Of a stretch of DNA of 64,000 bases, positions 1 to 64,000 are shown in pieces. Under the pieces are notes generated by a model. The model searched no databases and had not been told where the DNA came from. It saw only the letters and a list, made by a program, of their open reading frames with translations. Position numbers and translations under genes: made by a program. Every line of letters begins with the position of its first letter. The stretch's first letter is position 1. Origin of the DNA: an uncultured virus (IMG/VR IMGVR_UViG_3300044612_002233) (Duplodnaviria > Heunggongvirae > Uroviricota > Caudoviricetes); IMG/VR virus record IMGVR_UViG_3300044612_002233, positions 1-64,000 of that record, one strand, 5' to 3'.

Positions 1-300
1 CCAAATAAAATAAATAATATAAAAAATGAATTATCTTATTTAAAAGATATTTCTTATAATATTATTAAAAGTTATAATATAGTTAATCTTTATAATGAAT
101 TAAAACAAGTTAATGAGCGATTATGGAATATAGAAGATAATATTAGAATCAAAGAAAATAAACAAGAATTTGATAATGAATTTATAGAATTAGCTAGAAA
201 TGTATACAAAACTAATGATCAACGAGCAAATATAAAAAAACTTATAAATGAAATATCGGATTCAGAGATCGTAGAAGAAAAATCCTATGAAAAATATTGA
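1..300 (+). CDS. DUF6165-like protein, 5' partial (not in ORF track)
   Basis: Frame 1 open from base 1 to TGA at 298-300: ...LKQVNERLWNIEDNIRIKENKQEFDNEFIELARNVYKTNDQRANIKKLINEISDSEIVEEKSY; LWxIED...ARxVYxxNDxR...EEKSY is the family signature. Confidence 0.8.
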   Translation, partial: PNKINNIKNELSYLKDISYNIIKSYNIVNLYNELKQVNERLWNIEDNIRIKENKQEFDNEFIELARNVYKTNDQRANIKKLINEISDSEIVEEKSYEKY

Positions 301-1075
301 TTATATAGAATTAAATAAATTATCTCATCTTCATGATGAACAAAATATCTTTTTTTGTAAGACAGATTATATCTTAGAAGATTTTGAAACAATACGAAAC
401 GTAAATCATCCGGTCACTTTAATTACGGGAAACTCTGATTATGCAATTACAGATGATATAGTTTCTTTGGCTCCTAAGAATATCATTGATTGGTATGCAC
501 AGAACGCAGTTTCCAAGTCTAAAATTCTACATCCTCTACCAATAGGATTAGAAAATAAACTACCATCAGTTAGACAAGGACATGGTATAGGATATTTTGA
601 CAGAGCATCAGAGAAGGAGAATCTGCTAAATGAAAATAATATATCTAATTTAGATAGTAAATTTATTTATGCTAATTTTAATGTTAATACCAATTATAGT
701 CATAGATCAATAGTTAAACAATATTGTATACAATCGTCTTTTATTAATTGGCAAGAACCTAATTTAACTCTGTCAGATTTTTTTAATACAATACGAGATT
801 ATAAGATGGTAGTTTGTCCAGCAGGAAATGGTATAGATACACACAGATTATGGGAAGTTTTATACAGTAATAGGGTGCCAATTACCCTAGTTACTGGAGA
901 CTTTAAGATATATGAACTATATAAAAAATTACCAATAATTCTATTAAATCATATTGATCAATTGCTTGATAAAAATTTTATAACACAAGAATATAATAGG
1001 TGTTTGTCTCAGAACTGGGATAAATCATTATTAGATGTAAACTCATGGATTAAAATTATTCAAAATAAAGACTAA
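287..1075 (+). CDS. Exostosin/GT47-like glycosyltransferase
   Basis: PLPIGL and CPAGNGIDTHRLWEVLY motifs; glycan gene context. Confidence 0.7.
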   Translation: MKNIDYIELNKLSHLHDEQNIFFCKTDYILEDFETIRNVNHPVTLITGNSDYAITDDIVSLAPKNIIDWYAQNAVSKSKILHPLPIGLENKLPSVRQGHGIGYFDRASEKENLLNENNISNLDSKFIYANFNVNTNYSHRSIVKQYCIQSSFINWQEPNLTLSDFFNTIRDYKMVVCPAGNGIDTHRLWEVLYSNRVPITLVTGDFKIYELYKKLPIILLNHIDQLLDKNFITQEYNRCLSQNWDKSLLDVNSWIKIIQNKD

Positions 1076-1079
1076 CATT

Positions 1080-1925
1080 ATGAGTAAAAATATATTAATA
1101 TTAGGTAATGGGTTTATTGGTAAGAACCTATACGCATATTTTGTTTCTAAATATAATACAACTGTTACTAGTAAAAAAGATGTAGATATCACAAAAATCG
1201 AAACTGTTAGAAACTATCTGTCTGATAAAAATTTTGATTATGTTATTTACTCTATCGGAATAAAAGATATTGCTGAATGTGAGAAATATCCAGATAAAGC
1301 ATATGCTATTAACTCTAACGGTGTTGCTAATGTTATCAAATCTCTAAATAAAGATACCAAATTTATTTATATATCTACAGACTATGTATTTGATGGTAAC
1401 GCAGGAGGATATTCAGAAAACTCTGTATCTCTACCGTCAACCACTTACGGACAATCCAAACTAATAGGAGAACAACACTCACTCCAGCACAATAACTCTA
1501 TTGTTGTTAGAACATCCGGAGTATATGGAGAAAATTGTCTTTGGCTTAAAAACTTATTAATTTCTTTGTCAGAGAAGAAAGAAACTGTATGTTTTTCTGA
1601 TGTATATAATACTCCAACATATGCTATCAATTTAGCAGAAATGATTGACGATATTATTAATATTAATTTTGTAGGAGTTATCCATTTAAGCGGGAATACA
1701 AGAAATAATAGATATGAACTATACTCATCTGTGGCTACTATATTTGAGAGGGATCTTTCTCTTTTGTCTAGCGGACTATCAGACGGAAAATTTCCTAAAG
1801 ATATTTCATTAAATAATAATTTGTATAAACAAATAACTAAAAAAATACCAGATTCTGTAACTAGCGGACTAACAAGACTAAAAAATGAACATCAATATAT
1901 TGATCCCGTCAACTTCATCAATTAA
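1080..1925 (+). CDS. rmlD: dTDP-4-dehydrorhamnose reductase-like SDR
   Basis: N-terminal ILGNGFIG, ISTDYVFDG, catalytic YGQSK, VVRTSGVYG. Confidence 0.85.
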   Translation: MSKNILILGNGFIGKNLYAYFVSKYNTTVTSKKDVDITKIETVRNYLSDKNFDYVIYSIGIKDIAECEKYPDKAYAINSNGVANVIKSLNKDTKFIYISTDYVFDGNAGGYSENSVSLPSTTYGQSKLIGEQHSLQHNNSIVVRTSGVYGENCLWLKNLLISLSEKKETVCFSDVYNTPTYAINLAEMIDDIININFVGVIHLSGNTRNNRYELYSSVATIFERDLSLLSSGLSDGKFPKDISLNNNLYKQITKKIPDSVTSGLTRLKNEHQYIDPVNFIN

Positions 1926-2778
1926 TACTATTAATAATGGAGCAAATGTTCAAGGGGATGAACTAGTTGCTCGATCCTGGGCAAAATATCTACAAAAAGA
2001 TACAAGAGTTTCTAATGTAGATATTAATGGATTTGGCATATATGATATTTCTATATCCTTTAGTCCATTAGTAAACCAACAAATGACAGGATATAAAGTA
2101 CTATATCTACAAAATGTTTTTCCAAAACCCGCTTGGCCCGGCACTATTGAAGTTTATCATCAAATAAAAAATAACTATGATGGTTTTATATTTCCGTCTG
2201 AAGGACTAATGAACAACTGTGGCGAAGGGCTTGTGTGTCAATTTGCTGTTGATCCTGATTTATTTTTTCCTAAATCTATAAATGATAATTTATCTCATAA
2301 CTTGTGTTTTGTAGGAAATAATATTAGAGATCAACAAACATCAGAAAAATATTTATTATGTGCTAAAGATAAAGGATTGGCTATATATGGTAATCCAGCA
2401 GGATGGAACTCTCCACTATGTAAAGGAAAGATAAGCATAGATGATGAAGCCACATTATACTCTTCTTCAAAAATATGTTTAAATGCTCATCTTACTGAAC
2501 ACCTAGATTATGGTTCATATAATTTCCGTATATTTAATATTCTAGCATGTAAAGGTTTTATTATTTCTGACAGATCTAAATTCTTAGAAACAGAATTTAA
2601 TGACTGTATGGAATTTACAGACGGAAATGATGATCTTCTTTCAAAGATTGATTATTACTTAAATAATCCAGAAGAGACAAATAAATATAGAGAATATGGC
2701 TATAATTATATTTTATCTAAACATACTTTCAAACACAGAATGTCAGATCTATTAAACTGGCTAGGAACAAAATTATGA
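1885..2778 (+). CDS. CgeB-like (Glyco_trans_1_2) glycosyltransferase
   Basis: SKICLNAH...NFRIFNILACKGFIISD...HTFKHRM C-terminal GT signature. Confidence 0.75.
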   Translation: MNINILIPSTSSINTINNGANVQGDELVARSWAKYLQKDTRVSNVDINGFGIYDISISFSPLVNQQMTGYKVLYLQNVFPKPAWPGTIEVYHQIKNNYDGFIFPSEGLMNNCGEGLVCQFAVDPDLFFPKSINDNLSHNLCFVGNNIRDQQTSEKYLLCAKDKGLAIYGNPAGWNSPLCKGKISIDDEATLYSSSKICLNAHLTEHLDYGSYNFRIFNILACKGFIISDRSKFLETEFNDCMEFTDGNDDLLSKIDYYLNNPEETNKYREYGYNYILSKHTFKHRMSDLLNWLGTKL

Positions 2779-4154
2779 AAATATTATTTGCAAATATACC
2801 AAATGTAAAATATGTTAATGGACAGATCCATACTGGGCCAAATGCAGGATCACGATGGCCTTGGACTAATCCCGGAGGACATTTTCATGGCTATGCACCT
2901 TTCCCATTTTGGCTAGGATATGCTGCAAAATATGTACAACATCATGGTTTTGAAACGTATTTTTATGATGGCGTTGCACTAAAACATGCTGATTTAGAAA
3001 TTACTAAAAAAGTTATTTATGATTTAAAACCAGATATAATTTTTTATGATATATCTACTCCAACTTTTAAACTAAATAACGATATAGCATTATGGTTTAA
3101 ACAAAATATTGGATGTCGAAATGTATATTGTGGACCGCACATGAAAACCTATGCCAATGAATGTATAGAGTTAGATCATGTCGATCATTGTATTGTTGGA
3201 GAATACGACATACCAGCATTAGACATTTGTCAAAAACTAGATAATGCTAAAGATATCTACAGATTTGAACATTTGTCAAATATCGATACTCTGCCCAATG
3301 GAGACAATTTTTTACCATATAGACCATTAGAATATATTCAAAATTATTATGAACCAACTATGAACACTCCAATGATTCAATTAACTGTGAGTGCTTCTCG
3401 TGGATGTCCATTTAAATGTACATATTGTCAATGGCCAAATGTTATAAATAATGGTAAATACAGAGCAAGATCAGCAGAAATGGTTGTTGATGAAATCCAA
3501 CAAATGAAAAATATTTTAGGAGATAATCTAAGAAGTATACTTTTTGATGATGATACATGGAATCTTGGACACAACAGAATATCCAAAATTTGTGATGGAT
3601 TAAAGAATTTTAATATGCCGTGGACAATGATGGGTAGAATAGATACGAGTAAACCAGAGCTATATGATAAAATGGTGGATTCTGGTTGTGTTGGTATGAG
3701 ATTTGGTATTGAAACATTTAATCAGGAACTATCTGATAATGTTAAAAAACATATGAATACTAAAACTGCTTATGATAATCTAAAATATTTAGTTACTAGA
3801 TTTTCAAATATGGAATTTCATTTTACTACCATGAAAAATTTTCCAGGAGAAAAAGCAGGATCATGGGCAAAAGATCAAGAAATACTCCAAGATCTTCAAC
3901 GAATTGGTAGACAAAATAATAATACTGTTCATTGGCAAATTAGTGATTGCATACCCTTCCCTGGAACAGAATTATGGGAGGAACTAGTAGAACTCGGACA
4001 CGGAGATACTCTTAAAGACTTTAGTTTATATGATGGTAGTCCAGAGCATAATGGAGCATTAGAAAAAACTGTAGGCTGGCTAGGAGAAAATTACAAACCT
4101 AAATATTCAGAATACTCTAAGGATGGAAGTCCAACAAACTTTCCAGAACATTAA
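2775..4154 (+). CDS. B12-binding radical SAM protein
   Basis: SRGCPFKCTYC (CxxxCxxC), FDDDTW, N-terminal B12-binding-like domain (GPH, VGEYD), PFPGTEL. Confidence 0.85.
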   Translation: MKILFANIPNVKYVNGQIHTGPNAGSRWPWTNPGGHFHGYAPFPFWLGYAAKYVQHHGFETYFYDGVALKHADLEITKKVIYDLKPDIIFYDISTPTFKLNNDIALWFKQNIGCRNVYCGPHMKTYANECIELDHVDHCIVGEYDIPALDICQKLDNAKDIYRFEHLSNIDTLPNGDNFLPYRPLEYIQNYYEPTMNTPMIQLTVSASRGCPFKCTYCQWPNVINNGKYRARSAEMVVDEIQQMKNILGDNLRSILFDDDTWNLGHNRISKICDGLKNFNMPWTMMGRIDTSKPELYDKMVDSGCVGMRFGIETFNQELSDNVKKHMNTKTAYDNLKYLVTRFSNMEFHFTTMKNFPGEKAGSWAKDQEILQDLQRIGRQNNNTVHWQISDCIPFPGTELWEELVELGHGDTLKDFSLYDGSPEHNGALEKTVGWLGENYKPKYSEYSKDGSPTNFPEH

Positions 4155-4156
4155 TC

Positions 4157-4786
4157 ATGAAAGGTCAAATAAATCTTGATACAAAATTAGGTCAGCATAT
4201 ATATAACATTATTAAAAATTATGATATTAAAACTATATTAGACATAGGAACATGGAATGGATACGGCAGTACAATGTGTTGCTTACAGTCTATCATAGAT
4301 AACAATAAAAATTGTAACTTCATTTCAATAGAAGCTAACCATAAACAATTCTTGGAAGCACAAGTAAATCTGAAAAACTATATCAAATATGTTCAATTAT
4401 TTTATGGACGTATAACACATTTAAAGGATTTAGTTTCTTTAAATGATTATGATGAATCTTTTTTTACCTTATTCAGTAAAAATCTTCAAGAACAATGGTA
4501 TCAAGTAGACGTAAACCAGCACACCACTGCTCCATATATATATGATACAATTATTTCTATAATGAATAATCATATAAATTTACTAATATCAGATGGTGGA
4601 GAATATTGTTCACATGGAGAATTTAATAAATTAAAAGATATTGTTGATTTTATTATTTTAGATGACACTAATACTATTAAAAACTATAACACAGCAGAAA
4701 TAATTAGAAAATCTCCAGATCAATACGAAATATTAGCAGATGATACTAATGAGAGAAATGGTTTTATGGTGTGTAGAAAAAAATGA
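4157..4786 (+). CDS. Class I SAM-dependent methyltransferase-like protein
   Basis: LDIGTWNGYGS motif I, SIE, DGGE, ILDDT. Confidence 0.6.
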   Translation: MKGQINLDTKLGQHIYNIIKNYDIKTILDIGTWNGYGSTMCCLQSIIDNNKNCNFISIEANHKQFLEAQVNLKNYIKYVQLFYGRITHLKDLVSLNDYDESFFTLFSKNLQEQWYQVDVNQHTTAPYIYDTIISIMNNHINLLISDGGEYCSHGEFNKLKDIVDFIILDDTNTIKNYNTAEIIRKSPDQYEILADDTNERNGFMVCRKK

Positions 4787-5307
4787 ATCATACATTTATT
4801 TATAATAAATTAATTTCTGATATAATTTTAATTAAAACTCAAATTTATGAAGATAATCGAGGTACTCTTTATGAAACTTATAATAAAGAGTTATTTACTA
4901 AAAATGGTATACCAGAGATAGTACAAGAAAAATGTTCACGTTCCGAACATAGAGTACTAAGAGGATTACACTATCAAAAAGATCCTTACGGACAAGGCAA
5001 AATAATTAGATGTAATAGAGGTAAAATTTTTGATGTTGCCGTTGATATTAGAGAAAATTCAACAACATATAAACAATGGGTTTCATATGAATTATCAGAA
5101 TCTAATAAAGATATGGTATATATACCACCAGGATTTGCTCATGGAATATTAGTGTTAAGCGAGGATGGTGCAGACTTTAGCTACTTTACAACAGAAAAAC
5201 ACTATCCAGAATATGAAACGGTAATAAAATATGATGATCCAACAATAAATATAGATTGGCCAATTAAAGATGTAATTCTATCAAATAAGGACAAAGGAAA
5301 CAAATGA
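4783..5307 (+). CDS. rmlC: dTDP-4-dehydrorhamnose 3,5-epimerase
   Basis: DNRG, VLRGLHYQ, GKIFDVAVDIR, YIPPGFAHG, IDWP, LSNKD. Confidence 0.92.
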   Translation: MNHTFIYNKLISDIILIKTQIYEDNRGTLYETYNKELFTKNGIPEIVQEKCSRSEHRVLRGLHYQKDPYGQGKIIRCNRGKIFDVAVDIRENSTTYKQWVSYELSESNKDMVYIPPGFAHGILVLSEDGADFSYFTTEKHYPEYETVIKYDDPTINIDWPIKDVILSNKDKGNK

Positions 5308-6041
5308 AAAATTATAGATGTTCTTCTTTTTGTTCTTTATATAAAGGAGAAAAATTTGTTCAAGGATATATAGAAGACATGTTGAAACAGTCTATTTTTA
5401 ATGATATTGAATTTATCTTTTTAGACTGTGCTTCTCCAGAAAATGAAAAAGACTTTATTTTACCATTAACTGAAGAATATTCAAATATAAAGTATCATAG
5501 ACTAGATAGCGATCCTGGTTTATATGCAGCATGGAATATGGCTATTAAAATGTGCTCATCAAATTTAATAGGAAACTGGAATATTGACGATAGAAAAAAT
5601 ATAAATAGTTTTGAAATACTGGTTAAGTGTTTTGATAGAGATCCAGATTTAGACGTAGCATACGGACTAACATACGTATCAACAATCGCTAATGAAAAAT
5701 ATGAAAATAATGATTACTCTAATTTTTATCCGTGCTTACCTCATTCGTTAAAAAACTTATTAATGAATAACAGTCCTCATTGTATGCCGTTATGGAAAAA
5801 GAATTTACATGATAGATTTGGATACTTTGACGAATCGTATAAGACGGCTTCTGATGGAGATATGTGGTTGCGTTCCTGCGTCGGAGGTGCTAAGATACAG
5901 TTGGTCAATCACCCTGTTGGCTTGTACTACCACAACCCAAAGGGTAGATCGACTGATCAAAAAACGTTGTTGGAGATGGTTGCTGAAGTTCAGCAAATGA
6001 GAAAAAAATACATACACTATTTGGAGAATGACAATGGATAG
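5304..6041 (+). CDS. GT2-family glycosyltransferase
   Basis: GLYAAWN, NIDD, GYFDESYKTASDGDMWLR. Confidence 0.8.
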   Translation: MKNYRCSSFCSLYKGEKFVQGYIEDMLKQSIFNDIEFIFLDCASPENEKDFILPLTEEYSNIKYHRLDSDPGLYAAWNMAIKMCSSNLIGNWNIDDRKNINSFEILVKCFDRDPDLDVAYGLTYVSTIANEKYENNDYSNFYPCLPHSLKNLLMNNSPHCMPLWKKNLHDRFGYFDESYKTASDGDMWLRSCVGGAKIQLVNHPVGLYYHNPKGRSTDQKTLLEMVAEVQQMRKKYIHYLENDNG

Positions 6042-6177
6042 TTTTATTATTTTGTGTTTGGCAATATCCCTAATTGGCGGAATAATTTCTGGGATCAAAG
6101 AAATGACAGATAGATCAGGCTATTCTGTTAAATCATCAAAAAATATATTTACATTTCTGTTTTGCGATAAATATTAA
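6034..6177 (+). CDS. Small 47-aa membrane protein (not in ORF track)
   Basis: GGAG upstream of ATG; MDSFIILCLAISLIGGIISGIKE...; fills the gap exactly and its TAA overlaps the next ATG. Confidence 0.6.
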   Translation: MDSFIILCLAISLIGGIISGIKEMTDRSGYSVKSSKNIFTFLFCDKY

Positions 6178-6707
6178 TGGAAAGACTAAAAAATCAAAGA
6201 GTATATCTTGCTGGAGCAATGGATAGGGTTCCAGATAGAGGTTCAACATGGAGAGATAATATTACTCCATTTCTTAATGAGCTTGGTATAGTAGTGTTTA
6301 ATCCTATTAGTAAACCAACAGATATAGGATTAGAAGATAAAGACACTCATGCTATAAAAACCAAGCTGAAAGAAAAAGCACGATACGACGAATTAACTGC
6401 CATGATGAAAACTATTCGTTCTGTTGACTTGAGGCTTGTTGATATTAGTGATTTTTTGATAGTTAATTTAGACCTTAATACTCATCCGTGTGGAACTCTT
6501 GAAGAAATTTTCTGGGCTAATCGTCAAAAAAAACCAATAATTATTCATATGGTTCAAGGAAAGAATCATACGCCAGATTGGTTATTTGGAACAATACCTC
6601 ACCAGATGATATTCTCTACATGGGATGAAATTAAAAGTTATTTACAACACATTAATACTTCTGAAAATATAGATTCTCATAAAAGATGGTATTTCTTTTC
6701 GGTGTAA
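6177..6707 (+). CDS. Nucleoside 2-deoxyribosyltransferase / nucleotide N-hydrolase family protein
   Basis: VYLAGAM, VFNP, DLRLVDISD, GTLEE, KPII. Confidence 0.75.
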   Translation: MERLKNQRVYLAGAMDRVPDRGSTWRDNITPFLNELGIVVFNPISKPTDIGLEDKDTHAIKTKLKEKARYDELTAMMKTIRSVDLRLVDISDFLIVNLDLNTHPCGTLEEIFWANRQKKPIIIHMVQGKNHTPDWLFGTIPHQMIFSTWDEIKSYLQHINTSENIDSHKRWYFFSV

Positions 6708-6708
6708 A

Positions 6709-6912
6709 ATGCCCAAATATTATGTTAAATCTGGTCAAATAAAATTTATTGTAGATTGCACCGATCATATATGCGCTATATTAGCAGCGTTATCTCACTA
6801 TAAGGGAAAAGGTATTGTGACTGGGCCAAAAATTTGTGTTAGTGAACAAGGATTTGAAGATTTTAAAAAATGGAAATGCTATGATACTGATAAGTATCTA
6901 AAGGGAATATAA
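6709..6912 (+). CDS. Hypothetical protein
   Basis: Tightly packed ORF in operon. Confidence 0.55.
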   Translation: MPKYYVKSGQIKFIVDCTDHICAILAALSHYKGKGIVTGPKICVSEQGFEDFKKWKCYDTDKYLKGI

Positions 6913-8039
6913 TGCAAAAAATTATAAATGAAATTAAATTAGATTTTGATGATGTTCTAATCAGACCTAAAAGATCAACACTCAATAGTCGATCAGAAGT
7001 TTGTATTCAAAGAGAATTTAAGTTCAAATATTCTCCACGAAAATTACTAGCAGTTCCCGTCATGGTTGCGAATATGGATACTGTTGGAACTTTTGAGATG
7101 GCAAAATCATTAGGAAAAAATCAAGCCATAGTATGTTTGCACAAACACTATAAGATTAATGAATATGTTGCTTTCTATACTGATCCTAGTATTTTAAATA
7201 AAAATCTTGCATTTTATTCTATTGGAACTAGCCAAAAAGACACAGAAAAACTAATTGAAGTATTCAATCAAATTAAAAAATTTAATTACCCTACCCCTAA
7301 TATCTGCTTAGATGTTGCAAATGGGTATACAGAACAGTTTGTTAAAATTGCTCGTAAAATAAGAAATTTATATCCAGAATCAGTTATCATGGCCGGTAAT
7401 GTTGTAACCCCAGAAATGACAGAAGAATTAATCATTCATGGTCAGGTTGACATAGTAAAGGTTGGTATAGGATCGGGCAGTGTTTGTACTACTCGTTTAA
7501 AAACTGGCGTAGGATACCCTCAGTTGAGTGCGGTGATGGAATGTACGGACGCTGCTCATGGCCTTGGTGGACACGTTTGCTCAGACGGTGGGTGTAAAGT
7601 GGTGGGGGATGTTTGCAAAGCATTTGGTGCAAATAGTGATTTTGTTATGTTAGGAAGCATATTTGCTGGCACAGACGAGTGTGAAGGAGAATGGAAATAC
7701 GAATATTTAATTGAGGCAGGATCATCTGCTCCTGGATTTTGGCAGCCAATAGATCCAGAAAATAATAGCATAAAAAGAAAAATATCTTTGCAATACTATG
7801 GAATGAGTAGTTCCAAAGCTATGGATAAGCACCATAATGGCGTTGCAGATTATAGAACAGCAGAAGGTAAGTGCGTTACTGTTCCATATAAAGGAATAGC
7901 AGAAGAAGTACTTCAAGATATTTATGGAGGAATACGAAGTGCTTGTACTTACATAGGCGCTAGTAAAATAAAAGATTTTGGCAAAAAAACAACATTTATA
8001 CAAGTCAACAATACCCATAATAAGATATATGAAAAATGA
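6912..8039 (+). CDS. guaC: GMP reductase
   Basis: LDFDDVLIRPKRSTL, ANMDTVGTF, DVANGY, KVGIGSGSVCTTR, SDGGC, YYGMSS. Confidence 0.93.
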   Translation: MQKIINEIKLDFDDVLIRPKRSTLNSRSEVCIQREFKFKYSPRKLLAVPVMVANMDTVGTFEMAKSLGKNQAIVCLHKHYKINEYVAFYTDPSILNKNLAFYSIGTSQKDTEKLIEVFNQIKKFNYPTPNICLDVANGYTEQFVKIARKIRNLYPESVIMAGNVVTPEMTEELIIHGQVDIVKVGIGSGSVCTTRLKTGVGYPQLSAVMECTDAAHGLGGHVCSDGGCKVVGDVCKAFGANSDFVMLGSIFAGTDECEGEWKYEYLIEAGSSAPGFWQPIDPENNSIKRKISLQYYGMSSSKAMDKHHNGVADYRTAEGKCVTVPYKGIAEEVLQDIYGGIRSACTYIGASKIKDFGKKTTFIQVNNTHNKIYEK

Positions 8040-9094
8040 AAATCAATTATTCAAGTCCAGTTAATAACACAGGTTACGGATTAGCCTCGGTCAACATTTT
8101 ACGAGAACTATCGAAGATAGCAGATGTAACTTACTATCCAATAGGGCAACCATCAGTTAATAATCAAAATGATCATGACTTTATACTTTCTTTATTAAAG
8201 AAGAGGATGAGTCCTGATATTAATGCTGTTAATTTTAAGATCTGGCATCAATTTGATTTACTAGATCATATTGGACGAGGAAAATATATTGCCTATCCAT
8301 TTTTTGAGTTGGATACATTTAATGAATATGAAAAAATTAATTTGAAAGTTCCAGACAGCATATGTGTTAGTAGCAAATGGGGTCAGGAAGTTCTACTTAA
8401 GAATGGAATAGATTCTGAATCATTCGTGGTGCCATTAGGTGTTAATAGAAATATTTTTAATAATACTATCAAAAGAACTAGATCAGATGATAAATATGTT
8501 TTTCTAAATATAGGCAAATGGGAAGTTCGTAAAGGACACGATATTTTATTCTCATTATTTAATGAGGCTTTTCCAGATCAAAAAGATGTTGAACTATGGA
8601 TATTAGCATCAGAAAAAACCAATTCATATTCATCTGCTGATGAGCTAAAACAATGGAAAAATATGTATGGTTCAGATAGAGTGAAATTATTTGATGGATT
8701 TGAAACTCAAGAAGAAATAGCCCAATTAATAGCAGATACTGATTGTGGATTATATCCATCAAGAGCAGAAGGGTGGAATTTGGAACTATTAGAAACCATG
8801 AGTATGGGAAAACCGGCCATAGCGACCAACTATTCTGCACACACAGAGTTTTGCACACAGGATAACTGTTATTTGGTCAATATTGACGAGACAGAAAAAG
8901 CTTTTGACGGAAAAGCATTTCAAGGTCAGGGGAATTGGGCCAAATTAGGCAATAATCAGATAGAAAATATTATTGAGCATATGAGATATGTTTATAATAA
9001 TAAAATAAATACTAATCTGAATGGAATAGAAACGGCCAAAAAGTATTCTTGGGAGAATGCTGCTCAACAACTTGTGAGGTGTATTTCTAAGTAG
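8036..9094 (+). CDS. GT4 glycosyltransferase
   Basis: RKGHD, PSRAEGWNLELLE (EX7E), YSWE. Confidence 0.85.
   Translation: MKINYSSPVNNTGYGLASVNILRELSKIADVTYYPIGQPSVNNQNDHDFILSLLKKRMSPDINAVNFKIWHQFDLLDHIGRGKYIAYPFFELDTFNEYEKINLKVPDSICVSSKWGQEVLLKNGIDSESFVVPLGVNRNIFNNTIKRTRSDDKYVFLNIGKWEVRKGHDILFSLFNEAFPDQKDVELWILASEKTNSYSSADELKQWKNMYGSDRVKLFDGFETQEEIAQLIADTDCGLYPSRAEGWNLELLETMSMGKPAIATNYSAHTEFCTQDNCYLVNIDETEKAFDGKAFQGQGNWAKLGNNQIENIIEHMRYVYNNKINTNLNGIETAKKYSWENAAQQLVRCISK
9078..9093 (+). promoter_or_regulatory. Putative phage promoter (GGTGTA motif)
   Basis: GGTGTAtttctaagta, upstream of RBS AGGAG and ATG 9105. Confidence 0.45.
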
Positions 9095-9104
9095 GAGATA
9101 CTAT

Positions 9105-9686
9105 ATGCCAATTCCATCACAAGATAAAGACGAAGACAAACAGAAATTTGTATCTCGTTGCATGGGCGACGAGACTATGAAAAAGGACTATCCTGACTCA
9201 AAGCAGCGAGTTGCTATTTGCTTAGGACAAACAAAGAAAACTAAAAGTAGTTTTGTAGATCAAGTTTTTGAAATTTTAGGATTTATTACTTTTTTTGACT
9301 GCGGAGAGTGTAGTTCTTCAGAAGAATTAACTTCTTTAAACCTGATTGTTCCGAATAATGAGGATTATATCGAGATATCAGAAAATCCAGAAGATTATGA
9401 TATTTCTCATATATTAGCTTCTGAATATCAAGGAAAAAAAGTAACACTAAACAAACCATTTAGAACTCCTGGAGGTCCTAAAAAATTTGCAGTATATGTA
9501 AAAAATAATAAAGGCAAAGTGGTTATCGTTCGTTTTGGAGACCCAAACCTATCCATAAAAAGAGATGATCCAAAAAGAAGAAAAAGTTTTAGAGCAAGAC
9601 ACAAGTGTGATCAGCAAAAAGACAAAACAACACCAGCATACTGGTCATGCTATCAATGGAGATCTAATAGTCCGGTTCAGGATTAA
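9105..9686 (+). CDS. DUF6321-like phage protein
   Basis: KKFAVYVKN...FGDPN...RRKSFRARHKC...AYWSC C-terminal domain. Confidence 0.65.
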   Translation: MPIPSQDKDEDKQKFVSRCMGDETMKKDYPDSKQRVAICLGQTKKTKSSFVDQVFEILGFITFFDCGECSSSEELTSLNLIVPNNEDYIEISENPEDYDISHILASEYQGKKVTLNKPFRTPGGPKKFAVYVKNNKGKVVIVRFGDPNLSIKRDDPKRRKSFRARHKCDQQKDKTTPAYWSCYQWRSNSPVQD

Positions 9687-9707
9687 CAACCAATAAGGGT
9701 AAAATTA

Positions 9708-10307
9708 ATGATTAAATCAATCTCAGAACTATTGCAAGAACACGAGGACTCAATGGATACAAAAGAACAAACACAGGAAGAATATATAACCCAAGAAACT
9801 AAAACCCCAGAAGCTGAAATACAAGCACAAGAAGTTCCCGACTATACTTCTGATAGTGTTATTGAATTACTAAAAAAATCACTCAATATTCACTGGCAAC
9901 AAACAACAGTATTAACAGCCCAAGCAGAACATCTTGAAAGATGGGGCTATACAAAATTAGCTGCCATTATCAAGGCCGATTCAAGAGAAGAACAAGAACA
10001 TGCTTCTATTAATATTAAGAGACTCGAATTCTTTGATGCTGATTATCAGCCGCTGACAGTAAGTCCTCCATCATGGAAAAGACATGACATGGTAGCAATG
10101 CTTCAATACAATCTCGATTCTGTTAGAGAGGCTTCCTCTGTAGAAAGAGCAACAATAGTTGCAGCAAGAGCAGAAGGAGATGAGATAACAGCCAATATGA
10201 TGATTCCATTACTACAGGGTAGTGAAGACGGCATTGAACTATACGAAGGATATCTAAAGATTATTGAACAGATGGGTCTGGACAATTTCCTAAGTATCCA
10301 GGTCTAA
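9708..10307 (+). CDS. bfr: Bacterioferritin-like protein with degenerate ferroxidase centre
   Basis: WGYTKL...EEQEHA...IEQMGLDNFL aligns along Bfr; acidic N-terminal extension. Confidence 0.75.
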   Translation: MIKSISELLQEHEDSMDTKEQTQEEYITQETKTPEAEIQAQEVPDYTSDSVIELLKKSLNIHWQQTTVLTAQAEHLERWGYTKLAAIIKADSREEQEHASINIKRLEFFDADYQPLTVSPPSWKRHDMVAMLQYNLDSVREASSVERATIVAARAEGDEITANMMIPLLQGSEDGIELYEGYLKIIEQMGLDNFLSIQV

Positions 10308-10311
10308 ATAA

Positions 10312-10968
10312 ATGACAAGGAATAAATTACTATCTGAACTGAGTTCTGTAATACCTTCTATTAATATAGATAATATCAAATATGCCACAAAGATGGTAGA
10401 AGATAAGGAAGTTTCAACGGTAATTGATTTTGATTATAAATCTATTCTTGATAATCCTCCTATAAATAGTAGCGGTTCTACATTAAAGGAATTAATTTAC
10501 ATATCAAAGATTACCAATAATAGGAACGATGACGATATTGAATTTGTTCATAAAATAGATAAAAATGCAGCGTCTTTAGTTATTGATTTTTGTGAGAATA
10601 AAAATATTAAATTCCCACAATCTGATTTTGATAATTTATATAATATTATTAAACCTCTTGTATTTAATACTAAAAACTATTTTAATAGAGCAAGACCTTA
10701 TCAATTGGCCAAATTTTATGGATTAACAATTGATGTTATTGAAACCGATACTCATCACACTCCATCCTATCCGTCTGGACACACGGTGTATGCTAGACTA
10801 GCAGGCAATCTTGTGTTAAGTTCTCATCCAGAGTTCAAATACGAATTGGATCAAATTGTAAACAAGAGCGCTTATGCTAGGGTTTTACAAGGCGTTCATT
10901 ATCCTTCAGACAATTCGGCTTCAATTATTTTTACTGATTTTATTTTTCACAAACTATATAAGAGATAA
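10312..10968 (+). CDS. PAP2-superfamily phosphatase
   Basis: KNYFNRARP, PSYPSGH, ARVLQGVHYPSD. Confidence 0.85.
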   Translation: MTRNKLLSELSSVIPSINIDNIKYATKMVEDKEVSTVIDFDYKSILDNPPINSSGSTLKELIYISKITNNRNDDDIEFVHKIDKNAASLVIDFCENKNIKFPQSDFDNLYNIIKPLVFNTKNYFNRARPYQLAKFYGLTIDVIETDTHHTPSYPSGHTVYARLAGNLVLSSHPEFKYELDQIVNKSAYARVLQGVHYPSDNSASIIFTDFIFHKLYKR

Positions 10969-10973
10969 TAATT

Positions 10974-11678
10974 ATGGACAGAATTTATAATTTATTAAAT
11001 ATTGTCGAACAATCCTTAGTACAAAAAACAAATGAGGATGCATCAGCGTCCAATCTCAACACATCAATAGCAATGTGCAAACTTAAAGCAGGGGATAAAG
11101 TTAAAAATATCAATGCCGCCTGTATGCATTACGGTAGCGAGGGCATTGTTGAAACTATAGAAGAGATGCCAGAAAATATAGGATACGTGATTGGTTACAA
11201 AACAACAAATGCTGGATCATCATGGACAGTGGATCAATATTTAAGAAAAACAGAAGACCAACTAAGCCTAGTAGATTCTATTGATGATTATGGTCTGGCC
11301 GAAGAAGAAATGGAATCTCCAGAAGAAGAACTAAATGAATATAAAGAAGATTTTTTTGAAATGAGTGTTGGCTCACTTAGAGCAATAGCCACACATGCTC
11401 AAGAAATAATGAATTCTTTGGACAATCCATCCGTAAAAGAAAACTTGACAGAGAGCTGGTTGCAGGGTAAGATCGCCATAACTGAGGACTACATGAGAAC
11501 AATTCATGATTTTGTCATGTATGTCTCAGACTCTGACGATACTATATCTGCTGCTGACAAGCAAGGTCTTTGGGATAACATACGAAAAAAGAAAGAGAGA
11601 GAAGGAAAGAAGTATAGACCAGCAAAGCCAGGAGACAAAGATAGGCCAGATCCAAAACAATGGAAAAAGCTGACATAG
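10974..11678 (+). CDS. Hypothetical modular phage protein
   Basis: Long ORF; SH3-like N-terminal part, ESWLQGKI and GLWDNIRKKK motifs typical of large-phage proteins. Confidence 0.6.
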   Translation: MDRIYNLLNIVEQSLVQKTNEDASASNLNTSIAMCKLKAGDKVKNINAACMHYGSEGIVETIEEMPENIGYVIGYKTTNAGSSWTVDQYLRKTEDQLSLVDSIDDYGLAEEEMESPEEELNEYKEDFFEMSVGSLRAIATHAQEIMNSLDNPSVKENLTESWLQGKIAITEDYMRTIHDFVMYVSDSDDTISAADKQGLWDNIRKKKEREGKKYRPAKPGDKDRPDPKQWKKLT

Positions 11679-11736
11679 TACGAAGTTAATAGGACTAATT
11701 GCTTAATTTATAAACTCAATAAAGGACATCTTGATT

Positions 11737-12333
11737 ATGGACAGACAGTACGACAGTCTAGATACATATATTAATCTAGCAAAGAAGACGATATCAAAAT
11801 TCTGCCCCAAATTCTATAATGGATTATCAGCAGAAATGCTAAAGAATAATGATGCAATATCTGATGTTGCAACGGCGATAATGTATGCTGATTGGAGATT
11901 CGATCCAACCAGAACAGGTAAAAATGGACAAGCCAAAACCTTGTATTCTTATAGAAATCAATGTGCTATTTGGGCTATTAAAACATATGTGACTAATAAA
12001 TATAAGAAAAATACAGATTCTATTAGTCTTGACTCTAACTCCAAAGTATCAGATTTATCGATGCACTCGACCATATCAGATGTAAAGGCGCCCGAACCAA
12101 TAGAGATTCTAATAGAAGCAGAACAAACTACCAATTTAAAAAATACAATTGGGGATTTATTGTCAAATAGTAATCTATCAGAAAAACAAAGAGAACAGAT
12201 TAGAATGTATTATTTAGAGAATCACACCTTATCTCATATTGGTAAGAAATTTGGAGTATCACGAGAAGCAGTTAGACAGAATATCAAAAGAGCCTTAGAT
12301 ATTATTAGATCATATGATAAATGCCAAGTTTAA
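11737..12333 (+). CDS. Phage sigma70-family sigma factor
   Basis: Region 2-like WRFDPTR...YSYRNQCAIWAI; region 4 HTH LSEKQRE...TLSHIGKKFGVSREAVRQNIKRAL (alternative TTG start 11731). Confidence 0.8.
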   Translation: MDRQYDSLDTYINLAKKTISKFCPKFYNGLSAEMLKNNDAISDVATAIMYADWRFDPTRTGKNGQAKTLYSYRNQCAIWAIKTYVTNKYKKNTDSISLDSNSKVSDLSMHSTISDVKAPEPIEILIEAEQTTNLKNTIGDLLSNSNLSEKQREQIRMYYLENHTLSHIGKKFGVSREAVRQNIKRALDIIRSYDKCQV

Positions 12334-12661
12334 TCTAGCCATACTGGTTTTAGACCCCTCTGTTAATAGATACAAAATACTATCATCTAAAGCAGATGAT
12401 TTAGAACTTCCGTATCTTGATATTGAAACTAATCTTGATATTAATTCTTGCTTAGATCATTTAGTATCTACAAAAATAGATAAAAATGATTCATATCTTA
12501 ATTTTAGATTAACAGATGTGGAACTATCAGAAATGCTAGAAATTTATTATCTTGTTTTTATAACCTATGAATCTGTTGTAAAAGACGGATTTTTACTAGA
12601 CATACAAACTTCTCTTACAAGACTTCCAAACAATGCTAAGAAAATTCTTACACTACTTTAA
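12314..12661 (+). CDS. Hypothetical protein, possible degenerate Nudix fold
   Basis: LAILVLD...YKILSS...LELP pattern without a Nudix box. Confidence 0.45.
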   Translation: MINAKFNLAILVLDPSVNRYKILSSKADDLELPYLDIETNLDINSCLDHLVSTKIDKNDSYLNFRLTDVELSEMLEIYYLVFITYESVVKDGFLLDIQTSLTRLPNNAKKILTLL

Positions 12662-13022
12662 ATTCTTAAAAACAAAGCAAGAACCAGAGACATTAAGCAT
12701 TATAATTTCCTTAAAAAGTAATTATGATATTGATATACAATTTAAGTATCCAAACCTTAATAGTACAGATATAAATAATATACCAAATATTGCAGAAAAG
12801 TATGCAGAATTATTGATCTATATTAACAGCAATCCGCTAAAATATAAATTATTAGATACAATAAAAGATAAATCATATAGGTCAGAAGACATTAAAGAAA
12901 AATTATTTTTTGATAATGTTATCTCTTTTTATGACCTAATTAGGCAAGAAATTAAAAAAGCCAATATTATTAATAATAACGGCCCACTTATTAATCCAAT
13001 GTCCGTCTTTGCAACAAAGTGA
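12633..13022 (+). CDS. Hypothetical protein
   Basis: ORF in operon. Confidence 0.55.
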   Translation: MLRKFLHYFKFLKTKQEPETLSIIISLKSNYDIDIQFKYPNLNSTDINNIPNIAEKYAELLIYINSNPLKYKLLDTIKDKSYRSEDIKEKLFFDNVISFYDLIRQEIKKANIINNNGPLINPMSVFATK

Positions 13023-13099
13023 TATTGGAAATCTGGACTTTTGATTTACTATAAGGGGTATAATGTCTTGTTCTATCTCTGCTTGACGGGGGTTCCATA

Positions 13100-13540
13100 A
13101 TGGATAAAAATAATCTAATTATATGGCAAAAATGGCTAGACCCATTTGGATCAGATGATCCCGATGTTGATGAGTTTGATCCGTACACAGGCAATTATAT
13201 AGATAGTGATGAAGATCTTGAGAAAGATGAAGAAGAGAATAGTTATGAAGAAATTACTAAGAAAAAAAATAAAGCAGTCAGAGTCATTGCTACTCCTATG
13301 GGAATAATACCAATGAATGAGAATACTGCTAGTGGAAAACTTTTTAATTTTTGGATGGGGCATACTAATTTTGATATATCTAAAAAAATAGCACAGATTA
13401 TAGAAAGAACAGACGGAGTTGAAACGCTGGATATTTTTACAAGATACAGATTCAGAGTGTCAATAGGCAAAGCCTTTGATGATTCAGAAACTATGAGAAA
13501 CATCAATAAAACAATATATAGTGAGTTAAATAATGGCTAG
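13100..13540 (+). CDS. Hypothetical phage protein
   Basis: WQKWLDPF, acidic linker, FNFWMGHTNF, DGVETL...TRYRF. Confidence 0.65.
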   Translation: MDKNNLIIWQKWLDPFGSDDPDVDEFDPYTGNYIDSDEDLEKDEEENSYEEITKKKNKAVRVIATPMGIIPMNENTASGKLFNFWMGHTNFDISKKIAQIIERTDGVETLDIFTRYRFRVSIGKAFDDSETMRNINKTIYSELNNG

Positions 13541-14195
13541 AATAAACACCAGCGATACAGAATTACAGTCTTTACACTCATATAATATTGATATAAAGAA
13601 CAGAGAAATATTTTTACATTCTCATTTTGGATATGATGAAGACGAAGCTGGTGTTGACTACAGATCGTCTGTTACATTTGAAAAAAATCTACGCTTTCTA
13701 AATCAACAATCCGGAGACCCCGTATTAATACATATGCATTTACCTGGGGGAGACTGGGAGGACTGCTTAAGCTTGTGTGATACTATAAAATATAGTCGTT
13801 CTAAAACAACAATATTAGCATATGCTAAAGTTCAATCCGCTAGTAGTATTATTTTTCAATCTGCTAATCTAAGAATATTAATGCCAAATGTAAATATGCT
13901 CATTCATTATGGCTCAATCAGTATAGATGACGAACACAAAGCAGCAATTAGTAGCTTACAATGGAGTGAAAGAGAATCAGCAAAAATGCTTGATATCTTT
14001 GTTGATAAGTGGATGAGTAGTCCAATGTCAAAAGAAAAGAATTGGAAAAAACCAATAGCACGAAAACATATTCAAAGTCAATTAGCTACAAAAAGTGATT
14101 GGATACTAACAGCAGAGGAAGCGGTGTATTATGGTTTTGCGGATGGTATACTCGGAGATAAGAAATATCCAACCATAGAATCATTAAAAAAGTAA
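13533..14195 (+). CDS. clpP: ClpP-like serine protease
   Basis: HLPGG, QSAS (Ser), MLIHY (His), DWILTAEEAVYYGFAD (Asp); triad appears intact. Confidence 0.85.
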   Translation: MARINTSDTELQSLHSYNIDIKNREIFLHSHFGYDEDEAGVDYRSSVTFEKNLRFLNQQSGDPVLIHMHLPGGDWEDCLSLCDTIKYSRSKTTILAYAKVQSASSIIFQSANLRILMPNVNMLIHYGSISIDDEHKAAISSLQWSERESAKMLDIFVDKWMSSPMSKEKNWKKPIARKHIQSQLATKSDWILTAEEAVYYGFADGILGDKKYPTIESLKK

Positions 14196-14199
14196 GACT

Positions 14200-14862
14200 A
14201 TGCATTTAGAATACTGCTATTATGATATAACTCTCAAAGATTCAGAATTAATAGATATTATAAATAAAGTTATTAAATTTGATCTAAAGACCATATCTGT
14301 TCTTCCATCATATCTTAGACCGCTCAAGTCAATACTCTCAAGCACAGATATCGCAGCATCTGCCCCAATAGATTTTCCTCTTGGCACAATGGATCTAAAA
14401 TCCAGACTATCTGTTGCTGAAAACTGTATTAAAAATGGAGCATCCATACTTGATGTTGTATGTCCAACACACTTATTATGCAATAGAAAGTATGATAAAT
14501 TTCGTGAAGACATAAAAGAAATGCAGAGCTTGTGTTCTAATTCAAATTTAGAGATTAGATATGTTCTTGAATATCGCCAATTTAGTTATGAGTTATTATA
14601 TAAAGTTGCACAAATATTATATGATTTTAATATTACAACGATATATCCTGCAAGTGGATATCTAATTGACGATATTTCTGATAATATAACAGCCTCGGCC
14701 CTCATAAATAAAAAAGTGCCTAATATTAATATAATTTGTAATGGCAATATCTGGAACGATAATCAGATAAAAATGGCTAAAAAAAGTAAAATTTATGGTT
14801 TAAGAGTCAATTCCTTAAATGCCTTAGAATTGATAACAAAAGAAAACATAATAGAGAATTAA
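14200..14862 (+). CDS. deoC: Deoxyribose-phosphate aldolase-like protein lacking catalytic lysines
   Basis: IDFPLG, GASILDVV and TIM-barrel spacing; KTSTG replaced by YPASG. Confidence 0.7.
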   Translation: MHLEYCYYDITLKDSELIDIINKVIKFDLKTISVLPSYLRPLKSILSSTDIAASAPIDFPLGTMDLKSRLSVAENCIKNGASILDVVCPTHLLCNRKYDKFREDIKEMQSLCSNSNLEIRYVLEYRQFSYELLYKVAQILYDFNITTIYPASGYLIDDISDNITASALINKKVPNINIICNGNIWNDNQIKMAKKSKIYGLRVNSLNALELITKENIIEN

Positions 14863-14870
14863 CCTTTTTA

Positions 14871-14886
14871 GGTGTACTAGATTATA
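14871..14886 (+). promoter_or_regulatory. Putative phage promoter (GGTGTA-N7-ATA)
   Basis: GGTGTActagattata in the intergenic gap. Confidence 0.55.
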
Positions 14887-14926
14887 GATTTTAAACAATC
14901 TTCACAGAACAAAACGGAGATATACA

Positions 14927-15505
14927 ATGGCTATAGCTACATCAGCAGGTGTTAATTACACAATACAACCAAATCTAACAGGAAGCGGATCCAGAAACAA
15001 TGGTGGTTCAGCCACTAGAGTTGGAACATCCGCAGAATTAAATAACGTTGCAATTAGCAAAGATACAACCGGAGTTGTTGGCTCGGTTGTTGTTGACGGA
15101 GCAGACACAGACAAGGCAATAAGCGGTGGAACCATCGCACATGATCATGTTAAACCAATTGTTGCTAAGGTCACATCAGAAATTGCTGGCCTAGCAAGTA
15201 CTGCCCTATCAACAAATGCTAATAATCCAGCTCAATTAAGAGCTATTAATAAGGTTGAACGTATCAAGGGTAATGGAGAGGCCACAGCTATCAGAGCCGG
15301 TTACTTTAATATATATACTGGGAAGTTCTCAACCAATCCAACCCCAGTAACAGTTTATCCAACCGGGGTTCCAACAACTAACCAAGCATGGGTTGGCACT
15401 GACGATGCTGCCACACCAACCAGAAGTGCTCCTGGCGAACTTGTTTTCAGAACTGGTGCTAAGCTACCCGTTAGAGACAGAGACTATTCTGCCAAGAACG
15501 GCTGA
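14927..15505 (+). CDS. Putative abundant virion protein
   Basis: A/G/T-rich 192 aa; own promoter, strong GGAGA RBS and downstream terminator. Confidence 0.55.
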   Translation: MAIATSAGVNYTIQPNLTGSGSRNNGGSATRVGTSAELNNVAISKDTTGVVGSVVVDGADTDKAISGGTIAHDHVKPIVAKVTSEIAGLASTALSTNANNPAQLRAINKVERIKGNGEATAIRAGYFNIYTGKFSTNPTPVTVYPTGVPTTNQAWVGTDDAATPTRSAPGELVFRTGAKLPVRDRDYSAKNG

Positions 15506-15530
15506 TAGTAATAGAATAAAATCTAAGTTA

Positions 15531-15573
15531 AAAGAGCAAAGCCATCAATTATGTTGTTGGCTTTTTGCTTTTT
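15531..15573 (+). terminator. Rho-independent terminator
   Basis: AAAGCCA...TGGCTTT stem followed by a T-rich tract, A-rich on the 5' side. Confidence 0.7.
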
Positions 15574-15589
15574 AGTGTATCTAATAATA
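15574..15589 (+). promoter_or_regulatory. Putative phage promoter (variant AGTGTA-N7-ATA)
   Basis: AGTGTAtctaataata directly after the terminator. Confidence 0.45.
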
Positions 15590-15614
15590 CCGCCACAATA
15601 AAAGGGTTTTAATT

Positions 15615-15935
15615 ATGAGTGATACCATAGTTCACTTTTGGGAAAGCATAGCCACTACTAGTATTGGTATCATTATTACTATGATTGGTTTTTGGGTGGC
15701 AATAGGCAAAAATATGGCCACAAAGTCAGAAGTTGCTGAAATGATAGAAACAAAATCTCCATATTTACATGATAGACAGTTTATTATGGAAAGGCTTGCT
15801 GTGAACAAAGAAACACAGGCAGCATTAACAAATATGTTGCAACGCAATACAGAAGTTATGAATGAACTTAAAATTCAAATAGCAACACTTGGTAAAACAT
15901 TAGAAGCACTAGAAGAAAGAATAGAAAGAACTTGA
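15615..15935 (+). CDS. Membrane-anchored coiled-coil protein
   Basis: Hydrophobic IATTSIGIIITMIGFWVAI followed by heptad-like C-terminus. Confidence 0.6.
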   Translation: MSDTIVHFWESIATTSIGIIITMIGFWVAIGKNMATKSEVAEMIETKSPYLHDRQFIMERLAVNKETQAALTNMLQRNTEVMNELKIQIATLGKTLEALEERIERT

Positions 15936-15943
15936 GGTAAAAT

Positions 15944-16135
15944 ATGGCAATCGATATTGAACTAATAAATACTAATAATCCAATTAAAAACGGAACAACT
16001 GTAACAACCTGTTCGTTCTCTGGTAAATATAATACTATCAATACATATGTTAACAATACTCCGATAATAGCAGATATCGAATCCAAATATGATGAATTGT
16101 TTGATGATATCACATACTATATACTAGGTAGTTAA
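15944..16135 (+). CDS. Hypothetical protein
   Basis: GAGG RBS, fills the gap. Confidence 0.55.
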   Translation: MAIDIELINTNNPIKNGTTVTTCSFSGKYNTINTYVNNTPIIADIESKYDELFDDITYYILGS

Positions 16136-16137
16136 TT

Positions 16138-17361
16138 ATGACTACTAATCGTTTTGCTTTAACGTCTGACATAAATGAGCTTCCATCTTCTGTTTCTGTA
16201 AGTGGTAGTGATCTATTCGCCTTCTCTGATGATCCCGCCTCTGCAACAGTAACCAGAAAAATTACTTTTAGTGGCATAAGAACTTCAATATTTAATCAGC
16301 CAACAACTCTTCAATTGAGACAAGGCACAAATACAGAAAGAACATATATTACTCCATCTAGTGGAGAACCAATATGGACCACAGATAATAAAAAATTATT
16401 TGTTGGAGATGGATCCGCAGTTGGAGGAATTCTTGTAGGGCCATATACTCCTCCAGAACTTACAAATGGCAACTCAAATAGTGGCACTCTTTCTATTATT
16501 TGTGGAGGAACAGGCAATAATATAGCTAATGGATCTATATATAGTAATATTAATGGGGGTTTAACTAATTATGGTAGTGGAGTTTCGTTTTGCATAGCGG
16601 GAGGAAGCAATAACAGCATAGGAACAAATGGTTCTTATTGTGCTATTGGTGGGGGTCAAAATAATAATATTCAATCACAACATTCTACAATAGCAGGAGG
16701 ATTATCAAATATAATAGGAACAATCGTCCCATATTCAACAATAGGAGGAGGAATCTCCAACAGGTCTTATGCTACCGGTGTAACAATATGCGGCGGAGCG
16801 CTCAACATTTCCTACAATACATATGGAACCATATGTGGTGGTTTTTCTAACCATATTTATGGTAATTATGCAACAATTATAGGAGGAAATTCTGCTAAAG
16901 CAACACTTTATGGGCAAGTTTCTCATGCCGCCGGACATTTTGCTAATCGCGGAGATGCTCAACATACTACTTTAATAGCACGACAAGAAACATCTGACAC
17001 AACAGATACTGTGCTAACACTCGACGGTCTAGCCCCATCTGTTGACAACACTATACTGCTCACAGCCAAAACTTGTTGGATGTTTACAATTAAAGTAAGT
17101 GCATATAATGATTCAGACAACATTGGGGCGTCATGGCTCCTAAAAGGAGGAATAAGAAGAAATAATTCCAATCAAACAACTTTAGTTGGAAATGTAACAT
17201 CAGAAAGCTGGATAGAAAGTGGAATGTCTGGAACATCAGTCTCAGTAACAGCAAACAATACCAGTGACACACTAGAAATAACAGCAAAAGGATTGGCTGG
17301 CAAGAATATTCGCTGGGTAGCATTACTTGATATTTGCCAAGCAAGCTATGGTGTTCCATGA
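16138..17361 (+). CDS. Tail fibre/adhesin with MTD-N-like domain and GG-N repeats
   Basis: LQLRQGT...GEPIWTTDNKKLFVGDG motif; ~14-aa IxGGxxN repeats. Confidence 0.7.
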   Translation: MTTNRFALTSDINELPSSVSVSGSDLFAFSDDPASATVTRKITFSGIRTSIFNQPTTLQLRQGTNTERTYITPSSGEPIWTTDNKKLFVGDGSAVGGILVGPYTPPELTNGNSNSGTLSIICGGTGNNIANGSIYSNINGGLTNYGSGVSFCIAGGSNNSIGTNGSYCAIGGGQNNNIQSQHSTIAGGLSNIIGTIVPYSTIGGGISNRSYATGVTICGGALNISYNTYGTICGGFSNHIYGNYATIIGGNSAKATLYGQVSHAAGHFANRGDAQHTTLIARQETSDTTDTVLTLDGLAPSVDNTILLTAKTCWMFTIKVSAYNDSDNIGASWLLKGGIRRNNSNQTTLVGNVTSESWIESGMSGTSVSVTANNTSDTLEITAKGLAGKNIRWVALLDICQASYGVP

Positions 17362-18617
17362 TGTATGACGCAGTTAATGCTCCGGGTAACTGCGGAACTG
17401 TCAATAATGATCCTCCACAATACACTATTCGTCAATCAGCAATTGGAGGAGACGATATAAAGATAACTGTCGAACCATTTACTCGAATAATATCATCAAC
17501 AGCATCGTCTTACGTTTTATATGACGCTAATCTCATAAATAATACCAGTACGCTCACAGTTACGGACCACCTCGTGTCTGTATCAAAAACAAATAATATC
17601 TCAGATATTGACATATATAGTTTAAATACTAATGTAGTAAATACTATTAGTTCTTATAATGGAGGTACGATGGTTGCCTCTGGAGTTAATACTGGCTCCA
17701 CATCAATAGTTGCTAGCGGAATTAATTTAATAAATAATTTTAGTATTGCTGATGTACAAATCACAAGGATTGGTGGACAATCCATAACTTCTTTTTCTTC
17801 GTATTTAAATGGAACACTTGGTAAGCACTGTAGTGATGCTATAGATACTAGGATAGTAGGGAAAAATTCATTAACTACAAAACCCATTTTTACTACGCAA
17901 AATCATTCAAATTCCACATATGTTAGGAATACTAATTGTTGGGCTTATGATTTAGATTTAACTTGCATAAGTCCTTGGAATACAACTGGAGCAAATACTA
18001 TGGCTGGAACTTTGATCAGCCCATGTCATATTGTTTTTGCAACGCATTTCCAGATCGATACTGGAGCTAAAATTAGATTTATTACTAATAATAATGTTGT
18101 TATAGAAAGAACAATGATTGATAAAATTGATATAGCTAATGATATCACATTAGGTATTTTAGATAGCGACGTTCCAGGCACCATATCTTTTGCAAAAATT
18201 TTACCGAGCAATTGGTCAAACTATTTGCCAAACTTATGGGGAAATAGTGCTCATCCGACCAATAACAGCACATTATGCAAAGTGCCTATACTTTGTCTTG
18301 ATCAAGAAGAGAAAGCATTAGTACATGATATGAATATTGGAGGAGGAAATTGCGGATGGAGAGCTCCGATTGCAGGTGATAGATTGTCTTTTTATGAGCC
18401 TATAGTTCTTTATGATAGTGGGAATCCATGTTTTCTAATTGTGAACAATTCATTAGTTTTAATGTCAACATATTCATATTCAGTTAGTGGTCCGTTTTAT
18501 CCTGCATATATAACCTCGATCAACACTGGTATGAATACGCTTTGGACAAGAAATGGAAAATCAGGAAGCTCTTATTCTATCACAACAGTAGATTTAACTG
18601 GATTCACATCATTTTAA
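17358..18617 (+). CDS. Virion-type protein with C-terminal trypsin-like serine protease domain
   Basis: AGTLISPCHIVFATHF (His), DITLGIL (Asp), YDSGNP (Ser). Confidence 0.7.
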   Translation: MMYDAVNAPGNCGTVNNDPPQYTIRQSAIGGDDIKITVEPFTRIISSTASSYVLYDANLINNTSTLTVTDHLVSVSKTNNISDIDIYSLNTNVVNTISSYNGGTMVASGVNTGSTSIVASGINLINNFSIADVQITRIGGQSITSFSSYLNGTLGKHCSDAIDTRIVGKNSLTTKPIFTTQNHSNSTYVRNTNCWAYDLDLTCISPWNTTGANTMAGTLISPCHIVFATHFQIDTGAKIRFITNNNVVIERTMIDKIDIANDITLGILDSDVPGTISFAKILPSNWSNYLPNLWGNSAHPTNNSTLCKVPILCLDQEEKALVHDMNIGGGNCGWRAPIAGDRLSFYEPIVLYDSGNPCFLIVNNSLVLMSTYSYSVSGPFYPAYITSINTGMNTLWTRNGKSGSSYSITTVDLTGFTSF

Positions 18618-18632
18618 TACAAATAGCACTAT

Positions 18633-18649
18633 GGTGTATATTTAATATA
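18633..18649 (+). promoter_or_regulatory. Putative phage promoter (GGTGTA motif)
   Basis: GGTGTAtatttaatata, intergenic, before GGAG RBS. Confidence 0.55.
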
Positions 18650-18665
18650 ACATGGAGAAATTATA

Positions 18666-18992
18666 ATGATTAAACCTGGTTATAGAACAAGCGAATTTTG
18701 GTTTACGTTAGTAAGTTTCATTTTTAGTGGAGCGTATTTATTTGGAGTATTAGATGATTTTAATCATAAAGAAGATCTAATACAAGAAACAAGCAAAGGA
18801 GTAGAAGCTGTAATACTAATTATTGGTCAATTAACATTATTATTTAGATATGTAAAAGGAAGAACAGATCTTAAAAAGACTTGGTGGGATACAGCAACAC
18901 CAGAAGAGAGAAAAACAGCCGTTAGAAGCAAATCTACTAAATCCAAAGCCAAAAAGAAAATTAAAAAGCCAATTCAGCCCAAAGTAGAGTAG
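18666..18992 (+). CDS. Holin-like membrane protein
   Basis: KPGYRTSEFW start, two hydrophobic segments, basic C-terminal tail. Confidence 0.5.
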   Translation: MIKPGYRTSEFWFTLVSFIFSGAYLFGVLDDFNHKEDLIQETSKGVEAVILIIGQLTLLFRYVKGRTDLKKTWWDTATPEERKTAVRSKSTKSKAKKKIKKPIQPKVE

Positions 18993-19004
18993 ACAGGGTT
19001 TCTG

Positions 19005-19020
19005 GGTGTATTATAATATA
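19005..19020 (+). promoter_or_regulatory. Putative phage promoter (GGTGTA-N7-ATA)
   Basis: GGTGTAttataatata, intergenic. Confidence 0.55.
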
Positions 19021-19048
19021 TAGGGCGTTTTCAAAAAGGACATTTTTT

Positions 19049-19492
19049 ATGGTAGAAGCAGCTTCAATAGACTCGATAAAAATTAAAATGGATGAATTCA
19101 TGACACAGGTTAAAATCTCTTTAGGAGAGGTTAAATCTGTAGCCATATCTCAAGCATGGAAAATTCTACAACTTGCTGTTGCTCAAACGGTACAGGTATT
19201 AGAGCAGAACGCTAATAATTTGGCTGGTCCAGATAAAAAAGCTATGGCTATGGACTATCTATCAAAATTTTATGATAGTGTTTTTACCGTTGTTGACGTT
19301 CCTATGATCCCAAACTTCATTCAACCAATTATTCGTCAATACGTAAAAGTATTTCTGATGGCACTAGTCAGTTCTAGTATTGATGCTATGGTCACCACAT
19401 TCAGACAAGTTGGAGTCTTTAAAACACAGCCGTTAGTTTCACAATCTATCAAGTCTAACCCCAAAGTTAAAAGAGTGAGGAAAAAGAAATGA
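19049..19492 (+). CDS. Hypothetical helical protein
   Basis: AAGGA RBS; GPDKK motif reminiscent of holin-like families. Confidence 0.6.
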   Translation: MVEAASIDSIKIKMDEFMTQVKISLGEVKSVAISQAWKILQLAVAQTVQVLEQNANNLAGPDKKAMAMDYLSKFYDSVFTVVDVPMIPNFIQPIIRQYVKVFLMALVSSSIDAMVTTFRQVGVFKTQPLVSQSIKSNPKVKRVRKKK

Positions 19493-19872
19493 ATTACACA
19501 GAAAGTTTTGAGCAATTTGCTAGCAGAGTCACGCCAACCGATTTAGCCCTATATGCTGGGGCTGGAATTATTCTATGGATTCTATTCAAGGATAAACTAA
19601 GTCCAGTACAAAAATTCTTAGGAGACTTGGTTGGTGGTCTAAAGTCAAAACTAAATAATGGAGCATCAGTTGTTCCAGTTGTTGTTCCAGATGTTTCTCC
19701 TGTTGAAGTATCTAAAGAGACCAAAGAAGATAATTTTTTCAAGTTAGTTGTTTCTTGGAAACAAACCAGAGATTTAGCAGTTAAAAGCGGATGCGAAGAA
19801 GCCGTTAAGGTTGCTGATCAAATGTTTCCATTCTTAAGCCCCACCGTTTGCTCAAAGGAAAAAAGTGTATGA
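19489..19872 (+). CDS. Membrane protein
   Basis: LALYAGAGIILWILF hydrophobic segment. Confidence 0.6.
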   Translation: MNYTESFEQFASRVTPTDLALYAGAGIILWILFKDKLSPVQKFLGDLVGGLKSKLNNGASVVPVVVPDVSPVEVSKETKEDNFFKLVVSWKQTRDLAVKSGCEEAVKVADQMFPFLSPTVCSKEKSV

Positions 19873-20366
19873 ATCCCAAACTTAAAACAGGTCTTTTAAT
19901 ACTTGCTCTTGCATTATTAGGAATTGGCATACTAAAACCAGATCTTGGCTTTAATAATCCAGTATCTCCATCTGCTGTTGTTGAGTTGGACGTTAAGGAA
20001 CCAGAATCAGTAGAACTTAAAGAAAAAGCAGACGCTGTTATAAAAGCATTATCTGTTGATTCTGATCGTAAAACTGATGGTTTGAGATTAGCTTATTTAT
20101 ATAATGATATGGCAACATTAGTTGGTCTTGATGGAGATAGTGAGGTGATTAAGAATACTGAAGAAATTAGACAAGCTAACAGACTAGCTGGTTTAATGTT
20201 AAGACTAGATATTAAGGGCAAATATGAAGACCTACCAGAAGCTGCTCAAGCATTAGTATTAACAGCAATTGGTGATGACAATGTTTTATTAAATAAAGAC
20301 CTTAGAGCTAAAGCTGTTGATGGTTTGAAAGCTTTATCCTGGGCCTGTTTACAAGGAAGCAAATAA
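19869..20366 (+). CDS. Secreted or membrane-anchored protein
   Basis: MNPKLKTGLLILALALLGIGIL signal/anchor. Confidence 0.6.
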   Translation: MNPKLKTGLLILALALLGIGILKPDLGFNNPVSPSAVVELDVKEPESVELKEKADAVIKALSVDSDRKTDGLRLAYLYNDMATLVGLDGDSEVIKNTEEIRQANRLAGLMLRLDIKGKYEDLPEAAQALVLTAIGDDNVLLNKDLRAKAVDGLKALSWACLQGSK

Positions 20367-21292
20367 TGCCAAGACTTTCACCACAAGAATTATATGATAA
20401 TTATCGCAAGGGCTTTAGTGGATGCTTGTGGGAGCAGCACATATTTGATGAATTGATGCAAAATAGCAAATATCCATTATTTGGTAGTGCTAGTAAAAAA
20501 ATTAAGAGTAGTGGTAAGGGCAAATTATCAACTCCATATAAGAGTGTGTTAAAGTTTGACAAAAACCCTTATAATGAAAGACAAACTACTGGAGATTGTG
20601 TGAGTCATGGAACACGAAATGCTTGTGATGTTAGTAGAGCTGTCGAAATAGATGTTCATGGAGAAAAAGAAGCTTGGATAGCAAGAGGAGCAACAGAAGC
20701 TATTTATGGTGCTCGTGGTCATGGTGGAGAAGGAATGAGTTGCTCTAGGGCTGCTGAATTTGTTAGTAAGAATGGTGGCATACTACTAAGACAAAATTAT
20801 AAGGGGGTAGCCGACTTTACTAAATATAATGGTAATCTAGGAGCCGGTTGGGGAGGACGAGGATTACCAGATAAGGTTATTGATGCAGCTAATGATCATC
20901 AAATTAAAACAACCAGTTTAATAAAAACAGTAGAAGAAGCACGAGATGCTTTAGCTAATGGTTATGGTTTAGCCGTATGCTCTAATTATGGATTTTCTAA
21001 TAAGAGAGACAAGAAGGGCATTGCAAATACTAGCGGAAGCTGGGGCCATTGTATGGCTTGGATAGCATGTGACGATACCGGAAGCGAACCATTATTCTTA
21101 GTTCAAAATAGTTGGGGCAAATGGAATGACGGTGGTCATCCAGAATGGGGCCCCATACCAGACGGCAGTTTTTTAATACGAGCCGACGTAGCAGCAGGGA
21201 TGCTTTCACAAAATGGAAGTTATGCGTTTAGTAATTTTGACGGATTCCCTGTTCAAAAGCTACCATCTTACGGTTTTGAAGACTATCTATAA
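20366..21292 (+). CDS. Papain-like (C1) cysteine peptidase
   Basis: QTTGDCVSHG (oxyanion Gln, Cys), WGHCM (His), QNSWG (Asn). Confidence 0.85.
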   Translation: MPRLSPQELYDNYRKGFSGCLWEQHIFDELMQNSKYPLFGSASKKIKSSGKGKLSTPYKSVLKFDKNPYNERQTTGDCVSHGTRNACDVSRAVEIDVHGEKEAWIARGATEAIYGARGHGGEGMSCSRAAEFVSKNGGILLRQNYKGVADFTKYNGNLGAGWGGRGLPDKVIDAANDHQIKTTSLIKTVEEARDALANGYGLAVCSNYGFSNKRDKKGIANTSGSWGHCMAWIACDDTGSEPLFLVQNSWGKWNDGGHPEWGPIPDGSFLIRADVAAGMLSQNGSYAFSNFDGFPVQKLPSYGFEDYL

Positions 21293-21322
21293 TATAGCGG
21301 TCTAAAAGCTAACCTTAAGTTT

Positions 21323-21339
21323 GGTGTATTATATTTATA
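21323..21339 (+). promoter_or_regulatory. Putative phage promoter (GGTGTA motif)
   Basis: GGTGTAttatatttata, intergenic. Confidence 0.5.
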
Positions 21340-21355
21340 CCTTTAGGGTTATGTT

Positions 21356-21550
21356 ATGAAACTATTAGATAGAATTGCTTTAAATAATCTATTACGAATA
21401 ATAAGAGAACTTATTATACGAATGGTTGAATTTTTTGAAAAAGAAAATAAGCCAGTCAAACCAGTACCAAAACCAAGTCCAAATAGACCTCGCCCTTTGA
21501 AAAATATTATAGACTTGATACCTGTTCCATGGAGAACAAAAGATGAATAA
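21356..21550 (+). CDS. Small hypothetical protein
   Basis: Amphipathic helix + Pro-rich linker. Confidence 0.55.
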   Translation: MKLLDRIALNNLLRIIRELIIRMVEFFEKENKPVKPVPKPSPNRPRPLKNIIDLIPVPWRTKDE

Positions 21551-21890
21551 AATATTATTACCAATTTTAGCAGTTGCTATGATATTTGGGTCATATGGAT
21601 ATCATGGGTCAACAACTTCCGCAGTAACTCTTGTGGGGGGAATTGTTAAGGCTCAACATACTGAAAGTGTGAAAAAATACAAAAGAAAAGACTGTCCAAT
21701 ATGCAAAGGCAAAGGATACTATATTAGTGGTGACGGTATTGAAAAAGTTAACTGCGGATATTGTATTCCTGATAAGAGTGACACTCCAAAAAACCAATTA
21801 CCAAACACATATCCAAAAGTTATTACTCATCCTCCAGTAACTATTCAACAAAATTGCCCAAATGGCGTTTGTCCAATTCCTAAAAAATAA
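21543..21890 (+). CDS. Signal-peptide protein with Cys-rich motifs
   Basis: N-terminal hydrophobic segment, CPICKGKG...CGYC, terminal CPNGVCP. Confidence 0.6.
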   Translation: MNKILLPILAVAMIFGSYGYHGSTTSAVTLVGGIVKAQHTESVKKYKRKDCPICKGKGYYISGDGIEKVNCGYCIPDKSDTPKNQLPNTYPKVITHPPVTIQQNCPNGVCPIPKK

Positions 21891-21901
21891 AGGTATAAAA
21901 A

Positions 21902-22300
21902 ATGGACGATAATCTCAGAGAAAAATTAAAAGCTATCGCAGAAAAAGTGTTAAAACAAGCCAATGTGCCAAATGATGAAAAATTTGGTAGTGTTATTGCT
22001 ATACTAATGATGATTAGTATAATACTTACAGTAATTAGAGTATTACAAGAATGCAATAAAAATAAAACACAAGGCATGACATCAGAAAACAAACAATCAC
22101 TCTATGCTGAAAATATTAAATCTTATAGTAAAAAACGAGGTTGGTTTACTAGACTAAGAATAAAAAGAATTCTTAAAAGAGAACTGACCTCAGAAGAATA
22201 TAATAAATACGGCATTAAATTAACAGAAGCATTGTTAGATATAGGAGAAACCCTCAAGGATGATGAAGTCGCAACTCTAATGGAGGCAGCAAATGTTTAG
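21902..22300 (+). CDS. Single-TM membrane protein
   Basis: FGSVIAILMMISIILTVI. Confidence 0.6.
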   Translation: MDDNLREKLKAIAEKVLKQANVPNDEKFGSVIAILMMISIILTVIRVLQECNKNKTQGMTSENKQSLYAENIKSYSKKRGWFTRLRIKRILKRELTSEEYNKYGIKLTEALLDIGETLKDDEVATLMEAANV

Positions 22301-22547
22301 TATATTAATCTGGTGTGTATATGGTATTTTTGTTGGCGGTATAGCAAAAGCTATAGTTCCTGGAGAAGAAAATTTTGGTTTTGTTAAGACAGTAGCACTA
22401 GGAGTATGTGGCTCCTATATGGGTGGCGCACTATTATACTTACTGGGTAAGTATGAATCGGTGTCTCCTGCTGGATTGTTCATGGGAGTCGCCGGTGCTG
22501 TTTTAGCATTGGTGCTTTATAACAAACTACAATCATCATCAAAATAA
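22293..22547 (+). CDS. GlsB/YeaQ/YmgE (transglycosylase-associated) membrane protein
   Basis: GIFVGGIAKAIVPG...LGVCGSYMGG...GVAGAVLAL. Confidence 0.8.
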   Translation: MFSILIWCVYGIFVGGIAKAIVPGEENFGFVKTVALGVCGSYMGGALLYLLGKYESVSPAGLFMGVAGAVLALVLYNKLQSSSK

Positions 22548-22632
22548 ACTAGCAATAGTTTTATATCTATATCATACAGATTTATGGCCAGAGTTTAAAG
22601 ACTTATTAAGTCGTTTAGACCTGAATTATACT

Positions 22633-25296
22633 TTGTATTTGGGATTATGTAAAGACAATGATAATTCCGAAATCTTAAATGATCTTAACTCTTTAAAGTG
22701 CCAAACTAAAGTTAGTTATCATGAAAATTATGGAGCAGATATAGCTCCTTTTTTATCTCAGCTTCATGATATAAAAGAGTCTCTTTTTATTAAAATCCAT
22801 GGTAAAAAAACCAATATAGGAACTCATAACCATGTGAATTGGAGATCTGTTTTATTAAACGATTTGATTGGTGGCCCAGATATAATAAATTCAAATGTCT
22901 TAGCGTTTGAAGATGAATCAGTCGGTATGATATCCCCAAGACCTTTCATATGGTCCAACTTAGAGGGATCGAACTCCTCCAAGATACAGAAACTATGTTT
23001 AGAACTGAATATAGATTATAACTTAGTTAAAGATGGAAATTTTGTTGCTGGATGTATGTTTATGTCCAGGACAAAAATTTTTAAAAGTATTTTTACTAAA
23101 AAGAAAATAATAAACATATTAAAACTACTTACTGAAGAAATCAACAAAGTAGAAGATATAGTTACTGGAACATATTCACATTCTCTTGAAAGAATTTTTG
23201 GTTATATTATTAAATTTAAAAACTTAACTATTAGTAATAATATTATAGATAATTATATCTTAATTAAGAACACAGACACACAAAAAATATTTCATGCAAT
23301 AAAACTATATACTAACTTTATTTATCTGCTAGAAGATATGAATGTTTATGGAGAAATATTAAAAGAAACAAATAATACTAAACTAATTCGATGGTATCAC
23401 TTGAATAGTCCAATAGATCAATCATATGATTTATCGGAAGATGGCTATTTTATTTCCAATGGGAACAATTCCAGTCTTTTAGATGATTCTAAAATTAATT
23501 TTAAGTTTAAAACTCCTAGTAGTATATCGGTATCTATACTTTTATTTTATCCAGAGGAGTTATCTTTAAAATCTATTAATAATATATGCTCTATGCTATT
23601 TAATAAATGTAATGAGCTAAATCTATTAAAGATAATACTAAATATTAGAAATAATTCATTAAATTATAATTCAGAAATTATTAAAAATAATATTTTAAAT
23701 TTACAAAAATACTATAGTGATTTAAACGATTTAGATGTAGAAATTAATTATTTTGAAAATTTTAACTATGGCTATGGCCGTGGTCATAATGAAAACTTTA
23801 ATATTAATTCCAACACAGAATATTTTTTAATCATGAATGACGATATATTATTTCCTAATCTAGATTGGATGAATAGATGTTTTAAAGAATTTGATGAACA
23901 AGAAAATTTAGCAATTATAGGATCAGAGCAGTCTCCTCAATTTTTAGATAATTTAGCCAACGGAATACTAAGACCTATAATCGAAACAAATAATCCAGAC
24001 TATTCTGAGGGATCGATACTTCTGATAAAATCAGATATTTTTAAACAGATTAATGGATTTGATACTTCTTTAGAATATTGTTATTATGAAGACGTAGATT
24101 TATGTTTTAGAGTTAAGCAGCTTGAGTATAAGATTAAAAACATAACTATTAAACATCAGCATTTTAGATCAAGTAGTTCATCAAAACTTCCAATAATAGC
24201 AAGAGAATCCATAAGCGAATTAAATAGAGCAAAATTTTTATCTAAATGGGGTGGATTTATACAAGGAAAAAAAGAAAATTTATATAATAATATATTAATA
24301 AATATAGATTTTGATGGATTTGGTGATATTGTTGACTGTTACTATCCTATTAAACAGCTATTATTGAATAACTTAAACAATAATATATATTTATATATTT
24401 CATCTAATTTATTTCATTTATATTTGTCTTTAATCTTTTTTCATCCAAATATAACCTTCATAAAAAAAGAAGAAATCGATAATATAAATTATGATAGTAT
24501 ATACTCAACAAAAAATTTAAATCTATCTCCACCATATCATACTATGGATATTATTGCATCTAAATTTGGAGTGGTTGACTTTGATACTGATCCAACGGTC
24601 ATATGCTCTTATTATAAAGATAAATTAAAACATTCAACAATACTAAAACCAGATAAAAAGTATATTGTTATTCATTTTGACTCTCAAAGAGCAGGTTTTG
24701 AGTCAAGGATGCCCAATCAAGAAATATTAATCCCTATAATTCAAAAATTTAGTAAAGACTATAAATTTATTATTTTAGGTAAACATCTAGACATATCAAA
24801 TATTGAATTTGAAAACTTTATATCAATCTTAAAAGACAATAACATTCTTTACGATTATAGAGATTCAGGATCAATAGAGGATATGTTCATGCTAATTTCA
24901 GAATGTTTTATGTTTTTAGGCGTTGACTCAGGGCCAAGTCATATAGCTCAATTATTTAATATTCCCAGCTATATTATATATGGCCCAATAAATCCCGCAA
25001 CTAAAATATATAGATATCACAATTCTGGTTGTTATTATAATTTAAATCATGAGTCTGGTTCTGGAACATATCATAGATCATTAAGGCCGTCATATCATTA
25101 TGACATGAGGAGAGATGAAAATTGTATAAAAGAAATAAATAGTTCTTTTTTGATGGAAGATATTGAAAAATTTATATTAAATAATTTTATCTTTGATTGG
25201 ATTCCTATCTTTGATTCTTTAAGGAGAAATCAGAGAGAGGCACTACTACTACAAATGCATAATCCTCTATATAAAAATAAAATTTTAATTAATTAA
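22633..25296 (+). CDS. Multidomain glycosyltransferase (RgpF-like + GT2 + GT9); true start probably upstream
   Basis: ENYGADIAPF, KIHGKK, FVAGCMF, HSLERIF (RgpF); MNDD, YYEDVDLCFR (GT2); GFGD, FLGVDSGPSHIA (GT9). Confidence 0.8.
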   Translation: MYLGLCKDNDNSEILNDLNSLKCQTKVSYHENYGADIAPFLSQLHDIKESLFIKIHGKKTNIGTHNHVNWRSVLLNDLIGGPDIINSNVLAFEDESVGMISPRPFIWSNLEGSNSSKIQKLCLELNIDYNLVKDGNFVAGCMFMSRTKIFKSIFTKKKIINILKLLTEEINKVEDIVTGTYSHSLERIFGYIIKFKNLTISNNIIDNYILIKNTDTQKIFHAIKLYTNFIYLLEDMNVYGEILKETNNTKLIRWYHLNSPIDQSYDLSEDGYFISNGNNSSLLDDSKINFKFKTPSSISVSILLFYPEELSLKSINNICSMLFNKCNELNLLKIILNIRNNSLNYNSEIIKNNILNLQKYYSDLNDLDVEINYFENFNYGYGRGHNENFNINSNTEYFLIMNDDILFPNLDWMNRCFKEFDEQENLAIIGSEQSPQFLDNLANGILRPIIETNNPDYSEGSILLIKSDIFKQINGFDTSLEYCYYEDVDLCFRVKQLEYKIKNITIKHQHFRSSSSSKLPIIARESISELNRAKFLSKWGGFIQGKKENLYNNILINIDFDGFGDIVDCYYPIKQLLLNNLNNNIYLYISSNLFHLYLSLIFFHPNITFIKKEEIDNINYDSIYSTKNLNLSPPYHTMDIIASKFGVVDFDTDPTVICSYYKDKLKHSTILKPDKKYIVIHFDSQRAGFESRMPNQEILIPIIQKFSKDYKFIILGKHLDISNIEFENFISILKDNNILYDYRDSGSIEDMFMLISECFMFLGVDSGPSHIAQLFNIPSYIIYGPINPATKIYRYHNSGCYYNLNHESGSGTYHRSLRPSYHYDMRRDENCIKEINSSFLMEDIEKFILNNFIFDWIPIFDSLRRNQREALLLQMHNPLYKNKILIN

Positions 25297-25297
25297 T

Positions 25298-26074
25298 ATG
25301 TCTACTAAAAAAAATAAAATAGAAATCGTTTTATTTATTAAAAACGAAGAAGAATTAATAGAGTCCTCTATTCTATATCACAAGCAGATTACTGATAAAA
25401 TAACTATAATAGATAATGGATCTACAGATAAAACATTAACTATAATCAGTAAATATTTAAATGATAATATCTCTTTGATTATAGACAATAGTAGTTTTGA
25501 CAACAAGGGTAAAATATGCACAAAACAAATTCAAGATTCCAGTGCAGATATTGTAGTTCCATTAGATGCTGATGAGTTTTTATTATATGATAATGGATTA
25601 ATAATTAAGGACAGTCCAAAACTTATTAGAGAATATTTACAACAGCTACCAATCAATGGGCACATGTATAAAATTAATAAGGTTTATAACAAAATAGAAA
25701 ATACTAATAATTATTGTATAGATAAAACTTATAATTCTAATAAAATTATTTTTCCAAAATTAGGATTCATTGAAACAGACTGTGGATTTCATTTTGGTAA
25801 AGTGTCATCAGATGATAGTGATAATAAAACATATAATATAGACATATCATATTTGCATTTTCACTATTTGTCAAAAGAGCGTTGGTTAAAAAGCTGCCAC
25901 CAAAAGTTAAAAGCTAGACTACAAGATAAATTTAATAATTTAGAGAGTATCATAGATTTAGCTGGCACAACAAACAGGTCAAACCACATAGCGAAAGAAA
26001 TGCTATATTACTTAGCTTCTAATAGATGGCATAGATTAAAACAAGATATTGTATTTGATACTTATAATATATGA
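25298..26074 (+). CDS. GT2-like glycosyltransferase
   Basis: KNEE, IIDNGSTDKT, LDADEF, HFHY. Confidence 0.8.
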   Translation: MSTKKNKIEIVLFIKNEEELIESSILYHKQITDKITIIDNGSTDKTLTIISKYLNDNISLIIDNSSFDNKGKICTKQIQDSSADIVVPLDADEFLLYDNGLIIKDSPKLIREYLQQLPINGHMYKINKVYNKIENTNNYCIDKTYNSNKIIFPKLGFIETDCGFHFGKVSSDDSDNKTYNIDISYLHFHYLSKERWLKSCHQKLKARLQDKFNNLESIIDLAGTTNRSNHIAKEMLYYLASNRWHRLKQDIVFDTYNI

Positions 26075-27081
26075 CTAAGATACTCTCAAAACTAGATTAT
26101 AATAATATTTGGGAATATTATCTAAATCTATATAAAACATGCTCAAATAACAAAGAATTTATTTCTGCAGTAACCGAAGAAAATAAAATAGTTTTTTCTA
26201 ATATGGTTAATAATAAAGATATATATATAAAACATAATATTGATTTAGTATCTAGCTTTAAAAATAATTCTTTAATTACTGTCCGTTTAGGTGGCGTAGA
26301 GAGCAGATTTTTGGTTAATAATTATTTTTTTAAAACTATTCCAATCAATTTTAAAGACAGTCATCATGCAACTGATGATTCACAAATGAAATCAAATGCT
26401 GGAATGTATTATATTAAAAATACAGATAAAACAATGGTAAATGATTGGTGGATTTTAAACACAATAAATTTATTAAAAAATAATAAAGTTACATATATGT
26501 CGTGTTTCTTGGTCCTTCATTACGATCTATATATTCTTGCCTTATTAGATATAAAAAATAAAGTAATTGACTCTTATACTAGACAAAGCGAGTTAATACA
26601 ATATTTCTATGATAGAAAAATTCTTGTAATATCTAATGGAATAGAAGATATGCATAGATCATATAAATTAGGTTTACAAAGACTATACAATATAGATATA
26701 CATGAAGAAAAATTAAATATATCATTCATAAAGTGTCCTCAAACTACAGTCGGCATGGAAACACCACATAGTAATATGATAGAAACAACACAATCTATAA
26801 TAGATTTAATTGATAAACGATATAATGATTTTGATACAATATTATTTTGCTGTGGAGCATACTCTTCAGTATTAATTAATTTATTATCAAAAATATATAT
26901 TAATAAAAACTTATTATATTTTGGATCAGAACTATATACTATGTTCGGTCTCTATTCTAACGGAATAGATAAGCCAACTACTAGATCCGAAATGTTTGTT
27001 ATAAATAATTTTTTGCCAATAGAACAGCCATGTCCAAAAAACTGTAAAAATATCGATGACGGTAAGTATTGGAAAAAATGA
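26071..27081 (+). CDS. Glycan-related protein (GT-D-fold-like)
   Basis: VRLGGVE, NAG, FDTILFCCGAY, GS.L..MFG. Confidence 0.55.
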   Translation: MTKILSKLDYNNIWEYYLNLYKTCSNNKEFISAVTEENKIVFSNMVNNKDIYIKHNIDLVSSFKNNSLITVRLGGVESRFLVNNYFFKTIPINFKDSHHATDDSQMKSNAGMYYIKNTDKTMVNDWWILNTINLLKNNKVTYMSCFLVLHYDLYILALLDIKNKVIDSYTRQSELIQYFYDRKILVISNGIEDMHRSYKLGLQRLYNIDIHEEKLNISFIKCPQTTVGMETPHSNMIETTQSIIDLIDKRYNDFDTILFCCGAYSSVLINLLSKIYINKNLLYFGSELYTMFGLYSNGIDKPTTRSEMFVINNFLPIEQPCPKNCKNIDDGKYWKK

Positions 27082-27094
27082 CATTGGTTGGGTC

Positions 27095-27122
27095 TTGACT
27101 TTTTTCGTCTCTTGTTTACAAT
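27095..27122 (+). promoter_or_regulatory. Sigma70-type promoter, probably leaderless
   Basis: TTGACT-16 nt-TACAAT; ATG begins 7 nt after the -10. Confidence 0.65.
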
Positions 27123-27128
27123 ACCTTC

Positions 27129-27596
27129 ATGAGACCATCATGGACTGATTACTTTTTAGGATTGGCAAAAGTTGTTTCTCAACGCAGCCATGACACCCAA
27201 ACTCAGCACGGTTGTGTAATTACAGATAATCATAATAGAATATTGGGTGTTGGTTATAATGGCTTTGCTCGCGGTCTTGATGATACTAAATTACCAAATA
27301 TTAGGCCAGAAAAATATCCATGGATGATTCATGCAGAAAGAAATGCTTTGTCTAATTGTATTGTTAGGCCAGATAATGGAGTAGCATATGTTACCGGCCA
27401 ATGCTGTAATGATTGTATCATGGCATTATGGCAGGAAGGTGTGACAAAAGTATTTATGGCCGATGACCACGGAACAAAATTGTTTGACAGTGAAGCGAAA
27501 AATAGATTTGATACATTTGTAGATATGAGTGGTATAGAAATTTTTTATATTAAGCCAGATCTATCTTGGCTCAAAGGGTTGTGTGGTGTATTATGA
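27129..27596 (+). CDS. dCMP deaminase (ComEB-like)
   Basis: RPSWTDYF, GYNG, HAERNAL, CCNDC. Confidence 0.9.
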   Translation: MRPSWTDYFLGLAKVVSQRSHDTQTQHGCVITDNHNRILGVGYNGFARGLDDTKLPNIRPEKYPWMIHAERNALSNCIVRPDNGVAYVTGQCCNDCIMALWQEGVTKVFMADDHGTKLFDSEAKNRFDTFVDMSGIEIFYIKPDLSWLKGLCGVL

Positions 27597-27730
27597 ATGC
27601 ATTAGTATATTATATATCATGTGGAATATATTTCTACAACAGGTGGTTTAATGGTAGCTCAGAAACTACAAATCTTTCTTTTCAAGCCACTGTCTTAATA
27701 GGCATAATTGTAATTTTAAATAGGAGATAA
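27593..27730 (+). CDS. Small 45-aa hydrophobic protein (not in ORF track)
   Basis: ATGA overlap with the deaminase stop; MNALVYYISCGIYFYNRWF...ATVLIGIIVILNRR. Confidence 0.5.
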   Translation: MNALVYYISCGIYFYNRWFNGSSETTNLSFQATVLIGIIVILNRR

Positions 27731-27731
27731 T

Positions 27732-29921
27732 ATGTCGGCACTTCAAGAACTTCAGAATTATACATTTGTTAGTAAGTATGCTCGTTGGATAGAAGATAAG
27801 AATCGCAGAGAAACTTGGAAGGAAGCTGTTGATCGCGTCAAGAACATGATGCATACCCAATATCCAGGCGTTAAAGAAGATATCGATTGGGCATACGATA
27901 TGATGTATAAGAAGAAGGTTCTAGGTAGCCAGAGAGCGCTCCAATTTGGTGGCGAACCAATCCTAAAAAGACACGCCAAAATATATAACTGCACAAGCTC
28001 TTATTGTGACCGACTTCGCTTTTTCCAAGAGTGTTTCTGGCTACTCTTATGCGGTAGTGGAACAGGATTTAGTGTTCAAAAGCACCACGTTTCTAAACTA
28101 CCAACATTAGAACATGAGATTCCTGACAATAACGAAGGAATCAAATATGTAATCGAAGACAGTATTGAAGGTTGGGCAGACGCTCTAGGTGTTCTTCTTA
28201 GCTCGTACTTTAGTAAGCCAATTGAAGAATTCAAAATGTACAAAAATACCTATGTTGTTTTTGATTATTCAAATATTCGACCAAAAGGATCATCATTAGC
28301 TAGTGGAGTAGGAAAGGCTCCTGGATTCGAGCCACTACAAAATGGACTAGAGAAAATCAGAACTCTGCTAGATCGTTGTATTGCTAATGGTCAAAAGAAA
28401 CTACGACCAGTTGATGCGTATGATATTGTTATGCATAGTAGTGATGCCGTTTTGAGCGGTGGAGTTAGACGCTCTGCTAGTCTTGCTTTGTTTAGTCCTG
28501 ACGATGAAGAAATGGCAAAAGCAAAAACTGGTAATTGGTATATAGACAACCCACAAAGAGCACGAAGTAATAATTCGGCACTTCTACTTAAAAACGAAAC
28601 AACACTGGAAGAGTTTCAAGAATTAATGGAGAGCGTTAAAGAATTCGGAGAACCCGGATTTATTTGGAGCGACTCAACAGAAATGACATTTAATCCTTGC
28701 GTAGAAGTTGGAATGTGGCCAGTTGATGAAGAGACTGGAAAGAGCGGATGGCAGGGATGTAATCTGTCTACTATCAACTGCTCATCTATTGAAGATGAAG
28801 ATGATTTTTATGAAAGATGCAAAGCCGCTGCTATTATAGGAACTCTACAAGCTGGATTCACTAAGTTAGATTATCTTGGAGAGATTACTTGCAGAATCTT
28901 TGAAAGAGAAGCTCTACTCGGAGTTTCATTAACTGGAACAATGGAAAAGCATGATCTTATTCTTTCAGAAAAGGTTCTTCGTGCTGGAGCTAAGATTGCA
29001 GTTGAAACAAATAAAGATCTTTCCAAAAAGATCAAAATTAATCAAGCAGCAAGAGTAACTTGCTTAAAGCCAGAAGGAACAAGTTCTAGTATGCTTGGAA
29101 CAAGCTCCGGTATCCACCCACATCATGCTAAACGATATATAAGACACGTACAGGCCAATGTTTTAGAAGCGCCTTACCAACACTTCAAAAAACTAAATCC
29201 GCAAGCCTGTGAAAAATCTAGTTGGTCAGCAAACAACACAGACGAGGTAATTAAGTTCCCAATAGAAGTACCAGACGGTGCTAAATTAAAGAATCAACTA
29301 CCGGCCGTTGAAATGTTGTCTATTGTCAAAGACACTCAAAAGAACTGGGTTCAAAGCGGCAAGAATAGATCGTTATGTACACAAGAATATTTGAGTCATA
29401 ATGTTAGCAATACTGTAACTGTTAAGCCAGATGAATGGGACGATGTTACAAAATATATTTATGATAATCGTAAGTATTTTGCTGGTATCAGTTTAATTCC
29501 ACAAAGTGGAGACAAAGACTATACTCAGGCTCCATTCACAACAGTTTATACTAGTCGTGAAATAGTTAAAGAATATGGTGACGCTGCACTATGGTGCTCT
29601 GGATTAATTGAGTTAGGATTGAATGCTTTCAATAATAATCTATGGGCAGCCTGTGACTATGTTAGTATGAATCAAGCAAAAGATAATGATAGTCAAGATA
29701 AACTTTTATTTATAAATAAAATGAAAACCTTTGCTGGAAAATATTTTGATGGAGATACTAAGCGTCTAACATATTGCATGAAAGACGTTTACAATTGGAA
29801 AGTATACTGTGATCTTTATAATGGATTTAAGAAAGTAGACTATACACAACTATTAGAAGATGAAGACAATACTATCGGCATAGAAGAAATTAGTTGTGCT
29901 GGTGGTGCGTGTTTACTATAA
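27732..29921 (+). CDS. nrdJ: Class II (B12-dependent) monomeric-type ribonucleotide reductase
   Basis: YNC, GGVRRSA, FNPCVE, CNL, KPEGTSS, C-terminal CAGGAC; no NrdB in window. Confidence 0.88.
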   Translation: MSALQELQNYTFVSKYARWIEDKNRRETWKEAVDRVKNMMHTQYPGVKEDIDWAYDMMYKKKVLGSQRALQFGGEPILKRHAKIYNCTSSYCDRLRFFQECFWLLLCGSGTGFSVQKHHVSKLPTLEHEIPDNNEGIKYVIEDSIEGWADALGVLLSSYFSKPIEEFKMYKNTYVVFDYSNIRPKGSSLASGVGKAPGFEPLQNGLEKIRTLLDRCIANGQKKLRPVDAYDIVMHSSDAVLSGGVRRSASLALFSPDDEEMAKAKTGNWYIDNPQRARSNNSALLLKNETTLEEFQELMESVKEFGEPGFIWSDSTEMTFNPCVEVGMWPVDEETGKSGWQGCNLSTINCSSIEDEDDFYERCKAAAIIGTLQAGFTKLDYLGEITCRIFEREALLGVSLTGTMEKHDLILSEKVLRAGAKIAVETNKDLSKKIKINQAARVTCLKPEGTSSSMLGTSSGIHPHHAKRYIRHVQANVLEAPYQHFKKLNPQACEKSSWSANNTDEVIKFPIEVPDGAKLKNQLPAVEMLSIVKDTQKNWVQSGKNRSLCTQEYLSHNVSNTVTVKPDEWDDVTKYIYDNRKYFAGISLIPQSGDKDYTQAPFTTVYTSREIVKEYGDAALWCSGLIELGLNAFNNNLWAACDYVSMNQAKDNDSQDKLLFINKMKTFAGKYFDGDTKRLTYCMKDVYNWKVYCDLYNGFKKVDYTQLLEDEDNTIGIEEISCAGGACLL

Positions 29922-29949
29922 GAACAATTTTACAACTTATACTTATAAA

Positions 29950-29965
29950 GGTGTATTATTATACA
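29950..29965 (+). promoter_or_regulatory. Putative phage promoter (GGTGTA motif)
   Basis: GGTGTAttattataca, intergenic before phoH. Confidence 0.5.
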
Positions 29966-30003
29966 GTATTTTAATACTCCTTATATAAGAAAAAGGGCAC
30001 ACA

Positions 30004-30735
30004 TTGAGAAAAACCAATAAAAACTCAAAGAAAAAAACTAAGGTTATTGATGCGACAAATAGTTTGGAACCCAAAGGAGCAGCTTATAGAAATCGATTAA
30101 AACCAAGAACAGAAAACCAAAAAGAATACATAAGGACTGTTGCAGAAAATACTATTACGTTTTGTCAGGGCTTAGCTGGTAGTGGTAAAACACACATTGC
30201 TATCGGAATGGCTCTTGAATATCTTTTAGACGAAAAAGTAAAAAAGATTATTATCACAAGACCAATATTAGAAGCCGGAGAAAAAATGGGATATCTCCCA
30301 GGATCAGCAGAAGAAAAATTACATCCTTATCTATTACCAATACTAGATGAAATTGGACACTTCATAAGTTCAGCACATTATGCTTCACTAAGATTGAATA
30401 ATAAAGTTGAAGTAGTGCCACTTGGACTCATGAGAGGTCGTAATTTTCATAATGCTTTTATTGTTGCCGACGAGTGCCAGAACGCATCATATGAACAATT
30501 AAAAATGTTAATAACAAGAACAGGACAATCTAGTAAAATGGTTTTAACTGGTGACGTTGCTCAGTCTGACCTAAGCAGACATCTGCAAGGTGGTTTTAGC
30601 GATATGATATCGGCCCTTAATGGAGTTGAAGGTATAGGCTATTCTAAATTAGAAGCCTCAGATATTGTAAGAAATCCAATTATCTCTAAAATCTTATATA
30701 GACTTGATGACTATGAGCAGCAAAGCCGAAAATAG
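30004..30735 (+). CDS. phoH: PhoH-like ATPase
   Basis: GLAGSGKT, GYLPG, MRGRNF, DECQN, TGDVAQSD. Confidence 0.92.
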   Translation: MRKTNKNSKKKTKVIDATNSLEPKGAAYRNRLKPRTENQKEYIRTVAENTITFCQGLAGSGKTHIAIGMALEYLLDEKVKKIIITRPILEAGEKMGYLPGSAEEKLHPYLLPILDEIGHFISSAHYASLRLNNKVEVVPLGLMRGRNFHNAFIVADECQNASYEQLKMLITRTGQSSKMVLTGDVAQSDLSRHLQGGFSDMISALNGVEGIGYSKLEASDIVRNPIISKILYRLDDYEQQSRK

Positions 30736-31303
30736 TAAATGCTTATTATTAAACGCAGACTATGCCCCTCTGAGAATAATATCTTGGCAGAGGGCTATAG
30801 TTTGGTCTATTAGATATGAAGATAATAAAAATTACGGTATTGAAATATTATCCTATTATGAAGACAAGCATATTCAAGGATCTGCCGGAAAACAATATCC
30901 AGTTCCAGCAGTAGCTAAAACTATTAGGTTCTTTAATATGTATAATAGAAAGATTAGTTTTTCGAGACATAATTTATTTATCAGAGATAATCATACATGT
31001 CAATATTGTGGAATTCAATTATGCTCCTCACAATTAACATATGATCATATAATTCCTAAATGTAGATTTAATGAGAATAAAAAATTATCAACAAATTGGA
31101 ACAACATAGTGACTGCCTGTAGACCTTGTAATCATAAAAAGGGTAATAGGACTCCAAAAGAAGCAGGAATGAGACTAATAAATTCACCAATAGAGCCAAA
31201 TTACTCATTAGAGTACTTGCCTTGGTTTCAGGAAGTCTCTACTATAAGGGGTGGACCTTCGTATGAATTGTGGAAACCTTTTATAAATATACAATATGCA
31301 TGA
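30713..31303 (+). CDS. HNH endonuclease (McrA/HNH_5-like)
   Basis: LLLNADY.PL, RDNHTCQYCG, TYDHIIP, WNNIVTACRPCNHKKG. Confidence 0.88.
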   Translation: MSSKAENSKCLLLNADYAPLRIISWQRAIVWSIRYEDNKNYGIEILSYYEDKHIQGSAGKQYPVPAVAKTIRFFNMYNRKISFSRHNLFIRDNHTCQYCGIQLCSSQLTYDHIIPKCRFNENKKLSTNWNNIVTACRPCNHKKGNRTPKEAGMRLINSPIEPNYSLEYLPWFQEVSTIRGGPSYELWKPFINIQYA

Positions 31304-31703
31304 TTTTATTTTTAATTCCAAACCATCAGACATATCAGAGATGTTTTATTGTTTGAAGGGCAAAGAAGACTTTATTGATATCGATGGAAATCCCAGAGTA
31401 TCAGATAAAGACTCTGACATCATAGCTGCTAAATGTATACAAAACAAAAAATCAAAAAGTTTTCAAGCAGCATCAAATAATTATAGTTACTATATCAGAA
31501 CAACCCCAAATGCCGCATTGTTTAATCCAATAGAAAAACTATCTCCAATTAAAGATAAACGACAATTTGATTTTATAGATTCTACCTGTAAGGATAAGTG
31601 GATGTTTGTTGAGGTTGGGAAAACAACATTTGATAAGTATATAAAATTTCTAGTCACAAAAAACATTTCTTGGCTAAAGGAAGCCAATAGAGACTTGAAG
31701 TAA
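31296..31703 (+). CDS. Hypothetical protein, paralog of 32392-32769
   Basis: Shared DFIF, DG.PR, LFNP, FL.TKNISWL motifs. Confidence 0.7.
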   Translation: MHDFIFNSKPSDISEMFYCLKGKEDFIDIDGNPRVSDKDSDIIAAKCIQNKKSKSFQAASNNYSYYIRTTPNAALFNPIEKLSPIKDKRQFDFIDSTCKDKWMFVEVGKTTFDKYIKFLVTKNISWLKEANRDLK

Positions 31704-31705
31704 TT

Positions 31706-32050
31706 ATGCCGACTTATTCATATGGTTGCGAAAAATGTAGTGCTGAATTTGAGCTATTCTTTTATATTAAAGACTATCAAAGCAGCCCCAAATGTTCTGG
31801 TTGTGGATCCAAACAGACATACAGATGTTATGTTAAGGATGTAGCAACACAGAATACGTCTGTTAAAAAGTCAGATACAGAATTAAAAACTATTGGAGAT
31901 TTAGCCAATAGGAATAGAGACAAAATGAGTGAAGACGAAAAGATCGCCTTGCATAATAAACATAATTCCTATAAAGAAGAACAGTCAGTTAACGAACTGC
32001 CAAAAGGAATGAAAAGACTAAAGAAACAACCAAAGATTAAGTGGACATGA
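31706..32050 (+). CDS. FmdB-like zinc-ribbon protein
   Basis: MPTYSYGCEKC...CSGCGS. Confidence 0.75.
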   Translation: MPTYSYGCEKCSAEFELFFYIKDYQSSPKCSGCGSKQTYRCYVKDVATQNTSVKKSDTELKTIGDLANRNRDKMSEDEKIALHNKHNSYKEEQSVNELPKGMKRLKKQPKIKWT

Positions 32051-32051
32051 T

Positions 32052-32399
32052 ATGAAAGAAATAACACCAGAAGAAAAAGATAGTATTATTAATGCTCTTG
32101 ACAGCATTAGAAAGCAGATGAGTGGTCAAGATTTATCAGACTATATTTCTAAAGATAATACTAAGCTCATAGAGTGTAAGCATGAGATAGTGATTAGTGT
32201 TGTTGCTAGTATTTTTGAAGAAGACGATACTGGTAATCTCATTGGAGCTAAAGAAATATCTAAAAAGAACTATCATATTCCAGTTCCGTCAAATAAAAGA
32301 TATGAAGACTATCTACATGGATTTTTTAACTTTTTAGAAAATTGTATGTCATCATCATTAGAAAAAGCAGAAGAACAAGAGGAAACAAAAAATGGATGA
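32052..32399 (+). CDS. Hypothetical protein
   Basis: ORF in operon. Confidence 0.55.
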   Translation: MKEITPEEKDSIINALDSIRKQMSGQDLSDYISKDNTKLIECKHEIVISVVASIFEEDDTGNLIGAKEISKKNYHIPVPSNKRYEDYLHGFFNFLENCMSSSLEKAEEQEETKNG

Positions 32400-32769
32400 T
32401 TTTATTTTTAGTCCAAAACAAAAAACAGATTCGACAGATACCAACTATTATTGTATGGCTGGATCAGAAAACTATACTGATGGAGATGGATTTCCAAGAT
32501 CAGAAAAAGATGGAAAGAATGTTCTTGCTAAAAGAATATTCAAAACAAATTCTCAACCGCAATATTTTATTAAGATATCCAATAGCAATAAATTATTTAA
32601 TCCTCTTGGAAGTGGACTAGACGAAAAGTCATATAGTATTGTTGATAATGTCTGTAGACCATCAGACAAGTTCAGATCTGTTAATGAAAAAGTCTTTAAT
32701 TTATATCTGAATTTTTTATCCACAAAGAACATATCATGGTTAACTAGAGCAGAAAGAGAGATTATATAA
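32392..32769 (+). CDS. Hypothetical protein, paralog of 31296-31703
   Basis: GAGG RBS; shared motifs with 31296. Confidence 0.7.
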   Translation: MDDFIFSPKQKTDSTDTNYYCMAGSENYTDGDGFPRSEKDGKNVLAKRIFKTNSQPQYFIKISNSNKLFNPLGSGLDEKSYSIVDNVCRPSDKFRSVNEKVFNLYLNFLSTKNISWLTRAEREII

Positions 32770-33089
32770 TGCCCAAGCTAAATAAAACACAAAAATATGC
32801 AATACAATGGCTACACTCAACAGGATTAAGTTCCGACGCTATAGCAAAAGAACTAAACGTAACCACAGAACAGGTTGTTTCATTAATACCAAAAGTAGAA
32901 ATAGCAGCAAGTCCAACAACAGCGACTATTCCTTCGGCAAAAGACTTGATGATAACACATACATCTGGCAAGAAGATTAATTCTATTGCCATAATGACAA
33001 AAGAAGCATCACAGATTGGAGACGAATCTAAAAAGGCTGCTCCACAGATTAATGAAGATAAAAAAGGAATCTTTAGACCAAAGAAATAA
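32769..33089 (+). CDS. HTH-containing protein
   Basis: GLSSDAIAKELNVTTEQV. Confidence 0.6.
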   Translation: MPKLNKTQKYAIQWLHSTGLSSDAIAKELNVTTEQVVSLIPKVEIAASPTTATIPSAKDLMITHTSGKKINSIAIMTKEASQIGDESKKAAPQINEDKKGIFRPKK

Positions 33090-33090
33090 T

Positions 33091-33513
33091 ATGTATCCAT
33101 CAAGATACTCAAATGGTAAAACCGTCTCTGCTGCTCAATACATAACAGAGTTGATATGTGAGCATAAGGCGACAATGGAAAAATTAGATCTTCATTATAG
33201 ATTTTGGACTAATAAAGAATGGTCAAAGTACTATAGAGATCAGATAGCAACAGCAAATAAACTATTAAAAAAATATAGTGCCAAAGCTATTATCAGAGCA
33301 TTAAATGATAAAAAGGCAGAAAGAATCTATTCTTTGCGAGCACCTCATCTATTGGCTATAATAGACCATCATGAAACTCTGCTAGGATCAGAAAATACGG
33401 AGCTAAAAGAGAATATAGATAGATCAGAGAAAAAAACTTTTAGACATAAAACAAATACAAAACAAGGCATACTTTCTAAGTTAAAGGAATTAGATGATGG
33501 TAACAACTCTTAA
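33091..33513 (+). CDS. Hypothetical protein
   Basis: ATG just after upstream stop (MYPSRYSNGK...). Confidence 0.6.
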   Translation: MYPSRYSNGKTVSAAQYITELICEHKATMEKLDLHYRFWTNKEWSKYYRDQIATANKLLKKYSAKAIIRALNDKKAERIYSLRAPHLLAIIDHHETLLGSENTELKENIDRSEKKTFRHKTNTKQGILSKLKELDDGNNS

Positions 33514-34516
33514 AGAAGATGTAATTAAAAACTTTGGTGATGAAATTATACTATCTGGTAATGCCATGGTAGACAAGAAAGTATTAACCATTCCTGTTAG
33601 TCCATCATTAGACATTGCTTTAAATGGTGGCATACCAGAAGGTAGCTTTGTTGTATTAACAGGACAGCCAAAATGTGGCAAAACAACAACATCATTAGCA
33701 TTTTCAGCAACGGCACAAAAAAAAGAATATGCTCATGGCTCATTTAAAGATGGTCGCCAAGTGTACTACCTTAACATTGAGGGTAGATTGAAGAAAAGGG
33801 ATTTAGAAGGAATACCAGGATTAGACCTGAGCAGATTCCATATTATAGGAAGTCAACAAGGCAAGATTTTACACGGTGAAGAATATTTGCAAATTGGTGA
33901 AAGAATTATTAATGAAATACCCGGATGTGTTCTTATTATAGATTCATACTCTGCTCTGTGTACCGAAGCAGAAATCACCAGCGATATGGATAAAATGCAA
34001 AGAGCAGACGGCGCTAAGCTATTAGCAAAATTTTGTCGCAAAGTGGCTAATGTTATTCCTGTTAATCGTAATATTGTTATAGGCATCACTCACTTAATGG
34101 GTAATCCGACAGGTTATGGAGCAGAGTTTAAGGAAAAAAGTGGTCAAGCTATTGCTTATCAGACTGATATTAAGCTCAGAGCCAAGACATTTAAACCGTG
34201 GATCGTTGGAACAGACAATACTCAAATAGGGCAGGAGATCGAATGGCAGGTGGTCTGTTCGGCACTTGGGCCTCCTGGCGCTGTGACAACTAGCTTTGTT
34301 AGATATGGTCAAGGAATTGATAAGTATACAGAATTGATCAATTTAGCATCTGATGTTGGTATTATCAATAAGGGTGGTGCTTGGTATACAATAACCGTGC
34401 TTGACGATAAGCCAAAATTTCAAGGCACAGAAAAAGTTAGAAATTTTCTATTAGAAAATAAAGAAGCATATGATCTGGTTGAAAAGTCTGTTAAAGAGGT
34501 TTTAGGTATTAAATAA
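33494..34516 (+). CDS. recA: RecA/UvsX-like recombinase
   Basis: SLDIALNGGIPEG, GQPKCGKTT, IIDSYSAL, GAWY. Confidence 0.88.
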   Translation: MMVTTLKEDVIKNFGDEIILSGNAMVDKKVLTIPVSPSLDIALNGGIPEGSFVVLTGQPKCGKTTTSLAFSATAQKKEYAHGSFKDGRQVYYLNIEGRLKKRDLEGIPGLDLSRFHIIGSQQGKILHGEEYLQIGERIINEIPGCVLIIDSYSALCTEAEITSDMDKMQRADGAKLLAKFCRKVANVIPVNRNIVIGITHLMGNPTGYGAEFKEKSGQAIAYQTDIKLRAKTFKPWIVGTDNTQIGQEIEWQVVCSALGPPGAVTTSFVRYGQGIDKYTELINLASDVGIINKGGAWYTITVLDDKPKFQGTEKVRNFLLENKEAYDLVEKSVKEVLGIK

Positions 34517-34936
34517 ATGATAGTTAAAGATCTGAATGGAAATGCGGCAAACTGGAACTTAACCGGACACATAGCGAAAGGTAGGGTTAAAGAAAAATCC
34601 TCCTTTCATTTGGCTGCTAGGAAGATATTAACAGAGATATTTCCAACACTCCAAATCCTAGAAGAAGTTCCTATACCTTTAAGGAAATCAGAAACTCTAT
34701 ATTTAGACTTTTACCTTCCACTAATAAAAAGAGCAGTAGAAGTTCATGGTGAACAGCATTATAAGTTTATTCCATTCTATCATAGTTCTAAAATGAATTT
34801 CTTAAAAGCGCAAAAGAGAGACAATGAAAAAAGAGAATGGTGTGAAATAAATGGCATAAGTCACATTGTATTACCTCATTTTGAAAACGCAAATAAATGG
34901 AGAACATTAATAATATATGACAACCAGAACAGCTAA
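34517..34936 (+). CDS. Vsr/DUF559-like endonuclease
   Basis: LDFYLP...AVEVHGEQHY...RDNEKREWC. Confidence 0.7.
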   Translation: MIVKDLNGNAANWNLTGHIAKGRVKEKSSFHLAARKILTEIFPTLQILEEVPIPLRKSETLYLDFYLPLIKRAVEVHGEQHYKFIPFYHSSKMNFLKAQKRDNEKREWCEINGISHIVLPHFENANKWRTLIIYDNQNS

Positions 34937-35414
34937 AGAAGATTTACAGCATTGGGATAATATTCTAGATGAATACGAGTCATCAATAGCTCTACCCAAG
35001 TATTCTGCTCAATACGGAGTATCAGAGAGTGAGATTAACCAGTATTTAACAATGACACGAGACGAGCTTGAAAAGATCTCGCCAGAAGATTGTGCTCAAA
35101 TATCTTATAGATTAGCCCAATTCTCATTTCATGTTCAAAGAACAATAAATAGAGAAATTGCTAGATGCAATTGGTCAGAAGAATCTATAAAAGAAACAAT
35201 AGCTGATGAGATCAATAATTATAAAGGATATGGTTTTATAGAAAAATCTCTACAAGCAATCAAACATAATGACAAAGCATCAGCATTAAATAGTATAAAG
35301 AAGTATGCTAAGCAAAGAATTGACAGATTATCATATATTGCCAATAGTATAAAAAATCTATCTGATATTATGATGGCTATACAAAGAACAAAGGTGCAAC
35401 ATGGACCCAAGTGA
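34917..35414 (+). CDS. Helical protein, possible UvsY-like recombination mediator
   Basis: All-helical 165 aa next to recA; function inferred from context only. Confidence 0.45.
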   Translation: MTTRTAKEDLQHWDNILDEYESSIALPKYSAQYGVSESEINQYLTMTRDELEKISPEDCAQISYRLAQFSFHVQRTINREIARCNWSEESIKETIADEINNYKGYGFIEKSLQAIKHNDKASALNSIKKYAKQRIDRLSYIANSIKNLSDIMMAIQRTKVQHGPK

Positions 35415-35844
35415 GATTTTAAAAAACCCAGAACAAATCAAGGCACTAATCTCTCTTTTACAGGGGTTGGTTGACCAAGCAACTCCAGAACAAGAGCCAG
35501 AAGAAGAGACCAAAAATAAAAGAGTGGCACCATCCAAATCAGGGTCTACTATAAAAACGAAAGGTGGTCAAAAAGTAGGAAACAACAAATCGATCAAATC
35601 CAAAAAAACACAGCCAACAAATATTAATGCATTTGAAAAAATGGCTGAGTTTAGAATGCACAAGGATGATTGTGCCATAGATAAAAAACTATGCTCAAAT
35701 CAGCCTGTAGCAAGGATGAGGGAATTTGAATTCGTTGATGTTGTTTGTCGTGTTTGTGGCAAAAAGGAAACTATTGCCCCATCCCTACTATTCGATGCTC
35801 CTTCTCGATATAAATGTAATAATTGTTCAACCCAATCTGGCTAA
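35401..35844 (+). CDS. Hypothetical protein with C-terminal zinc ribbon
   Basis: CRVCG...CNNC. Confidence 0.6.
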   Translation: MDPSEILKNPEQIKALISLLQGLVDQATPEQEPEEETKNKRVAPSKSGSTIKTKGGQKVGNNKSIKSKKTQPTNINAFEKMAEFRMHKDDCAIDKKLCSNQPVARMREFEFVDVVCRVCGKKETIAPSLLFDAPSRYKCNNCSTQSG

Positions 35845-35847
35845 AAT

Positions 35848-37317
35848 ATGATTTTGTGTGATCCGTCGGCAGAAAGAGCCATTCTTAGTGGTATCTTAAA
35901 GTATGGTGAGGATGCCTATTTGGATATCGCTGATATCTTGCAGGAATCTTCATTCACCATAGATAGTAATCAAATAATATTCAAATGTCTGAAAAATATT
36001 TGTGAAAACGAACCAAAGACAAAAATTGATTTAGCATCGGTATATTCATCAGCACAAGAACTAGGTTTGTCTGAAGTTCTATCAAAAAAGGATGAGGCCC
36101 AGCATTTAAAGGCTATATTCGATTTTCCAGTTAATTTGGAAAATATTAGAAAATTCGCCTCCAAAATTAAGAAATTAGAAATAGCAAGACTTCTTCATAA
36201 GGAGATGGATCAGGTACAAGAAAGACTTCTTGATGTAACAGGAAGCGAATCTATATCTAATATTATAGGAATAGCAGAAGAATCCATATTTAGCTTTTCC
36301 TCTTCACTATCTAACGAGAGTGATGCTGCCCCAGCATTTATTGCTGGAGATATTGATAACTATATAGAATTTCTACAAACAAACAAGGTAGATCAAATTG
36401 GAATATCCACTGGATTTCCTGTTTATGATCAGGCTATTGGCGGAGGATTAAGAAAAGGCACAGTTAATGTTATTGCTGCCAGACCAAAGGTTGGTAAAAC
36501 ATTACTCTCTGATAATATTGGGTACTATATAGCAAGCAAATTAAAAATTCCAGTTTTGAATATGGATACTGAAATGACAAGAGAAGACCATATTCATAGA
36601 ATTCTTGCTATGTCATCTGAAATTGAGATTAATAAGATTGAGACCGGTAAATTCTCTGATACTCCAAGCACTTTCTCCAAGATACAAGAGGCTATCAAAG
36701 AGTTAAAAGAAAGTCGCTTATATCATAAGAGTATTGCTGGTAAGCCGTTTGAAGAACAACTATCTATAATGCGAAGATGGTTGGTCAAAGAAGTTGGACT
36801 TAATGACGATGGGACAGCAAAGGATTGCGTTATAATATATGACTATCTAAAGCTGATGGATAGTGCGGGAATAAACCAAGACATGAAAGAGTATCAGGTT
36901 CTTGGTTTCATGATGACTGCGCTTCATAACTTTGCTATACAGTATAAGGTTCCAATCTTATCATTCATCCAGTTAAATAGAGACGGAATCACAAAAGAAA
37001 GTACCGACACGGCCAGCGGATCTGACCGTATTATATGGTTGTGTAGCAACTTTACTATTTTCAAAAGAAAGAGCGATGAAGAAATCGCTGAAGATGGACA
37101 AGACGCTGGTAATAGAAAATTAGTACCCTTAATTAGCAGACACGGAGGAGGACTAGATGACAATGATTATATTAATTGTCACATGAAAGGGTGGTGTGCT
37201 AAGATAACAGAGGGTAAAACTAGACTAGAATTAATGAGTGGATCGAATAAACAAAAGGACGGTTTCATAGTCGATGAAAACAATAATGAAGAAGAAAACG
37301 AAATACCATTCGTATGA
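35848..37317 (+). CDS. dnaB: Replicative DnaB helicase
   Basis: AERAIL, GISTGF, AARPKVGKT, DTEM, YDYLKL, QLNR, SRHG. Confidence 0.92.
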   Translation: MILCDPSAERAILSGILKYGEDAYLDIADILQESSFTIDSNQIIFKCLKNICENEPKTKIDLASVYSSAQELGLSEVLSKKDEAQHLKAIFDFPVNLENIRKFASKIKKLEIARLLHKEMDQVQERLLDVTGSESISNIIGIAEESIFSFSSSLSNESDAAPAFIAGDIDNYIEFLQTNKVDQIGISTGFPVYDQAIGGGLRKGTVNVIAARPKVGKTLLSDNIGYYIASKLKIPVLNMDTEMTREDHIHRILAMSSEIEINKIETGKFSDTPSTFSKIQEAIKELKESRLYHKSIAGKPFEEQLSIMRRWLVKEVGLNDDGTAKDCVIIYDYLKLMDSAGINQDMKEYQVLGFMMTALHNFAIQYKVPILSFIQLNRDGITKESTDTASGSDRIIWLCSNFTIFKRKSDEEIAEDGQDAGNRKLVPLISRHGGGLDDNDYINCHMKGWCAKITEGKTRLELMSGSNKQKDGFIVDENNNEEENEIPFV

Positions 37318-38443
37318 TCAATATCAGCTAAAGCATTTATCTGATAAAGTATGCGACGATATTGAAAATCTACTATTATCTTTAGGAATAGATTCCTATA
37401 AGATGCTAGATAAAATGGTTACGATGAGTTGTCCCATTCACGGAGGAGACAATGATTCAGCATTTAATCTGTATCATCAAGGAGATACATATCGAGGAAA
37501 CTGGAAATGTCGAACACATCAGTGCGAAAATGTTTTTAAGTCATCAATAATAGGATTTATTAGAGGATGCTTATCTCATCAAGAAGGATGGTCTAAGTCT
37601 GGTGATGATATGGTCTCTTTTAATGATGCCTTACAGTTTGCTATAAGCTTTAGTAAGCATGATCCGTCTGACCATAAACAAACAAGAAAAGCTAAAGAAA
37701 AAAATAACTTTATTAATGCAGTTAAGAATATAACCCCAGACAATCAGAATAAGGCTCAACTGGTTCCTAGGTCTTTAGTCACAAAAGCTCTAAATATACC
37801 ATCCAAGTATTTTATAGACAGGGGTTTTTCTGAGAATATTCTTATAAAATATGATGTTGGCGACTGTATAGGACAAGGAAAGGAAATGAGCAGCAGGGCT
37901 GTGGTTCCTGTTTATGATAACGATATGATAGGAATGGCAGGATGTACTGGGCGAAGTATATTTGATAAGTGCAATGAGTGCTCCTGCTTCCATGATCCTG
38001 AACAAACATGCCCAAAAGACAAAGAACAATGGCTAAGTTCTAAATGGAAACATAATAAAAACTTTAAGACACAGGAATACCTGTATAATTATTGGTTTGC
38101 TAAAGATATTATTTTGAAGACCAAAACTGTTATTATTGTTGAAAGTCCTGGGAATGTTTGGAGATTAGAGGAATCTGGTATACATAATTCTGTAGCTATT
38201 TTCGGATCTTCTCTGAGTCATAAACAAAAAATGCTTTTAGACATATCCGGAGCAATGAATATAGTTACCATAATGGATAATGATGCTGCTGGCCAAGAGG
38301 CTTCCAAACAGATAGAATCAAAGTGTGGTAGAACATATAATATCAAACATATAAAATTATCATCTAATGATGTTGCAGAGATGTCTCCTGACCAAATTAA
38401 ACAAGAAATTTTACCACAAATACAGGATTATCAATTATGCTAA
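37274..38443 (+). CDS. dnaG: DNA primase (DnaG-like)
   Basis: CPIH...CRTHQC zinc finger, TOPRIM VES and MDNDAAG. Confidence 0.85.
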   Translation: MKTIMKKKTKYHSYDQYQLKHLSDKVCDDIENLLLSLGIDSYKMLDKMVTMSCPIHGGDNDSAFNLYHQGDTYRGNWKCRTHQCENVFKSSIIGFIRGCLSHQEGWSKSGDDMVSFNDALQFAISFSKHDPSDHKQTRKAKEKNNFINAVKNITPDNQNKAQLVPRSLVTKALNIPSKYFIDRGFSENILIKYDVGDCIGQGKEMSSRAVVPVYDNDMIGMAGCTGRSIFDKCNECSCFHDPEQTCPKDKEQWLSSKWKHNKNFKTQEYLYNYWFAKDIILKTKTVIIVESPGNVWRLEESGIHNSVAIFGSSLSHKQKMLLDISGAMNIVTIMDNDAAGQEASKQIESKCGRTYNIKHIKLSSNDVAEMSPDQIKQEILPQIQDYQLC

Positions 38444-39168
38444 TATTAGGAATTTCTGGAAGGAAGCAGTCCGGAAAAAGCACAATAGGCAATTTTATAC
38501 TATCTCTATATCTTGCTAAGCTAGGATATTGTGAAAAAATTTATATGGATGAAGATGGTCAGTTATTGATTTCTGATATTCTTGGAGACACTAGATACGA
38601 AGGTGTTTTTGATATTAGAAAATTAGTAGACACATATAATGATCCAAGATTTATACAAGCTATTCATAAGCTTAATTCAAAAGTAAAAATATACAATTTT
38701 GCCGACATTTTAAAAACAGACATCTGTATCAATATGCTAGGATTAACATACGATCAGTGCTACGGAACAGATGATAATAAGAATGAAATGACGAACATAG
38801 TATGGAACGATAAGAAGCTATCTGCTAGAGACGTTATGCAGGTAGTGGGTACTGATATTTTTAGAAAATTAGACACTAATGTTTGGGTTAGGTCCACTAT
38901 TAATAAGATCATCAGAGACAAGCCAGACCTTGCTGTTATTACGGATTGTCGATTCCCTAACGAAGTAGATTCTATTAAGCAGAGTGGTGGAAAAGTTATA
39001 AGATTAACTAGAAACCCATTTGAGTCAGATCATCTAAGTGAAACAGTCTTAGATAAAGATAGCTATGATTGGTCTAATTTTGATTATGTAGTAGATAATT
39101 CAGACGTTACGCTTCTTGATCAATTTACTCAGATTAAAAAACTATTAGAGGAGATATTACCATTATAA
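38437..39168 (+). CDS. Deoxynucleoside monophosphate kinase
   Basis: GISGRKQSGKST, FADILK, RDVMQVVGTD, ITDCRFPNE. Confidence 0.85.
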   Translation: MLILGISGRKQSGKSTIGNFILSLYLAKLGYCEKIYMDEDGQLLISDILGDTRYEGVFDIRKLVDTYNDPRFIQAIHKLNSKVKIYNFADILKTDICINMLGLTYDQCYGTDDNKNEMTNIVWNDKKLSARDVMQVVGTDIFRKLDTNVWVRSTINKIIRDKPDLAVITDCRFPNEVDSIKQSGGKVIRLTRNPFESDHLSETVLDKDSYDWSNFDYVVDNSDVTLLDQFTQIKKLLEEILPL

Positions 39169-40202
39169 TAACATACTTTAGGAGTAGCTCCTATAATACT
39201 CATAGCATGTGCGAACAACAGTACTTTGGTGAGTACGTACTGGGCTGGAGAGGATTGTCTGGCCAAAAAGCAGATAAAGGAACTATTACTCATAAAGTTC
39301 TTGAAATTTTAGCGGTTATGAAAAAAGCCGAGCAAGATGGACAAACTACTATTGATGACGATCTTATCGGATTAGTTGATATTAATAATTATGATTTAAA
39401 TAATTTAATAGAGAAAGTATATACCTATTATACTAATAATGCTCAACACCATAAATGGTCGGCCAAAGATCATAGAGACTGTAAAGACTGGGTTTATAAG
39501 GCTATAGAATTTAATGGCGGGATGTTTGATCCAAGGAAAAGAAATATTCTTTGTCCAGAACAACACTTTGATTTTGAAATTAAAAAACCCTGGGCTAAAT
39601 ACTCTTATGATATTGGCGGCGAAAAACTTGAGGGTAATCTAGCACTAAAGGGTACTATTGACTTAATAACACTGGTTAATGATTCTACAATAGAAGTAAT
39701 AGACTGGAAAACTGGAAAAAGATTAGATTGGGCTACTGGAGAAGAAAAAACCCAAGAAAAACTAGAAAAAGATCCACAGTTAAAGATTTATCACTATGCA
39801 ATAAAACATCTTTATCCTCATATTAAGAATATAATATTTTCAATATATTTTATTAATGATGGTGGACCATTCTCCATTTGTTTTCATGATTCTGATCTAG
39901 CATCAACAGAAGATATGTTAAGACAAAAATTTGAAGCAATTAAAAGCACTAAAAAGCCAAGGTTGCATAAAAGCTGGATGTGCAGTAAGTTGTGTCATTT
40001 TGGCAAAACAACATTTGATGGAACTCATATTCAGCCAATAGAGGAATATAGAGATGGACAAGTATGCAAATCTGGTCAAACCATGACAAAGTGCGAACAG
40101 ATAAAACATGACCTTGATCTTTATGGAATTGACACTACAATTGGGTTGTACAAGAACAAAAATCACTCGTTTGGAAGTTACAAAGCCCCCGGATCAATAT
40201 GA
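39162..40202 (+). CDS. PD-(D/E)XK RecB/Cas4-like exonuclease, probable ATT start
   Basis: RSSSY...CEQQY, GTITHKVLE, GTIDL, IDWKTG, QLKIY, CSKLC; GAGGAG 8 nt before in-frame ATT 39162. Confidence 0.8.
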   Translation: MIITYFRSSSYNTHSMCEQQYFGEYVLGWRGLSGQKADKGTITHKVLEILAVMKKAEQDGQTTIDDDLIGLVDINNYDLNNLIEKVYTYYTNNAQHHKWSAKDHRDCKDWVYKAIEFNGGMFDPRKRNILCPEQHFDFEIKKPWAKYSYDIGGEKLEGNLALKGTIDLITLVNDSTIEVIDWKTGKRLDWATGEEKTQEKLEKDPQLKIYHYAIKHLYPHIKNIIFSIYFINDGGPFSICFHDSDLASTEDMLRQKFEAIKSTKKPRLHKSWMCSKLCHFGKTTFDGTHIQPIEEYRDGQVCKSGQTMTKCEQIKHDLDLYGIDTTIGLYKNKNHSFGSYKAPGSI

Positions 40203-41614
40203 CAAAAACATATTCAGTTCTTCATGCTCATTCTCACTATAGTCTTTTAGATGGAATTAGTAAGCCTAGTCAAATAGCAGAGAGATGTGTTAATGCCGGA
40301 ATTAAAACCTGTGCAATAACTGATCATGGAACTATTTCCGGATGTGTTCAGTTCTATCAGGCTATGAAAGCCAAAAAAATTAAGCCAATATTAGGTTGCG
40401 AACTTTACATACCTAAAAATGATTCATTCGTTAAAGAGAAAGAGAATAATAATCTGAGTCACTTCTTAGTTCTTGCTAAAAATTTAGCCGGATGGAGGAC
40501 TCTTGTAAAAATCATATCTGAAACTAATAGAATAGACAACTTCTATCATAAGCCTAGAATTAGTTTTGATAGATTGGCACCTATGCTGGACGGAAATATA
40601 ATAGGATTTTGCGGACATTTAGGATCTAGCATATCCGATTTGGTTGAAGAAAATCCTGATAACTATACTGATAAGACAATATCCTTTATAGACTATATGA
40701 AAGAAATATTTGGCAAAGATAATTTCTTTCTAGAAGCTCAACTTATGGATCAGGAACTGAATCCTAAACAAAAAGAAATGACAGATATAATGAGACAATT
40801 ATCTGTTAAGACTAAAACTAAAATAATAGCCACTCCAGATGCTCACTATTGTGAAAGAAAAGATGCTATTGATCAAAGGATTTTATTATGTAATAATCTT
40901 AAGACAACTTTGATAGACATAAATAAGAAACTCTTGGCTAATGAGGACGTTCCAATGAGTTGTTTCTTCAAATCAGATAATTATCATATTCCAGATCCAG
41001 AAGAAATGATAGAATGGCATACCAAAGAAGAAATTGAAAATACTTTATATGTTGATTCAATGTGTGAGGAATATTCTATTCTTAGTAAACCACTACTTCC
41101 TGCTTTTGAATGTCCAAATAATTCCAATCCAGAAGAATATCTGAGACAATTATGTAGAGATGGTTGGAGAGAAAAGATAATGAATGATATTCCAGAATCT
41201 GAGCATACCAAATATGCAGACAGAGTAAAATTAGAATTAGATATTTTACAAAAAGCTGGACTATCTAGTTACTTTCTTATAGTACAAGATATTGTAAACT
41301 ATGTTAAAAAGAGCGGGTGGCTTCCAGGCCCAGGAAGAGGATGTTTTGTGCCTGATACGAACGTTAAAATGCACGACGGCACAACAAAAAAGATCTATCA
41401 AATCAATATAGGAGACATTATAATAGATGCCTATGGAAATCCCCAGGAAGTTTATGATACTTTGCAGTATGATATTAATGAAGATATTATTGAATTAATA
41501 TTTGAAAATGAAAAAACTATTAGATGCACTAAAGACCATAAATTTTTAACAAAAAATAGAGGGTGGGTAGAGGCCCAACATCTATCAAATATAGATGATA
41601 TTGTAGAAGTTTAA
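40199..41614 (+). CDS. dnaE: DNA polymerase III alpha, fragment 1 (PHP + start of palm) fused to split-intein N half
   Basis: HAHSHYSLLDG, AITDHG, KPILGCE, DAHY, YFLIVQD, GPGRG then CFVPDT. Confidence 0.93.
   Translation: MTKTYSVLHAHSHYSLLDGISKPSQIAERCVNAGIKTCAITDHGTISGCVQFYQAMKAKKIKPILGCELYIPKNDSFVKEKENNNLSHFLVLAKNLAGWRTLVKIISETNRIDNFYHKPRISFDRLAPMLDGNIIGFCGHLGSSISDLVEENPDNYTDKTISFIDYMKEIFGKDNFFLEAQLMDQELNPKQKEMTDIMRQLSVKTKTKIIATPDAHYCERKDAIDQRILLCNNLKTTLIDINKKLLANEDVPMSCFFKSDNYHIPDPEEMIEWHTKEEIENTLYVDSMCEEYSILSKPLLPAFECPNNSNPEEYLRQLCRDGWREKIMNDIPESEHTKYADRVKLELDILQKAGLSSYFLIVQDIVNYVKKSGWLPGPGRGCFVPDTNVKMHDGTTKKIYQINIGDIIIDAYGNPQEVYDTLQYDINEDIIELIFENEKTIRCTKDHKFLTKNRGWVEAQHLSNIDDIVEV
41342..41611 (+). 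mobile_element. Split intein N half (90 aa)
   Basis: Block A CFVPDTNVKMHDG, block B IRCTKDHKFLT, GWVEA..L...D.I, then stop. Confidence 0.92.
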
Positions 41615-41637
41615 AAAGAACCCCTTCCTAGACTTTT

Positions 41638-41653
41638 GGTGTATGTTTATATA
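41638..41653 (+). promoter_or_regulatory. Putative phage promoter for the endonuclease
   Basis: GGTGTAtgtttatata, between the IntN stop and endonuclease ATG. Confidence 0.55.
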
Positions 41654-41663
41654 GAGAAATATT

Positions 41664-42473
41664 ATGAAAAATATAACATTCAAATTTCTAGAAAATAATA
41701 ACTTTAAATTTAAGGGATTCAGTAATACCCCCATAAAGGATCAATGCATAACATGTCAAAAAATATTTGAATATAAAAAACTTAAAAAATTTCTAAGAAA
41801 TAGACTATCCTTGCCCACTTCTCAGTGGTGTCAATGTCATAAATGTTTTTTAAAATTTAGAACTATTAATAATCCAGAATGGATGGAGAGTAATCGAAAA
41901 GCACAGCTTATAGCACAAAATAAACCAGAGCAAAAAAAGAAAAATGCTCTAGGAGTGTCAAGAAGCTGGGATAATAAGAGAAAAAAGAAAGCTTCAATCT
42001 ATCTAAAAAATAGATGGAAAACAGATCAAAAATTTGCCCAAAAAGCCAGATCAAATTTAAAAATTAATGATACTCAACATATAAAAAATACATTTGGAAT
42101 TGGTGGACTAAAAGGATTTTATAATGAAATATACTATGATAGCGCATTAGAGTTATCGTATTTATTATGGTGTGAACAACTTAGTATTCCAATTAAAAGA
42201 TATGATCTAGATCCAATACAATACGAAATATCAAATAAACAAAAGTTATATTTTCCAGATTTCATTATCCATGAGGACATAGTGGTAGAGATAAAAGGTA
42301 AGGGCTTGTATTTTGCTAAAAATAAAGAACAAAATTTAGCGAAAACTGCAGAAGCCAAGAAAAAACTAAAAAATAAATTTATAATAATATTTGATCAAGA
42401 CAAAGAAGTTAAAACCTACTATAAAAAAGCCAGAAAATTACATCATGAAATTAAAAAGCAAAAAGATAATTAA
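41664..42473 (+). CDS. Free-standing putative homing endonuclease (TnsA-N-like PD-(D/E)XK) between intein halves
   Basis: CITC...CQCHKC, basic middle, YDSALE...YFPDF...VEIKG. Confidence 0.8.
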   Translation: MKNITFKFLENNNFKFKGFSNTPIKDQCITCQKIFEYKKLKKFLRNRLSLPTSQWCQCHKCFLKFRTINNPEWMESNRKAQLIAQNKPEQKKKNALGVSRSWDNKRKKKASIYLKNRWKTDQKFAQKARSNLKINDTQHIKNTFGIGGLKGFYNEIYYDSALELSYLLWCEQLSIPIKRYDLDPIQYEISNKQKLYFPDFIIHEDIVVEIKGKGLYFAKNKEQNLAKTAEAKKKLKNKFIIIFDQDKEVKTYYKKARKLHHEIKKQKDN

Positions 42474-42552
42474 GAATCACACAGGAAAAGTCCACGATAT
42501 CTCTGTTAAAAATTCTGCATCCTATAATGTAGAGGGGTTGGGAGTACATAAT
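42445..42552 (+). mobile_element. Split intein C half (36 aa)
   Basis: MKLKSKKIIKNHTGKVHDISVKNSASYNVEGLGVHN: block F VHDISV, block G VHN, +1 Ser. Confidence 0.92.
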
Positions 42553-43278
42553 TCTGCTGCAGGATGTTTAGTATCATATCTTATTGGTATTACTCAAATT
42601 GATCCTATAAAATATGATTTACTGTTTGAAAGATTTTATAATGAGGGCCGTAATACTGCAGATCATATCTCCATGCCAGATATTGATGTTGACGTTCCAA
42701 TTAATAAAAGAGAACAGATCATTGAATATATTAAAAATAAGTATGGTTCAGACAAGGTGTCTCAGATGATTACATTTAATACCATGAAAGGTAGAGGGGC
42801 CTTAAAGGAAGTATTAAGAGTATATGATAATATTTCTTTTGAAGAAATGAATAGAATAACAAAGTTCATTCCTGACGAAGCAAAAATTGCTGACGAATTA
42901 CAGGAAATGAAAGAAGATACGGGAGAGGCATCAATTATCAGGTGGGCACTAGAAAACAATGTTGACAAACTGAAGGAGTGGTGCTATATTAGTGATGATG
43001 GTTCTCTTTCTGGGCCTTTGGCGAAAAGGTTTGAACAAGCCATACGACTTGAAGGAACAAAATCTAATCAGTCAAAACATGCTGCCGGTGTAGTTATTAG
43101 TAGTCAAAGTCTCAGTGCTGTTTGTCCTATGGTTTATGATTCAAAAAATAAACAAGCAATAGCAGGGATGGAGATGCAAGATTTGGAAAATCTAGGTTTG
43201 ATTAAATTTGATATTCTAGGAATAGCTTATTTGGATAAAATGATGTGTGTTTCCGATTTACTAAAAAATGGTGTATAA
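42445..43278 (+). CDS. dnaE: Split-intein C half fused to DNA polymerase III alpha fragment 2 (palm/thumb)
   Basis: ...GLGVHN|SAAGCLVSYLIGITQIDP, LLFERF, MPDIDVD, SKHAAGVVI, LIKFDILG. Confidence 0.93.
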   Translation: MKLKSKKIIKNHTGKVHDISVKNSASYNVEGLGVHNSAAGCLVSYLIGITQIDPIKYDLLFERFYNEGRNTADHISMPDIDVDVPINKREQIIEYIKNKYGSDKVSQMITFNTMKGRGALKEVLRVYDNISFEEMNRITKFIPDEAKIADELQEMKEDTGEASIIRWALENNVDKLKEWCYISDDGSLSGPLAKRFEQAIRLEGTKSNQSKHAAGVVISSQSLSAVCPMVYDSKNKQAIAGMEMQDLENLGLIKFDILGIAYLDKMMCVSDLLKNGV

Positions 43279-43285
43279 CATTATA
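43270..43285 (+). promoter_or_regulatory. Putative phage promoter for the second endonuclease
   Basis: GGTGTAtaacattata overlapping the dnaE-2 stop; AAGGA RBS follows. Confidence 0.5.
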
Positions 43286-43311
43286 TCAATTTTTATAAAG
43301 GAAACTACTAT

Positions 43312-43995
43312 ATGAATAAAAAAGACTTAAAAAGAATGTTATATCAGGAAAATAAAACTCAAAGAGAAATTTCTAAAATTTATCTATGCTCTGAGTCTCT
43401 AATAAGCCAAAAAGTAAAGCACTATGGTTTACAAAAAGACATATCAGATGATTATATTGGAAAAAAGTTTCATTCTCTGCAACCTATTGAATACCTAGGT
43501 AAAGACAAAAATAGCCATGCTATATTTTTATGTGTTTGTGATTGCGGTCAAACAAAAACAGTATTAGGAAATTCTTTAAAGAATGGAAATAGCAAAAGCT
43601 GTGGATGCAAGTCTCGTAAAAGAGGAAAAGAACATAAACTATATTCTGGATATGAAGAAATAAGATCAGAATACTGGGGCAGGGTATTACGCGGGGCTAA
43701 AGATCGAGGAATTGATGTAAAAATTACTATTAAAGAAGCATGGGAAATTTTCTTACAACAAGACAGAAAATGTGCATTAAGTGGTGAAATATTATATTTT
43801 CCATATACAAGAAAAACTTCTAAATATAGCACAGCATCTTTGGACAGGATAGATTCAAATGGACACTACGAAAAAGATAATGTACAATGGATTCACAAAA
43901 AATTAAATACTATGAAGATGAATATGACAGAACATGAATTTTTAAATTGGTGTAAAAAAATAAGTATTAATAAAAAATTATGCAAAGGAGAATAA
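43312..43995 (+). CDS. Putative HNH-type homing endonuclease
   Basis: N-terminal HTH, CVCDCG...SCGC, CALSG...SLDRIDS...NVQWIH...NTMK. Confidence 0.75.
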   Translation: MNKKDLKRMLYQENKTQREISKIYLCSESLISQKVKHYGLQKDISDDYIGKKFHSLQPIEYLGKDKNSHAIFLCVCDCGQTKTVLGNSLKNGNSKSCGCKSRKRGKEHKLYSGYEEIRSEYWGRVLRGAKDRGIDVKITIKEAWEIFLQQDRKCALSGEILYFPYTRKTSKYSTASLDRIDSNGHYEKDNVQWIHKKLNTMKMNMTEHEFLNWCKKISINKKLCKGE

Positions 43996-43996
43996 A

Positions 43997-44176
43997 ATGC
44001 AAAAACAATTTCATGAACTAGCGATTGGTGATAGATTCACAGTTAATGGTGTTGAATATATTAAAACTGAAGAAGTTAGAGTTAGCTGTTGCAGAAGTAT
44101 CAATTGTTATGCTGCTTCTGATGCTAATCAAAAAGGACATTTTCCAGGAAATACAGAAGTTACAATAAATGGCTAA
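43997..44176 (+). CDS. Small 59-aa protein (not in ORF track)
   Basis: AGGAG RBS; MQKQFHELAIGDRFTVNGVEYIK...SCCRSINC...; overlaps the next start. Confidence 0.7.
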   Translation: MQKQFHELAIGDRFTVNGVEYIKTEEVRVSCCRSINCYAASDANQKGHFPGNTEVTING

Positions 44177-44864
44177 TCTACAAAAAATTTGTGTCTTTGA
44201 TTTGGAAACGGACGGAGTTAATCCTGATCTTTGTAGTCCAGTTCAAATTGCTGCGGTTATGGTCGATCCATTAAAATTAGAAATAGTTAAAGATTCAGAA
44301 TTTAACATTACTGTTAAGCCATCGGTTTTAGAAGAGAAACCAGAATACTCTTATTCTGATTCTGATGTTCTAGACTTTCACGCTAAAGTGAGAGGTAGTA
44401 CAAAAGATCAAATTTTAGAATCATGGAAGTCATATCAAAAACAAGAACACGGATGGAATATGTTCATATCATACTTAGATATGTATCATATAAGATCCAA
44501 CGGAAAGAAATCTTGTTTCACAGCACCAATAGCAGCTGGTTATAATATCAATAGATTTGATCTAAGGATAATAGAAAGATTAAGTCAAAGATATAATAAT
44601 CTGAATAAAGAGGGAAGATCATCTTTATTCTATCCTAGAGACGTAATAGATATTATGAATTTAATATTTTATTGGTTTGAAGGAAATAATGAACTGAAAA
44701 ACTATACACTAGACAACCTTAGAGATTATCTTGGTATAGACAAAGAAGGTGCTCACGATGCCCTCAAGGATGTTAAGGATACTGCAAATATTTTAATTAG
44801 ATTCTTAAAGTTGCACAGGGGACTGTCGAATAAGATTAAGTTTAAATCATCATTTATTGGATAA
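44169..44864 (+). CDS. dnaQ: DEDDh 3'-5' exonuclease (DnaQ/epsilon-like)
   Basis: FDLETDG, GYNINRFD, AHDALKD. Confidence 0.85.
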   Translation: MANLQKICVFDLETDGVNPDLCSPVQIAAVMVDPLKLEIVKDSEFNITVKPSVLEEKPEYSYSDSDVLDFHAKVRGSTKDQILESWKSYQKQEHGWNMFISYLDMYHIRSNGKKSCFTAPIAAGYNINRFDLRIIERLSQRYNNLNKEGRSSLFYPRDVIDIMNLIFYWFEGNNELKNYTLDNLRDYLGIDKEGAHDALKDVKDTANILIRFLKLHRGLSNKIKFKSSFIG

Positions 44865-44872
44865 ATTAATTA

Positions 44873-46498
44873 ATGGGTAAGTTTTTTACTTTTGATTGTG
44901 GTTGTAAGTTTCCGGTTATAAACGATAATGAGAATTTTCCAAGAATAGATTTTTCTCCAAAATTATCTAATATCAACCTTAACTGTGAAAAAACATGGGA
45001 TTTAATATCTCTTGGTAATACCAAGGGATGTTTTCAGCTAGAGTCCAGACTAGGCCAAACAATGGCCAGAAAACTCAAGCCCCATAATATTGAGCAGTTA
45101 TCCGGGTTGATTAGTATTCTCAGGCCAGGATGTCTTGAGGCTATGAGAGATGGTAAAAGCGTATCAAACCATTATATTGATAAAAAAAATGGATTGGCGT
45201 CTATTGACTATTTCCATACTGCTTTAGAACCTATTCTTAAAGATACATATTCTGAAATGATTTATCAAGAACAGGCGATGTCTATTGCTAAAGAATTAGC
45301 TGGATTTAATCTTAAAGAAGCAGACGATCTTAGAAAAGCAATTGGCAAAAAACAAGCAGATAAAATGGCTAAGGTTAAAGAACAATTTATTATTGGTTCT
45401 AAAAATAAGGGACTAATAAATGAAAAGGAAGCAGAACAAATTTTTGAATGGATTGAAAAAAGTCAAAGATATTTATTTAATGCTAGTCATTCTATTAGTT
45501 ATGCAATGAATGCTTATTTATCTGCGTATGCTAAGGCGCATTTTCCAAGAGTCTTTTTTGCTTCGTATCTTAGGTTTGCCAAAGATAAAATAGATCCTCA
45601 ACAAGAGATTAAAGAGTTGGTTAGAAATGCTATTGAAATGGATATTGAAATAAGAATACCAGACTTTAGAAATTTGAACGAATTATTCATACTCAAGGAT
45701 AAAAAGATATATTTTGGATTAACAGACATTAAAGGTGTTGGTAACTCAGTATATAAAAAGATTATTGATCTTGTTAAGAATTGTGATGTTAATGAATTAT
45801 CTTGGTCACAAACCATGTCTATAGTTCTTTTAAATATAAACTCTATTGCGGCCAAAGCAATGATTAGTTGTGGGGCATTTGACTATTTTAAAAAGAATAG
45901 ATCAGAATTGTTATTTGAATATGAAATATGCAGTGGATTAACAAAGAAAGAGTTGGGGTCTTTTAAGGACTATATATCTGTTAACTCTGATGCTGGAATA
46001 TTAGATATATTAAGATATATATATGACAATACTAAGCTAATAAAAGGCAGGAAAGAGGCTATTAATAATTATATACAATCTATGATACGTCCTCCGTATT
46101 CTTTGGTTGATAAAATAGAATGGCTATCTGATTCAGAAAATGGCCTACTTGGGGTGGGAATTACTTGTTCCAAATTAGATGTTTATGATGTAAGTTCTGC
46201 GAATTGTAATTGTAAAACTTTTAAAACGTCTTTAATTAAAGATAACATTATATTAGTTGGTGAAATTTCTAATATCAATGTTACCAAAACAAAAAATGGT
46301 AAAAACCCTGGATTAGAGATGGCATTTGTAACGATTGAGGACCAGTTTGGTACGCTAGATACTGTGGTCTTTTTTCCAGAACCATTTTCTCAATATAGAT
46401 CGTATTTATTTATAGGAAGCATACTTGTATTTTCTGGTAATCGTAGCAAGTCGAAGGATGGGCTGATTGTGGAGAAGTGCTTTAATCCAGTTTCTTGA
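44873..46498 (+). CDS. dnaE: DNA polymerase III alpha, fragment 3 (fingers, HhH, OB)
   Basis: GCFQLES, ILRPG, IYQEQ, ADDLRKAIGKK, YLFNASH, FGLTDIKGVG, MAFVTIED. Confidence 0.92.
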   Translation: MGKFFTFDCGCKFPVINDNENFPRIDFSPKLSNINLNCEKTWDLISLGNTKGCFQLESRLGQTMARKLKPHNIEQLSGLISILRPGCLEAMRDGKSVSNHYIDKKNGLASIDYFHTALEPILKDTYSEMIYQEQAMSIAKELAGFNLKEADDLRKAIGKKQADKMAKVKEQFIIGSKNKGLINEKEAEQIFEWIEKSQRYLFNASHSISYAMNAYLSAYAKAHFPRVFFASYLRFAKDKIDPQQEIKELVRNAIEMDIEIRIPDFRNLNELFILKDKKIYFGLTDIKGVGNSVYKKIIDLVKNCDVNELSWSQTMSIVLLNINSIAAKAMISCGAFDYFKKNRSELLFEYEICSGLTKKELGSFKDYISVNSDAGILDILRYIYDNTKLIKGRKEAINNYIQSMIRPPYSLVDKIEWLSDSENGLLGVGITCSKLDVYDVSSANCNCKTFKTSLIKDNIILVGEISNINVTKTKNGKNPGLEMAFVTIEDQFGTLDTVVFFPEPFSQYRSYLFIGSILVFSGNRSKSKDGLIVEKCFNPVS

Positions 46499-46522
46499 CA
46501 GTCTACGGCGGTGGTTTATAAT
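46495..46522 (+). promoter_or_regulatory. Consensus sigma70 promoter for ssb
   Basis: TTGACA-16 nt-TATAAT; AAGGAG RBS downstream. Confidence 0.75.
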
Positions 46523-46560
46523 ATGGTAGTTGCGAGTTTTCTTTCTTAAGGAGTTGATTT

Positions 46561-46932
46561 ATGAATATTACGTTGCTAAAGGGTAATCTTGCTAGGGATC
46601 CAGAACTAAGAAATGTAAATACTGGAGGAAAGCAAACATCAGTAGTTAATTTTACTGTTGCTGTTTCTCGTGAGTATACAAAGGCTAGTGGAGACAAGGA
46701 TAAGATTACTTCCTTTATAAATTGCGAAGCATGGGATAGCGGTGCTGAGATGATTGCTGAGTCATTCAAGAAGGGCGATTTGGTTATGGTCGAAGGATCT
46801 CTTAGAAATGATTCGTGGGAAAAGGATGGAGTTAAGCACAGTAGTCTAAAGGTTAGAGTAAATAACTTTTCAAAGATTACAAGACTTTCTAAGAATTCCA
46901 GACAGGATTCACAAGAGCCGGTGGCATTCTGA
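46561..46932 (+). CDS. ssb: Single-stranded DNA-binding protein
   Basis: GNLARDPELR, FINCEAW, KGDLVMVEGSL, C-terminal PVAF. Confidence 0.93.
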   Translation: MNITLLKGNLARDPELRNVNTGGKQTSVVNFTVAVSREYTKASGDKDKITSFINCEAWDSGAEMIAESFKKGDLVMVEGSLRNDSWEKDGVKHSSLKVRVNNFSKITRLSKNSRQDSQEPVAF

Positions 46933-46957
46933 TAAAGATATTTAAACCCTTTTAAAG

Positions 46958-46992
46958 ATATGGGGGTGCTAATACCACCCCTGTATTTTTAT
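46958..46992 (+). terminator. Rho-independent terminator after ssb
   Basis: ATATGGGGGTG-ctaatac-CACCCCTGTAT followed by a T tract. Confidence 0.7.
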
Positions 46993-46998
46993 CTTCTT

Positions 46999-48669
46999 AT
47001 GACAAAACCAAAACTTAAAATCTTGATGTGTTCTGAAGCCAGTTTCATAAATTCTGGTTTTGGAATTTATACTAAGGAGCTTCTTAATAGACTGTACGAT
47101 ACCAATAAGTACGATATAGCAGAATTTGCTTCGTATGGATTTGTTAATGATCCAAGAGATACTTCTATAAGATGGAAGTATTATGCTAATGCCGTAAAGG
47201 ATGGAGATCCTAGACACAAAGAATATTCTTCTAGGGGAGATAACCAATTTGGAAGGTGGAGATTTGAAAAAGTTTTGTTGGATTTTAAGCCAGATGTTGT
47301 TATTGACATAAGAGATTATTGGATGACGGCTTATCAAAGAACGTCCCCACTACGTAAGTTTTTTCATTGGATACTTATGCCAACAGTAGACTCTTCTCCA
47401 CAACAAGAAGAATGGATTGATACTTTCTTAGACGCAGATGCTATATTTACATATTCTGATTGGGGTGCAAAAGTATTACAAGACCAAGCATCTGGTAAAA
47501 TCAACTATATCGATACAGCATCCCCAGGAATAGACTGTGATATTTTCAAGCCAAAAGACAGAAATACAATCAGATCAGCTTTTGGAATAAGTGAAAATAG
47601 TTTTGTTGTTGGTTCAGTAATGAGGAACCAAAAGAGAAAATTAATTCCTGAACTTTTTTCAACTTTCAGAATTGTTCTAGATAAATTAGAATCAAATAAT
47701 AATAAAGAGCTAGCAGATAAAATGTTCCTGTATCTGCATACTAGCTATCCAGATATGGGATGGGATATACCAGAGATACTAAGACAAAATAGACTAACCA
47801 ATAAGGTATTGTTCACATATCTATGCAAAAATTGTGGTAATGTTTCTTGCTCAAAATTCCAAGGACCAACTAAAGTATGTGAGAGATGTCTAGCAAAAGC
47901 CAGCGGCTTCCCATCTGTTACAGACGGGGTTAGCTCTGAGCAATTAAGTAATATATATAATATATTTGATATGTATGTACAGTATTCTATTTGCGAAGGA
48001 TTTGGTATGCCCCAAGTTGAGGCTGGTGCTTGCGGTGTCCCTATTGCTACAGTAAATTATAGCGCTATGTGTGACATAGTAGATAAGTTGAATGCTTATC
48101 CTATAAAAATTAAATCAGCATTCAAAGAATTAGAGACCAAGGCTATAAGAGTATATCCAGACAATAATGATCTTGCTGAATACATTTTAGACCTAGCATC
48201 TCAACCAAAACCAGTTCTTAATAAAAAAAGATTTGAAACTCATGAATTGACACATAAATATTATGATTGGAACAATGCTTTTAAGAAATGGGAAAAATAT
48301 CTAGATAGTTTAGATTCCTCCGGCTATAGGTCAAATTGGAATGCTGGAGAATATCTGGAGCCATTAAATACCCAGATCAATAATCCTAACAATAGTAATT
48401 TTGATAATCTTTTACATATTTTAAACGATAATATGAAAAATGCATCAATGATTGGGAGTCAAAAGATTCTAGAACTATTGAACAGTTCAGATTATGGGTT
48501 TGTTCAAAATGGACCAACAAGTATTCTTGGATATAGTTTTCAAGATCTTAAAGAATATATTAGAACAAATATAGAGAATAATAACCAAGCAAAACAAGCC
48601 AAAGACAGTGATATTAAATTTGATGAAGATTTTATCTTATATGCAAAATTAAAGAATAAACAACAATGA
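46999..48669 (+). CDS. GT4 glycosyltransferase with zinc-finger insertion
   Basis: SGFG, RNQKRK, CKNC...CERC, EGFGMPQVEAGACGVP. Confidence 0.85.
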   Translation: MTKPKLKILMCSEASFINSGFGIYTKELLNRLYDTNKYDIAEFASYGFVNDPRDTSIRWKYYANAVKDGDPRHKEYSSRGDNQFGRWRFEKVLLDFKPDVVIDIRDYWMTAYQRTSPLRKFFHWILMPTVDSSPQQEEWIDTFLDADAIFTYSDWGAKVLQDQASGKINYIDTASPGIDCDIFKPKDRNTIRSAFGISENSFVVGSVMRNQKRKLIPELFSTFRIVLDKLESNNNKELADKMFLYLHTSYPDMGWDIPEILRQNRLTNKVLFTYLCKNCGNVSCSKFQGPTKVCERCLAKASGFPSVTDGVSSEQLSNIYNIFDMYVQYSICEGFGMPQVEAGACGVPIATVNYSAMCDIVDKLNAYPIKIKSAFKELETKAIRVYPDNNDLAEYILDLASQPKPVLNKKRFETHELTHKYYDWNNAFKKWEKYLDSLDSSGYRSNWNAGEYLEPLNTQINNPNNSNFDNLLHILNDNMKNASMIGSQKILELLNSSDYGFVQNGPTSILGYSFQDLKEYIRTNIENNNQAKQAKDSDIKFDEDFILYAKLKNKQQ

Positions 48670-49664
48670 ATATCTTATATATAGGACCATATCGACAAAA
48701 GGGCATCATTGGTATAACCTCTTTGTTTGTTTTAATCAATATATTATCTAAAGCAAATACCAATATTAGTTCAAGACCAATCTATATCAATGGTTCTGAA
48801 CCAATAGATATTGGGGACCCAACCGTACTATCGAGTGAAAAAAACAGATTCGATAATTATGATATGATTATCCAACATGTAGATCCGAAAGACTGCATTA
48901 AAATCCACTCTGTACAAAAAAATATAATCATACCAATTCTTAACGAAAGAATATTAGATGAAAATAGTATTAATAAACTTACAGATTTTGATCTAGTACT
49001 AACAGACACAAAATGTTCTTATTCTAGAATTGCAAATACCACAAATAAGCTCTCAAGCAAAACAAAAAACTATGATTATGATATTCCAATGTCCTCAATT
49101 CCAAAAAACCAATTCAATATAGGAACCTTGGACAATACTAAAAAATTGTATTTTATTGGGAGCTATAAACATAATATAGCCAATATCAATTATCTGTGCA
49201 AATCGTTTATTAGAAATGTTATGAATAATGAATGCTCTTTGATATTATTTTTATTCGATATAGATGCAAAAATTAAAAACGATATTGAAAGTATGATAGC
49301 CAATATCTATGCAGAAAACAATATTAAATACGCCATTAACAGAGTCCTAGTTGCACCAATTGATCCGACACTAGATAATATAGTTACTGCTCATCAAACT
49401 GGTCATATTTTTATTGACCTACAAGACGATAGTGGCAACACAGTGAATAATAAGTTTGCGGCAATTCTTAATAAACCAGTTGTTTCATTTGGTTCTGATG
49501 ACTATGAATATAATTATGACAGAAATCATACTATATATGATACTGGATGCACAGGCGTCTCGTATAAATCAATAGAGTCAAAAATTAAAAGAGCAATATC
49601 GGACAAGACGTATAGTGAACATGTAATCCCAGTTAAAAAACAACATATTAATAAAATCATATGA
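48666..49664 (+). CDS. Degenerate GT-B-like protein
   Basis: MNILYIGPYR, YDMIIQH; no EX7E motif. Confidence 0.5.
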   Translation: MNILYIGPYRQKGIIGITSLFVLINILSKANTNISSRPIYINGSEPIDIGDPTVLSSEKNRFDNYDMIIQHVDPKDCIKIHSVQKNIIIPILNERILDENSINKLTDFDLVLTDTKCSYSRIANTTNKLSSKTKNYDYDIPMSSIPKNQFNIGTLDNTKKLYFIGSYKHNIANINYLCKSFIRNVMNNECSLILFLFDIDAKIKNDIESMIANIYAENNIKYAINRVLVAPIDPTLDNIVTAHQTGHIFIDLQDDSGNTVNNKFAAILNKPVVSFGSDDYEYNYDRNHTIYDTGCTGVSYKSIESKIKRAISDKTYSEHVIPVKKQHINKII

Positions 49665-50536
49665 GTATCACCAATTCTATTTTAAACATAGCATACGGAA
49701 CATTAAATAATAGAATTAATATCCTTTATTCTCCTAGTTCTATGTTATTCGATAATATCCTTAATGATATTGATGATATTAATTTATTTTTAGATGGAGA
49801 CGAAGTATCTTCTTATTATTATGATTGTTATTTTTCTAATAATTTTTTAAATCATACAAATCATACTAAAAAACTATCAAATCAAGCACACCTAAAAGAT
49901 ATTATAGCTTTTCATTCGCCTCCTCCTCCAAGTTTTAAAAAAGAAGATTTAGTACTATTACAGAATAATACTAGGAATATCCATAAAATCTTTTTTGGTG
50001 AAGAGGTTATACGATCATGGAGATATCCTAAAGATAACAAAACAACGGTTATGAATTATGGTATTCCTGTAACTGAGCCATCAATTACAAGACATAAAAA
50101 CGTTTTAATATTTAATCTAGAAAATAATCCACAAATAGACTCCTTGTATAAATCAGTATCTGCAAATATACCAAATACAGATATTCTTAAAACTATTAAT
50201 TCAAATATATCAATTGATAATATTGGGAAATTTATATCAGAATATAAGGTCTGTATTGATCTTGGCAATATAGTTAATAGTCTTTTTGCAATGTCTTGTG
50301 GAGTTGAATGTATCTCGCCAATTACAAATGATAAAGACAACCCACTTATGCACAGTATTAGAGATTTTAATAATATATTGAATATGATAACAGACATCTT
50401 ATCAAAAAATATAAGCAATCAAGTACGAAACGAAGGCTCTGGCCTAGTTTATGAAAAATATAATTATAGTACATTTAAAAACAATATGGTGGAATACATG
50501 ACTAATCTTAAAAACAATGAGATATTTTTACTATGA
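49661..50536 (+). CDS. Degenerate GT-B-like protein
   Basis: YKVCID...LFAMSCGVECIS...KYNYSTF resembles the GT C-terminal domain. Confidence 0.5.
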   Translation: MSITNSILNIAYGTLNNRINILYSPSSMLFDNILNDIDDINLFLDGDEVSSYYYDCYFSNNFLNHTNHTKKLSNQAHLKDIIAFHSPPPPSFKKEDLVLLQNNTRNIHKIFFGEEVIRSWRYPKDNKTTVMNYGIPVTEPSITRHKNVLIFNLENNPQIDSLYKSVSANIPNTDILKTINSNISIDNIGKFISEYKVCIDLGNIVNSLFAMSCGVECISPITNDKDNPLMHSIRDFNNILNMITDILSKNISNQVRNEGSGLVYEKYNYSTFKNNMVEYMTNLKNNEIFLL

Positions 50537-50949
50537 GCAGACATTATAATATCACACATAAAAACTATGTGCCCAATAGTTCTAATAATATAAATATAGA
50601 GTTATCTGAACTTGATAAAATCATCAATCACTCGGCTGATGGTATCTACTGTTCCTGCTTAAATTATATAAAGATTGAAGAAATAGATACTATTTTTCAT
50701 AAGGTGCTTAACAAGGTTAAGCCAACAGGAGTGATAATATTTAGTATTATAGATGTTAAAAAATATTCAAGCGACTTTTTACATAGCCAACTTGGTGGAC
50801 AAGAATTTTTAAGCAAACTTAATGGCGTTCAATCCATACTATCTATAGAAGATGTATATACTAGAATTGATAATAATTTTTTCAAAATCAAACAAATCTT
50901 ACAAGAGGGTGGAACAATTGATGTTGCCCTAGAAAGGATTAAATTATGA
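50533..50949 (+). CDS. Hypothetical, methyltransferase-fold-like fragment
   Basis: SADGIY...LNYI...KVKPTGVI. Confidence 0.45.
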   Translation: MSRHYNITHKNYVPNSSNNINIELSELDKIINHSADGIYCSCLNYIKIEEIDTIFHKVLNKVKPTGVIIFSIIDVKKYSSDFLHSQLGGQEFLSKLNGVQSILSIEDVYTRIDNNFFKIKQILQEGGTIDVALERIKL

Positions 50950-51701
50950 GTAATATTAATACGTCTTGTAAAAAATGCTATTTTGCTCAGGAAACATCTT
51001 CTGAAAAGTCATGCGAATTTTATATTCCAGAAGCTATAGCTGCCAATAAAAAAATAGAAGTTATTGATAATTATAACTATATTCATAACTATCTATGTAA
51101 ATATGGATTGTCAAAAGACAAAGCCGATGAAATATCAACCAACAAAAGCGAGATTGATCTCAAAGTATATGCAAAAAGCAGAGTAGCTCCAGCTTATGAT
51201 TTGTTTTGCATACTAAGTGATAATGATGATATAGAAAATATTTGTGATCATATTATAAAATTAGAGATTAAACCAGAACGTATAAATCTATCATTTAAAC
51301 GAGACTATGACATGAAAAGGGCTCAGTCTGTTTGTGAGAAGATACTGGGCAATAAGATGTCTTGGAAATTACATTATTTTCTGGAAGACAAACCAGCATA
51401 TGAAACCTTACATATTGCAACATCCACAGATGATAAATTATCAAGCTGTAAATTTATATGGATAGTTAATCAAGCAATATTAGAATCCGCTATCAACAAA
51501 GACAGTATCAATAGAATTAATTATATAGTTAATGTAGATCAGCCAGATACTGCTATTCTAATGAGTAAGATATCAGTAGATTATTTTTATGGGATATTCT
51601 TAACAATAGACAATATGAATGGAATATATAAAAATGTCAATCCCAACCTTGGGCAAGCAATAGAAGAATCGTATAAAGATACTATAGTATATTATGATTA
51701 A
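50946..51701 (+). CDS. Hypothetical protein
   Basis: N-terminal CKKC..C...C cluster. Confidence 0.55.
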   Translation: MSNINTSCKKCYFAQETSSEKSCEFYIPEAIAANKKIEVIDNYNYIHNYLCKYGLSKDKADEISTNKSEIDLKVYAKSRVAPAYDLFCILSDNDDIENICDHIIKLEIKPERINLSFKRDYDMKRAQSVCEKILGNKMSWKLHYFLEDKPAYETLHIATSTDDKLSSCKFIWIVNQAILESAINKDSINRINYIVNVDQPDTAILMSKISVDYFYGIFLTIDNMNGIYKNVNPNLGQAIEESYKDTIVYYD

Positions 51702-52371
51702 TGCTTTAATACTAGTACCAGAAATTACCAAAGGAATGAAGTCGATAGGATCCAAATCCTTACTTGAAATCAAAAAAAAATTATCGGTATTAGACTATCA
51801 AATACAGTCAATTAGAAATATAGATAAAAATATTAAAATATCAATTTGTACAGGATTTGATTCTGAAAAAATTACTAATACAATTAGTGATAATTATGAA
51901 AACATTAATTATATATATAATGAACAATATAAAACAACCAATCAAGCACACTCTATAAAGATATATTTAGAACAATACGATAACTGTGAAAAACTATTAA
52001 TTGTCTCAAATGGCGTCTTATTCAAAGATAAGTGCATAACTAAAAATATGTTAACTAATGAATGTAAAGTATTCATTTTAAATAAAACTCGTGAAAATTT
52101 TAATCTTGGATGTTCAGAGCAACAGCATTTTGAATATCTCTTTTATGATCTGCCAGAACTATGGTCGGAATGTATCTATTTGAATAAAGAAGCATTGACA
52201 GTATTACGAAATTTATTTACAAGTAACTATACCACTCAAATGTATCTTTTTGAACTAATCAATGAAATGATAAATAAAAATATACTATTTAAAAAACAAT
52301 ATATTGATAAAAAATTAATTATGAAAATCTGCAATTTTAAGGATATGGCTAAGGCTAAAAATTTTATATGA
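51694..52371 (+). CDS. Degenerate sugar/choline nucleotidyltransferase (LicC-like)
   Basis: NALIL....KGMKSIGSKSLL, LDYQI, TGF, YNEQYKTTN..HS; lacks AAG.G.R and GD motifs. Confidence 0.65.
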   Translation: MINALILVPEITKGMKSIGSKSLLEIKKKLSVLDYQIQSIRNIDKNIKISICTGFDSEKITNTISDNYENINYIYNEQYKTTNQAHSIKIYLEQYDNCEKLLIVSNGVLFKDKCITKNMLTNECKVFILNKTRENFNLGCSEQQHFEYLFYDLPELWSECIYLNKEALTVLRNLFTSNYTTQMYLFELINEMINKNILFKKQYIDKKLIMKICNFKDMAKAKNFI

Positions 52372-53102
52372 CAACATTATTAGTTCAAAACTCTAAATCT
52401 AAATTTATACAAAGCACTATATATTCTAATATTCCTAATATTAATATTATTGGATCTAATATAGATAATCACCTATATAAGATATACTATTCACATAATC
52501 CTACTCATGCTATATTTTGCGCTAACAGACTTACTGATGAAATTATTCAGTTCATATCTGACTTCGCTTCCTCAAAGATAAAATGTTTTATATATCATGA
52601 GAATTTATCTTTTGAGATTCTGGATAAATTAAAAGACCTATCAGTAATTAATATTAGTAGTATCAAGATTAAATCTGAATATCAATCTGTGTTATTGCCT
52701 AAAAATCTAGTTAATAGTCAGTTATTTTATAATAACCCATCCATAGTTAAGAAAGAATCAATAGTATGTTTCATGGATAATTATGAGACTATTCCAGAAA
52801 GCATAAGCAATTACTTATATCCTAAAACAAATATTCCAATAAAATTATTTAATAATAATAGTATTGCCCATTATCAAAATCTTGGTCTACTAGACGAATC
52901 AAATAAAGCAAATATCTTACAATCTAATAAATATTATGTATCTATAGCAAATAATAAAAATGACTATTCTTTAGAGGCTAGTCTTTGTGGCAGTATAGTT
53001 CTTGATGTTGACCAAATTCAAAATTATGAAACAATAGAATATACAGAACCAAAAGACTATTACGATCTAGCAACTTTTATTAAAGAAAGTATTTTAATAT
53101 GA
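52368..53102 (+). CDS. Hypothetical, GT-like remnant
   Basis: QNLGLL...YSLEASLCG. Confidence 0.45.
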   Translation: MTTLLVQNSKSKFIQSTIYSNIPNINIIGSNIDNHLYKIYYSHNPTHAIFCANRLTDEIIQFISDFASSKIKCFIYHENLSFEILDKLKDLSVINISSIKIKSEYQSVLLPKNLVNSQLFYNNPSIVKKESIVCFMDNYETIPESISNYLYPKTNIPIKLFNNNSIAHYQNLGLLDESNKANILQSNKYYVSIANNKNDYSLEASLCGSIVLDVDQIQNYETIEYTEPKDYYDLATFIKESILI

Positions 53103-53554
53103 ATGATGTAGGTTTTATTTTGGTTAAACTTTTAAATGATGAAGTTCACGATAATATACTTTCTACTATCAAAGAAATTGAAAAAAATAATCCATACGGA
53201 CAAACTGTAATTTTCAATAGTTATTGCGAGAAGGCCAATCTGTATAATTTGCCAGTATTGCATTTAAGTCAATCACAATTCTTTAATGGAACCTTATTTG
53301 TATTTGATTTACCTAGTGTTATACTTACTAATAAATTCCCAAATTTAAAGAAAAGAATATTGTATACCAATTCCTTGCCTTGGTCCAGTAATCCCGGCAC
53401 CAGATACGAGGAATGGAAATCTCTTTATGATCAAGAGTCATTAGATATTTTAGTAAATAGTACCGACGTATATAATATATATAACATATGCTGGAAAAAA
53501 CCAATAGGAATATCTGAAAGGTTTAATTATGAAGAAGTCTCAAAATTTATATGA
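53099..53554 (+). CDS. Hypothetical protein
   Basis: ORF in operon with overlapping start/stop. Confidence 0.55.
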   Translation: MNDVGFILVKLLNDEVHDNILSTIKEIEKNNPYGQTVIFNSYCEKANLYNLPVLHLSQSQFFNGTLFVFDLPSVILTNKFPNLKKRILYTNSLPWSSNPGTRYEEWKSLYDQESLDILVNSTDVYNIYNICWKKPIGISERFNYEEVSKFI

Positions 53555-54326
53555 CAGTTTGACAGATTCTGACAAACTTGGACTATTACAAACTTTGTAT
53601 ATTGATCAAAAACATAGTTTCGCAGATATAGCGTCGATGCATGGAACTTATGCTAATAAAATCAGGCGAGACGCTAAAAGACTTAATTTAAATATTAGAG
53701 ATAAATCAGAGGCCCAAAAGAATGCTTTGAGTACCGGTAAGCATGAACATCCAACCAAGGGTAAAAAAAGAAACGACTCTGTTAAACAGAAAATAGGAAA
53801 GTCTGTTATGGACTCTTGGGATAATCTCACAAAAACAGAATTAGAACAAAGAAAACAGAAAGCTAAATTAGCTTGGGAAAAATTAGATGAAGATACTAAG
53901 ATTAATATGCAGCAATCAGCAATGAAAGCAGTTAGAGAGTCCAGCAAAACAGGATCAAAATTAGAAAAATTCATACATAAAAAATTGTTGAGCTTAGGAT
54001 ATCAAGTTCAGTTTCATAAAGAGCAATCGTTGGTAAATACCAAGTTGCAGATTGATATCTTTTTGCCTACTATTAATACGGCCATTGAGGTTGACGGTCC
54101 AAGTCATTTTGAACCAGTTTGGGGAGAAAAGAGTTTGGAACGTAATGTTGGATATGATCAAAAGAAAGAGGGCTTGATAACTGGAAGAGGATGGCATCTG
54201 ATTAGAATTAAGCAATTAAAAGATTATTCTCCTTCACGAGCATCATTGGTGGTTGAAAAATTGATACCAATTCTTGATAAATGTTCAAATGAAAAAACTC
54301 CACAAAAAATAATAATAGAGGACTGA
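53529..54326 (+). CDS. DUF559/Vsr-like endonuclease with N-terminal HTH
   Basis: SFADIA...ANKIRR; SKLE, IDIFLP, AIEVDGPSH, D.KK. Confidence 0.75.
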   Translation: MKKSQNLYDSLTDSDKLGLLQTLYIDQKHSFADIASMHGTYANKIRRDAKRLNLNIRDKSEAQKNALSTGKHEHPTKGKKRNDSVKQKIGKSVMDSWDNLTKTELEQRKQKAKLAWEKLDEDTKINMQQSAMKAVRESSKTGSKLEKFIHKKLLSLGYQVQFHKEQSLVNTKLQIDIFLPTINTAIEVDGPSHFEPVWGEKSLERNVGYDQKKEGLITGRGWHLIRIKQLKDYSPSRASLVVEKLIPILDKCSNEKTPQKIIIED

Positions 54327-54330
54327 TTTT

Positions 54331-55059
54331 ATGGTTAAAAAGGAAAAGACAGAGAAGGTTGAAGAGGTTAAGTCGGATATTGTTGATAAGAAGATTCCAA
54401 AAGCTACAGACTTAGAATGGACCGATTATGTTTTAAGCCTATTATCGGAAGATGAAAAAATATCAGGAAATCCAACAACCGACGGATTAAGACGAATTTT
54501 TGAAATTGCTCTTAATTGTAGAGTGGTTGTTTCTAGTTCTAAGGTTGTACAATCTCCTGATCCAAATAATGAAAAAAGAGCCACTGTGGTTCATTCTGTT
54601 GTGTATCTTTTAAATGATGCCTCTCCTGACAGACCTGAATTTAATACCGTGTCTGTAGATGGAGCAGCGGACGTTTATTGGGGGAACTGTGATAAGGTTT
54701 ATAGGAATCATCCTGTGGCAGTAGCAGAAACCAGAGCAGAAGGAAGAGCTTTAAGGAGAGCACTTAAGCTAAGGAAAGTAGTAGCAGCAGAAGAATTGGC
54801 CAAAGAAATTGAAGATAATCCAGATAACAGTAGTGTTTCTAAGATTAGTAATAATCAGATTAATTTTATTGACGTTATGGCTCAAAGACTTAATATAAAT
54901 GTGGTTAAGTTGTTTAATAATAATCAATTACCCACAGATAATGTCTATTCTGTTTCTCATGATGATGCTGTTAATATTATTAGATTGTTATCGAAGTATC
55001 AACAAAACATATCAGAGATTGCAGAAGATATTATGGGATACTCTAGCGATTGGAAATAA
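54331..55059 (+). CDS. Sak/Rad52-like single-strand annealing protein
   Basis: AVAETRAEGRALRRAL motif; C-terminal ISNNQINFI helical domain. Confidence 0.55.
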   Translation: MVKKEKTEKVEEVKSDIVDKKIPKATDLEWTDYVLSLLSEDEKISGNPTTDGLRRIFEIALNCRVVVSSSKVVQSPDPNNEKRATVVHSVVYLLNDASPDRPEFNTVSVDGAADVYWGNCDKVYRNHPVAVAETRAEGRALRRALKLRKVVAAEELAKEIEDNPDNSSVSKISNNQINFIDVMAQRLNINVVKLFNNNQLPTDNVYSVSHDDAVNIIRLLSKYQQNISEIAEDIMGYSSDWK

Positions 55060-55061
55060 AT

Positions 55062-55397
55062 ATGAAAGTTTTATACAGAGCGAGTGATAAGTTATCTTTT
55101 GAGCTTGAAGGATCTGGTCAAAAGGAAATATTTAAAGAATTAGCACTAATTCAAGAAATTTTTGCTGAAGCGAAGTGCGGATTGTGTGGAAGCACTAATC
55201 TAAGATTTATAGTAAGGAATGTAGAAGGAAATGACTACTATGAGATTAGGTGCATAGATTGTGGTGCTATATTAGCATTCGGTCAGCATAAGAAGGGCGG
55301 GACATTGTTTCCAAAAAGAAAAGATGATGATGGAAATAATCTTCCAAACAGAGGCTGGCATAAGTGGACAGCTAAAGATACTAAAGATAAGAACTAA
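55062..55397 (+). CDS. Zinc-ribbon hypothetical protein
   Basis: CGLCGS...CIDCGA. Confidence 0.65.
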   Translation: MKVLYRASDKLSFELEGSGQKEIFKELALIQEIFAEAKCGLCGSTNLRFIVRNVEGNDYYEIRCIDCGAILAFGQHKKGGTLFPKRKDDDGNNLPNRGWHKWTAKDTKDKN

Positions 55398-55413
55398 TTA
55401 TTCTCTTAATTTT

Positions 55414-55451
55414 CGACAACCCTGCGTTTATATCGGGCGCAGGCGTTGTCG
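55414..55451. terminator. Hairpin between convergent transcription units
   Basis: CGACAAC-CCTGCG...CGCAGG-C-GTTGTCG inverted repeat. Confidence 0.7.
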
Positions 55452-55455
55452 TTAA

Positions 55456-58400
55456 TTATTCATATTCGTATGGTATCATTTCCCACGGAAAATAACTAGC
55501 AGCAACATCTGACTTATTTTCTATTTTGTCAACACTGCCAAAAAATGACCTGAATATCATTTCATTTTGTAGTTTAAAAAAGTCCGGCAATGTTGTTGGC
55601 TCAAGACTAAATGTTGCAGGATTCCTTTGTAGTGCCACCCAAACATACAGACTATTATTTATATTACCTACTTGAGCATTAACTAAATCTGTTTCGTATG
55701 GAACTGGGGGACTTGTAAAACTAGCTGGTCTAAAATCAGACTTTGATCCATATCTATATACTGTGGATAAAATATCAACTCCTCTTAACATTCTAGGTAT
55801 TCTTTTTACCATCACAGATATATTATTTGCATTGTCTAGATTCACGATATTACAAACTCTGGTTGGTTTTCCTATTCTAGTATTGTCTAATGTCATCATG
55901 CCTTTTCCTCCTGGACTTCCAATATTCGTTTGACAACTACCAATTCCCGGCAAATCTAAAGTATCACCAGAATTATCATTGCCTTGATTTTCATTTGTTA
56001 ATGGTACTGCATATAGTTCTGTTGATTCTATTGTTATCTCAGCACCTGGACCAAGGATATTATCCATGGTTTGATCACCATTAATATTAAAATATCTTAG
56101 TTTAGTCAAAGTTTTCCATCCTGTAATAGCAGGATACTGTCTCTGGAATGCGGTTTTTTGTTGATCAATAGCATTACTATTTATTGTATATGTAAACTCA
56201 TCAACATTAGATGTCACATTCTCTGTCGCACCAAAATCAAATTTTATTGTTTGATTAGGTTTAGTTGTAAAGTATGGACATATATTGTTATCTATATAGG
56301 GACTAGCAACACCCAGAACGGGATTAGCTTCTGTGCATTTATATTTTGTTGAAATTAATACTTTTGGATTGCTGTCAAAATCTTGAAAACACGACTGCTT
56401 ACTGTCAATATTAATCCAGTAATGATCTTTATTAGCCTCTCTGTAATAAATATAAATTGGACCAGACTGTTCTCCTTCATTTGCTCCTCGCCAATCAATT
56501 CCAGATAATACTGGTTCAATTTTTGGTAGTACGTGCGGAGATATTCTTCTAGGGTCCGTTATTGGTAGTGATGATTTTAATTTATAGTTAGAGTAATCCG
56601 ATCTGTTTAATTGGTATGTGGTATTATTTGCAGGAATATCAAAGACTGCTTGTTCGTCTAATAATTGTATTATTGAATTTTTTTCTTCTAATAAGTCTTT
56701 AATGGTTTTATATGTTCTAGTTTTATTGCATGCTAACACTAACGGCTGATTAGCGATGTCACAGTTGATGGGATCGTCTTCTAGTTTGTCGTAGTGTTTT
56801 TGCAAATATTTTAATTTAGAAGAATTTAATATTGTTGACGTTGATCCTGGAACACCAACCGCTCCTTCAAGCGCAGTGTCTACTCCTGTGCTCTCAATAG
56901 TAGATAATCTGGAAGTAAGCCAACTAAACTCATTACTAGTAATAGATCTCATTGGTTTATATTCATAATACTTATTCTCTATCTCTAACTCACCAGTACT
57001 TATTCCTGAAGTTAATGGATTTAGTCCATCATCTGTTCGTATGATTGAAAAATTACTTGGTATATCATTATATGAAGATGAGAACTCTATATTTTTAACT
57101 ATCACATCATGATTAGTGGTATCATCGGTATCGGATTTAATATAATAATAATCCTTATTTTCTTTTTCTTTTCTAAAGATTGGAGTTAAAACATTCAAAT
57201 CTTCTTTAGAATATGAGAAGCCATAGCTAGAATTAGAAACAAAACCAGTATTTTCTACCCCACTTACAAAGATTTTTATCTTGTTATGCTTTATCTTATC
57301 GTTATTTCTATTATTAAAAATATCATTAATTTCTTGTAATTGATTATTATGTATGTTATTTGACAATATATTTTTATTAACAAACAAAGACATGTCGCCA
57401 TAAGATCCAACTGAATGAGTTGTTGGAGCAATATCTGTTATATTATTGAATACGTTTTTATTAATATAATCTGATCCCCATATATTGTATTTTTTACTTG
57501 TCTTATCTATAATCGTTGTTTCGTCTTTATATGTTAAGAAAATATTCATTGTATTAGGAACAGACATTAGGTTGTATCCAGAAACACTATTCTCAAATAC
57601 CAGTAAAGAATAGTATTTATTATTTTTATAAATTAATCCCTTTTTACTTATTGTTGCATTAGTTGAGGAGACTCCAGAACAACTAACTATATCTCCCTTT
57701 TTAAATATGTCATAAGGTATTTTGCCTTTGACTAGCACAGCCTTATTGTCTGATAAATCGGTACTAGATAAAGAATTAGAAGATCCTAAAATAGCATTAT
57801 GCTGTAAATAATGGTTTGCTTTAGATAGTGCTGAAGGATCTAGTTTCAGATTTGTCCAAGTTTCATTATTTCTTGCAATACATATTTGCGATGGATTTTC
57901 ACATTCATTTCCTGTAAATGCAACCCTAACTATATCTCCTTCGTTGATGAATGAGTCCGATATAGCAGCGGGCAGAGGTGAACTTGGTAAATTTGATTCA
58001 CAGCTTAAATTTATTTGTTTAATAAAATTTTGATCAATTAAGTCTTCAATAGAATTAACAAGATCAAATGAGAAATCTCCTAATCCATCTACCCCTCCAG
58101 ATAATTTTATAAACTTGTATCTATCTGGTTTTAGTATTGGGGTGTTATGATATTTAAAAATACTAGCTTCAGCAGTATACCATAAAGAGTTAGGCTTTTT
58201 AAAGTTTATTAATATTTTTTCTGGTGACCCAAATGGGTATTTTGCATAACTGGGAAAATAAATCTGTCTTCCTTGATTTGTTAAATTTTCAGCAAATCGA
58301 ACTTCTTTAAAATAATCAAAAATAGCATTATAGCCAGGACTATTTACCGCGCCCTCAAGACCAGCTAAAGCGCCAACTAAAGTTCCCCCAGTAGTTGCTC

Positions 58401-61400
58401 CATAACCAGCTAGAGCAGTCATAATTTGTATTATAGCATAATATGGGAATACTGGTGGCCTAACCATAACCCCCTGACCTGTTGGATCATCCTGGGATGT
58501 TAAACACGTTGTTGAGTCAGATATGCAGGAGTAGGGAGCATTATAATTAGCTATTGGAAGTAAGTGTTTTTGATCTGTCAGATCCGTTATAAAACTGTAT
58601 GATGGATATGATGGATCTTTTTTATAGTCAAATAATGACAAAGCATCATTATTACCATAAGAGGCTAAACTGGGATTGGTATTTGGTACTGGATCTCTAA
58701 CAGAACCAACATGAAGTATCAATTCCCAATTGCATAATGAATTATATAATAAATGTGATTTTGTATTAGTTTCTGTACTCTCTAATCCCGACAAATACTG
58801 ATTATTTATTGTTGAATCTAAAACATTCATATCGTCTTCTTCATCAAGAACCATAATATTCAGAGTAAATGTGGTTTTTCCATCAAAATCCCCATCTCTT
58901 TGTTTTGGCGAGCCCTCTAAACACGGCCCAGATTCTGGAGCTAGATTTTTAAAAAGTAATTCTGAAACGAACTTACTAAAACTATTGTTACTAATATTTA
59001 ATTTATTATGTTTTATAATAGAAGAATATTCACAACACTCTCTATCAGAATATCCTGTTGCGGCTACAGTTGGCAATAATTCATCATTTGATCTTATGAT
59101 ATTTTGCATTTTAGAAACTTGACTTGTCATATAAGAATACTGTCCACTTGGATGATAATATCCAGAACCTAACAGATTCATATCACAAGGAGTATTATGC
59201 TTTGAAGCGTGATCTGAGAATTTCACACTAAAATTATACTTATTATTTTGTATTGTTTCTTGGTTTAATAAAACCAGTTTAAATGAGCTAGGTGATGCTC
59301 CTGATGGACTATTGATTCCAACTAAATCTTTCAGATAATTTTCAATCTTTGCATTATTAAGAGATCCTGTGATTCTATTCTGGTTTGTCGAATAATTTCC
59401 AAAAAATATCCTAGGATCGAATGTTTGATCTAAAAATTCTGAAGTGCTTTTGAGTGGGGATGGTGGAGGATTGGCCATGGAACGAAATCTAGGAACGCCT
59501 TCAGCATCACAGTAATCAACATCTAGCCAAACAACCATATTTTTGGTATTAACATAATTTAAAAAGTTTAATTTAACCTCAATATCTTTTATTCCAAATC
59601 CATTTACTCTTGGAATTCTAAATTGCATTCGTCCATCTGGTAATTGAATTTTTTCTGGCAAAGAATGAGGTCCGGTAACAGCAAATGAATAAGAAAAATT
59701 AGTTTGACCCTGATCGGTTAAAAACTCGTCGTTAGCTATTGGATAATTATTTGTGGCTGTTGGTTCTATGCCTTTTGGTTCTCCACCAGAAAGTATTCTG
59801 TATCCATGATTACTAGAATTATTAACACTTGTGATTTTTGTATCTATATAATTTTTATGTTTTTGATTATTATTATATAATTCAATATCCTGCCCCGGCC
59901 TTATATCTGCACAAGAACATAACATATCCCACTGAATTTCTTTTGCTATTCCTAATGTTATTGAACTGGAAAAAGTTTTTGATTGTATTGTGCTATTCTC
60001 AATATTTATTGGTCCAGATCGTAATCTTGTTATTTGTGGGCCTAAGAAACTAAAAGAGTCTCTTGCTCCAGGATTAAACTTTAATACTGATCCTCTATTT
60101 GCATGTATGGAATACTCATTTCCTCCAGAATATGGTATCCATCCACTATTTGGATGAAAAGCCCCTTTAGTAAATGGCATTATTAAACCGGTGCCACTTA
60201 CCATTACTGCTTTTTGATAGCATAATTTATATGTTGATGTATCCGGAAAATTACGATAGTTTAATGGAAAACCGGTTACAACAGGTAGATTTGTTGATGC
60301 TCCTTGTCCAGCAACTATTCCTTTATCATTAATTGAGACCTGTGGTTTGGTGAGTCCATTAATATCTACTCCTATGGAATCTATGAATTTTTTACTATAT
60401 CCTCCATAGGCTTTAACTTTTGGTGCTTTTTTTGTACTAATCACTGGGAAATTAAAAATACCACTATCTCTAATACATTTTGCTAAATTTCTTGTAGTAT
60501 CCCACTCGTATGCTCTTAGCTGAAATGCTTCAGGATCCTTATTGGTTCTTGTGGTTTTATTAAAGTCATAATTTTTTGTGTCTACAATATTTCCATTGCT
60601 ATCTGAGGTAGAAATTTTAGCATGACTTTTATAACTTCTAATTTTTGGAAAATATAAGCTCAAACATTGAGAACATTCGTCTTGATCTGTTCTAATTTTT
60701 TCTAGCCAGACCGAATGCAATTTTACTATTGTATTATTAGTTTCAAATATCAAAGTTAGTGGACATGTATCTTTATGTGTATAATTTGCACTATAGCTAA
60801 AAATATAATCTTTAGATAATGAATATACATCGTCTTGGCTTGCTGAGCCAAATGTTCCTATAAATTCTCTAACAGAAAAATCTGTTTTTATCGGATAAAT
60901 CACCCCATGATAATTACTAATTGCTATTTTGTTTATCTTTGATATGTTTGATTTTACTAGATCTTTATCAAGAATTAATGGAATATTTTCATTCGCAATG
61001 TACGATGGAGTAACCGACGGTGGATATACCCAAGATATGTTTTTACTATCCCAATATTTACCATAAGAAATAGCATTTTCTTTCATAGCCCCACCCTGAC
61101 CAATCACTAACTGTCTACCATCAACAATGTATACGGTTTTTTGTTTTTTAAATGTCCCAAACGGACTAGATATTGTGCATTGAAAAGTATATTTACCAGT
61201 ATAATTTGCATAGAATGTAACCTCATTAGAGGTTCCAGACAATAGTTCATTTTTACCAAAAGTTCCCTGCGGACCTTCTAATTGTTCCCAAAAGAAAGAA
61301 TTTTGACCATTAATATAATTTGTTAAAAGAAGTATGGAGCCCTCATCATAAGATTTCTCTATTTCTGCTATCTCCAAAGCAACCAATTGTATACCAGATT

Positions 61401-63183
61401 CTTGCAGTTGGGTACAATGTGGTCTGGTTGGTTCGTACTGTAGATTAACATCGTCGCCATCATTTACAACAGTAGAATAAATATAATCATATATCACTTG
61501 ATTATTAGCATCAAGATCCTGGTTAGCGGGATCATTATAATTATTATTATCTGATCGATAAAATCTAGGAACATCTCCTTTATATTCCATTCTGGGAATA
61601 AATAATGTTTTAAGATCCTGTGTGATATCTCTAAAACGAGGTTTTCCAACGTCATATAGTGGTATAGTTGTTTTCTTTGTATTATCGACCAATACGTCTA
61701 TATTTGCATTAAACTCATTTAGTTTTGTTTGTATCGTTGTATTATCAAAAATAATTCTTTGATTATTATACACTGAGGTATTTTTTAAAGATTTATTACA
61801 ATAATTGTCTAGAACTTGTGTTATTGCAATACCTTTATTATCAAATTTTAACACATCAGTCTTTGCAGAGATGGACGAGGTTCCTGATAGTTTAAGGTGT
61901 GCCCCATATTTTGATATTAATTTATAAAATAGTTGTGAATTATCATTAATTAAATTATTATTAAGGGTTATTGGAGAAAATTTAGTATCTAAATACAAAG
62001 ATCGATTATTCCTATCATTAGTTGTATTCTGTAAAAATCTACTAATATCTATTAATAGATTCTTTAAATTTAATATCTCAGTATTGATATCAGAAAAAGA
62101 TTCATTAAGCTTATTTTGTATAAGATTCTTTATCTCTGTAGAATCTAGCGCCTCAATAGAGAAGTCATCAATGAATGGACTAGTACTTAGTGCATGGGCT
62201 ATTCTCTTATAAAATCGGGATGTTTTTAAATTCTTATTACTAAAAGATCTTTTTTCATCAAGTGTTAATATTCTATATATTGATGAATATTTCTGATAAA
62301 GAGCGGATGAAACATATGATCTACATGGTATATTATATGTTAATGAAGAAGCTCTTTCAGTATCACTATTATGAAAGAAAAAACAGTCCCCATCAGGAAC
62401 CCATAGTATTGGATTCGTATCCATCCTATGTAAAGAAGACGTATTATTATATACATTTTCTGACTTATACATATCAGCTATTTTAAATAATGGATTAGTG
62501 CCTAAAGAGCTAAGTTCCACAATAGTTTTTCCTAATTCCTCATCGAAGACATAGCTACCATTAGTAAGCGTTTTACTCTGCTGATTAACCGAATATAATC
62601 TAGCATTATTTATTTTAATATAAATATTATTAGTATCTCCACTTTTAACCAATCTTGATCCATTTGGGAAATATGTTAATGGTTGCTCTTTGCCTCCGTG
62701 AATATTAGAATTATTAGTTATGTCCTTTAGTCTAAACCAACAAAGAATTCCATAATATACAGAGTAAGGAGTATTCTGTCCATTTAAAAACCAGTCAATA
62801 CACATTTTAGCATTACTAGTTGTCCAGCTTTTAAAGTTTGGGGTGAAAGAGAAAAAACTCTCAATACCTAATTGCCCACTAGTTAATAAAGGATTGCTAT
62901 TATAACAGCTACCGTGAGATGACAATAGTTTATTATCAACATATGTATCAGAATTAATAATTAATGGCTGCCATACATCTAATACATCATCAAGAATGGA
63001 ACCTGCCTGAGCTTGTTGTATCAGAGCATCAAGAGATGGTGAACGAATTAGCCCTCCTCCAGTATTATCATTATAGGTTAATGCCCCATTGGAGTTGACC
63101 GTGTACGGCAATAAGTCATCCAATAATGAATGCTTAATAATATTACAATTGCTACTTTTATCTATAATCCTTGAACTAAACAT
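55456..63183 (-). CDS. Large (2575 aa) putative virion/baseplate protein
   Basis: S/T/N-rich long ORF; PKD-like FWEQLEGP...GKYTFQCTI segment; P-domain-like IKDIEVKLNF. Confidence 0.6.
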   Translation of the reverse strand: MFSSRIIDKSSNCNIIKHSLLDDLLPYTVNSNGALTYNDNTGGGLIRSPSLDALIQQAQAGSILDDVLDVWQPLIINSDTYVDNKLLSSHGSCYNSNPLLTSGQLGIESFFSFTPNFKSWTTSNAKMCIDWFLNGQNTPYSVYYGILCWFRLKDITNNSNIHGGKEQPLTYFPNGSRLVKSGDTNNIYIKINNARLYSVNQQSKTLTNGSYVFDEELGKTIVELSSLGTNPLFKIADMYKSENVYNNTSSLHRMDTNPILWVPDGDCFFFHNSDTERASSLTYNIPCRSYVSSALYQKYSSIYRILTLDEKRSFSNKNLKTSRFYKRIAHALSTSPFIDDFSIEALDSTEIKNLIQNKLNESFSDINTEILNLKNLLIDISRFLQNTTNDRNNRSLYLDTKFSPITLNNNLINDNSQLFYKLISKYGAHLKLSGTSSISAKTDVLKFDNKGIAITQVLDNYCNKSLKNTSVYNNQRIIFDNTTIQTKLNEFNANIDVLVDNTKKTTIPLYDVGKPRFRDITQDLKTLFIPRMEYKGDVPRFYRSDNNNYNDPANQDLDANNQVIYDYIYSTVVNDGDDVNLQYEPTRPHCTQLQESGIQLVALEIAEIEKSYDEGSILLLTNYINGQNSFFWEQLEGPQGTFGKNELLSGTSNEVTFYANYTGKYTFQCTISSPFGTFKKQKTVYIVDGRQLVIGQGGAMKENAISYGKYWDSKNISWVYPPSVTPSYIANENIPLILDKDLVKSNISKINKIAISNYHGVIYPIKTDFSVREFIGTFGSASQDDVYSLSKDYIFSYSANYTHKDTCPLTLIFETNNTIVKLHSVWLEKIRTDQDECSQCLSLYFPKIRSYKSHAKISTSDSNGNIVDTKNYDFNKTTRTNKDPEAFQLRAYEWDTTRNLAKCIRDSGIFNFPVISTKKAPKVKAYGGYSKKFIDSIGVDINGLTKPQVSINDKGIVAGQGASTNLPVVTGFPLNYRNFPDTSTYKLCYQKAVMVSGTGLIMPFTKGAFHPNSGWIPYSGGNEYSIHANRGSVLKFNPGARDSFSFLGPQITRLRSGPINIENSTIQSKTFSSSITLGIAKEIQWDMLCSCADIRPGQDIELYNNNQKHKNYIDTKITSVNNSSNHGYRILSGGEPKGIEPTATNNYPIANDEFLTDQGQTNFSYSFAVTGPHSLPEKIQLPDGRMQFRIPRVNGFGIKDIEVKLNFLNYVNTKNMVVWLDVDYCDAEGVPRFRSMANPPPSPLKSTSEFLDQTFDPRIFFGNYSTNQNRITGSLNNAKIENYLKDLVGINSPSGASPSSFKLVLLNQETIQNNKYNFSVKFSDHASKHNTPCDMNLLGSGYYHPSGQYSYMTSQVSKMQNIIRSNDELLPTVAATGYSDRECCEYSSIIKHNKLNISNNSFSKFVSELLFKNLAPESGPCLEGSPKQRDGDFDGKTTFTLNIMVLDEEDDMNVLDSTINNQYLSGLESTETNTKSHLLYNSLCNWELILHVGSVRDPVPNTNPSLASYGNNDALSLFDYKKDPSYPSYSFITDLTDQKHLLPIANYNAPYSCISDSTTCLTSQDDPTGQGVMVRPPVFPYYAIIQIMTALAGYGATTGGTLVGALAGLEGAVNSPGYNAIFDYFKEVRFAENLTNQGRQIYFPSYAKYPFGSPEKILINFKKPNSLWYTAEASIFKYHNTPILKPDRYKFIKLSGGVDGLGDFSFDLVNSIEDLIDQNFIKQINLSCESNLPSSPLPAAISDSFINEGDIVRVAFTGNECENPSQICIARNNETWTNLKLDPSALSKANHYLQHNAILGSSNSLSSTDLSDNKAVLVKGKIPYDIFKKGDIVSCSGVSSTNATISKKGLIYKNNKYYSLLVFENSVSGYNLMSVPNTMNIFLTYKDETTIIDKTSKKYNIWGSDYINKNVFNNITDIAPTTHSVGSYGDMSLFVNKNILSNNIHNNQLQEINDIFNNRNNDKIKHNKIKIFVSGVENTGFVSNSSYGFSYSKEDLNVLTPIFRKEKENKDYYYIKSDTDDTTNHDVIVKNIEFSSSYNDIPSNFSIIRTDDGLNPLTSGISTGELEIENKYYEYKPMRSITSNEFSWLTSRLSTIESTGVDTALEGAVGVPGSTSTILNSSKLKYLQKHYDKLEDDPINCDIANQPLVLACNKTRTYKTIKDLLEEKNSIIQLLDEQAVFDIPANNTTYQLNRSDYSNYKLKSSLPITDPRRISPHVLPKIEPVLSGIDWRGANEGEQSGPIYIYYREANKDHYWINIDSKQSCFQDFDSNPKVLISTKYKCTEANPVLGVASPYIDNNICPYFTTKPNQTIKFDFGATENVTSNVDEFTYTINSNAIDQQKTAFQRQYPAITGWKTLTKLRYFNINGDQTMDNILGPGAEITIESTELYAVPLTNENQGNDNSGDTLDLPGIGSCQTNIGSPGGKGMMTLDNTRIGKPTRVCNIVNLDNANNISVMVKRIPRMLRGVDILSTVYRYGSKSDFRPASFTSPPVPYETDLVNAQVGNINNSLYVWVALQRNPATFSLEPTTLPDFFKLQNEMIFRSFFGSVDKIENKSDVAASYFPWEMIPYEYE

Positions 63184-64000
63184 TATTTAATTGCCGTTAG
63201 TGTCCACTTTCCATTTAAGAATGTAAATATAGCTATAACATTAGTTGTTACTGTGAATCCTAGAGGATTATCAAAATTAACGGTCATTGTTGGAACAACT
63301 CCTGATCGTCTGCCTTGTACATAATGCATATCTATTAGGGCTTGAGTTGCACTAGTAGTCTTGCCTTTAACAACTAGAGACGGTTTGCTGACTGGTTCAT
63401 AAAAGCCCGTCTTTTTATTGTATCTGCAAAGCAATTTTGTTCCTCGTGGAGCACAGTATCCTGTTTTATCTTTAATATATATTAATCTTCTATACCCCTG
63501 TCGTAAAGGCTCGCTGCTAAATTCAATATCGTCAATATAACCTCTTGTAACATATGTCTCATCAAAATCTGGTTGTTTAATCAGATCTTCTTCAAGAGTA
63601 GCATATATCATTCTATAAATATACTTCTTTTTTGCTTTTTTGTCTAAAAAGCTTTTTAATGTGGTTATATCATTAGAGTTAGTAAGAATATAAGGAGGAT
63701 CAATCTCTTCTCCTCCGCCACCACCAGCCCAAACCATTCTGTCTTGATCCCAAATTAGATCAATAGGACCAACTTTCCATAAGTCAGGACGTTCTGCCCA
63801 ATTTAGATAAAAATCATTTAATTTAACTTTTTCTGACCATTTACCTGTAAATTTTTGAGTTTTACTAATTATACTTCCTTTAAATCCCTGAGTATAATCA
63901 ATTGGATTTCCAGCTGTTGGGGTAGGTCCAGGATCGTATCCGCCATCAACATCCATATTGTCTTCTATCTTAATAGGAGTAACATCACTATTATTTATTG
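63183..64000 (-). CDS. Putative virion protein, 5' end beyond window
   Basis: Frame stays open from ATG 63956 to the window edge; stop overlaps the next start. Confidence 0.6.
   Translation of the reverse strand, partial: INNSDVTPIKIEDNMDVDGGYDPGPTPTAGNPIDYTQGFKGSIISKTQKFTGKWSEKVKLNDFYLNWAERPDLWKVGPIDLIWDQDRMVWAGGGGGEEIDPPYILTNSNDITTLKSFLDKKAKKKYIYRMIYATLEEDLIKQPDFDETYVTRGYIDDIEFSSEPLRQGYRRLIYIKDKTGYCAPRGTKLLCRYNKKTGFYEPVSKPSLVVKGKTTSATQALIDMHYVQGRRSGVVPTMTVNFDNPLGFTVTTNVIAIFTFLNGKWTLTAIK

Follow-up and report, generated by a model that had tools for sequence, protein, structure and literature searches.

Fractured split-intein loci and the layout of the dnaE locus

Fractured-gene loci, in which a split intein is paired with a free-standing endonuclease, were described by Dassa et al. 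in 2009 (PMC2677866). The accessible text of that report gives 26 such loci, including three in dnaE, with nucleases of the GIY-YIG or Vsr-like type; it names I-Ssp6803I as a PD-(D/E)XK homing enzyme, and nuclease-less and in-frame stages are part of its model. Out-of-frame endonucleases within contiguous inteins have been reported in two preprints (bioRxiv 10.1101/2025.01.02.630785 and 10.64898/2026.09.14.751524), in whose accessible parts the nucleases are endonuclease VII-like, LAGLIDADG, or antisense Vsr-like, and an intein-less case of an out-of-frame nuclease appears in the available part of PMC11855218. The PD-(D/E)XK type treated here is absent from the known intein nuclease types given in the accessible portion of bioRxiv 10.1101/2025.01.02.630785, and a literature search, with most subscription papers outside its range, brought up no account of an intein that houses a TnsA/endonuclease I-like nuclease.

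The window analyzed here, a stretch of 64,000 nucleotides from the uncultured virus record IMGVR_UViG_3300044612_002233 (120,027 bases), contains a dnaE gene that a split intein breaks into two, both parts lying at one locus on one strand and phage replication genes surrounding the element (Table 1). Matches to this DNA are mostly in lake-water metagenomes, with none in RNA datasets among those listed as containing it. The insertion site is GRG|SAAG of the phage dnaE, and the complete element (41342–42552) comprises 1211 bp. The nuclease ORF starts 49 nt past the TAA of the DnaE–IntN ORF (40199–41614), and the ATG of IntC at 42445 is located within the nuclease ORF in another frame, giving an overlap of 29 nt (42445–42473). 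We infer this IntC start from the sequence, with backing from a 35–36 aa IntC start in most related loci. The intein motifs are intact (Cys1, TxxH, the terminal His-Asn, and Ser+1), the two halves are oppositely charged, and IntN matches the solved NrdJ-1 intein at an E-value of 7e-7. Read-through or frameshifting in place of a true split was considered for the window and rejected, as the halves are out of frame and the two other frames contain 19 and 33 stops over the 230 nuclease codons.

The preliminary description of this DNA had placed a 269-aa ORF with its own ATG at the position of an intein homing domain, overlapping the IntC start by 29 nt, and had likened the locus to fractured genes; all of this was borne out, the ORF lying between the 90-aa and 36-aa halves. 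The locus is of the fractured-gene kind, and every obligatory feature examined fits. As far as the accessible text of PMC2677866 extends, the shared features are a same-strand arrangement, a free-standing endonuclease, opposite charges of the halves, and phage replication host genes; the spacer is 27–51 nt there and 49 nt here, the IntC overlap 6–69 nt there and 29 nt here, and the halves 88–105 aa (IntN) and 33–54 aa (IntC) there and 90 and 36 aa here. In contrast, the nucleases in that text are GIY-YIG or Vsr-like, whereas the present one is a canonical PD-(D/E)XK enzyme with a Cys4/helix module, and the DnaE inteins given there appear by eye unlike that of the window, IMPDH-1 looking closer. 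The layout has accordingly been known since 2009; the novelty lies in the type of nuclease, in population evidence pointing to homing as a single unit, and in the variety of architectures that share this site.

Table 1. Features of the dnaE locus (window positions) and of selected related loci (positions in the locus named)
Feature	Position	Strand	Description
DnaE N-extein	40199..41341	+	381 aa; PHP domain and start of polymerase domain; C-terminal ...PGPGRG
Split intein IntN	41342..41614	+	90 aa; Cys1, TxxH block; acidic (9 K/R, 17 D/E); TAA stop
Target-like sequence	41614..41631	-	L-G-R-G-S codons, versus P-G-R-G-S at empty site; candidate autorepression operator
GGTGTA and AT-rich tract	41638..41655	+	promoter-like motif, common to other genes of the phage
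Putative free-standing homing endonuclease gene	41664..42473	+	269 aa, own ATG
Nuclease N-terminal module	41664..42068	+	about residues 1-135; two CxxC pairs, long basic helices, N-x-x-A-Q-x-I-A-Q-N-x-P-E motif; presumed DNA-recognition part
PD-(D/E)XK nuclease domain	42093..42455	+	residues 144-264; S160/E163, D199, E209, K211
Split intein IntC	42445..42552	+	36 aa; basic (7 K/R, 2 D/E); C-terminal His-Asn; first 29 nt inside nuclease gene
DnaE middle extein	42553..43278	+	241 aa; first residue Ser (SAAG)
HNH/endonuclease VII-like gene	43312..43995	+	second nuclease, unrelated; own GGTGTA at 43270; outside element
DEDD-type exonuclease gene	44169..44864	+	between DnaE parts
DnaE C-terminal part	44873..46498	+	finger, HhH, OB; separate gene; break without intein
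Nested contiguous DnaE inteins	L052:4490-5746, L065:4502-5749, L077:1956-2816		nuclease in +1 frame
IntN–HNH fusion	L217:1663-3582		DnaE-IntN fused to Cys4/helix module and HNH replacing PD-(D/E)XK; then separate IntC

The second break in DnaE (43278–44873 of the window) has no intein and houses the exonuclease gene, an order common to close relatives. Among the 80 closest alleles, the HNH/endonuclease VII-like gene (43312–43995) occupies the same place only in L085, which is the window's own locus, and in L147 (70% identity), and one contig from a lake run lacks it there.

The nuclease and its N-terminal module

Homologues of the nuclease numbered 82 among 448 candidates. Their alignment shows no substitution at S160, D199, E209, K211, or C61, and at least 90% of the sequences keep E163, C28, C31, and C58, confirming the catalytic motif and Cys clusters that had been read from the single sequence. 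The catalytic motif is intact in 45 of the 46 full-length relatives, and the dN/dS ratio is 0.06–0.18 in seven of eight pairs, the remaining pair being saturated; the active site is, as judged from these substitution patterns, under purifying selection.

The window protein itself falls below the Pfam cut-offs (best match, Phage_endo_I; 20.5 bits versus a cut-off of 29.1) and has no match to Pfam Tn7_TnsA-like_N (PF08722), while homologues match TnsA-like_N (60 of 82; best, 3e-9) and Phage_endo_I (54 of 82) at E ≤ 0.01. The best match in a PDB sequence search was T7 endonuclease I, at an E-value of 0.1. In the predicted structure (pLDDT, 91.8), a loose linker joins the N-terminal Cys/helix part to an alpha/beta domain at the C terminus; residues 1–140 modeled alone from the single sequence gave a pLDDT of 58.9. 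A Foldseek search with the predicted structure returned no match at E ≤ 0.001, the top-ranked row being a TnsABCD chain. A wider structural search gave TnsA (1t0f; Z-score, 7.1; rmsd, 3.6 over 123 residues), I-Bth0305I (Z-score, 5.7), and Vsr (Z-score, 5.5), with all matches confined to the C-terminal domain. The highest Z-score (7.4) belonged to a mitoribosomal chain, and values of 7–8 are common for models without a clear match; nearly all top rows share the restriction-enzyme-like core. The scores are middling and in agreement with the motif. The PD...ExK motif is present on this core, as is a feature of the PD-(D/E)XK superfamily. The model thus supports a PD-(D/E)XK fold, with TnsA the nearest among characterized nucleases. 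The earlier name 'TnsA-like' survives in this respect, but as a fold label only, T7 endonuclease I fitting about as well.

The likeness to the N-terminal domain of Tn7 TnsA (PF08722) and to T7 endonuclease I (PF05367) lies in the catalytic core and the motif spacing, whereas only the C-terminal 120 residues match, the N-terminal module differs, and a transposon context is absent. A TnsA transposase subunit was also considered and rejected: only residues 144–269 align, and the related loci have a dnaE context. More generally, the weak sequence similarity to T7 endonuclease I and the fold similarity to TnsA could mean that the protein is a housekeeping nuclease of the phage, a resolvase or transposase subunit that came to lie in the break by chance. 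We consider this extremely unlikely, since the gene is lacking here from 78 of the 80 closest relatives, is single-copy in the 120-kb record, and has as neighbors the intein halves and replication genes, with no transposon genes among the scanned ORFs, and since the similarity is limited to residues 144–264.

With I-Ssp6803I and I-Bth0305I (PMC2677866, accessible text), the nuclease shares the use of a restriction-enzyme-like fold for homing, although those enzymes are intron-encoded and the present one lies between intein halves. In the Vsr-like family of the same text the DNA-binding part is N-terminal to the catalytic part, as here, whereas the Vsr-like active site (a catalytic His and an intercalating aromatic pair) departs from the canonical PD-(D/E)XK type. 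The invariant columns of the present family form PD...ExK with no invariant His in the core, and a Vsr-type active site is absent even though the fold is related. As to the contrast drawn earlier with the usual LAGLIDADG intein nuclease, PD-(D/E)XK homing enzymes and non-LAGLIDADG split-intein nucleases are already in print (PMC2677866, accessible text).

The A-Q-x-I-A-Q-N-x-P-E helix motif of the N-terminal module is also found, often in tandem, in other nucleases, namely L080 (GIY-YIG), L076 (DUF7487/TnsA-like), and, by eye, L082, L083, and L260. NUMOD3, looked for as the identity of the motif, gave no Pfam match on the window protein or 11 further proteins; one neighbor cluster in the Atlas (rank 5) pairs NUMOD3 with TnsA-like_N and is a lead in this regard. 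From its sequence, the helix, which matches no Pfam family, may be a portable motif for DNA binding.

Distribution and movement of the element

Locus searches were anchored on the element and gave 94 de-duplicated loci, the counts being no measure of the element's frequency. A split intein together with a free nuclease at DnaE GRG|S is found in 63 (a scripted count of 64 minus L167, which has a nuclease remnant), and a nuclease with one intein half in 14, mostly at contig ends; for L250, IntN was looked for in sufficient space and none was found. At the same site, the nuclease is missing or a remnant in three split inteins (L167, L171, and L173), a contiguous mini-intein occurs once (L181), and the nuclease gene is fused in frame to IntN in L189 and L217. 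Protein searches add two IntN fusions (P0173 and P0228) and one IntC fusion (P0157). Six loci have no intein match (one 1-kb contig, L076 with a related nuclease elsewhere, and four with the helix motif only), and three carry other inteins. The nuclease is decayed into two or three pieces in L015, L021, L048, L049, and L059. The family is almost confined to the single DnaE site. No cultured phage with the element was found among 50,697 records, in which the one weak match was an uncultured record, and intein-region searches for the element returned distant inteins or exteins only. In cellular genomes, a single-pattern scan of low sensitivity yielded one locus from 16 candidate stretches, the common part being the helix repeat only.

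In L052 and L065 the nuclease lies out of frame inside a contiguous intein, and the truncated L077 is similar. The intein frame of both is free of stops, where 15.8 and 11.6 would be expected by chance resampling (0 of 300 resamples). These two resemble the out-of-frame cases in the accessible parts of bioRxiv 10.1101/2025.01.02.630785 and 10.64898/2026.09.14.751524, whereas the window's own element is truly split. A split relative of this nested subgroup is L050, with 44% nuclease identity to L065. The same N-terminal module being joined to HNH at the same site in L217 suggests that the module carries the specificity.

Several relatives have extra DNA or ORFs inside the element, in the gap between IntN and nuclease or between nuclease and IntC (L007:4743–5001, L056:4147–4773, L177:3273–3485, L178:3270–3509, and L063:5642–7453). 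Further inteins lie shortly downstream in the same dnaE in L170, L176, L177, L189, and L041, and the second N-half of L170 resembles by eye the DnaE-1/-2 N-halves in the accessible part of Dassa et al. 2009 (PMC2677866). L190:3001–4200 is a different contiguous intein, inside which a Cys-rich ORF of 256 aa is nested out of the intein frame.

Confirmed dnaE relatives numbered 313; of the best 80, 78 have an empty site and two an occupied one, and a contiguous intein is found in none. The intein-less alleles sought among related phages are therefore abundant, while the contiguous mini-intein alleles sought alongside them are represented by L181 at the same site and by none of these 80. The two carriers are L085, identical to the window, and L086, which differ at 19 of 1211 bases in the element (1.6%) versus 147 of 1860 in the flanks (7.9%); their synonymous divergence is 0.05–0.08 in the element and 0.19–0.43 in four flanking coding stretches. 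Both lie inside a well-supported 19-row extein group with 17 empty alleles. In the whole extein tree (106 rows), occupancy needs nine changes, at least three of them forced by strong branches. Grouping all occupied alleles together is rejected (p-AU, 8e-31; 39-row subset), and a clade of L001 and L002 is not (p-AU, 0.16). In two of four lake runs, one of which may be the source of the window, the contigs include the occupied allele as well as an empty joint at precisely the same position, the empty one coming from a sister strain about 91% alike.

An old element inherited vertically, lost precisely many times, and carrying the nuclease now as a passenger would also explain the presence of the element across very divergent DnaEs (extein identity, 21–98%) and the forms whose nuclease is in pieces or gone. 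This reading is largely refuted by the comparison of L085 with L086, in which divergence is roughly fivefold lower in the element than in its flanks; the two carriers amid 17 empty alleles and the purifying selection on the nuclease also argue against it, and we regard it as very improbable. Recent spread as one IntN–nuclease–IntC unit into intein-less dnaE alleles is well supported by these sequence comparisons, and the unit appears to be moving between phages still.

Between L086 and the empty allele L088, five of 60 bases differ beside the site and seven of 960 away from it (p = 3e-4), which could be a co-conversion pattern or, equally, reflect loss by conversion from an empty allele. Over 17 close loci the nuclease distance correlates with that of the intein (r, 0.85, or 0.83 when the extein is controlled for) and less with the extein (0.53), and over all 46 loci it correlates with the extein (0.83) and less with the intein (0.67); the reversal over all 46 loci means that, in the long run, the parts do re-assort.

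The serine codon at +1 has AG in all of the 15 nearest empty alleles and in the empty allele of the lake runs, and TC in the window. Hence GGA|TCT, previously proposed as an intein-less test target, is not what the nearest relatives carry, and such a substrate is a reconstruction; the nearest natural empty sites read GGA|AGT, and the target-like sequence keeps TC there. Across the loci the +1 codon is TCN in 40 and AGY in 11 occupied alleles, and TCN in 20 and AGY in 35 empty ones, a bias confounded by lineage.

Of the composite origin proposed at the outset, the movement of a unit into intein-less dnaE has stood, and the invasion and splitting of a mini-intein has not gained similar ground, for the mini-intein L181 nests inside split lineages in the intein tree. 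Its basal placement is not rejected (p-AU, 0.31), and the nested forms have long branches near the midpoint root, so the order of events may have been mini-first, nested-first, or one of re-fusion.

Control region and proposed mechanism

The hexamer GGTGTA occurs 16 times in the window on the plus strand and never on the minus strand, and six of the 16 copies fall where there is no ORF of 90 aa or more, a fraction that makes up 4.9% of the window (p = 7e-5). It recurs upstream of other phage genes and is present in 12 of 21 close spacers. We infer from this sequence pattern that the copy at 41638 is a phage-type promoter.

Immediately upstream, the spacer contains a sequence resembling the homing site, which was scored with a matrix derived exclusively from empty alleles. 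The window copy is significant against shuffles (p = 0.005) and ranks seventh of all positions. Among relatives, significance is reached in 13 of the 21 close spacers and in 11 of the 34 distant ones but not in the other eight and 23, respectively, and it is reached in none of nine control GGTGTA promoter regions of the window; a test against each locus's own junction was weaker than that with the empty-allele matrix. Relatives have the sequence in one orientation or the other, in line with a DNA operator such as that of I-TevI, as described in the accessible part of PMC2988022. Lying by the promoter, it probably lets the nuclease repress its own gene, to judge from position and sequence. The likeness to the I-TevI operator is a homing-site look-alike next to the nuclease promoter. 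The differences, within the accessible text of PMC2988022, are that I-TevI is a GIY-YIG enzyme in a group I intron with autorepression established by experiment, in contrast to the sequence reasoning applied here, and that the present look-alike is just upstream of the promoter-like motif. No such sequence by the promoter was found in the accessible text of Dassa et al. 2009 (PMC2677866). An RNA hairpin in the 5' leader, present in 15 of 16 loci in that text as a frequent and not obligatory feature, was looked for in three stretches of the nuclease leader here and not found (z-scores, -0.82 to +0.64).

The own start and the promoter-like motif of the nuclease, its tendency over long distances to follow the phage lineage more than the intein, and the related nuclease outside any intein (L076) would also suit an independent homing endonuclease for which the intein break serves as a safe haven and which cuts dnaE at a distance, the halves riding along by co-conversion; such collaborative, or 'intron-less', homing is described in the accessible part of PMC2988022. 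However, the target-like sequence matches the insertion site itself, the L086/L088 differences cluster within 30 nt of it, and the family is almost confined to that one site. We regard such independence as unlikely, and its net outcome would be identical.

It is likely that 41342–42552 constitutes one selfish composite homing element, made up of the two intein halves and, between them, a short control region followed by a free-standing PD-(D/E)XK nuclease gene. In this composite element, the acidic IntN would pair with the basic IntC and trans-splice the DnaE pieces at GRG|S and so preserve the polymerase, as the intact motifs and known split inteins suggest. The nuclease, presumably made from its own phage-type promoter, would use its N-terminal Cys4/helix module to read the conserved codons for P-G-R-G-S when a co-infecting relative brings in an intein-less dnaE, and would cut the empty gene at or close to the site with its C-terminal domain. 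Repair on the occupied allele would then copy the whole element with a few flanking bases, gene conversion being the presumed route and recent copying being shown by the sequence comparison. Nuclease bound to the target-like sequence would probably repress its own gene, and the IntC start inside the nuclease gene would tie the two together.

More tentatively, and with somewhat less than even confidence, the family may be an undescribed, widespread, canonical PD-(D/E)XK family dedicated to one DnaE site, which homes the split intein as a unit, represses itself via a target mimic, and carries a portable Cys4/helix specificity module swappable onto HNH. The site would then display every stage from free gene to intein domain, namely split and nuclease-less forms, fusions to either half, out-of-frame nesting, and the mini form. 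In the boldest part of this proposal, the AGY codon of the nearest empty alleles would allow them to escape cutting, and empty and occupied forms could thereby persist side by side in the same lake.

The loci of 2009 are metagenome fragments, and population evidence of homing was not found in the accessible text (PMC2677866); split-intein homing becomes directly testable here, given a complete locus, empty alleles that are nearly identical, and the joint presence of both forms in lake samples. The family represents a further nuclease type for split-intein loci and offers real examples of the steps proposed for how inteins gain, fuse, and lose endonucleases. The locus also offers a compact natural split intein (90 + 36 aa, Ser+1) and a putative modular site-specific nuclease.

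Elsewhere in the window, the minus strand carries a 2575-aa ORF (55456–63183) without a PHROG match at E ≤ 1e-4, and two further ORFs (34517–34936 and 53529–54326) match PHROG families labeled homing or HNH endonuclease.
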